A DNA stretch of 37,093 nucleotides from Candidatus Methylomirabilota bacterium. GTDB lineage: Bacteria; Methylomirabilota; Methylomirabilia; Rokubacteriales; CSP1-6. Positions 1 through 37,093 of this stretch are shown in pieces. The stretch spans positions 1 through 37,093 of the forward strand of contig JBKPAK010000080.1 of the NCBI GenBank assembly GCA_046726415.1. Direction: 5' to 3'. Position 1 is the stretch's first letter, and every line of letters begins with the position of its first letter. The translations under genes were made by a program, and so were the position numbers. The notes under the pieces were generated by a model, which was not told the origin of the DNA, did not search any database, and saw only the letters and a program-made list of their open reading frames with translations.

Positions 1-202
1 CCACCGCTCCGGCGATGGCGCCGGCCGGGGGACCTTCATCGGCCAACGGATCGGGAGCGGAACCCACCGCGGTCGGTGGCGGTATCGGCGGCGACTGCTC
101 GACAGCCGTCGGCGGCGACTGCGCGACAGCTGACGGCGCGAGTAGCCCGACCATCAGAGCCACGGCCACGCCCAAGGCGACCACTCTCGTCGCAACGTCC
201 AT
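1..202 (-). CDS. Secreted/membrane protein, N-terminal part (runs off the window)
   Basis: Own translation from ATG at 202: MDVATRVVALGVAVALMVGLLAPSAVAQSPPTAVEQSPP... Signal-peptide-like h-region with AVA|Q, then a Pro-rich linker; no stop before position 1. Confidence 0.6.
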   Translation of the reverse strand, partial: MDVATRVVALGVAVALMVGLLAPSAVAQSPPTAVEQSPPIPPPTAVGSAPDPLADEGPPAGAIAGAV

Positions 203-209
203 GCGAAGC

Positions 210-215
210 TATAAT
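210..215 (+). promoter_or_regulatory. sigma70-type -10 box (TATAAT) for the FAH gene
   Basis: Perfect TATAAT 30 bp upstream of ATG 246; SD GGAGG at 236-240. Confidence 0.5.
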
Positions 216-245
216 AACAGACCACCACCTTCGTTGGAGGCCCCC

Positions 246-1148
246 ATGAAGCTCGTCCGCTTCTCCCAGAATGGCGTGGGTCCGCGCCTCGGCGCGCTCG
301 ACGGCGATCAGGTTCTCGATCTGCAGGCGAGCCTGGCCGCCACGCTGACCCGCCGGGGGGTGCTTCGCGCCCAGGAGATCGCCGCCGCCCTCGTCCCCTC
401 GAGCACGCGCGCCTTTCTGGAGGGCGGGGTGGCGTCGCAGGACGCGGTGGCCTCGACTGCCGAGCGGGTGACCTTTCCGGTGTCCTCCGTGCGGCTGCAC
501 GCGCCCATCGCCGACCCCGGGAAGTTCATCTGCATCGGACTCAACTACCGCGACCACGCGGAGGAGACCAACAATCCTATTCCCAAGGAGCCCCCGATCT
601 TCCCAAAATGGAACACGGCCATCCTCGATCCCGGCGACCCGATCCTGCGACCGCGGGGCTCCACCCAGCTGGACTGGGAGGTCGAGCTGGGAGTGATCAT
701 CGGCCGCACCGCCCGCTATGTCAGCAAGGAGGCGGCGCTCGACTACGTGTGGGGCTACACCATCATCAACGACGTCAGCGCGCGCGACTTCCAGTTCCTC
801 ACCACGCAGTGGGCCGCGGGCAAGATCGCGGACACCTTCGCTCCCGTGGGTCCGTTCATTGCCGACCGCCGGGAGATTCCCGATCCCCACGTCCTCGATC
901 TCAAGACGTTCGTCAACGACAAGCAGATGCAGCGAGGTAACACGCGGACGTTCATCTTCAACGTCAACTATCTGGTGAGTTATCTCTCCGGGCTCATGAC
1001 GCTCGCCCCCGGCGACCTGATCGCCACCGGGACTCCGCCGGGCGTGGGCGTGGCCATGAAACCGCCGGTCTTCATGCACCCCGGCGATGTGGTGCGGGTG
1101 GAGATCACGGGCCTGGGATCGATCGAGAACCCCATCAAGGACGCCTGA
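246..1148 (+). CDS. Fumarylacetoacetate hydrolase family protein
   Basis: Motifs KFICIGLNYRDH, LDWEVELGVIIG, NDVSARD, GDLIATGTPPGVG; start reset to ATG 246 behind GGAGG. Confidence 0.93.
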   Translation: MKLVRFSQNGVGPRLGALDGDQVLDLQASLAATLTRRGVLRAQEIAAALVPSSTRAFLEGGVASQDAVASTAERVTFPVSSVRLHAPIADPGKFICIGLNYRDHAEETNNPIPKEPPIFPKWNTAILDPGDPILRPRGSTQLDWEVELGVIIGRTARYVSKEAALDYVWGYTIINDVSARDFQFLTTQWAAGKIADTFAPVGPFIADRREIPDPHVLDLKTFVNDKQMQRGNTRTFIFNVNYLVSYLSGLMTLAPGDLIATGTPPGVGVAMKPPVFMHPGDVVRVEITGLGSIENPIKDA

Positions 1149-1152
1149 GGGC

Positions 1153-2352
1153 GTGCTCGATCTGATCGCGCCGCTCGTCGTCGCCGCCGACACCAGGATC
1201 GTCCTCCTCTCTCTCGATGGGCTCGGGGGACTGCCGCGACCGGACACGGGGCGCTCGGAACTCGAGACGGCGCGCCTGCCACACCTGTCGCGGTTGGCGT
1301 CGACATCGGCCTGTGGCTTGATCCGACACGTCGCGCCGGGGATCACGCCGGGCAGTGGTCCCGGTCACCTCGGGCTGTTCGGCTACGATGCGCTGCGATA
1401 CCAGGTGGGCCGGGGGGTCCTCGAAGCGCTCGGCATTGAATTCGACCTCCGCCCCGGCGACGTGGCGGCTCGCGGGAATTTCTGCACCGTGGACGCCGAG
1501 GGTCGCATCACCGACCGCCGGGCGGGCCGTATCAGCACCGAGCTCTGCATCCAGCTCACCGAGCGCCTGCGGGCCATTCGATTGCTCGGGGTGGAGGTCA
1601 TGGTCGAGCCGGTGAAGGAGCACCGCTTTGTGCTCGTCCTGCGCGGCGAGAACTTGGGGGGGAGTCTCTCCGAAACCGACCCCCAGGCTCTCGGCAAGCC
1701 CCCGCTCCCGGTGCGGGCCCTCGACGCGGGCTCGGCGCGCACGGCCGATCTCGTGAACCAGTTCGTGGCCGAGGCCCGGCGCCTGCTGCGCGACGCCGGG
1801 CCCGCCAACATGATCCTGTTGCGGGGCTTCGACTTACTCCCCGACCTTCCGCGATTCCCGACCGTATTCGGTCTGCGCGCAGCGGCCATCGCCGCCTACC
1901 CGATGTATCGCGGGCTGGCCAAGCTCGTGGGAATGGACGTTCTCGAGACGGGCTCGACATTTAAGGATGAGATGGCCACCCTGCGCGAGCAGTGGGGGAG
2001 CTTTGACTTCTTCTTCGTCCACTACAAGGACACCGACAAGGCGGGAGAGGACGGCGACTTCGACGCCAAGGTCGCGGCGCTGGAGCGCTTCGATGCGTTC
2101 GTGCCGGAGATCGAGGCGCTGCGTCCCGATGTGCTGGTGGTGACGGGGGACCATGCGACTCCCTCCGTCCTGGCCGCCCACGGCTGGCAACCCGTCCCCG
2201 TCCTCGTGCATGGCCGGTACAGCGGTGCCGACGGCCTCGACGCCTTCTCGGAGCGCGCGTGTCGCACCGGGAGCCTAGGGTTGATTCCCGCATTCCATCT
2301 GATGCCCCTGGTCATGGCCAACGCCCTCAGGCTCACCAAGTTCGGGGCGTGA
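1153..2352 (+). CDS. apgM: 2,3-bisphosphoglycerate-independent phosphoglycerate mutase (archaeal type)
   Basis: LDGLGG, TPGSGPGHLGLFGYD, ITDRRAGRI, HYKDTDKAGEDG and TGDHATP motifs; GTG start at 1153. Confidence 0.9.
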   Translation: MLDLIAPLVVAADTRIVLLSLDGLGGLPRPDTGRSELETARLPHLSRLASTSACGLIRHVAPGITPGSGPGHLGLFGYDALRYQVGRGVLEALGIEFDLRPGDVAARGNFCTVDAEGRITDRRAGRISTELCIQLTERLRAIRLLGVEVMVEPVKEHRFVLVLRGENLGGSLSETDPQALGKPPLPVRALDAGSARTADLVNQFVAEARRLLRDAGPANMILLRGFDLLPDLPRFPTVFGLRAAAIAAYPMYRGLAKLVGMDVLETGSTFKDEMATLREQWGSFDFFFVHYKDTDKAGEDGDFDAKVAALERFDAFVPEIEALRPDVLVVTGDHATPSVLAAHGWQPVPVLVHGRYSGADGLDAFSERACRTGSLGLIPAFHLMPLVMANALRLTKFGA

Positions 2353-2386
2353 GGAATCTCGCCATGCCTCCGGCCCCGCGCGGCGC

Positions 2387-2701
2387 ATGACCTTCGGATA
2401 TCTCATCGTTGCCCTCTGCGCGGCGGCCGTGACGATCTTCGCTATCCAGAACAGCGCGCCGACCGCCGTCGAGTTCCTGCTGTGGAAGCGGGAGGGCGTG
2501 CCCGTCTCCGCGCTGATCCTGCTGTCGCTGGGCGCGGGCCTCATCTTGGCGGGCATTCCGCTGGGAATTCAGCGCTGGCGGCTCCGCTCCCGTGTACGCG
2601 CGCTCGAGGCGCGTGTGCGGATGCTCGAATCGGCGATGGAGGAGCGCACCCGCGCGCTGCTGAGCCAGCCGCCACCGCGACCGCCAGCGTCCGAGACATA
2701 G
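2387..2701 (+). CDS. LapA (DUF1049) family membrane protein
   Basis: Two TM helices with FAIQN motif, followed by a coiled coil. Confidence 0.8.
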   Translation: MTFGYLIVALCAAAVTIFAIQNSAPTAVEFLLWKREGVPVSALILLSLGAGLILAGIPLGIQRWRLRSRVRALEARVRMLESAMEERTRALLSQPPPRPPASET

Positions 2702-2843
2702 GTGAGCCGGCTTCGAGCGGCGGCATCGCGACCGTCCCGCCGTGGCCAGAACGCGCTTGGCAAGCGCGGAGGCGGCCGAGTACAATGACCGAGCAGTCGC
2801 CCCCTGAGGCCGGCCTCAACTTCAAGCCACCGGAGGATGTCAC

Positions 2844-3473
2844 GTGGACGTAGCGTTGGAGAAGAGGCAGGTCCAGCGCGCCTACGAGCTGTACGCGCCT
2901 GTGTACGACCTCCTCTTCGACTGGATCTTTGCGCCCGGGCGCGCCGCCGCCATCAAGCACCTCGGCATCCAGTCGAGGGACTCGGTCCTCGAGGTCGGAA
3001 TCGGAACCGGGCTCAACCTACCGCTCTATCCCGCGGCCTGTCATCTCACGGGCATCGACCTCTCGCAGGAGATGCTCGACAAGGCTGTGGAGCGCGTACA
3101 GACGCTCGCCATGCCCAACATCCGCCTCAAAGTCATGGATGCCACATCTATGGACTTCGGCGACGACGAATTCGACAAGGCCCTGGCCACTTATACCATC
3201 TCGGCGGTGCCCGATCCGGTAGCCGCGCTGCGCGAGATGAAGCGCGCGGTGAAGCCCAACGGCGTCATCGTCATTCTCAACCACTTCCGCAGCCAGAATC
3301 CCGTGGTGGGCTGGGCGGAGGATCGGGTCGCCCCGCTCTGCACGTGGCTCGGATGGAAGTCCAACTTAGCCCTGAAGCCACTCCTGGAGCAGGTCGGCCT
3401 GGTGCCCGAGATCGTCGTGAAGGTGAACATGTTCGACGGCTGGCGCCTGGTCAAGTGCACTAATCGGAAGTAG
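2844..3473 (+). CDS. Class I SAM-dependent methyltransferase, PmtA-like phospholipid N-methyltransferase
   Basis: AYELYAPVYD, VLEVGIGTG, GIDLS, VPDP and ILNHF motifs; SD GGAGG at 2832-2836. Confidence 0.85.
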   Translation: MDVALEKRQVQRAYELYAPVYDLLFDWIFAPGRAAAIKHLGIQSRDSVLEVGIGTGLNLPLYPAACHLTGIDLSQEMLDKAVERVQTLAMPNIRLKVMDATSMDFGDDEFDKALATYTISAVPDPVAALREMKRAVKPNGVIVILNHFRSQNPVVGWAEDRVAPLCTWLGWKSNLALKPLLEQVGLVPEIVVKVNMFDGWRLVKCTNRK

Positions 3474-3561
3474 GTTCGTCAGCGCCCGCCTCGCCGCCGG
3501 CCTCGTTCTCCTCTTCGTCGCCGTCGTCCTCGCCGGCCCCGTCCTGGCGGCGGCCGCACGC

Positions 3562-4458
3562 ATGGCCGTGGCCACCGCGTTCCTGGTGGAGTTCCTCTCC
3601 GACGGACGCTATCCCCTGCTGTCCCGCCTGACCGAGGCTCCCACGCGGCGCCGCATCGCCGTGCGGGGCACCGATCTCGAGCTCCTCACGGGCACACGCG
3701 CGCGCGCGTCGCTCGTACTCGTGCACGGATTCGCTCCGGACGGCAATCAAGACCGGCGTCTTCAGGCGGCCGCTCGTCTCCTGGCCCGGGCGGGATTCGC
3801 CGTGATCGTGCCCACCATCCCCGGACTGACGCGAGGTCGGCTTCGCCCTGCCGACGCCGAGTCCGTCGTGACAGCCCTCGCCCTCCGTCCGGGACCGACC
3901 ACGCTGGTGGCCGTAAGCGTGGGAGCCGGACCCGCGCTGCTCGCCGCCACCGACCCGCGAGTCCGCGATCGCGTCGGCACGTGTGTGGTCCTGGGGGGGT
4001 ATGCCTCGGCGCGGGAACTGGTGCGCTATTTCCTCACCGGCGAGTATGCGTTCGGCGAGCTTCGCGGACATACGCGGCACGATCCCGACCTGGTCCGCGC
4101 GTTCATCGCCGCCAACGCCGATCTGGTCGAGGCGTCCCTGCGTCAGGCCCTCGAGACCGGCGACCGCACGGCCGTCGAGACCGCGGTGAACGCGCTCGCG
4201 CCGCTGCTGGACATCGTCTCACCGGAGAACGTGGTCGCCCGAATTCCCGGGCGCCTCGTCCTCCTCCACGGGCGCGGCGACGCGGCCGTACCGTACACGG
4301 AGACGCTCCGGCTGGCCGCGGCGCGTCCGCACGACACGACGGTGGTGCTGGTGGGCGTCATCGGCCACGTCGCGGGCGAGGGCGGCCGAACCCTCCAGGC
4401 GATACGCGACCTCGCGGTGCTGTGGGGTGTGACCTACGCGGTGATCGCGGATCGCTGA
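3562..4458 (+). CDS. Alpha/beta hydrolase fold protein
   Basis: LVLVHG, AVSVGAG nucleophile elbow, LLHGRGD..VP and a C-terminal His; the true start may lie upstream. Confidence 0.7.
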   Translation: MAVATAFLVEFLSDGRYPLLSRLTEAPTRRRIAVRGTDLELLTGTRARASLVLVHGFAPDGNQDRRLQAAARLLARAGFAVIVPTIPGLTRGRLRPADAESVVTALALRPGPTTLVAVSVGAGPALLAATDPRVRDRVGTCVVLGGYASARELVRYFLTGEYAFGELRGHTRHDPDLVRAFIAANADLVEASLRQALETGDRTAVETAVNALAPLLDIVSPENVVARIPGRLVLLHGRGDAAVPYTETLRLAAARPHDTTVVLVGVIGHVAGEGGRTLQAIRDLAVLWGVTYAVIADR

Positions 4459-4480
4459 GAACGCCGTCTCGCCGCGGCGA

Positions 4481-5923
4481 TCAGCCGGAGGCAGCGCGCC
4501 CATCACTTCCGGGCCGCTGCACGCCCCACCCGGACAGCTTGGCCAGCACCGTGTTGCGGTGCACGCCTAAGGTGCGGGCCGCGCGGCTCACGTTCCACCC
4601 CACCTGCTCAAGCACGCGCAGCACGTACTGCCGCTCGAACTGGTCGCGCGCCGCCCCGAGCGGGAGCCCGGTGTCCTCGGCCAGCCGCGCGCCGGTCTCC
4701 GGCATGGCCACGTCGAGGGGAAAGTCCTGGAGCTGCAGAACCGGCTTGCGGGCCAGGACCACGGCGCGGTGAATGACATTTTCCAGCTCGCGAACGTTGC
4801 CGGGCCAGTCGTAGCGAATCAGCGTGTCGAGGGCGCCCGCGGAGATACCCCGCACATCGCGGTGACATTCGCGGCTGATTTTCGCGATGAAGTGCTCGAC
4901 CAGGAGCACAATGTCCTCTCGCCGCTCGCGGAGCGGCGGCACGTGGATGGGAATCACGTTGAGCCGGTAGTACAGATCCTCGCGAAAGGTGCGGAGCCGC
5001 ACGGCCTGACGCAGGTTGACGTTGGTCGCGGCCAGCAGCCGCACGTCGACCGGCGTCGGCCGCACGCCGCCCACGCGCTCGATCTCGCGCTCCTGGAGCG
5101 CGCGCAGCAGCTTGGCCTGGAGGTCGAGCCGGAGGGAGCCGATTTCGTCGAGGAAGACCGTTCCCCCTTGGGCCAGCTCGAACTTGCCGAGCTTGCGGGC
5201 CACCGCGCCGGTGAAGGCGCCTTTCTCATGGCCGAACAGCTCCGATTCGATCAGGGTGTCGGGAATGGCCGCGACGTTGACGGCCACGAAGGGCTGGGTG
5301 CGGCGTGGGCTCTGGTGATGGATGGCCCGCGCCACCAGTTCCTTGCCCGTCCCGCTCTCCCCGGTGATGAGCACGGTGGTGAGCGTCTCCGCGAGCTGGG
5401 CCACCAGCTGGTAGATGCGGATCATCTCGCGATGACGTCCGATCATGGGCCGGGACGCGCTGCCCTCGTGCCCGGGCAGGGTCAGCTCCGAGCGCAAGCA
5501 GAGCACCTCGCGCTCGAGAGCTCGCTTCTCGAGGGCCCGGCGCACCAGCAGGACGATGTCGTCGACGTCGAAGGGCTTGGTGAGGTAGTCATACGCGCCG
5601 CGCCTGAGCGCTTCCACCGCCGTGCGAACCTCGTGAACCGCGGTGACCAGCACCACCACGATGGTGTCGTCGAGGGCCTTGATGCGCTGGAGCACATCGA
5701 GCCCGGCCTCGCCCGGCATGCGCTGATCCAGGAGCACGAGGTCGACCTCATGGCCGCGGAGCCGCTCGAACGCCTCGGCACCGTCCTCGGCCTCGAGAAT
5801 GTGACAGGTTCCCTCGAGAATCGCGCGCACCGACGCGCGCACACTGGGCTCGTCGTCGACCACCAGCACGGTGCCGTGGGGGGTCAGGGCGCGCGCTTCC
5901 TCGATGACGGAGGGCTTGGTCAT
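4481..5923 (-). CDS. sigma54-dependent NtrC-family response regulator (REC-AAA+-HTH)
   Basis: Receiver VLVVDDE, GESGTGKE, GAFTGA, WPGNVREL and a Fis-type HTH. Confidence 0.95.
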   Translation of the reverse strand: MTKPSVIEEARALTPHGTVLVVDDEPSVRASVRAILEGTCHILEAEDGAEAFERLRGHEVDLVLLDQRMPGEAGLDVLQRIKALDDTIVVVLVTAVHEVRTAVEALRRGAYDYLTKPFDVDDIVLLVRRALEKRALEREVLCLRSELTLPGHEGSASRPMIGRHREMIRIYQLVAQLAETLTTVLITGESGTGKELVARAIHHQSPRRTQPFVAVNVAAIPDTLIESELFGHEKGAFTGAVARKLGKFELAQGGTVFLDEIGSLRLDLQAKLLRALQEREIERVGGVRPTPVDVRLLAATNVNLRQAVRLRTFREDLYYRLNVIPIHVPPLRERREDIVLLVEHFIAKISRECHRDVRGISAGALDTLIRYDWPGNVRELENVIHRAVVLARKPVLQLQDFPLDVAMPETGARLAEDTGLPLGAARDQFERQYVLRVLEQVGWNVSRAARTLGVHRNTVLAKLSGWGVQRPGSDGRAASG

Positions 5924-6028
5924 GGCGTGGCAGCGTCCTCGATGAGGGGGTGATCGGTCAAGATGAATTCAATTTGATACGCTGAGGCCGACCGCCGCAC
6001 GCGCGGCCATGCCCGCTGGCCAGGGATT

Positions 6029-7420
6029 CTAGCGTGGCCCGCGCGCCTCCGCCAGAGGGAACAGAGAGAGCTGGAGAATGCGGCGCGTGAGGGCGGTGAC
6101 CGGAGCCACGGATCCGCGCCGAACGCCGCCCACCCACGCGATCTCGGGGCCAGCTTGGACGATGGGCACTCGTTGCCGTTCCCAGCGGGGCCGTCCGGCC
6201 TCGAGCAGGAGCCTCTTGACTCGACGCTCGCCCGAAGTCCCGAAGGGGGTGAGGCGATCGCCGGGACGCCGGGCGCGGACGATGAGCGGGCCCGGGAGGG
6301 CCTCGACGTCGAACGCGACGCGCCACGGATCACGTGGAATCTCATACCCCGAGCGCGGAAGGAGCGCGCTTTCCAGCATGAGATCGGCCTCCGGCAAGGC
6401 CATGCAACCCGGCACGGGAATGTCGCGGGCGGTGAGCGACGCGGGCGGGTGGCTCGCCAGACGGAGACGACCGACGCTGACGTCGACCGTTACGCGACCG
6501 AGGGCAAAGGCACGCCGCGGTGGCGGGTGAGCCAGCGCGCGCCGCAGGCCGCGATGAGCCCATGCGCGGAGTGGAGCACGGCTCCCCAGGATTGCGGCCG
6601 CTTGGCGTAGAACCTCAGCGGCCACCTCCCCAGGTAGCGCCTGCAGCTCTCCGAGGGGGAGAATCAATTCGCCGGGAGCCGCAGTGGCCAGCCGCTCCAG
6701 CTCTTGCGCCGCCACGCGCTCCACCGCGTCGACGGTCGTGCCGGCCAGCGTCGCCACCCGAACAAGCGCCGGGACGATCTCGGCGTTGTAGAACTCGGCC
6801 AGCAGGGGGAGGAGCTCGTGCCGGATCCGATTGCGCACGAAGCGTCGGTCCTCGTTCCACGGGTCTTCGAGCCACTCGACGCCCATCCCGCTCAGCAGTG
6901 CGCGGAGGGCAGTGCGGCGTTCGGCGAGGAGCGGTCGGATGATGGGACCGCGCCGGGCGGGGATCCCGGCCAGGCCGCGCACACCCGTTCCCTCGAGGAT
7001 CCGCATGAGCACCGTCTCGGCCTGATCGTCGCTCGTGTGACCGAGCGCGATGCGCTGAGCGCCAATGCGGTCCGCATAGTCCTCGAGAGCACGGTACCGG
7101 GCCGCACGGGCGGCGGCCTCGCGCGAGCCTCCGGCCACAACGCTGACCGTGGCAGTCTCGGCGGGGACATCGAGTCGCGCGGCCAATCGGCAGACGAACT
7201 CTCCGTCGCGGCCAGAGTCGGATCGGAGCTGATGATCAACGTACAGCGCATGCAGGGTGAGCCGCCAGGCTGGGGCGAGACGGTGGAGCAGGTAGAGGAG
7301 GGCCACGGAGTCAGACCCCCCGGAGACGGCCGCCAGGACAGTTTCGCCACCCCGGAGCATCGCGTGGCGGCGAATGGTGCTCTCAACGGAGACGAGGATG
7401 TCGTCCGCCGTCGTGTTCAA
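6029..7420 (-). CDS. tilS: tRNA(Ile)-lysidine synthetase
   Basis: PP-loop SGGSDS, GHTSDDQAET, IRPLL, RNRIRH and C-terminal TilS domains; TTG start uncertain. Confidence 0.93.
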   Translation of the reverse strand: MNTTADDILVSVESTIRRHAMLRGGETVLAAVSGGSDSVALLYLLHRLAPAWRLTLHALYVDHQLRSDSGRDGEFVCRLAARLDVPAETATVSVVAGGSREAAARAARYRALEDYADRIGAQRIALGHTSDDQAETVLMRILEGTGVRGLAGIPARRGPIIRPLLAERRTALRALLSGMGVEWLEDPWNEDRRFVRNRIRHELLPLLAEFYNAEIVPALVRVATLAGTTVDAVERVAAQELERLATAAPGELILPLGELQALPGEVAAEVLRQAAAILGSRAPLRAWAHRGLRRALAHPPPRRAFALGRVTVDVSVGRLRLASHPPASLTARDIPVPGCMALPEADLMLESALLPRSGYEIPRDPWRVAFDVEALPGPLIVRARRPGDRLTPFGTSGERRVKRLLLEAGRPRWERQRVPIVQAGPEIAWVGGVRRGSVAPVTALTRRILQLSLFPLAEARGPR

Positions 7421-7543
7421 TTAAACGGGGGACGCCCCTCGTTGTCGCGCCAATTCGTGGAGGCCGACATCGCGTCGCATGCCCTCGCAACCTCGCAGCG
7501 CGCCCAGGCAAAGCCGCGCAGCTCCCGGATCTCCGACCTGGTC

Positions 7544-8212
7544 CTAGCCGCCTTGTAGGCCCACCCACACCTCGCCGTCACCGAAGTGCTCCTTCTTCCA
7601 AACTGGCACCGTCGTCTTGAGCGTGTCGATGGCGTACTGGCACGCTGCGAACGCCTCACCGCGGTGCGCGGCCGAGACCGCGATCAGGACGCTCGATTCT
7701 CCGATGTCCAGCCGTCCGAGCCGGTGGAACATCGCGACGCGCTTCACACCAGGCCATCGCGCCCGGATGGCGCCACCGATCTCGCGCATTTTGGCCTCGG
7801 CCATGGGGACATGCGCCTCGTACTCCAGGAACTTCACGCCGCGCCCCCCCGTCTCGTTGCGGACCACGCCGGAAAAGATGACAATGCCGCCCGCCCCGGG
7901 ATGGTCGACGGCAGCCGCGATGGCGTCGGGCACCAGCGGCTGCCTCACCACGCGATACGTGTCGTCACTCCCTCCGCTCACCGGGGGGAAGAGGCAGAGT
8001 TCATCTCCCGAGGCGAGACGGTGGTCGGAAGCGACATAGTCATGCCCGACCGCGAAAAGGGTGAAGGGGCGGTATTGTGACAGCTCGGGATGGCGGCTGA
8101 CGACTACCTCCCACGCCGCCTCGACCGTTCCGCCCTCGGGGAGCTCAACTTCGATCCGCTCGCGCCCGGCGGCCTCACGATAGCGGGCGAAGAGCCGGAC
8201 GTCGACGCGCAC
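7544..8212 (-). CDS. Molybdopterin synthase MoaD-MoaE fusion (MoaX-like)
   Basis: N-terminal ubiquitin-like domain ending PPVSGG, followed by MoaE motifs LEYEAH, HRLG and VPVWKKE. Confidence 0.92.
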   Translation of the reverse strand: MRVDVRLFARYREAAGRERIEVELPEGGTVEAAWEVVVSRHPELSQYRPFTLFAVGHDYVASDHRLASGDELCLFPPVSGGSDDTYRVVRQPLVPDAIAAAVDHPGAGGIVIFSGVVRNETGGRGVKFLEYEAHVPMAEAKMREIGGAIRARWPGVKRVAMFHRLGRLDIGESSVLIAVSAAHRGEAFAACQYAIDTLKTTVPVWKKEHFGDGEVWVGLQGG

Positions 8213-8221
8213 GGCGGCGCG

Positions 8222-8548
8222 CTAGAAGCGGTGGGACTGGCCGCAGCCGCAGCTCGATTTCACGTTCGGGTTCTTGACCGCGAAGCCGGCGCCCAGCATG
8301 TTGTTGTCGACGTAGTCGATCTCGCTCCCTGAGAGATAGGGTGCGCTGAACTGGTCCACGTACACCTTGACTCCGCTCTGCTCAACGACACTATCGCCGG
8401 CAGTCTCGGTGTCCTCCCAACCCAACTCATACGACATGCCAGAGCACCCGCCCCCAACCACCCGGATACGCAGGCCCCACTCTGGCTTTCCTTCCTCCAG
8501 CCGAAGGTCCGAAACCTTCTTGGCGGCCATCTCGGTCAGCGTGATCAT
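8222..8548 (-). CDS. A-type Fe-S cluster carrier (IscA/ErpA/HesB family)
   Basis: GGGCSG and SCGCGQS motifs. Confidence 0.93.
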   Translation of the reverse strand: MITLTEMAAKKVSDLRLEEGKPEWGLRIRVVGGGCSGMSYELGWEDTETAGDSVVEQSGVKVYVDQFSAPYLSGSEIDYVDNNMLGAGFAVKNPNVKSSCGCGQSHRF

Positions 8549-8587
8549 CGCGCCTCTCCCTCCAATGCCGGAATCACAGAAAGCGTA

Positions 8588-9313
8588 TCACAGGATGCCT
8601 CCCGCCGGCATCAGCGTGAGGTCTTCCAGTGACGCGTGCCGAGGCAAGGCCGCCATGAGCACAACAGCCCGGGCCACATCCTCCGGTTTGAGCATCCGCC
8701 CGCGATCGGGTGCATCTGGGATGCTGTCCCAGAGGGGCGTGTCCACCGCGCCCGGGGCCAGCACCCCCACGCGAACGCCCTCTGCCCGCATCTCCTCCGC
8801 CAACACTCGGCTGAACGCCACCAGCCCCGCCTTGGTCGCGGCGTAGACGGCCGCTCCGGCAATCGGGCGACGGGCGGCGATCGACGCCAGGTTGACGATA
8901 GTGCCTCCCCGCTGCCGGACCATCACCGGCAGTACGGCGCGGCAGCACAGCATGGCTCCCCGCAGGTTCACCGCGAGCATGGGGTCCCAATCAGCCGGTT
9001 TGGTTCCGATCAGCGGCCCAAACGACGCGACTCCGGCCGCGGTCACCAAGAGATCGACGCGGCCCAGCGCGGCCGACGCCTGTTCCACGAGGGCATCGAC
9101 CGCCTCCGCGGAGGCCACATCGGTGGGAATCGCCAGCGCGCGGCCACCGCGCTCCCGAACTTCGGTCGCCACCGCGGTCAGTTCGAGGCGCGTGCGAGCG
9201 GCCAGGGCGACGGCCGCTCCCTCCGCGGCGAGGGCGAGAGCCACCGCGCGGCCGATCCCCCGTCCGGCACCGGTCACGATCGCGGCCTGCCCCTCGAGCT
9301 CCCGCGGCGTCAT
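8588..9313 (-). CDS. SDR-family NAD(P)-dependent oxidoreductase (candidate sepiapterin-reductase-type)
   Basis: TGAGRGIG and YAATK motifs; ATG 9313 overlaps the folE stop (ATGA). Confidence 0.88.
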
Positions 9314-9873
9314 ATCTGAAGCCCCCGGCTGGATTTGATCAGCTCCATGAATTCGGCCCGGGTCTCCGGTCGGTCGCGGAACACCCCGAGCATGGCCGAG
9401 GTCACGGCCTTGGAATTCTGCTTCTCCACCCCCCGCATGAGCATGCACAAGTGCACGGCCTCCATGACCACGGCCACCCCGCGCGGCTGCAGCACCTCGT
9501 TGAGGGTGGCCGCGATCTGCGTGGTGAGCCGTTCCTGGACTTGCAAGCGCCGGCTGAACATCTCCACGAGGCGTGGAATCTTCGACAGTCCCACGATCCT
9601 CTGCTCGGGCAGATACGCCACGTGGGCTTTGCCAAAGAAGGGCAAGAGATGATGCTCACACAACGAGAAGAAGTCGACGTCCTTGACCACCACCATCTCG
9701 TCGTACTGCTCGACGAACAGGGCGCCGTTCAGGATCTCCTCGACCTTCTGCGAATAGCCCGAGGTGAGATAGCGCAGCGCCTTCTCCACCCGGTCGGGGG
9801 TTCGCTCCAGGCCCTCTCGCCGGATGTCCTCGCCCAGTTGGCCCAAGAGCTCCTGGATCAGATCCGCGATCAT
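9310..9873 (-). CDS. folE: GTP cyclohydrolase I
   Basis: [33 protein letters not shown] and HLCMLMRG motifs. Confidence 0.97.
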
Positions 9874-10280
9874 CGCGTCTCGCCTCGATACTCGAACTGG
9901 TTCTTGGCCGTCTCGTGAACGGTCACGCCGGTGAGTGCGGGGAGCGCCGGCGCCAGCATCGCCCAGAACGCGCGGGCCAGGCTCTCCCCGGTCGTGATGA
10001 TCCCGGCCAGCGACGCCACGTGCTCAAGGGGCTGGTGGTCGACCGCGTCGAGAAGGATCCGTTGCACGGCGCGATCGACAGGGCCGAGGTCGAGGGCCAT
10101 GCCTGTCACCGGGTCGGGCGTCCCAGCCAGCGTCACCTCGACGTAGTAATTGTGACCATGCGGCCGAGCGCAGGGGCCGTAGAGCGCGGCGTTCTCCTCT
10201 GCGCTCAGGGCGGGGTGGTCCAGGCGGTGCGCAGCGCTGAAGTGATAGATGCGGGTGAGCTCCACCATCTCACCGCTCAT
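9870..10280 (-). CDS. 6-pyruvoyl-tetrahydropterin synthase family protein (Cys-containing)
   Basis: FSAAHRL...[24 protein letters not shown] and ET motifs; ATG 10280. Confidence 0.9.
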
Positions 10281-10690
10281 CGCCGTCCTCCGCGATAGTC
10301 CACATACAGGGTGGGATCCTCCCACACGCGGACCTGCCAGAGGCGGTCGGGGTCGAGCTTGGGAGCCAGCAGTTCCCAGATGGCAATGGCGATGTTCTCG
10401 GTGGTGGGAACGCGATCCCGGAAGAGCGGATCGACGTTGAGATCAGCGTGATCGAAGCGCTCGACCACTATCTCGCTCACGATGCGCTTCAGCTCAGCCA
10501 GATCCATCACCATGCCCGTCCGCGCGTCGATCGGCCCGCGCACGGTGACATCCAGCGTGTAGTTGTGCCCATGCGGCACGGTGAGGGTGCCGAACACCCG
10601 GCGGTTCTCGGCTTCACTCCAGGCGGAAACCCAGTAACGGTGTCCGGCCGAGAAGGTGAAGCGTCGCGTGGTCGAGGCCAGGTCGCTCAT
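10277..10690 (-). CDS. 6-pyruvoyl-tetrahydropterin synthase family protein (lacks the catalytic Cys)
   Basis: FSAGHRYW...SEAENRRVFGTLTVPHGHNY and PTTENIA motifs; ATG 10690. Confidence 0.88.
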   Translation of the reverse strand: MSDLASTTRRFTFSAGHRYWVSAWSEAENRRVFGTLTVPHGHNYTLDVTVRGPIDARTGMVMDLAELKRIVSEIVVERFDHADLNVDPLFRDRVPTTENIAIAIWELLAPKLDPDRLWQVRVWEDPTLYVDYRGGRR

Positions 10691-11760
10691 CGGCCGCAGG
10701 CTTCCAGGAACCGGCGGGCGACCGGCACGAGGTCGAGCGCCTGCACGCGACGCCGGCCCGCCTCGCCGATATCCTTCCGAAGCCCTTCGTTCACGAGCAG
10801 CGTTTCGATGGCCTGGGCCAGTTCCGTCGGCCGACGGGGACTGACGAGGAGTCCCGTGACACCGTCGGTGACGACCTCCGGCACCGCGGCGGCCCGACAC
10901 GCTACGATGGGCAGACCGGCCGCCATCGCTTCGGTGAAGGCGATCCCGAATCCCTCCTGGATGCTGGGGAGACAGAAGCACTGGGCATTCACGTATTCGG
11001 CGGCCAATGTCTGACGACTCACGTCGCCCAGGAGCGCGACGGTCGACTCCAGACCCAGTCGAGCCCGCTGGCCACGCACCGCGGCCATTTCCGGCCCGTT
11101 TCCTACGATGCGCACCTCGACACGAGGGATTCGGGTCCGGAGGAGCGCCGCCGCGTCGAGCAGGTCGCCGAGCCGCTTGCGCGGGTACATCCGCGCCACG
11201 GCAAGCACGGTGGGACGGTCCGCGGGACGACGGCATCCCGCCTCGGCGAAGCGACGACGCCACTCCCCCAGATCGATCGGCTCGGGCACCACAGCCAGGC
11301 GGTCGCGGGGGATCCCGTAGAGCGCGCGCACGATGTCGGCGCAGTACTGACTCGTCACGATCACGCGGTCGGCCAGGTGGAGATTGCGGCGCTCCCAGCG
11401 AGCCTGGACGCTGAGCAGCAGGCGTACCCCGCCGCGTTCGTTGCGCAGCTCGTCGGCGATGACCCCCTTGGGTGTCGCCACGAACGCGGAGCGCCGTCGC
11501 CGGCGCCGGTTCCCGCGCGCCCACAAGAATCCGTCGAGGTCCACCCCGACCACGAGATCGCCGCGGGGCGGCGCCATGACCATCGCCGCGTTGTAGAGCC
11601 AGCGGTCGAAGGTGTGGAAGCGGGTGCGCACACGCAGCGGGCGAACCGCGACATTGTGGCCAAGGGCGGTCAGCCCCCGGGCCAATCCGTCGACCGCGAC
11701 GAATGTTCCGCTACCCTCGATCGCGCTCGGCGGCGTCGAGCTGAGCACATCGACGTTCAC
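10687..11760 (-). CDS. Glycosyltransferase family 4 (GT-B)
   Basis: ARMYPRK, PSIQEGFGIAFTEAMAAGLP (EX7E) and PEVV..GVTGLL motifs; GTG 11760. Confidence 0.9.
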   Translation of the reverse strand: MNVDVLSSTPPSAIEGSGTFVAVDGLARGLTALGHNVAVRPLRVRTRFHTFDRWLYNAAMVMAPPRGDLVVGVDLDGFLWARGNRRRRRRSAFVATPKGVIADELRNERGGVRLLLSVQARWERRNLHLADRVIVTSQYCADIVRALYGIPRDRLAVVPEPIDLGEWRRRFAEAGCRRPADRPTVLAVARMYPRKRLGDLLDAAALLRTRIPRVEVRIVGNGPEMAAVRGQRARLGLESTVALLGDVSRQTLAAEYVNAQCFCLPSIQEGFGIAFTEAMAAGLPIVACRAAAVPEVVTDGVTGLLVSPRRPTELAQAIETLLVNEGLRKDIGEAGRRRVQALDLVPVARRFLEACGR

Positions 11761-11767
11761 GCGGCAG

Positions 11768-12550
11768 TTACCGTCCCTGGAAGCGGGGCCGACGCTTTTC
11801 CAGGAAGGCCCGCGTGCCTTCCTTGTAATCCTGGCTCTCGTACGTTTCGAGCGAGAGCGCGCCAAGGCGCTGACGCCGCGTCTCGTCCAGCCCCTCGACG
11901 TACAGCTGGACCGTGGCCTTGGCGCCTCGCACGGACAGGGGAGCGTTATCGGCGACCTGCTCGAGGTACTCGTAGGTGGCCGACTCTAACTCGTCGGCCG
12001 GCAACAGGCGCTGGATGAAGCCGATGGCCAAGGCCTCGTGGTCGCCCACGGTGCGCGCCGAGAACAGGATGTCCTTCGCGTAGGCAGGGCCGACCAACTC
12101 CACGAGCTGGCCCACGGCATCGGCACCGTAAATAATGCTGAGCCGTGCCGCCGGGATGCCGAACTGCGCTCCCTCGGCGGCGAAGCGCAGATCGCACGCC
12201 ATGGCCACGGCCATGGCGCCGCCCATGCAGTAGCCGTGAATCATGGCCACCGTGGGCTTTGGACACCCGCGGATGGCGGCGTAGGCCGCGTCGGTCTGGG
12301 CTCCGTAGCGCAGGGCTGTCTCCGTGTCCTTGCGGTACTCCTGGAACTCGGAGATGTCGGCGCCCGAGGCGAAGGCCTGGCGCCCGGCCCCCCGGTAGAC
12401 GACACCGCGCACGGTGTCGTCATCCCTCAAGGCACGACTGATCCGCGCAAGCTCCCCCCACATCGCGAAGCTGATGGCGTTGCGCATCCGGGGGCGGTTG
12501 ATGACGACGGTAGCGATGGCGCCCGTGCGCTCCACGAGGACATCACTCAT
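11768..12550 (-). CDS. Enoyl-CoA hydratase/isomerase family protein
   Basis: NRP..RNA, FASGADISEF, GYCMGG, ACDLR and EGTRAFLEKR motifs. Confidence 0.92.
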   Translation of the reverse strand: MSDVLVERTGAIATVVINRPRMRNAISFAMWGELARISRALRDDDTVRGVVYRGAGRQAFASGADISEFQEYRKDTETALRYGAQTDAAYAAIRGCPKPTVAMIHGYCMGGAMAVAMACDLRFAAEGAQFGIPAARLSIIYGADAVGQLVELVGPAYAKDILFSARTVGDHEALAIGFIQRLLPADELESATYEYLEQVADNAPLSVRGAKATVQLYVEGLDETRRQRLGALSLETYESQDYKEGTRAFLEKRRPRFQGR

Positions 12551-12656
12551 TGCGCCACCTCGACGATCGGCCGCTCCGCACGGTCGTGACACTGCTGACG
12601 AAGACACGGTTCAGCCGTGGAGTACATGGGCTGAAAGTGTAGCACCGTCAGGAGGA

Positions 12657-12731
12657 TGGTGGCGGTGGGAGGAATTGAACCTCCGACACGGGGCTTATGA
12701 GACCCCTGCTCTGCCGCTGAGCTACACCGCC
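12657..12731 (-). tRNA. tRNA-Met (CAU), probably elongator
   Basis: Reverse complement GGCGGTGTAGCTCAGCGGCAGAGCAGGGGTCTCATAAGCCCCGTGTCGGAGGTTCAATTCCTCCCACCGCCACCA: full cloverleaf, CAT anticodon, G1-C72 pair (not initiator), encoded CCA. Confidence 0.93.
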
Positions 12732-13282
12732 GTGAGTTCGGTAGGCCGCGCAGTTGCAGTACAGGATTTTACGACAGCAGACGCGAGGGTGCCCGAGAAC
12801 GTGCCATCGGGCCTCCGCTTCGCTTCGCGCAGGTCGGCACCCCTGAGCACCGCGTACCGCGGGGTAGACGCCCTCGGTCTTGTTCGGCCTTCCACCCTCG
12901 GTCCACGCGAAGCGAGATGCGGCGCCCAGCAGGTCATCCCTGGACTGTTTCCACGCCGAGAAGGCCAGCGGCCAAGTGGAGGCCGTCGATCCTGCCCGCT
13001 CCAAGCCTCCTGGAGAAGTGTCGAGAGACCTAAAGGAGACCGGACAATGGCGACGGCACCGCACTCGACGCTCGCGTGGCCCGGCACTGGCCGGTCATCT
13101 GATCCAGTGGTCCGTTGACCACCGCGAACATCGACGGTGATTGGATCGCACTGCTAGATTTTCCTGACATCGCGTTCCCGTCTACGAGACGCTCGGCGCG
13201 GGCGCCACGGTCCAGGGTTCGAGCCCAGTTTCCGCCACCCACAACAATGAGGGCGAAAGCCTTCTCCCGCACTGATCCGCGT

Positions 13283-13603
13283 TCATCTCGAACTGGATGC
13301 TATGAACTGACTCCAGGAGCCTCTCGAGTCATCGACATGGAAGGCCATCAGGTTTCCAGTTTGGCAAGCAGGTGCTATCGAGGTATGAAAACCTGGATTG
13401 CTTGTGGCGAAAAATCCACCTTCTTGGGGAAAGACGTAGAGCCACGTCGTTGCGCCGTCGGAAACGGTATAGCAGTGAGACGCATGGACCAAGTGCCAAC
13501 CCGTCGTAACAGCGGCCGAAATATTCGCGGGGCTTTGGGCTTCGACTCCGCCGAGGGAAGCAAGGAGGGCGATCAATCCCAATACAGTAGACTTGATGAT
13601 CAT
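13283..13603 (-). CDS. Hypothetical secreted protein
   Basis: SD AAGGAG, signal peptide (VEA|Q), two Cys, beta-rich aromatic body; visibly lower GC than the flanks. Confidence 0.7.
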   Translation of the reverse strand: MIIKSTVLGLIALLASLGGVEAQSPANISAAVTTGWHLVHASHCYTVSDGATTWLYVFPQEGGFFATSNPGFHTSIAPACQTGNLMAFHVDDSRGSWSQFIASSSR

Positions 13604-13691
13604 GTCCGGCTCCTTTCAGGATGAAGGTGCCAAACAGGCTTATCGCACAAATAAGGGCCACGTCAATTGGACTTTTGGTCGAATCCCCCTT

Positions 13692-14047
13692 CAGAGCTGG
13701 CGCCGGCCGATGACCAGAATTTGGGCGGTGCCTTTGAGACTTGGGACACCTCGGATGGTCGTGGCGCCCCGCTTGAGAGCTGCGACGAGGGCGGTGATGG
13801 GCACGTCAGGATTGCCCGACAGGCCCGGCTCAGGCGGGAACGCGACAATCGCCTGAAGAACTCACCTCGTCGACATCGACTGCTCGTCAACATCGGCGGC
13901 GAGCAACTGGACCCTGGTCGAGTCGTGGGCGGGCTTTCCCGATTCGATGCGGAGGTCAACATGGAGCAGGACATCCTTCACCGAGGTGTCGCCCTTCACC
14001 CCGCCTTGCTTCGGCGCCGTCAGTTCGACGAAGCGGGAGATCTCCGC
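13692..14047 (-). pseudogene. Possible degraded gene fragment
   Basis: The minus frame reads protein-like (EISRFVELTAPKQGG...LLAADVDEQSMSTR*VLQAIVAFPPEPG...ILVIGRRQL*) with an internal TGA at 13862-13864 and no clear start. Confidence 0.3.
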
Positions 14048-14304
14048 TCAGGCGCCTCTGGCGCAGTCGTCGTTCCGTGGCGAGTGGCGCGAAAGGAGCG
14101 CGACCTGCCGCGCGGTCGGACATGTTCAATCTCCGGGCGAACCAAGTCGCTGGCCTGGGTGGTAGGAAGCCTTGCCCTGCCGGCTCCCCAACGGGCGCGG
14201 AGAAATGACATCATGGACGAAGCCACTCTCCTGCCCATCGTGGAGGGCATGCTGCATGGCCAACCAGACGCCGGAGCAACTAGGGCGGCGGACGGCGAGG
14301 CCAG

Positions 14305-14718
14305 TCAGCGCGCGGAGGCCGGATCTCTCGGTTCGTGACACTCGCCGGCGTCATCACACCAGGGGCAGACTCCTGTTTCCTTGCGCCACTCGCGTGCGGT
14401 GAGCGTGTAGATCGCCACGGCGAGCTCGGGGCCCAATTCGTCCATGACCCGCGCTTGCTCGTCGCGGAAGGTTTTGCACTCCTCCGCGGAGGGGCTGCCC
14501 GGACGCAGCAGGAGGGCGAAGGCGCCGCGCAGGAGCTTCCGGTACTCCCCAGTGAGCACCACCAGTTCGAGAAGTTGGAGCTTGTGAGTCTTGAGGGCCG
14601 ACTGGATCTCGGGGGTCAGGACGCCGTCTGGTGCCTTGACTCCCAGACGGGCGCCGCGCACGCGCAACGTGGCTCCCTGTCGATACAGATTGGCCAGAAC
14701 CGTCGAGGGCGTTGTCAC
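14305..14718 (-). CDS. Small protein with TubC N-terminal docking-domain-like fold and C-terminal CxxC..C-H
   Basis: GTG 14718 behind SD GGAGGAGG; L..L...GATLRVRGARLGVKAPDGVLTPEIQSALKTHKLQLLELV pattern; CPWCDDAGECH. Confidence 0.7.
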   Translation of the reverse strand: MTTPSTVLANLYRQGATLRVRGARLGVKAPDGVLTPEIQSALKTHKLQLLELVVLTGEYRKLLRGAFALLLRPGSPSAEECKTFRDEQARVMDELGPELAVAIYTLTAREWRKETGVCPWCDDAGECHEPRDPASAR

Positions 14719-14749
14719 ATTTCTTCCTCCTCCACCGAGGGGAAACCCG

Positions 14750-14764
14750 GCAAAGCTTGTACCA
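14750..14764 (-). promoter_or_regulatory. sigma54 (-24/-12) promoter
   Basis: The minus strand reads TGGTAC-AAGCT-TTGC (GG-N10-GC), ~30 bp upstream of GTG 14718. Confidence 0.7.
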
Positions 14765-14881
14765 AGCGCCCATCCACGCGGCATCCGCCGCAATGAGCCG
14801 CACGTAGACACGCGCCTGACCAGACACGCGGACAGCGGTGGGTGAAGTTGGGAAGTCGGTCGGCCACTTTCTGATCAGGTC

Positions 14882-14890
14882 TGCTATACT
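14882..14890 (+). promoter_or_regulatory. Extended -10 promoter (TGCTATACT)
   Basis: TGn-TATACT upstream of the acidic-protein gene, which has a GGAGGAG SD. Confidence 0.5.
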
Positions 14891-14962
14891 TCGCCGGGAT
14901 CGCGGCCGCCGCGATTCCGTCACTCAACGCCAGGCCGGACGCCGGCTCGGAGGAGCCTTCAC

Positions 14963-15241
14963 ATGCAGTTTCGAACACGCCCCTGGTACGACGATCCCCT
15001 GCTCCGACAGGAACCGATTGAGGATGACGACGAGGAGGAGGACGAGGATCTCGAGGATGACGAGGAGGACGAGGAGGACGAGGACCTCGATGACCTGGAG
15101 GACGAGGACCTCGACGACGATGACGACGATCTCGATGAGGATTTCGATGAGGACGATGACGACCTCGATGAGGTTGACGACGAGAGCGAGGAGGACGACG
15201 ACGCCGACGAAGACGAGTCCGACGATGACGACGATGAGTAG
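14963..15241 (+). CDS. Hyper-acidic low-complexity protein (92 aa, 65 Asp/Glu)
   Basis: SD GGAGGAG, ATG, a 19-aa ordinary head, then a 73-aa D/E tract with mixed synonymous codons. Confidence 0.7.
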   Translation: MQFRTRPWYDDPLLRQEPIEDDDEEEDEDLEDDEEDEEDEDLDDLEDEDLDDDDDDLDEDFDEDDDDLDEVDDESEEDDDADEDESDDDDDE

Positions 15242-15268
15242 GTGACCCTCGACGGGAGGAGAGGATCC

Positions 15269-15994
15269 ATGGGCGAAGGATGGCTTTTCCTACTGCGGTG
15301 GTTTCATTTTCTCGCCGGCATCACGTGGATCGGGATGCTGTACTACTTCAATTTCGTGCAAACGCCGTTCTTCGCCAAGGCAGATCCCCCCGTCCGATCG
15401 GGCATGATCACGGGCGGCCTCCTGGCCAGCGCTCTCTGGTGGTTTCGCTGGGGAGCGATGATCACCCTCGCCACCGGCTGGCTCTACATCCTGCATAAAG
15501 TGTTCGCCGAGTACGGAGGCGTCGCCGGATTCCTGGGCACGGCATACGCCTGGAAGATCCTCTTCGGAGGTCTGCTCGGCACGCTGATGTGGTATAATGT
15601 TTGGTTTATCATCTGGCCGGCTCAGCAGGTGGTGATGGCCTCAGCATCCGAGGTGGCCCGGGGCGGCAAGGCCATTCCGGAGGCCGCCGCCAGGGGAGCG
15701 CGCGCCGGTGTCACGTCGCGGACCAACACCATGCTATCCATCCCCATGTTGTTCTTCATGGGCGCCGCATCCCACCTGCGGATGGCGGATCTCGCGTCAG
15801 CTAGTCAGGGGTGGGCCGCTCTCGTCCTTCTCGTCATCGTCATGGCCGCCGCGGAGATCAACGCGGTGGTGGGCCCAGCCACCCCTGACAGGGCGAGCGC
15901 GGGTAAGAAGCTTCTGGCCACCCTGAACGGAACCTTCTGGGCGGGTTTCATCCTGACCGCCATCCTCTACATCGGACTGGAAATCATCCTCTAG
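15269..15994 (+). CDS. Urate hydroxylase PuuD N-terminal-domain-like membrane protein
   Basis: LRWFHFLAGITWIG.LYYFN, NVWFIIWPAQ and SRTNT.LSIPMLFFM motifs; multiple TM helices. Confidence 0.8.
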   Translation: MGEGWLFLLRWFHFLAGITWIGMLYYFNFVQTPFFAKADPPVRSGMITGGLLASALWWFRWGAMITLATGWLYILHKVFAEYGGVAGFLGTAYAWKILFGGLLGTLMWYNVWFIIWPAQQVVMASASEVARGGKAIPEAAARGARAGVTSRTNTMLSIPMLFFMGAASHLRMADLASASQGWAALVLLVIVMAAAEINAVVGPATPDRASAGKKLLATLNGTFWAGFILTAILYIGLEIIL

Positions 15995-16128
15995 GGACTC
16001 CGAGTGCCCGAGCGCGAGATCGGCAGCTCAGCCGGCGAACCCCGCCCCGGGGCGCACCTCAACAAATCGACCCGCCCCCTGAACGACGCTGGCCCGAGGT
16101 AGGCCACGGAGCCGCCGTCATCCAGCGC

Positions 16129-16452
16129 TCAGCGCAAGTACGCAGTGAGCGCGTCGATGTCGGGCGCCAGGGCCGGCATGGGCGGCATGACCTTTGTCGG
16201 CCTTTTGGGGGAATACCCGGGCGGGTATTCCCCCCTCACAACTTTCGCCTCCAGCAGGGCCTTGGAAGCATTGCGCACCGCGGGCCCTACCGCTCCCGCC
16301 TGAGCGGGGTCGGTGGCGTGGCACTGCGTGCACTGCGACATATAGACTTGCCGGCCGCGCTCGGCGAGGGGATCGGCCGGCTTCGAGGAGTCGCCGCAGC
16401 CAGTCAGGGCAAGGCCCACGGCCGCCGCGACTAGGCCCGGGCGGACGGTCAT
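16129..16452 (-). CDS. Monoheme cytochrome c lipoprotein
   Basis: Lipobox LTGC, CTQCH heme motif and distal MP; ATGA overlap with the upstream gene. Confidence 0.88.
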   Translation of the reverse strand: MTVRPGLVAAAVGLALTGCGDSSKPADPLAERGRQVYMSQCTQCHATDPAQAGAVGPAVRNASKALLEAKVVRGEYPPGYSPKRPTKVMPPMPALAPDIDALTAYLR

Positions 16453-17030
16453 GTGAGGTCGCGGGCCAGGCTGCGCTTCGTCTCCACAGACAGGATCGTG
16501 CGGGCGTGCTCGTTCGGATGGTCGACCACGAGTGTCACCTCATACTGCTCGAAGTTGCGTTGGGCCTCGACGGGAAGCGGAAAGCGGACGAAGTGGACGG
16601 CACTGATCTTCCCGCGTTCCTCATCGGAATGCCCCGTCTCGAACGCCCCCACGATGGTGTACGGGCCGGCCTTCAGGCGGACATAGTTTCGGCTGTCGAT
16701 GCCCAGCAGCTTGTCCAGCACGGGCTTGATCTGCGCGGGGTCCTCGATCTCGATGAGCATCGTCGCCGCGAGCTCGCTCGATGCCGGAAGAAGGGCGTTG
16801 TTCCCCGCGACCTCCTCGGCGATCTTGTCGTCGGCCACGATGCGCTCGGCCCGGCACATTTCTTGGATCTGGAACCAGACGGTCTCGCGGTTCTCAAAGA
16901 CAAAGGACACGTGGCGTCCCACCTGGACGCGCCGCACCGCCTTCTGCTCGATGACGGCGCGTCGGCGCGCATCGCGGACCTTCTCGTAGTCGTAGACGTT
17001 CAGGATCTCGTGAGGGGCAATGGGCCTCAT
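16449..17030 (-). CDS. DUF3501 family protein
   Basis: FENRETVWFQIQEM.RAE and SAVHFVRF motifs; typical position after rubrerythrin-RFO. Confidence 0.88.
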   Translation of the reverse strand: MRPIAPHEILNVYDYEKVRDARRRAVIEQKAVRRVQVGRHVSFVFENRETVWFQIQEMCRAERIVADDKIAEEVAGNNALLPASSELAATMLIEIEDPAQIKPVLDKLLGIDSRNYVRLKAGPYTIVGAFETGHSDEERGKISAVHFVRFPLPVEAQRNFEQYEVTLVVDHPNEHARTILSVETKRSLARDLT

Positions 17031-18304
17031 GGTGTGTCGTCCAGCCCGTACGCGGTGGCCAGGATCTGGATCGGATGCCGGGGCGTCGCTCCAGTCCCCT
17101 GGGCGATCTGGAGGGCGGCCAGCGGGCAGTCCGTGGCCACCATCGGCGCCCCCGCCACGCGCACGGCGTCGAACAGCGGTTTGGCCACCGACAGAGAGAG
17201 CTCGTAATACTCCTTCTTGAAACCCCAGGTGCCGTCCACCGCCGAACAGCGCTCGATGACGTCGACCTCGGCCCCGGGGATGGCGCGCAGCACATCGGTA
17301 GACTTCGTTCCGATGTTCTGCGCTCTCAGATGACAGGGGAGCTGGTATGCCACCTTGCCGATGGCACGCGTGAAGTTCGTGTCGAGGGCTCCGCCGGCCT
17401 GGAGTCGCGCCAGGTACTCGAAGAGGTCGAGGGTCCGCGAGGCGACCAGCTTGGAGTCGGCCGAGCCGTCGAGCCACGGATACTCTTGCTTCAGCATGTA
17501 GCTGCAGGTTGGACCGGGCGCCACGATGTCACACCCCCCGCGCACGGCCTCGGCCAGCGAGCGGACGTTATCGCGGATCAGTCCGCGCGCGTCCTCGACC
17601 GCCCCGCCGTCGAGATAGGGCATTCCGCAGCATCGCTGAGCCGGGAGTGTCACCTCGACGCCGTTTCGCTCCAGGACGCGCACCGTCGCGCGCCCCACTG
17701 CGGGCTGGTGGTACTCGACCTGGCAGGTCGCAAAGAGCGCCACCTTTCGCTCTCTAGGCGGCTCGCCGGCCGAAGGGGGTCGGCCGCGGAACCAAGTGGA
17801 AAAGGTCTGGCGCTGGAAGCGCGGGAGATTGCGGTCCTTGTGGAGGCCGAGCACGGGCTGCATGAACGCCCGATGTAGGCTCACCTCGTTCATCCAGTTC
17901 GAGAGGGGCGCCGTCGCGCTGCCCAGCTTCCCCACGAGATCAGTGTTGCCCAGCACCTTATCTTGAAGCCGGATGCCGCGGTGGCGCGCCTGCGCCGCAC
18001 GAGCGCGCAGCATCAACCGCGGGAAATCAACCTCCCAGCGGTGCGGCGGGGTATACGGGCAGTGATTGAAGCAGAGCTTGCACTGGTAACAGAGGTCGAC
18101 CACCTCCTGGACGTCCGGGGCAGGGAGTTTCTCGACGTCGCCGTCGACCGCCTCCACGTCCAGCCGGTCGAACAAGACCTTGAAGGACGGGCACAGGGGC
18201 AGGCAGCGGCGGCAGCCGCTGCAGATGTCGTAGACGCGGCGAAGCTCCTGATCGACCTTCCCCGGTTTCCAGAATTCGGGCAGCCGAAAGTCTAGCGTTC
18301 CCAT
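17027..18304 (-). CDS. Rubrerythrin-associated Fe-S oxidoreductase (GlpC/CCG family)
   Basis: CSGCRRC..LC, CYQCKLC..HCP, CCGMP and PCH motifs; ATG 18304 behind AGGAG. Confidence 0.9.
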   Translation of the reverse strand: MGTLDFRLPEFWKPGKVDQELRRVYDICSGCRRCLPLCPSFKVLFDRLDVEAVDGDVEKLPAPDVQEVVDLCYQCKLCFNHCPYTPPHRWEVDFPRLMLRARAAQARHRGIRLQDKVLGNTDLVGKLGSATAPLSNWMNEVSLHRAFMQPVLGLHKDRNLPRFQRQTFSTWFRGRPPSAGEPPRERKVALFATCQVEYHQPAVGRATVRVLERNGVEVTLPAQRCCGMPYLDGGAVEDARGLIRDNVRSLAEAVRGGCDIVAPGPTCSYMLKQEYPWLDGSADSKLVASRTLDLFEYLARLQAGGALDTNFTRAIGKVAYQLPCHLRAQNIGTKSTDVLRAIPGAEVDVIERCSAVDGTWGFKKEYYELSLSVAKPLFDAVRVAGAPMVATDCPLAALQIAQGTGATPRHPIQILATAYGLDDTP

Positions 18305-18373
18305 GTGATTCTCCTGCGGCGATCTCCACCGCTCCCGGGCGGCCGCCACCGCCCGCCGGTGGCGCCAGAAGGC

Positions 18374-18432
18374 CCCCGCGGTGCGCCGCGCCGAGGATTG
18401 CCAGGCCGGACGGTGCGGCGAGCGCCGCGGGG
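18374..18432. other. Intergenic GC-rich stem-loop between rubrerythrin and RFO
   Basis: CCCCGCGG...CCGCGGGG perfect 8-bp outer stem plus an inner GCCGC/GCGGC stem. Confidence 0.4.
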
Positions 18433-18480
18433 TGCTTTCTTATCCCAGGCCTACCGGACGGAGATTACCGTCGGGCGACG

Positions 18481-18930
18481 CTAGATCGCCTCGGCCGGCT
18501 CCCTGCCCTTGATCTGGGTGAGCCCCTTGTTGAAGCGGCCGGCGTGCGACTTCTCGGCCTTGGCCAGCGTCTCGAACCACTCGGAGAGTTCCGCAAAGCC
18601 CTCCTCACGGGCCGTCTTGGCCATGCCGGGGTACATCTGGGTGTATTCGTAGGTCTCCCCGGCCACCGCCGCCTTGAGGTTCAGCTCCGTCTTCCCCATG
18701 GGCTCACCGGTCGCCGGGTCGCCCACCTCCTTGAGGAAGTCAAGGTGACCGAAGGCGTGTCCGGTCTCGGCGTCTGCCGTGTCTTTGAACAGGCCCGCGA
18801 TGTCCGGGAAGCCCTCGATGTCCGCCACGCGCGCGAAGTAGAGATAGCGGCGGTTCGCCTGGGACTCGCTGGCGAACGCCTCCTTGAGATTCTCCAGACT
18901 CTTGGTGCTCTTGAGACTCTTACCGGCCAT
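18481..18930 (-). CDS. rbr: Rubrerythrin (short type, no rubredoxin domain)
   Basis: [28 protein letters not shown] and AEKSHA di-iron motifs; SD AAGGAGG. Confidence 0.95.
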
Positions 18931-19345
18931 GAACATGCCTCCTTTCAGGGGTTGAGGGAACGCCGCGACGGCGGCTAGGGCCGCAGCGGCCGTAGAACTC
19001 GACGCGATGGCTCAGGATCTCCAGCCCGCGCCCGGGCGACCGGAGGGGCGGAACCACATGCCGACGAGGGACGTCGAGCACGCGCCCGCAGGCCACGCAG
19101 GTGAAGTGGTCATGCGGCGCGGTGTTGCCGTCGAAGCGCAGCCCGGTCGGTTCCCCGCGCTCCTGCAGCAATCCCTCGGCGGCCAGCCGGCGGAGATTTC
19201 GGTAGACAGTACCGAGGCTGACGCGAGGCAGCCGCCGGCGCACCTGCGGGTAGACGAGTGCGGCCGACGGGTGCGCCTCGGTCGCGCGCACGACTTCCAG
19301 GATGACTCGCCGGGGTCGCGTGAGGCGAAGCCCGCGCGCCCGCAA
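18920..19345 (-). CDS. Fur-family repressor (PerR-like)
   Basis: HPSA..VY, SLGTVYRNL, RFD, HDHFTCVACG and EFYGRC motifs; start codon uncertain. Confidence 0.88.
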   Translation of the reverse strand: MRARGLRLTRPRRVILEVVRATEAHPSAALVYPQVRRRLPRVSLGTVYRNLRRLAAEGLLQERGEPTGLRFDGNTAPHDHFTCVACGRVLDVPRRHVVPPLRSPGRGLEILSHRVEFYGRCGPSRRRGVPSTPERRHVHGR

Positions 19346-19386
19346 CGTCTCTCCGAGGCGTCTACCGCGATACCGGCTCGCCCGTT

Positions 19387-19405
19387 TTTAGGAATCATTC
19401 TCAAA
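19387..19405. promoter_or_regulatory. Fur/PerR-type operator
   Basis: AT-rich 9-1-9 dyad TTTAGGAAT-C-ATTCTCAAA, just downstream of a minus-strand TTGACC(19447-19442)-N18-TAAGGT(19423-19418) promoter. Confidence 0.75.
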
Positions 19406-19558
19406 TGAACCTGTCGCACCTTACACCGGCGGCCCGCGCCAGGTCAAGGGTTCGCGCCGTTGTTTTGGCGGGTGACCGCGTCGTCTCGGGGCGCGTGGCG
19501 GGCCCAGTGGCGGGAGGGGCGCCCCTCCAGTACCATCGGAGAGTTGGAAGGAGGAGGG

Positions 19559-22354
<2,796 letters not shown>

Positions 22355-22426
22355 GCCGACGGTGGCGGTGCTATACTCGCGGGCCGGTGACGGTCGCCGC
22401 ATGAGGGTCGCACGATGGGAGGTCCG

Positions 22427-23641
22427 ATGAAATCGCTCAAGGATCGCTACTGCATCGTCGGGGTGGGGGAAACGGAGTACTCGCGGAACTCCAACCGCAC
22501 GACGCGCGCCATGGGGGTGGAGGCGATACGCAAGGCCATGAGCGACGCCGGTTTCACCAATCGGGATGTCGACGGCATGATGAGCTACCAGAACAACGAC
22601 TCCACCCTCTCCCAGTACGTGGCGGGTGACCTCGGCATCCGTTTGAACTTCTTCATGGACGTAGTGGGTGGAGGGTCGTCGACGGAGGCGCTCGTGGGAT
22701 TGGCCATCGGGGCCATCGAGGCCGGGATGTGCAACGCGGTGGCCATCTTCCGCTCCATGAACGGTTACTCGGAGGTCCGCATCGGGGGCACGGGGGTGCG
22801 CTCAGCGGCGCCCGTGCGGGGCGCCGATCTGGCCTGGCGGCCCTTCGGCATGACGAGCGCCGGACAGCAGTTCGCCCTGACCTTCATGCGGCATATGTAC
22901 GAGTACGGCACGACCTCGGAACAGGTGGCGCACGTGAAGGTTGCCCATAGCAAGCACGCCTCTCAGAATCCCAAGGCCCTCATGAAAGAGCGGGTGACCG
23001 TCGATGACGTGGTCGGCTCGCGCTGGGTGGTGAAACCGCTGCATCTCCTGGACTGCTGCCTAGAGACGGACAATGCCACGTGTCTGATCGTGACCTCCGT
23101 GGAGCGCGCTCGTGATCTCAAGCCCAAGCCGGTCTTCATCATGGGCGTGGCCGGCCGCGTCTCCAAGCCGCGCAGCGACTTTCACTGGGCCACCGGCCCC
23201 CTGGCACGGGTGGCCGGCTACTACGCCAAGGACATCGTCTTCGGCCAGGCCGGCATCGGGCCCGAAGACGTGGACATCACCGGCTCCTACGACGCGTTCA
23301 CTTTCACCACCATGCTGCAGCTCGAAGACTACGGCTTCTGCAAGAAGGGTGAGGGGGGCGCATACGTGTCCAGCGGCGCTATCGAGCTGGGGGGCCGTCG
23401 CCCTAACAATACCGCGGGGGGGCATTTGTGCGAGGGCTACACCCACGGCATGTCCATGGTGATTGAAAACGTGCGCCAGCTGCGCGGCAGCGTCGACGAC
23501 TACTGCCCGGGCGCCGCGGAGGGCGTCCACACGTACGACTACGCGCCGCGACGGTGCCGGCAGGTCCGGAATCCGCGCATCACGATGAACCTGGGGTGGA
23601 TGAATCCCCACGGCGGCAGCGCCCTGATCTTGCATAATTAG
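22427..23641 (+). CDS. Thiolase-superfamily protein (Ltp2/SCP2-like)
   Basis: IVGVGET, LLDCC.ETD, YDAFT and GGHLCEGYTHG motifs; the usual N-terminal nucleophilic Cys is absent (GGGSS). Confidence 0.88.
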   Translation: MKSLKDRYCIVGVGETEYSRNSNRTTRAMGVEAIRKAMSDAGFTNRDVDGMMSYQNNDSTLSQYVAGDLGIRLNFFMDVVGGGSSTEALVGLAIGAIEAGMCNAVAIFRSMNGYSEVRIGGTGVRSAAPVRGADLAWRPFGMTSAGQQFALTFMRHMYEYGTTSEQVAHVKVAHSKHASQNPKALMKERVTVDDVVGSRWVVKPLHLLDCCLETDNATCLIVTSVERARDLKPKPVFIMGVAGRVSKPRSDFHWATGPLARVAGYYAKDIVFGQAGIGPEDVDITGSYDAFTFTTMLQLEDYGFCKKGEGGAYVSSGAIELGGRRPNNTAGGHLCEGYTHGMSMVIENVRQLRGSVDDYCPGAAEGVHTYDYAPRRCRQVRNPRITMNLGWMNPHGGSALILHN

Positions 23642-23675
23642 ATGCGGGGCCCCGAAATGGCCCCCCAAGCCCCCC
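23639..23675 (+). repeat. 37-bp REP-like palindromic element, copy A
   Basis: TAGATGCGGGGCC-CCGAAAT-GGCCCCCCAAGCCCCCC; 30/37 identical to the copy at 27663-27699 (minus strand). Confidence 0.7.
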
Positions 23676-23684
23676 ACTTGCGCG

Positions 23685-23836
23685 TCGCGAGCGAGCCTAC
23701 CGGCTCGCTCGTTTCCGCCACTACCGCGCCGACCATACCCGCCAACCGGACCTCGCGGGCGAGCCCTGCCGGTTCGATCGTTTCGGCGACTACCGTGCCG
23801 ACCATACCCGCCAGGCTCGCGTGGCGAGCGAACCGG
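23685..23836 (+). repeat. Imperfect ~69-bp tandem repeat (2 copies plus a partial)
   Basis: TCGCG.GCGAGCC...CGTTTC.GC.ACTACCG.GCCGACCATACCCGCCA at 23685-23744 and 23753-23813; partial copy at 23817. Confidence 0.8.
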
Positions 23837-23874
23837 GCAGATCGGTCTCGCGACAACCCCAGGAGGATATCCTG

Positions 23875-24381
23875 ATGCCGGAGCCAGTTCAGTACCGGGG
23901 GATGGCGCTGATCGTCCCCGACAACGACAGCGAGTGGAAGGAGTTCTATGCGGCAGCTCGCCAGCACCGCCTCGTCATGCGCGCCTGCCGCGCCTGCAGC
24001 TTGATGCGGTACCCGCCCTCGCACGTCTGCCCATGGTGCACCTCGCTCGACTGGAGCTGGCGAGAGGTGAGCGGGCGCGGGACGATCCTTTCGTATGAGA
24101 TCGTGGTGCAGGCGATCCAGTCGGGCTTCAAGGAATGGTCACCGTACCCGGTGGTTCTTGTGGAGCTAGATGAGCAACGCGGCCAGCCGACCGCTGACGA
24201 AGGCCTGCGCATGATCGCCAACCTCCTTCGGGCCGACGGCCGGCCAGAGGTTGAGGACCAGGTGGCCGTCGGCAAGCGCGTGAGCGTGATGTTCCAGGAC
24301 CTCTCCGCTGACATCGGCCTGCCACAGTTCGCGCTTTCGGACGAGCCGCCGACGGACCAGGTCTGGAGGCTCCCAACCTAG
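23875..24381 (+). CDS. DUF35 Zn-ribbon/OB-fold protein
   Basis: CRAC...YPP...CPWC, SGRGTILSY and PYPVVLVELDE motifs; SD AGGAGG. Confidence 0.9.
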   Translation: MPEPVQYRGMALIVPDNDSEWKEFYAAARQHRLVMRACRACSLMRYPPSHVCPWCTSLDWSWREVSGRGTILSYEIVVQAIQSGFKEWSPYPVVLVELDEQRGQPTADEGLRMIANLLRADGRPEVEDQVAVGKRVSVMFQDLSADIGLPQFALSDEPPTDQVWRLPT

Positions 24382-24402
24382 CCGGAGACCGAAAGGTCCC
24401 GG
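24382..24402 (+). terminator. GAAA-tetraloop hairpin after DUF35
   Basis: CCGG-A-GACC GAAA GGTC-CCGG; only a weak, offset U-rich tail. Confidence 0.35.
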
Positions 24403-24436
24403 GCCGTCGCACTTTGTTTGACTGCCCCCGCCCCGT

Positions 24437-25753
24437 GTGGATAATGAACAAGCAATCATTCCATGTGCTGTCCCGGTCACGGCGATTAAGACGCGAGTTG
24501 TTATCACTGGCCTGGGTGTCGTTTCCCCGATCGGAATTGGGGTCGATGCTTTTTGGAAGGCGGCCCTGGCGGGCCGATCTGGCGTGAGTTTTCTCTCGGA
24601 TGTCGAGGGGTTCGCCGTCGGGCGGTATCGCTCCCGGGTGGCGGCCCGGGTCAAGGACTTCGTCCCCAGCGAACACCTCGATGCCAGCACCGCTGATCGA
24701 CTCGATCGCCACGCTCAGTTCGCTCTGGTGGCAGCCCAGGAGGCCGTTCGCGACGCCGATCTCCAGATCGATCGCGAGAGGGCCGAACGCGTCGGGGTCG
24801 TGGTGGGAGCCGGCATGGGCGCCATGACGATGGGCGAACGGGAGCTGACGAAGCTGTACGACGGCCAGCGCCCCGATCGCGTCCACCCGAATTTCATCCC
24901 GACCATTACGCTGAACTCCGCCTCGGGACTGGTGGCCCTGACCCACCGCGCCAAAGGGCCCAACCTCACGATATCGACGGCCTGCTCGTCGAGCGCACAC
25001 GCCATCGGCGTTGCGCTCGGATTCCTTCGGGCCGGTCAGGCTGACGCGGTGATCATGGTCGGGGCCGAGGCGAGCATCACGCCGCTGGCGTTCGCCGGCT
25101 TTGCATCGCTTCGAGCCCTGTCGACCTCCTTCAATGACGCGCCGGAGCGGGCGTCGCGACCCTTCGACCGCGCTCGCGACGGCTTCGTGATGGGCGAGGG
25201 CGCGGCGGCGCTCATTTTAGAGACGCTCCCCCACGCGCGCCGACGCAAGGCGCGAATCTACGCCGAAGTCGCGGGCTATGCCGCCACCAGCGAGGCCTAC
25301 CACATGGTCATCCCGCAGGAGGACGGCCTGGAGTCTGCGCGGACCATGCAGCTGGCGCTGGACGATGCGGCCATCCCTCCCGCGCGGGTCGACTACATCA
25401 ACGCGCACGCCACCGCCACCCCGGTAGGAGATCCAGTGGAGATTCGCGCCATCCGGAGGGTGTTAAAGGGCCGGGCCGAGCGAGTGCTCATCGCCGCCAC
25501 GAAGTCGCTCGTCGGACACACCCTGGGAGCGGCCGGCGCACTCGGCGCCGTGGCCTGCGCCCTGTCCCTCACCACGGGTCAGGTGCATCCCACGATCAAC
25601 TACGACGATCCCGACCCCGAATGCGCGCTCCCCGGTATCTCCAGCCAGATGCAAGAGCGACCGGTCGCCGTTGCGCTGTTGAATGCCTTTGGCTTCGGGA
25701 GCAACAACGCATCCCTGGTCCTAACGGCCTTCAGCGAAAGGGTGAGACCATGA
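24437..25753 (+). CDS. fabF: Beta-ketoacyl-ACP synthase II
   Basis: RVVITGLGVVSPIG, TACSS (Cys), NAHAT (His), KSLVGH (His) and NAFGFG motifs; start uncertain (possibly ATT 24485). Confidence 0.92.
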   Translation: MDNEQAIIPCAVPVTAIKTRVVITGLGVVSPIGIGVDAFWKAALAGRSGVSFLSDVEGFAVGRYRSRVAARVKDFVPSEHLDASTADRLDRHAQFALVAAQEAVRDADLQIDRERAERVGVVVGAGMGAMTMGERELTKLYDGQRPDRVHPNFIPTITLNSASGLVALTHRAKGPNLTISTACSSSAHAIGVALGFLRAGQADAVIMVGAEASITPLAFAGFASLRALSTSFNDAPERASRPFDRARDGFVMGEGAAALILETLPHARRRKARIYAEVAGYAATSEAYHMVIPQEDGLESARTMQLALDDAAIPPARVDYINAHATATPVGDPVEIRAIRRVLKGRAERVLIAATKSLVGHTLGAAGALGAVACALSLTTGQVHPTINYDDPDPECALPGISSQMQERPVAVALLNAFGFGSNNASLVLTAFSERVRP

Positions 25754-26127
25754 CGTCGGCGACAGCGATCGCGGAGAAGGTACGGAACGCGCTCGGTCGC
25801 GAGATCAAACGTGATCCCGCCACGATCACGGCGGACCAAGCGCTGCGCGAAGATCTCGGATTGAACTCGCTCGACGCCATCGAATTGATGTTCAAGGTCG
25901 AGGAGGAATTTGATCTGGAAATCTCTGACGCCGATCTTCAGAAGCTTCGGACAGTCGGCGATCTGGTTTCGTATTTGGAAGAGCGGCTCGGGGTCACGCC
26001 TCCGGCTCCGCGCCCGGCCAGCCCTCTGATCGCCGCTCAGCCTGCGCCGGCCCCCGCGCCTCCCAAAGGCCACGCCGCTCCGCCGCCGGGCGCTGGTAAA
26101 CGCCCGGCCAAGCGCTCTCGCGCCTGA
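25750..26127 (+). CDS. Acyl carrier protein with Pro/Ala/Lys-rich C-terminal tail
   Basis: [13 protein letters not shown]...EEEFDLEI...TVGDLV; ATGA overlap with fabF. Confidence 0.9.
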
Positions 26128-26140
26128 TCCGCGCCGGGCG

Positions 26141-27208
26141 ATGCCGCCGCGCCGCCGCGAGGCTCCGCGGGGGGCCAGGCTCGAGGACATCGCCCGCGTC
26201 GTCGAGGGTACGCTCACCGGCCTCGGGACGACTGTCGTCGCCGATCTCAAGAGTCTGGAGGAGGCCGGCGCCAACGATCTCTCGTACATCGTCGCCGACC
26301 GCTTCCTGTCGGCGGCGTGTCGCTCCCGCGCTGCCGCCTTTCTCGTCTCGCGGCATCTGCCCGATGTGGATCGTCCACAAATCCTGGTGGCGAACCCCGC
26401 GTACGCCGCCGTGCGCGTGGTGGAGCGTTTCTTTGTCCGTCCATACCAGCCCCGCGGCATCGCGGCTCCCATCGCGCGCGGACACAAGGTCGTGATCGGC
26501 GCCGATCCGTCGATCTGGCCGTTCGTCACCCTGGGGGACCGGGTGCGCCTCGGCCAGAGGGTCACGCTCTACCCCGGCGTATTCATCGGCGATGACTGCG
26601 CGGTGGGCGACGATACCATCGTCTATCCCTGTGCCGTGATCCTCGCCCGCTGTCGGCTCGGATCGCGCGTCATCGTCGGCAGCGGAACCGTCATCGGCAG
26701 CGACGGCTTCGGCTTCGTGACCCATGAGGAGCGCCATCACAAGATCTCGCAGCGCGGCGGGGTCGTCATCGAGGACGACGTCGAGATGGGCGCCAACGTG
26801 ACCATCGATCGCGCCACCTACGGGCAGACGGTGATCGGGCGGGGCACGAAGATCGACAACCAGGTCCACGTCGCCCATAACGTTACCGTGGGGGAGCACA
26901 CGATCCTCGTCGCTCAGGTCGGGATCGCCGGCAGCACGACTGTGGGAAAGCACGTGATGATCGGCGGGCAGGTCGGGGTCAGCGATCATGTGCGGGTCGG
27001 CGACAGGGCGATGATCGCTGCCAGTTCCGGCGTCGGCCGCGACGTCGGAATGGGCGAGCGCGTGAGTGGGACGCCAGCGCTGCCGCACGAGGAGTGGGTG
27101 CGCGTCTACGGCGCCCTCCGGCGGCTGCCCGATCTGCGCGGCCGTCTCCTGGACCTCGAACGTCGGCTGGCCGCTCTGGAGGAAAAAAAGGCGCGCCGCT
27201 CACCCTGA
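26141..27208 (+). CDS. lpxD: UDP-3-O-(3-hydroxyacyl)glucosamine N-acyltransferase
   Basis: Hexapeptide repeats plus [28 protein letters not shown] and AQVGIAGS motifs. Confidence 0.95.
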
Positions 27209-27286
27209 CACCGCCCACTCGAAAGGCGCCCCCGTTTCCAGGAGCGCATGCGGAAATTGAGGAGCCCCCGGCTGGCCGACGCGTCG

Positions 27287-27618
27287 CCAGCGCTGGGATT
27301 TGCGAGTCGCCCCCCGCTTCGTCGGGCCTCCCAAGCTCGGCGCGCCGCCGCTTCCCCAGCGCTGAGATTCGCGACTCGCCCCCGCTTCGTCGGGCCTCCC
27401 AAGCTCGGCGCGCCGCCGCTTCCCCAGCGCTGAGATTTGCGACTCGCCCCCCGCTTCGTCGGGCCTCCCAAGCTCGGCGCGCCGCCGCTTCCCCAGCGCT
27501 GGGATTCGCGAGTCGCCCCAGCTTCGTCGGGCCTCCCAAGCTCGGCGCGCCGCCGCTTCCCCAGCGCTGGGATTCGCGAGTCGCCCCCCGCTTCGTCGGG
27601 CCTCCCAAGCTCGGCGCG
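27287..27618. repeat. Intergenic 68/69-bp tandem array, ~4.8 copies
   Basis: Units start at 27287, 27356, 27424, 27493 and 27561 (CCAGCGCTGRGATTYGCGASTCGCCCCC(C)GCTTCGTCGGGCCTCCCAAGCTCGGCGCGCCGCCGCTTCC); no spacers. Confidence 0.95.
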
Positions 27619-27662
27619 ATATCGAGGGGCCCCCCGGCTCCGCCGGGGCGCCCCGAGCGCCC

Positions 27663-27699
27663 GGGGGGCTTGGGGGGCCCGAGCTAGGCCCCCCATCTA
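27663..27699 (-). repeat. 37-bp REP-like palindromic element, copy B
   Basis: Reverse complement TAGATGGGGGGCC-TAGCTCG-GGCCCCCCAAGCCCCCC. Confidence 0.7.
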
Positions 27700-28211
27700 G
27701 TCAGTCGGGCCATGACCTCCCCGAACGCCTTGTCGGCGAGCAGGCGAACCTCATCGCGCGTCAGCGGCTGGATAGGGTGGGCGACGACCACCGAGCGATA
27801 GTCCGTCGCCCCCAGCGCGGTGGCCTGAGCTCGGGCCGCGTGGACAAACTCCGCTGAAATGATGGTCGCCGTCGGAATCCCGTGATCCTCGAAGAACACG
27901 CCGTCGTGCACACTGCACGTTGTGCACGACCCTCAGTCGGCCAGGGCCTCGATGACCACGTCGCTGCCCGTCAGGATCTCCTGACGCAGTGGATCCGGCG
28001 CCGGCCGCGCGAACGTCGGCTTCTTCTGGCGGATGATGGTCTTCGGGCGCGCCCGCTGGCGCAGCAACTCCTCCAGGCGGTCGAGCAGATGATCGCCCTT
28101 CGCCTTCGAGATGTCGAGGAGCGTGATCACCTTTCCGTCCAGGCTGGCCGGGCGGGGGGCTGTTCGGCGGGGAACGGCCACGGAGTCGGTGGGATCGAGG
28201 TAGTCGGTCAT
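27684..28211 (-). CDS. UGSC-family selenoprotein (in-frame UGA = Sec at 27935-27933), 175 aa
   Basis: Track ORFs 27933..28211 and 27684..27911 share a frame: ...EALAD-TGA-GSCTTCSVHDGVFFEDHGIPT...; LLDISKAKG, KKPTFARPAP and HPIQ motifs; hairpin directly after the UGA. Confidence 0.88.
27903..27930 (-). promoter_or_regulatory. Bacterial SECIS-like hairpin
   Basis: GUCGUGCACA-ACGUGCAG-UGUGCACGAC, a perfect 10-bp stem starting 3 nt after the UGA, with G in the apical loop. Confidence 0.7.
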
Positions 28212-29302
28212 GGAGTCCTCTCGTGTTCGGTGTGAGCGATTCTGCGAAAGACGAGGCGCGACGCCTTCGGGAACGTCCAGCCGGGCACAATCGCCGAGAA
28301 GCGGCCCGCCGTTCCGCCTGCCACTACGATCTTGATGTTGTCGGGACCGCGAAACTTCGGAATCAGCGTGGCGTCAGTTTCAGGATGAGGAAACTTTGCC
28401 AGCACATGCGGGGGGAGCCCTTCACCGCCGTCGCGGCCGGGCACCAGGTCGCAGACGGGGCGGTGCAGCCGCCCGAACAGGAACCGCTGAATATCGGCCT
28501 TGCCCCAGCCATCGGCGGAGATGGTGGCGGCGTGTTCGGGCGACAAGATGAGCAGCGCGTCCCCCCAGTGCGTGGACTTGTGATGTGACACCACGGCCAT
28601 GCTGGCCGCGATCGTCGCGAGCAGGTCGCCAGCGGTGCGGCTCTGGTGATCGTACACTCCCAGCGGTGCATCGGCGGCCAGCACCGCCACCGTGCTCTCG
28701 TTCGGGGCGAAGCCGTGCTCGACCGCCAGGGACGGCCAGGGGCTCACCTCTTCCCGCTCGCCTAGGCAGTACGTGTACCGTCCCGGGTGGGCCAAGGTCG
28801 ACATGCTCACCACGCCGGGGATGGCACCGCCGATATTGACGCACACCAAGCGCAGGGCACGGCCGATCGTGGCGTTGGCCCGCCAGCCTGAACCGAGCAG
28901 GCCCGCCCCGCTGTTGATGTCCAAGGCCAGGCGCACCGGGCCATTGACAATCACGAGGGGGGACGGCGCATTCGTGGTGGCGGAGACTCCGTGGAGATCG
29001 AAGGCGTCGTCACACACCGCCTCCACCGCAGCCACGACCACCGGAAGATACTCGGGACGGCAGCCCGCCATCACGGCGTTGACGGCAATCCGCGCCACCG
29101 TGGCCCGACCATAGTTGGGAGGCACGAGCGCGATCAACTCGTCGGCCTCGCGCCCACTCGCTTCAACAGCCCGCGCCACGCGGGCCGGCGTGGGTGGCAC
29201 GACGGGGAGCCCGTCGGTCACCCCGCGTGCGTAGAGAGCCTCGATGGCGTCCGCCTCGGCCTCGGCCCCCGTCTCCGTCGGAACGCGCGGGCGGTCACTC
29301 AC
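28208..29302 (-). CDS. Conserved hypothetical protein typically paired with UGSC proteins
   Basis: TDGLPVVPPT..RV, NAVMAGC.PEY.PV, IVNGP and RANATIGRALRL motifs; coupled to both neighbours. Confidence 0.85.
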   Translation of the reverse strand: MSDRPRVPTETGAEAEADAIEALYARGVTDGLPVVPPTPARVARAVEASGREADELIALVPPNYGRATVARIAVNAVMAGCRPEYLPVVVAAVEAVCDDAFDLHGVSATTNAPSPLVIVNGPVRLALDINSGAGLLGSGWRANATIGRALRLVCVNIGGAIPGVVSMSTLAHPGRYTYCLGEREEVSPWPSLAVEHGFAPNESTVAVLAADAPLGVYDHQSRTAGDLLATIAASMAVVSHHKSTHWGDALLILSPEHAATISADGWGKADIQRFLFGRLHRPVCDLVPGRDGGEGLPPHVLAKFPHPETDATLIPKFRGPDNIKIVVAGGTAGRFSAIVPGWTFPKASRLVFRRIAHTEHERTP

Positions 29303-29973
29303 CGGCGACAGGCTCGAAAATCGGCATAGTCACCCTGGGCGCTGGACCGCGTGTCATCCGAGTCCGTCAGGACGGCGATGCCGCCGGGTATCGGCGCTCT
29401 GGGCAGACGTAGATACAACTTTGCGTCGTCGCGCGCGTTCACGCGCTCTTCCACCCACTCCCCGCGTCGGGCCATGCCGGACTCGAGCACGCGGACCTGG
29501 GTGAGTCCCATGTTGGAGCTCAGTCGCGTTCCCGTCGGAAGCCGCTCGCTCCAGACGTACTTGACGGCTTTCGGGCCCACGATACCCGAATAGGGTATCA
29601 GGAGATACACGGCCAGCGCGCTGTCGTTCGTGCTGGCGTGCCGCTCGTCGGCATCTCGCGGAAACTCCAGCGGGCGCCACCACCACGCCAAGATGGGGTA
29701 TTGTTCCAGGTCCCATTCGCGCGGCACCCCGGCCTGGACGCCCAGCCCGCGCGAGGTGGCGCGAAGGAAGCGCCGGCCGTCTTCCTCGCGTACGGCGTAC
29801 ACCGGTCGTCCCTCCGCGCGGCGCGCCGTCCAACCCTCGGGGAACTCCCCCACTCTCGCCCGCGAGAAGTCTTCGAGCACGATGCAGTCGTCCGTCGCCG
29901 ACGGTGAGGCCGCCCCGAGCGTGAGAACCGCGGCGAGAACGAGCGCAGGCATGAAGGTCATGCCAGCCCTCAC
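29299..29973 (-). CDS. DUF3047 family exported protein
   Basis: Signal peptide, YPILAWWW, DE....NDSA..VY, KYVWS and LTDSDDT motifs. Confidence 0.82.
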   Translation of the reverse strand: MRAGMTFMPALVLAAVLTLGAASPSATDDCIVLEDFSRARVGEFPEGWTARRAEGRPVYAVREEDGRRFLRATSRGLGVQAGVPREWDLEQYPILAWWWRPLEFPRDADERHASTNDSALAVYLLIPYSGIVGPKAVKYVWSERLPTGTRLSSNMGLTQVRVLESGMARRGEWVEERVNARDDAKLYLRLPRAPIPGGIAVLTDSDDTRSSAQGDYADFRACRR

Positions 29974-29979
29974 CTCGAC

Positions 29980-31389
29980 TCAGCGCCCCCGGCGCCACCA
30001 GTGGTGAACGAGGTTATCGACCACTTCCCCGAGCTGTCCAATAGTGCGGCACTCGCGCACGATGTCGCAGGCTGGCGCGTAGAGCGGCATCACGCTGTCG
30101 CCGACGCCCCATCCCCACTGACCCTCGGGATTCAGCCAGATGATGCCCTTCACGCGCTCGCGGATCAGACGCAGGGCCCACGCCTGCGGGTCGTTGTAGT
30201 TGTTGCGGGCATCCCCCAGGATCAGGATGGTCGTCTTGCGGTCCAGCGCCTCCAGTTCGGTACGCACGAAGCGGCTGAAGGCGTAGCCGAAGTCTGAGCG
30301 GCAGTGGTAGTCGATGGGCGCGCCCTTCAGCGCCCACTCGATGGCCCGCTCCACCGGATAGGTCGCGAAGGCCTGCGTCACCTCGGCGATCTCCGAGACG
30401 AAGGCGTAGGAGCGGACCCGGCTGAAGCATTCCTGCAGGTTCCACACGAGCTGGAGCATGAAGCGGGAGGCGTTGCGCACCGAATCCGACACGTCGCAGA
30501 CGGTCACGAGCTTGGGCTTCTCGCGGTGGCGCCGCCGCAGTTTCACCTCCATGGGGATGCCGTCGTACTGCAGGCTGTGGCGGATGGTCCGCCGCGTGTC
30601 GAGTCGCCCGCGCTCCTCTTGGCGCTGGCGCAGGGCGAGGGCGTCCTTGATCTTGCGGGCCAGCCGCGCCACCACCGTGCGCATCTGGGCGACCTCGTCG
30701 GGGGTCAGGGCGAAGAGGGGCTTCTCGGACAGCACCTCGCGCGTGAGCTTTTCCCCCTGGCGGTAGGCGCGCCGCTCCAGCTCGCGCTGGACGTGCTGGC
30801 GAATCATCCGGCGAAAGGCCTCCAGGCGGAGCTCCAGGTAGTTGCGGATGCGGGCGAGGGCACCTGGGTCGAGGCCTTGCGCGGCGAGAAGCTGCATGAT
30901 GCGCTCGAGATCGCGCTCCACCGCCGACCAGTCGAAGTTGTCGGCGATGCGCCGGGAGAAGTGGCCCACCTGCAGGAAATACATGAGGCGCTCGAGACCG
31001 GCGTGCTGACCGCCCGCGCGAATGGCCATCTCCATCTCGCCGCCTTGCCCCTTGAGCATCAGCTCCGTCAACTCGTCAAGGGGCAGATCCGCGTCGGCCA
31101 GCAGCTGGTCCAGCAGCTCCTGCATCCTGGGATCCTCGGGACCGAGGGCCTTCTTCAAACCCTCCCCGAGGGCCTGCAGATCGAGGAAGTAGAGGTTGAA
31201 GATCCGCTCGAAGGTCGGGAGGTCGCGCGTCTCCTTCACGAGGGTGGCGGCCAGAGCGGACTTGAACACGTCGCGCGCGGTGAGCCCCACCTCAGCGGTG
31301 GCGGCCAGGGCGTCGAGCGCTTCCGAGGGGGAGATGCGCAGCTCTGCACGGCGCAGGTCTCCGATGAACTCGAGGATCCGCTGATCCAT
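29980..31389 (-). CDS. VWA domain protein (CoxE-like)
   Basis: MIDAS-like CDVSDSV, ILGDARNN and IWLNPE motifs; ATG 31389. Confidence 0.9.
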   Translation of the reverse strand: MDQRILEFIGDLRRAELRISPSEALDALAATAEVGLTARDVFKSALAATLVKETRDLPTFERIFNLYFLDLQALGEGLKKALGPEDPRMQELLDQLLADADLPLDELTELMLKGQGGEMEMAIRAGGQHAGLERLMYFLQVGHFSRRIADNFDWSAVERDLERIMQLLAAQGLDPGALARIRNYLELRLEAFRRMIRQHVQRELERRAYRQGEKLTREVLSEKPLFALTPDEVAQMRTVVARLARKIKDALALRQRQEERGRLDTRRTIRHSLQYDGIPMEVKLRRRHREKPKLVTVCDVSDSVRNASRFMLQLVWNLQECFSRVRSYAFVSEIAEVTQAFATYPVERAIEWALKGAPIDYHCRSDFGYAFSRFVRTELEALDRKTTILILGDARNNYNDPQAWALRLIRERVKGIIWLNPEGQWGWGVGDSVMPLYAPACDIVRECRTIGQLGEVVDNLVHHWWRRGR

Positions 31390-31394
31390 TAACT

Positions 31395-31434
31395 TTGGAG
31401 GGGGCGAGACGCCCCCTCCAAACCTCCCCATCTC
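31395..31434 (-). repeat. GC-rich palindromic intergenic element (divergent REP-like)
   Basis: TTTGGAGGGGGCG-AGA-CGCCCCCTCCAAA perfect stem; the minus strand starts GAGATGGGGAGG. Confidence 0.55.
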
Positions 31435-31468
31435 ACCCGGGGCGCGACCATGGGCCCTCCAGACCTCG

Positions 31469-32380
31469 TCATCGCTCGGCCAGGACTTTGTCCAGCGATC
31501 CGCGCACGCGCTCCAGATCTTTCTCGTGTTTGACCAACATGGTGAGGGTGGACTCCACCAGGGCGGGGTCCAGGGCCTGCGCGTTCAGGATGACCAGCGA
31601 GCGCGCCCAGTCCAGCGACTCTGACACCGATGGCAGCTTGCGCAGATCCATGGCCCGGATCTTCTGCACGGCCCCCACCACGGCCTGGGCCAGGTGCTGA
31701 GGAATCTCGGGGACCTTGAGCCGGATGATCTCCAACTCTTCGGCCGGCGCGGGAAAGTCGATGAAGAGGTGCAGGCAGCGCCGCTTCAGCCCATCCGACA
31801 GCTCCCGCGCGTTGTTGGAGGTGAGGACCACCAGCGGCACGTGCTTCGCGCGGATGGTGCCCAGCTCGGGCACGGACACCTGGAAATCCGACAGCACCTC
31901 GAGCAGGAAGGCCTCGAACTCCGGCTCGGCCTTGTCGATCTCATCAATCAGCAGCACGACCGGGTCTTCGGCGAGGATGGCGGAAAGCAGAGGACGCGGG
32001 GACAGGAAGCGAAACGAGAAGAAGGCATCCTCTTGGCCAGCGATCTTGGCCACCGCGTCGGGCAGCGAGGGTGCATCGGCGATCAGTTCGCCGATCCGCT
32101 CGCGCAAGAGCTGCGTGTACAGCAGCTGCTTGGCGTACTTCCACTCGTAGAGAGCTTTGCCCTCATCCAGACCCTCGTAGCACTGGAGGCGAATGAGCTT
32201 GCGGCTGGTGGTATCGGCGAGCGTCTTGGCCAGCTCGGTCTTACCGACTCCGGCGGGTCCTTCGATGAGGATCGGGCGGCCCATGCGGGCAGCCAGGTAC
32301 ACGACCGTGGAGATCCTCCGGCTGGCGATGTACCGGCCCTCCCGGAATCGATTCTGGACGTCCTCGACCGATGGGAACAT
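31469..32380 (-). CDS. MoxR-family AAA+ ATPase (CoxD-like)
   Basis: EGPAGVGKT, RLQCYEGLD, LLIDEIDK, TSN and ELSDGLKRRC motifs; SD AGGAG. Confidence 0.93.
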   Translation of the reverse strand: MFPSVEDVQNRFREGRYIASRRISTVVYLAARMGRPILIEGPAGVGKTELAKTLADTTSRKLIRLQCYEGLDEGKALYEWKYAKQLLYTQLLRERIGELIADAPSLPDAVAKIAGQEDAFFSFRFLSPRPLLSAILAEDPVVLLIDEIDKAEPEFEAFLLEVLSDFQVSVPELGTIRAKHVPLVVLTSNNARELSDGLKRRCLHLFIDFPAPAEELEIIRLKVPEIPQHLAQAVVGAVQKIRAMDLRKLPSVSESLDWARSLVILNAQALDPALVESTLTMLVKHEKDLERVRGSLDKVLAER

Positions 32381-32475
32381 GGGCGCTCCTGTGGCGGCGT
32401 GATGGGCGGCGTGAATAGGCACTCGCTCATTCTAGCGCATCGCGGCAAGCCGACGGGCGCGGTAGAATCCGCACG

Positions 32476-32829
32476 ATGAACGTGCTGCTCGTCGACGACG
32501 AGCCCATGGTGCGCGCAGTCGTCGCCGAGCTGCTCGAGTTGGACGGGCACATGGTCGCGCAGGCCGAGAGCGGCCAGGCCGCGCTCGCCTTCCTGGCCCG
32601 CGACAAGCGCGTCGACCTCGTGCTCGCCGACGTCGCGATGCCCCGCATGAATGGATGGGCACTGGCCCGGGAGATCAAGGCGCGCTACCCCACCATGCGC
32701 ATCGGGCTGATCACGGGCTACGGTGAAACCGGGCCCCGCGATCCCCTCGAGTGCTCGGTAGTCGACTTCGTCCTCACCAAGCCTCTTTCTGAGGAGACCC
32801 TGCGGACGATCGGACCGGTGGACGGCTGA
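32476..32829 (+). CDS. Single-domain response regulator receiver
   Basis: VLLVDDE, D..MPRMNG, TG and KP motifs; TAGAAT at 32463-32468 suggests a leaderless mRNA. Confidence 0.88.
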   Translation: MNVLLVDDEPMVRAVVAELLELDGHMVAQAESGQAALAFLARDKRVDLVLADVAMPRMNGWALAREIKARYPTMRIGLITGYGETGPRDPLECSVVDFVLTKPLSEETLRTIGPVDG

Positions 32830-33730
32830 GCCCCTTGGCTCGCGAGGGTCGCCGCCAACCTGTCGAGCGCGGCCAGCACAGTCGTCAATGCTGGCCCGAG
32901 CGGCTTGTCCCGCCGACGAACGACCCCGAGTGACCGCACGAGCGGAGGACGCAGCGGCATCACGTGTAACCGACCGGCCCGCCCCTCGGCGCGCACCGTG
33001 ATGCCCGAGGTGATGGCGATTCCGAGCCCCGCTCCGACCAGCTTCTTGATGGCCTCCACATTGCCCAATTCCATGGCGATGCGCGGAACCGCGCCCCCTC
33101 GCCGAAACCAGGCGTCGATGATTCGCCGAATCGTGCCGCCCGATTCGTAGACGATGAGGGGATGCGCGGCCAGCGCGGAGGGCGTGAGGGGTTGGCGAGG
33201 CCACCGGCCCTCGGGCGCGGCGATGGTCACCAGGGCATCGTCGAAGAAGGGCGCCACCGCGAGGTGGCGCCGCGACACCGGCAGTGACGCGATGGCCAGA
33301 TCCAGCTCGTGGGCGACAACCTTTCCGACAATCTCTGGGGCATTGCCGGTCACCACCACCAGCTCCAGCTCGGGGTAGCGCACCCGCAAGCGTCGCAGCA
33401 ACGTCGGCAACAGGTAGATACTGGCTTGGCGCCGGTGCCCAGCCGGACCCGGCCCGCCACCGCGCCGCGCAGGCGCTGGACCGCCTGGTATCCCGCCTCC
33501 AGTTCGGCGATGGCACGCCCAGCGTGCTCGAGGAGCACCTCGCCGGCGCGGGTCGGCAGGGCGCGCTTGCCAACTCGCTCGAGCAGCGGGAGGCCGACCA
33601 CCTCCTCCAAGTGGCGGATGTGGTGACTGACCGCCGGCTGGCTCAGCGAGAGGCGGTCGGCGGCCCGCGAAAAACTTCCCCAGCGAACGATCTCCTGCAA
33701 GGTCCGCACGTGCGCCGGCGAGATCTCCAT
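32718..33730 (-). pseudogene. LysR-family regulator split by a 1-bp frameshift
   Basis: HTH (GSFSRAA..L.LSQPAVS) in one frame and substrate domain in the next; GCC A-A GCC AGT ATC at 33426-33427 restores GTGATASIYLLP if one C is added. Confidence 0.85.
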
Positions 33731-33735
33731 GACGA

Positions 33736-33768
33736 ATCGTTCGTATTACGATAATTCATTTTTCTCAT
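33736..33768. promoter_or_regulatory. AT-rich divergent operator region between LysR and GNAT
   Basis: Dyads ATCGT-N7-ACGAT and TCGTATTACGA, followed by ATAATTCATTTTTCTCAT. Confidence 0.45.
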
Positions 33769-33794
33769 CGATGCCGTGGCCCCATGCTGAAGCC

Positions 33795-34289
33795 ATGCGC
33801 GAGGTGATCATTCGCCTGGCCGGCCCCCATGACGGGGAGACCATCTGTCACATCTACAACGAGGGCATCGAGGACCGCGTGGCCACCCTGGAGACCGAGC
33901 TCCGGACGCCCGAAGAGCGCCGGGCCTGGCTGGCGAATCGGAGTTGCCGGCATCCCGTCCTGGTCGCCGAAGTCCAGGGCAAGGTGGTGGGCTGGGCGAG
34001 TCTCAACGTTTTCAATCCTCGGCCGGCCTACCGTTTTGTGGCCGACCTGTCCGTGTACGTGGCGCGATCAGCGCGCGGGACCGGAGTCGGTTCGCGGTTG
34101 CTCGACAGCCTCGTCACGCTGGCTGGCGAACTCGGATATCACAAGGTGGTGCTGGCGGCCTTTCCCACCAACGCCGCGGGCATGGCCCTGTACACCAAGC
34201 ACGGCTTCCACGCGGTTGGCATCTACCGCGAACAGGGACAACTCGACGGCCGCTGGGTGGACGTCATCGCGATGGAGCGCCTGCTCTAG
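33795..34289 (+). CDS. GNAT N-acetyltransferase (phosphinothricin/arsinothricin ArsN1-like)
   Basis: IYNEGIEDRVATLETE, SVYV...RGTGVG and G.YREQGQLDGRWVDV motifs. Confidence 0.9.
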   Translation: MREVIIRLAGPHDGETICHIYNEGIEDRVATLETELRTPEERRAWLANRSCRHPVLVAEVQGKVVGWASLNVFNPRPAYRFVADLSVYVARSARGTGVGSRLLDSLVTLAGELGYHKVVLAAFPTNAAGMALYTKHGFHAVGIYREQGQLDGRWVDVIAMERLL

Positions 34290-34737
34290 CTGAGCTCCTT
34301 TCCGGTGCGGAAACGAGGACACGCGGCCCCCTTTTCCGCGAGGGGGATGCCGCGCTTCGCGCCCAACCGGAGGGCATTCGCCGGCGATGGTGACGCCCAT
34401 ACGCGCGATGGTGAGAGAGCCACTGGTCCCCGATGGGCGGGCCGGCCGGCCCGGTTTATCCGGCGTTGGCCGGCGGAGATCGTAATAAATGGTGGGGTTG
34501 CCGTCCAGTCGCGAGCCGGAGCTGCCGCCATCAGCGTGACGCATCGGCGGGGAGACCCCGCACGCCGTCATCGGAGAGGCCGCGACCCTGTACACGCGGC
34601 GACTGCGGGGCCGAGGATCGCCGACCGAGTCCCCTGATCGATCGGATGTCGCGCAGCCCGATTCGGTGTCGTTCTCGTTAAAGGCGGTGTCGCCGAACCG
34701 TTGACCACCAGCCCGGGCCCCTGCCCCTCCGTCTTGC

Positions 34738-36369
34738 TCAGTTCAGCATCAGCGCTCCAGGAAGTCTCCGCACGATGGACTGACGGTAACTGAGTTGCCG
34801 ACGCGCGACTTCGTGCGCGGCGCCGTTGCGGGCATCGGTGACCACCACTCCGTTTCTCAGCAGTTCGGCGTCGAGCGCCCGCGGCTGATGCAGCATTTCC
34901 CCGAGCGTGCCGGCATGGGTCGCGACCACATCACCCAGGAAGGCCGGTACCACATCGACCACCGGTTGCCGTGAGGCGACGACGAAACTGTTGCCACTGT
35001 CACGCGGTCGGTAGAGCACCATCGCCGGCAGCTCAGCCTGCAGCGTCACCAGAAAGTCAGGATCGGCGTAAGCGGCGGGATCTTCCACATCCGTAAACTT
35101 GTTGAATATCGTCACTCCGTGGGTCCCGAGGCAGTTCCTGAGAGCCGCAAAAAACTCGCGGGTGAGCAGATAGTCGGGCAGGCCGTCGCCGTGGAAGAGG
35201 TCCACGATGATGACGTCGTAGCGTTTGCCGCAGCGGCGCAGATAGGTGCGTGCGTCTTGCACGTGCGCCGTCACGAGCCGCGGTTCGAAGCCGAAATAGC
35301 GCTGGGCGACGGTCAAAGACGTCGGATTGATCTCCACCACGTCGGTCTCAATGTTTCGGCGCGCGAGCCGCATCGGGACGATCCCCGCCCCCAGGCCCAG
35401 CACCAGCGCGGAACGCAGGTCTGGCCGATACGCAAGGGCAAGCGCCTCGAGCGCGTAGGTGGGGAACGCCAACGATACGCCGTTGGAGTCGACGATGTTC
35501 TGTATCACGCCGTCCTGATAGTAGATGCGCATAAAGCGTCCGCTGCCGTCGAGCGGCTCGCTTTTCAGCACCTTCACCGTACCGAAGAGGGAACTCAGGC
35601 TCGCCTCCACCTGCCAACGCGCGCCAGTGTGACTCACGACCCACGTGCGCCCGGTGTACCTGTCGGCGGTCCACAGCAGGGCCGCCGCGGCGGCCAGCGC
35701 GGCGATGGCGGCGACGCGCGGCGTCCCCCCGCCACGCCGGCCCAGCCGCAGGGTCGTGAGGGTCACGAGCGGCAGCGAGGCGAGCGCAATTGCGATCACC
35801 AGCACGGCGTCGAAATTGGCGAGATGCGGGATGAGGCCGAAGGCGGTCAGCAGCACGCCGGCTACGGAGCCTAGCGTGCTGATGAAGAACACTCGTCCGG
35901 CGCCGGCGTCCCCCGTCCGGTTGACGCTGGGCCGGGGGCGACCCTTCTCATCGAGTCCCCGGACAAGCAGGATAGCCACCAGCAGCGGGTTCATGGCAGA
36001 GGTGGCGGTGAGCGGAAGCAGGAGCAGCACGGTGGCGCCGACGAACGCGCCACGGACCAGATCATACCGCGCCAGCCATGGGAAGAGGTAAGGATAGACG
36101 AGGCACGCCACGACCAGCGCGGCCGACGCGACCGCCGGCATAGCGAGGAATAACCGCACCAGGTGGTCGTGCGACAGCTCACCCGTGAGTTTCCGCGCCG
36201 CGAGCCTGCCGCCAGCCCAATACCCTAACGCGAGCGAGGTCAGCGTGATCGACAGTATCCCGGCCCAGATATAGAGGCTGACGCCAAAGTACGGCGCCAT
36301 GATGCGCGATGCCAGCAGCTCCAGCGCGAGCACGGCCGCACCCGTTACAAAGATGACCGCGTTCAGCAC
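34738..36369 (-). CDS. Fused membrane (MFS-like)/spermidine synthase-like protein
   Basis: N-terminal TMs (LELLASR..APYFG.S.Y.W), LVLGLGAG, VEIN, DAR and YDVIIVDLF motifs. Confidence 0.9.
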   Translation of the reverse strand: MLNAVIFVTGAAVLALELLASRIMAPYFGVSLYIWAGILSITLTSLALGYWAGGRLAARKLTGELSHDHLVRLFLAMPAVASAALVVACLVYPYLFPWLARYDLVRGAFVGATVLLLLPLTATSAMNPLLVAILLVRGLDEKGRPRPSVNRTGDAGAGRVFFISTLGSVAGVLLTAFGLIPHLANFDAVLVIAIALASLPLVTLTTLRLGRRGGGTPRVAAIAALAAAAALLWTADRYTGRTWVVSHTGARWQVEASLSSLFGTVKVLKSEPLDGSGRFMRIYYQDGVIQNIVDSNGVSLAFPTYALEALALAYRPDLRSALVLGLGAGIVPMRLARRNIETDVVEINPTSLTVAQRYFGFEPRLVTAHVQDARTYLRRCGKRYDVIIVDLFHGDGLPDYLLTREFFAALRNCLGTHGVTIFNKFTDVEDPAAYADPDFLVTLQAELPAMVLYRPRDSGNSFVVASRQPVVDVVPAFLGDVVATHAGTLGEMLHQPRALDAELLRNGVVVTDARNGAAHEVARRQLSYRQSIVRRLPGALMLN

Positions 36370-36923
36370 CGGGGTTTTTTACCCCACGCATACGGAGTCT
36401 GTCAAATTTGAACAGGATCGGCGTAAACTCTCACCGGCGAAGGCGGTTCTCTCGCTGACGGGTTGCGGGTCGTCGCGTCGATTACCCATATCGCCTGGGC
36501 GTCTCGGTGATGAGCGTCCCGTGACACGCCGTCGGGCTATGCCGTGCTCCCCCGAGCCCCCTCGCCGTCAGGGACACAGATGATCCACGCACCGGCGATG
36601 TCCTGAGCTCCAGTCACGGCGAATCGCCAGGCCGCGGGCGAGCCTCCTGCCGAGGACGCCGAACGTGCGCCGCCCCCCGGGCCCGAGCCGCTCAAGAGCC
36701 GCCCATCGGTGCCGCGCGTGCCGTGACTTCTTGATGGAAAAGCGGCTCGCCACGATCTCCCACATCGCGTCGGACCGGTGGTGATGATCGTCCGGTGGTG
36801 AGCCAGATTGCCGTTCGGCCAACCGATCTGCCGCCGGGCAGGGAGGTGGTGCGTACGCCTCGGCCGGAGCATGCGTCTGCCGCCCACGGCGAGCCGTGAG
36901 CGGGCAACCGCGTCGCGGGAACA

Positions 36924-36968
36924 TGGTGCGCCCGGGAGGAATTGAACCCCCGACCTTCAGGTTCGAAG
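36924..36968 (-). mobile_element. att site: 3' half of tRNA-Arg(UCG), edge of an integrative element lying to the right
   Basis: Reverse complement CTTCGAACCTGAAGGTCGGGGGTTCAATTCCTCCCGGGCGCACCA; tRNA similarity stops exactly at the 5' edge of the 7-nt anticodon loop. Confidence 0.85.
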
Positions 36969-36980
36969 GGCATCCCGGGC

Positions 36981-37020
36981 CGCGACAGGAACCGACACCA
37001 ACCGACAGCAGCCGAAAGCC
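36981..37020 (+). repeat. Four phased 10-bp direct repeats (integrase arm-site-like)
   Basis: CGCGACAGGA / ACCGACACCA / ACCGACAGCA / GCCGAAAGCC, 12 bp from the tRNA fragment. Confidence 0.6.
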
Positions 37021-37093
37021 TCGCCGAAAATTTCAATAGTTCCGTTGAAGAGCGTGTATTAACGTCAGCTAGTTGCAGCTGGCGCTTCGAGCA

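Follow-up and report, generated by a model that had tools for sequence, protein, structure and literature searches.

A conserved GT4-PTPS-PTPS-FolE-SDR operon in a Methylomirabilota bacterium: a candidate route to a biopterin-type pterin and its glycoside

Introduction

Can a bacterium with no recognizable photosynthetic apparatus make a glycosylated pterin? The question is raised by a five-gene cluster in the window analysed here, a 37,093-nucleotide stretch of contig JBKPAK010000080.1 (assembly GCA_046726415.1) from a Candidatus Methylomirabilota bacterium (Rokubacteria), an uncultured soil organism. A first-pass annotation of this DNA had read the cluster as a candidate for a complete tetrahydrobiopterin (BH4) glycoside pathway in a genome context showing no phototroph genes, and no reaction-centre genes were found in the three genomes of the genus. 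Pterin glycosides are known chiefly from cyanobacteria and green sulfur bacteria, with a role that is still unclear (PMC13259868, PMC5683033).

Results

Organization and conservation of the operon

Open reading frames and family matches confirmed the claimed run of five genes at 8588–11760, all on the minus strand and joined by four ATGA overlaps. In the order of transcription these encode a GT4 glycosyltransferase (10687–11760, 357 aa, GTG start; Pfam Glycos_transf_1 2.4e-38 and Glyco_transf_4 4.3e-12), PTPS1 (10277–10690, 137 aa; PF01242 4.5e-35), PTPS2 (9870–10280, 136 aa; PF01242 1.8e-29), the GTP cyclohydrolase I FolE (9310–9873, 187 aa; GTP_cyclohydroI 6.9e-76) and a classical SDR (8588–9313, 241 aa; adh_short 3.1e-58). 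ATGA occurs on the minus strand at every junction (10690–10687, 10280–10277, 9873–9870 and 9313–9310), where the start codon of one gene thus shares bases with the TGA stop of the gene before it. The same gene order is retained in 16/16 loci fetched from the window's own family of genomes (f1), indicating a real operon-like unit.

Given the close same-strand neighbours on both sides, the operon may extend past these five genes. On the upstream side, an enoyl-CoA hydratase gene (11768–12607, minus strand; NF004781 302.7 bits, cut-off 291) ends at 11768, 7 nt before GT4 begins; it is found upstream in 15 of the 16 f1 loci and in the loci of family f2, and is not conserved at this position outside the order. 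Downstream of the SDR gene, and also on the minus strand, lie genes for an ErpA/IscA-type Fe-S carrier (8222–8548, after 39 nt), a MoaD-MoaE fusion (7544–8212, after a gap of 9 nt) and TilS (6029–7420, after a gap of 123 nt). All three are present downstream in 15/16 f1 loci, and the sixteenth (L054) has ErpA and MoaDE, with no TilS match before its contig ends. Because this nine-gene order across f1 includes unrelated genes such as TilS, synteny within f1 is weak evidence for a shared function. No sigma-70-like promoter was found in 5800–13200, and the sole minus-strand terminator-like site in this region is located within the GT4 gene (four sites found, against 2.1 ± 1.4 expected).

A PTPS pair related to two-module PTPS proteins

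Fused PTPS proteins of about 270 aa, with 50–57% identity to PTPS1, are present in Chloroflexia, cyanobacteria and Fimbriimonadaceae; for the Chloroflexia fusions, PTPS1 shares 51–53% identity with the N-module and 40–42% with the C-module. When the pair was compared with six fused proteins by BLAST, PTPS2 matched best on the C-modules in 6/6 and PTPS1 on the N-modules in 4/6, and the gene order PTPS1-PTPS2 equals the N-C module order of the fusions. The tree places PTPS1 inside the N-module clade (support 92/94), and on sequence grounds we regard PTPS1 as orthologous to the N-module of the two-module proteins. By its best BLAST matches, PTPS2 would be the counterpart of the C-module, a point that the tree does not settle (PTPS2 clade support 56/99, with the grouping with C-modules not firmly recovered). 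That the pair is a two-module PTPS like those of cyanobacteria, Chloroflexi and Acidobacteria, divided between two genes, is thus partly supported.

PTPS1 is devoid of the catalytic Cys (FGTLTVPHGHNY), with a Leu at this position in the alignment to human and rat PTPS, and its zinc-binding His residues and Asp-His dyad are retained. In PTPS2, the alignment with rat PTPS shows a Cys at the catalytic Cys position. Both proteins align with 3i2b and 1b66 at the His of FSAxH, at HGH and at DH, that is, at the zinc triad and the Asp-His dyad, the roles of which are known from the rat PTPS structure. These positions are invariant in one alignment (A2); in another (A3) the dyad His varies, two rows from family f9 reading DR.

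The subfamily signatures have been given as CxxxxxHGH for PTPS-II, CxxxHGH for PTPS-I/QueD and ExxHGH for PTPS-III (PMC5041015, accessible part). The PTPS2 motif, CARPHGH, conforms to CxxxHGH and thus to the QueD/PTPS-I signature, as do all PTPS2 orthologs in f1–f3. The PTPS-II signature is absent from PTPS2 and from the Cys-less PTPS1, both paralogs are two loop residues shorter than PTPS-II, and the PTPS-III motif was found in neither. Second-module orthologs in f9, Acidobacteriota and Chloroflexales bear the PTPS-II motif. On the NCBIfam QueD model the pair scored 60.2 and 67.0 bits, both below the cut-off of 89.25.

An interaction model of PTPS1 with PTPS2 scored 0.43, compared with 0.22 for the best of three controls; the mark applied was reached by 116/157 solved complexes and 2/215 mismatches, and at model scores of 0.60 or less by only 18 solved complexes along with both mismatches. 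Contact agreement between runs was at least 94%, with partner pLDDT of at least 86. The model lends weak support to a PTPS1-PTPS2 complex, and memory of solved PTPS oligomers may account for the result.

FolE and the pterin and queuosine complement of the genome

Enzymes of the FolE family convert GTP to 7,8-dihydroneopterin triphosphate, and the FolE encoded here scores 260.4 bits on the equivalog model TIGR00063 (cut-off 181.6). In the genome, which is 98% complete, PF01227 matches this protein alone, and no FolE2 (PF02649) was found in 3/3 genomes of the genus. Being the only GTP cyclohydrolase I gene, folE is not dedicated to the operon's pathway and also feeds folate synthesis. A FolB gene was found as well, together with QueC and TGT, and there is no PTPS gene besides the operon pair. 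QueE was not found in the 98%-complete genome with TIGR03365, TIGR04508 or TIGR04322, and the controls matched in 10, 9 and 9 of 14 genomes. QueC lies on another contig and adjoins a Vut_1 (YhhQ-type) transporter gene, not queD or queE, so that a preQ0 pathway with QueE and QueC clustered with PTPS was not found in this genome. Searches for PAH and NOS were likewise negative, and no known BH4-using enzyme was found.

An SDR close to a folE-linked cyanobacterial family

The SDR translation contains TGAGRGIG and YAATK, in agreement with the classical cofactor and catalytic pattern (TGxxxGxG, Ser, YxxxK), although the TGxxxGxG and YxxxK motifs are generic SDR features that are silent on the substrate. 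The best of the 232 matching NCBIfam models is NF005672 (PRK07454), at 225.7 bits and below its cut-off of 234. In the cyanobacteria tested, members of this family score 350–380 bits, over the cut-off in 3/3, and the gene is directly upstream of folE in all three. For the SDRs beside PTPS-FolE in the window and in loci L068 and L083, NF005672 is the best or second-best model (225.7, 182.7 and 160.6 bits, respectively), and an SDR of the same type follows PTPS-FolE in L068, L083 and G153. It is also coupled downstream in f1 and f2 loci, and is missing in the f9 and Bryobacteraceae clusters. The top PDB match is clavulanic acid dehydrogenase (2jah, 2.7e-44), with no sepiapterin reductase, including that of C. 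tepidum, among the best 60 of 301 PDB matches. We propose that the SDR is a putative 6-pyruvoyl-tetrahydropterin/sepiapterin reductase.

A GT4 glycosyltransferase distinct from BGluT

The glycosyltransferase belongs to the GT-B class, with 131.8 bits for Glycos_transf_1 (cut-off 26.4) and 46.8 bits for Glyco_transf_4 (cut-off 28.5), and no NCBIfam model exceeded its cut-off. Kinship with the cyanobacterial BH4 glucosyltransferase BGluT (structures 5ZE7, 5ZER, 5ZES and 5ZFK), for which the first-pass annotation had proposed a phylogeny as a check, was not borne out. With a profile of the GT4 family (A1), BGluT (5ZE7) matched at 69.4 bits over positions 178–322 only, corresponding to the donor domain, and ranked below about 35 other GT4 entries; MshA reached 146 bits. 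BGluT is also not among the single-sequence PDB matches at E ≤ 1e-5. A full-length kinship with BGluT was thus rejected, and with a match limited to the donor domain a GT4 phylogeny would not group the protein with the known enzymes. Its nearest solved relatives are MshA (3C4Q), BshA (5D00) and PimA (2GEJ), at 146–112 bits, and also PimB. The protein is proposed to be a pterin glycosyltransferase that is not a BGluT ortholog.

Orthologs with 59–83% identity are present in 80/93 f1 genomes, and with 46–47% identity in 6/7 f9 genomes. Genes of the family lie beside PTPS-FolE in Rokubacteria and NC10 and also in three further lineages. The synteny with PTPS-FolE expected from the earlier reading was retained for GT4 in 16/16 f1 and 4/4 f9 loci and, in other lineages, as PTPS-PTPS-FolE in 7/20 loci of full-length orthologs (compared with 0/60 loci of mere paralogs), but it broke down in the remaining 13/20 ortholog loci, where GT4 lies apart from PTPS, in f9 and Bryobacteraceae, where the SDR is gone, and in f2 and three f1 genomes, where a membrane GT2 occupies the GT4 slot. 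Five genomes with an unlinked GT4 were checked, and four of them have a PTPS pair or fusion, adjoining folE in each case. Among 121 sampled Acidobacteriota, PTPS1-like genes were found in 7/7 genomes with a GT4 ortholog (one of them, G184, unpublished) versus 35/114 without. In L068, the GT4 gene faces a fused-PTPS-FolE-SDR-RibD_C operon and is followed and overlapped by a gene for pterin-4a-carbinolamine dehydratase (PCD). In f2, the PTPS pair is present in 6/11 genomes and GT4 in 0/11. The replacing GT2 resembles HpnB (178–195 bits) and CruG (141–166 bits), all below cut-off, and this likeness to lipid glycosyltransferases means that the slot could serve envelope chemistry.

Discussion

Weighing the possible products

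On comparative-genomic grounds, GT4, PTPS, FolE and SDR are all linked to a route towards a biopterin-type pterin. As to the product itself, we consider the chances evenly balanced that the operon yields a biopterin-type pterin and, probably, its glycoside. The pterin could instead be made and left unglycosylated, with GT4 or GT2 acting on some other acceptor, for instance a lipid of the membrane, a component of the envelope or a small metabolite of the thiol type. This seems unlikely, even if it would suit the closeness of GT4 to MshA, PimA, PimB and BshA and its distance from BGluT, the below-cut-off likeness of GT2 to HpnB and CruG, enzymes of hopanoid or carotenoid lipids, the 13/20 ortholog loci in which GT4 is away from PTPS, and the occurrence of PTPS without GT4 in f2 and in 35 sampled Acidobacteriota. 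Against it stand the recurrence of the adjacency across phyla in ortholog but not paralog loci, the GT4-PCD gene overlap in L068, and the joint presence of GT4 and PTPS in all seven GT4-bearing genomes of Acidobacteriota, a phylum in which the two are unlinked. The ATGA overlap, which would couple translation of PTPS1 to that of GT4, and the use of two unrelated glycosyltransferases in one slot, which fits a common need for glycosylation in the operon, also speak for a glycosylated product.

It is distinctly less probable that the cluster is a housekeeping trunk, in which folE serves folate and 7-deazaguanine synthesis, the PTPS pair acts as QueD, and GT4 and SDR are unrelated neighbours by inheritance. 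The CxxxHGH signature of PTPS2 would be accounted for, as would the lack of any further PTPS or folE gene in a genome with QueC and TGT; unrelated genes share the f1 synteny too, and the accessible part of PMC5041015 states that likeness to rat PTPS cannot tell PTPS-I from PTPS-II. However, QueE was not found in the 98%-complete genome with three models, while the controls matched in 9–10 of 14 genomes, QueC sits next to a transporter gene, PTPS1 falls in the N-module clade, and the remoter PTPS2 orthologs carry the PTPS-II motif. Moreover, Bryobacteraceae with the same pair have, in addition, a stand-alone PTPS whose motif reads CExxHGH, and the SDR-folE linkage is seen again in cyanobacteria. 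Very improbable, in our view, is that the pair makes some other pterin, such as 6-hydroxymethyl-dihydropterin in a PTPS-III-like FolB bypass, or another cofactor precursor, to be modified by SDR and GT4. The COG0720 family is described as promiscuous, with subfamilies difficult to separate (PMC5041015, accessible part), and the f1–f3 loop deletion does set the pair apart from canonical PTPS-II, yet neither protein has ExxHGH, and with a FolB gene in the genome no bypass is needed.

Proposed pathway and its meaning

For the preferred reading, a biopterin-type pterin with probable glycosylation, the steps would be as follows. From family knowledge, FolE would convert GTP to 7,8-dihydroneopterin triphosphate, on which a PTPS1-PTPS2 hetero-oligomer, as the equivalent of a fused two-module PTPS, would act to give 6-pyruvoyl-tetrahydropterin, its active site taking the catalytic Cys from PTPS2 and the zinc ligands and Asp-His from both proteins. 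The SDR, with NAD(P)H, would reduce the side-chain carbonyls to a tetrahydrobiopterin-like compound, and GT4 might finally move a sugar from a nucleotide sugar onto a side-chain hydroxyl, the weakest step of the scheme. To call the pathway complete, or its product BH4, is an inference from sequence. The pterin-glycoside reading is supported by the two-module type of PTPS, the SDR nearest to a folE-linked cyanobacterial family and the recurrence of GT4 with PTPS-FolE; it is weakened by a folE that is not dedicated to the pathway, by the distance of GT4 from BGluT and by the QueD-type motif of PTPS2.

Since no classical aromatic amino acid hydroxylase or NOS was found, the product is not expected to be their cofactor, and it may have a redox, protective or signalling role, or be a cofactor for an uncharacterised oxygenase. 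A broader reading, that abundant non-phototrophic soil phyla make an undescribed glycosylated biopterin-type pterin with glycosyltransferases recruited independently of the cyanobacterial and Chlorobium enzymes, we regard as rather doubtful. The phyla meant are Rokubacteria/NC10, Acidobacteriota and Chloroflexota, and the glycosyltransferases would be the soluble GT4 or, in sister lineages, the membrane GT2, which hints at a membrane-associated form of the pterin. On this broader reading the function might be tied to Fe-S and molybdenum-cofactor maturation, since genes of both kinds, unrelated between the two families, trail the cluster, as ErpA and MoaD-MoaE in one and as an NUBPL-type NTPase and a MoaB-like protein in the other.

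If the proposed pathway is true, a conserved operon would put pterin glycosides in soil bacteria that are very common, uncultured and non-phototrophic, and would bring with it a new pterin glycosyltransferase family and a natural split two-module PTPS, handy for dissecting a heteromeric active site. As these hosts are without classical BH4-dependent enzymes, the purpose of bacterial biopterins would become testable outside the setting of light protection.

Comparison with known systems

A close parallel is the BH4-glucoside pathway of Synechococcus sp. PCC 7942, which follows the same enzyme logic, from GTP cyclohydrolase I through PTPS and a reductase to a GT-B glycosyltransferase. The Synechococcus PTPS-II is reportedly 'bimodular' (Kong et al. 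2006), and the N and C modules of the fused cyanobacterial PTPS would correspond to PTPS1 and PTPS2 here; the folE-linked PRK07454 of cyanobacteria is the nearest curated family of the SDR. Unlike in Synechococcus, two separate genes encode the PTPS, each protein with a loop two residues shorter, giving CxxxHGH, the glycosyltransferase is not a BGluT ortholog (69.4 bits, donor domain only), and all genes lie in one operon of a host in which no reaction-centre genes were found. It is PTPS-II, not PTPS-I, that holds the BH4 role in Synechococcus, according to the accessible part of PMC5041015. Chlorobium tepidum, a phototroph unlike the present host, likewise uses PTPS, an SDR-type sepiapterin reductase and a GT-B glycosyltransferase, CtPGT (Q8KE51), for its L-threo-tetrahydrobiopterin N-acetylglucosaminide (PMC5683033, accessible part).

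With QueD/PTPS-I the pair shares the protein family, the CxxxHGH of PTPS2 and a folE adjacency seen in many queD clusters; it differs in the Cys-less partner from the two-module PTPS clade, with no QueE found and no queC clustering. The retaining GT4 enzymes MshA, BshA and PimA, which use small-molecule acceptors, are the best solved relatives of the GT4 protein and belong to the same GT-B fold family, whereas the GT4 protein reaches no curated cut-off and partners pterin genes rather than mycothiol, bacillithiol or PIM genes.

Operon structure and gene assignments

The sequence confirms that the five genes described in the first-pass annotation are linked by four stop/start overlaps. The string is a real operon on the minus strand (8588–11760), and encodes in order the glycosyltransferase GT4 (10687–11760, 357 aa, GTG start), the two 6-pyruvoyl-tetrahydropterin synthase (PTPS) paralogs PTPS1 (10277–10690, 137 aa) and PTPS2 (9870–10280, 136 aa), FolE (9310–9873, 187 aa) and an SDR-family enzyme (8588–9313, 241 aa). 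On the coding strand, ATGA is found at every junction, the start codon overlapping the preceding TGA stop. An enoyl-CoA hydratase gene on the same strand ends 7 nt upstream of GT4, and genes for ErpA, a MoaD–MoaE fusion and TilS follow the SDR gene, also on this strand. None of the listed data sets that contain the stretch is recorded as RNA. In two presumed-RNA runs, a few 151-nt contigs with 0–1 differences match inside the SDR and GT4 genes; none of them bridges a junction, and one true metatranscriptome gave no match at all.

The families of all five genes are backed by both Pfam and NCBIfam. FolE lies above its NCBIfam equivalog cut-off, neither PTPS paralog scores high enough for QueD or 6PTHBS, and GT4 and the SDR stay short of every curated NCBIfam cut-off.

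Several features of the window and of related loci were also recorded. In some relatives from the window's own genome family (f1), folE carries an in-frame insertion of about 280–340 aa (L164:5008–6720, minus strand; L165:8247–9818, plus strand; probably also L042 and L055). This insertion lies at about position 68–70 of the GTP_cyclohydroI profile and matches intein-splicing and LAGLIDADG models with scores close to or under the Pfam cut-offs, which gives it the look of a GTP cyclohydrolase I intein; the folE of the window has no insertion. After the pterin cluster in f1 and the related family f2 come the Fe–S carrier ErpA and the MoaD–MoaE fusion (window 7544–8548), and in the NC10-side family f9 (L056:8692–11113; L057:2796–4228) a MerR regulator, a NUBPL/Mrp-type Fe–S NTPase and a MoaB/MogA-like protein. 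The two sets are unrelated to each other and yet of the same two kinds, which may reflect a functional neighbourhood of pterin, Fe–S and molybdenum-cofactor genes, or else coincidence. Elsewhere in the window, a 92-aa ORF consisting almost wholly of Asp/Glu runs (14963–15241, plus strand) lies opposite a Ser-rich ORF in low-complexity sequence (14959–15270), and the G+C content dips to 59% at 13001–14000 and to 62% at 15001–16000, all other 1-kb bins being at 66–72%.

The PTPS pair and the SDR

Alignment with human PTPS showed that PTPS1 has a Leu in place of the catalytic Cys, while its His ligands and Asp–His dyad are kept; the catalytic Cys is present in PTPS2. Fused PTPS proteins of about 270 aa, 50–57% identical to PTPS1, are found in Chloroflexia, cyanobacteria and Fimbriimonadaceae, and the best match of PTPS2 is the C-module in all six fusions, that of PTPS1 the N-module in four of the six. 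A maximum-likelihood tree built from 51 modules places PTPS1 within the clade of all N-modules (support 92/94); the PTPS2 clade of families f1–f3 is neither separated from nor united with the C-modules, and joins long-branched single PTPS of Chloroflexi with weak support.

According to a review (PMC5041015), the signatures are CxxxxxHGH for PTPS-II, the BH4-branch enzyme, CxxxHGH for QueD and ExxHGH for PTPS-III. In f9/NC10, Acidobacteriota and Chloroflexales, the second module bears the canonical PTPS-II signature, with the pattern G[KR]CNNPxGHGH. In f1–f3, including the window, two loop residues have been lost in both paralogs, and PTPS2 therefore reads CxxxHGH. In f9, Asp–Arg replaces Asp–His in the second module and the first module retains Asp–His, a pattern that fits active sites built across subunits. 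Both paralogs are closer to rat and human PTPS than to QueD; such similarity was dropped as a sign of PTPS-II, since the same review shows it to misassign the Synechococcus paralogs.

The PTPS1–PTPS2 complex model scored 0.43, against 0.22 for the best of three controls, a mark that 116 of 157 solved complexes attain, as do 2 of 215 mismatches; at scores ⩽0.60, only 18 solved complexes and both mismatches do so. The model runs agreed in at least 94% of contacts, with partner pLDDT values of at least 86. This lends weak backing to a complex; the model may owe its score to memorised PTPS oligomers of solved structure. A stronger case for a PTPS1/PTPS2 heteromer comes from the naturally fused proteins.

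For the SDR, the best of 232 models was NF005672 (PRK07454), whose cut-off of 234 bits it narrowly misses with 225.7 bits, and the same model is best or second-best for the SDRs that follow PTPS–FolE in two other lineages (182.7 and 160.6 bits). In the three cyanobacteria examined (Nostoc, Calothrix and Chamaesiphon), a gene exceeding the NF005672 cut-off lies directly upstream of folE in each case, which ties this SDR type to pterin metabolism, albeit without giving its substrate. No characterised sepiapterin reductase was found among the best 60 PDB matches of the SDR. In a Methylomirabilis-like genome (L168, G056, family f5; 7360–8910), a PTPS of one module, bearing KCNNLHGHGH as its PTPS-II motif, precedes FolE and an SDR that shares 50% identity with that of the window; the fetched stretch holds no second PTPS and no glycosyltransferase match.

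Distribution and linkage of GT4

With full-length GT4 orthologs defined by E⩽1e-50, a phylum sample of 151 genomes (tallies including the unpublished G029, G058, G101 and G047) yielded them in 80 of 93 f1 and 6 of 7 f9 genomes, in none of the 11 f2 genomes and in none of the remaining families. The order GT4–PTPS1–PTPS2–FolE–SDR was present in all 16 fetched f1 loci, although this is partly plain inheritance since the flanking genes are also kept within f1, and GT4–PTPS–PTPS–FolE without the SDR in all four fetched f9 loci.

A profile built from 36 GT4 orthologs (A1) gave 80 loci outside the sample search, 20 with a full-length ortholog and 60 with a paralog. PTPS–PTPS–FolE is present in seven of the ortholog loci (L065, L068, L072, L075, L078, L079 and L083), two of which (L075 and L078) are f9 genomes already counted and one (L065) the Rokubacterial nine-gene order, which leaves three additional lineages (two of Acidobacteriota, the third an unclassified bacterium) with GT4 beside PTPS–PTPS–FolE. 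Neither PTPS nor FolE occurs in any of the 60 paralog loci. In the other 13 ortholog loci (Bryobacteraceae, Chloroflexales and others) GT4 is not adjacent to PTPS; in four of five such genomes checked, paired or fused PTPS genes lie elsewhere, in each case beside folE. Among 121 sampled Acidobacteriota, PTPS1-like genes occur in 7/7 genomes with a GT4 ortholog versus 35/114 without, the seven (one, G184, unpublished) possibly being close kin. The synteny of GT4 and SDR with folE–PTPS in relatives holds for both genes in the 16 f1 loci and for GT4 in the four f9 loci, but not for the SDR in f9, nor for GT4 in f2, in some other f1 genomes and in the 13 unlinked loci.

The most informative locus, and the one with the most elaborate gene set observed for this system, is L068 of the unclassified bacterium (contig JADDQE010000118.1, 5198–12088), which contains two convergent pterin operons. 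One comprises a thioredoxin-reductase-like gene, an SDR, GT4, a pterin-4a-carbinolamine dehydratase (PCD) gene that overlaps the stop codon of GT4, and a response regulator, and the other a fused PTPS, FolE, an SDR and a RibD_C reductase.

Kinship of GT4 and its replacement by a GT2

The cyanobacterial BH4 glucosyltransferase BGluT (PDB 5ZE7) is only a distant match of GT4: BGluT is absent from the single-sequence PDB matches at E⩽1e-5, and profile A1 gives it 69 bits, confined to the donor domain, versus 146 bits for MshA. By sequence, the GT4 family is not kin of this characterised enzyme. Matches in the ESM Atlas were confined to GT4 clusters without a name, belonging to Rokuibacteriota, Acidobacteriota and Methylomirabilota.

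In f2 loci (L159–L162) and three GT4-less f1 genomes (L164–L166), the gene that separates enoyl-CoA hydratase from PTPS1 codes for a membrane protein some 390 aa long. All four copies examined (one f2, three f1) are GT2 glycosyltransferases, with HpnB (178–195 bits) and CruG (141–166 bits) as best NCBIfam models, all below cut-off.

Proposed pathway and alternatives

In the best-supported mechanism, FolE converts GTP to dihydroneopterin triphosphate, from which a PTPS1/PTPS2 heteromer would form 6-pyruvoyl-tetrahydropterin; the SDR would reduce this to a biopterin-type tetrahydropterin, to be glycosylated by GT4. That the PTPS-plus-SDR route operates is probable, and the chances are about even that a biopterin-type pterin is both made and glycosylated. 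The pterin could instead be left unglycosylated, an alternative that we regard as rather unlikely. The occupation of one slot by two unrelated glycosyltransferases speaks for a glycosylation step being required by the operon; the lipid-type relatives of the GT2 also leave room for an acceptor other than the pterin.

Less likely again is a QueD/folate trunk with passenger genes. Close homologs carry names that put the organism in Candidatus Rokuibacteriota. In the window's genome (7.6 Mb, 98% complete), PTPS1 and PTPS2 are the only PF01242 members and the operon folE is the sole GTP cyclohydrolase I, with no FolE2 found in three genomes of the genus; since FolB is also present, folE must serve folate synthesis too. 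QueC and TGT are both present. QueC (L060, G000:C103:47000–58500; 5577–6278, plus strand) is divergent from a Vut_1 (YhhQ-type) transporter gene (4801–5481, minus strand) and is not beside queD or queE, and three QueE models gave no match in this genome, the same searches matching 10/14, 9/14 and 9/14 control genomes. The transporter beside QueC, the lack of QueE matches and the lack of a separate QueD suggest that the cell salvages a 7-deazaguanine precursor instead of making preQ0 de novo. A pterin product of another kind is given very little weight.

As to possible uses of a biopterin-type pterin, neither an aromatic amino acid hydroxylase nor an NO synthase was found in the genome, nor was a photosynthetic reaction centre of either type. 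Two PCD homologs are located elsewhere. Despite the missing hydroxylase, the main PCD gene (L061, G000:C38, 4167–4541, minus strand) is followed by a TENA/THI-4/PQQC-family ORF (3460–4443, minus strand), a family that may hint at an unrecognised pterin-dependent oxygenase.

Comparison with known systems

A literature search of sources outside subscription journals found no published link of Rokubacteria to such a pathway; the papers that did match, on mercury cycling and on F420, appear unrelated. A pterin of this type in a non-phototroph is not new in itself, since BH4 production is reported for non-phototrophic Actinobacteria (PMC5227711) and glycosylated BH4 is cited for Sulfolobus (PMC5683033). 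In its logic, the window operon follows the BH4-glucoside pathway of cyanobacteria and the BH4-GlcNAc pathway of Chlorobium (PMC5683033, PMC4133829, PMC5041015). It differs from them in its host, for which neither phototrophy nor known BH4-dependent enzymes were found, in a PTPS that is split and has a shortened loop, in a non-orthologous GT4 that gives way to a GT2 in sister lineages, and in the organisation of the genes as an operon.
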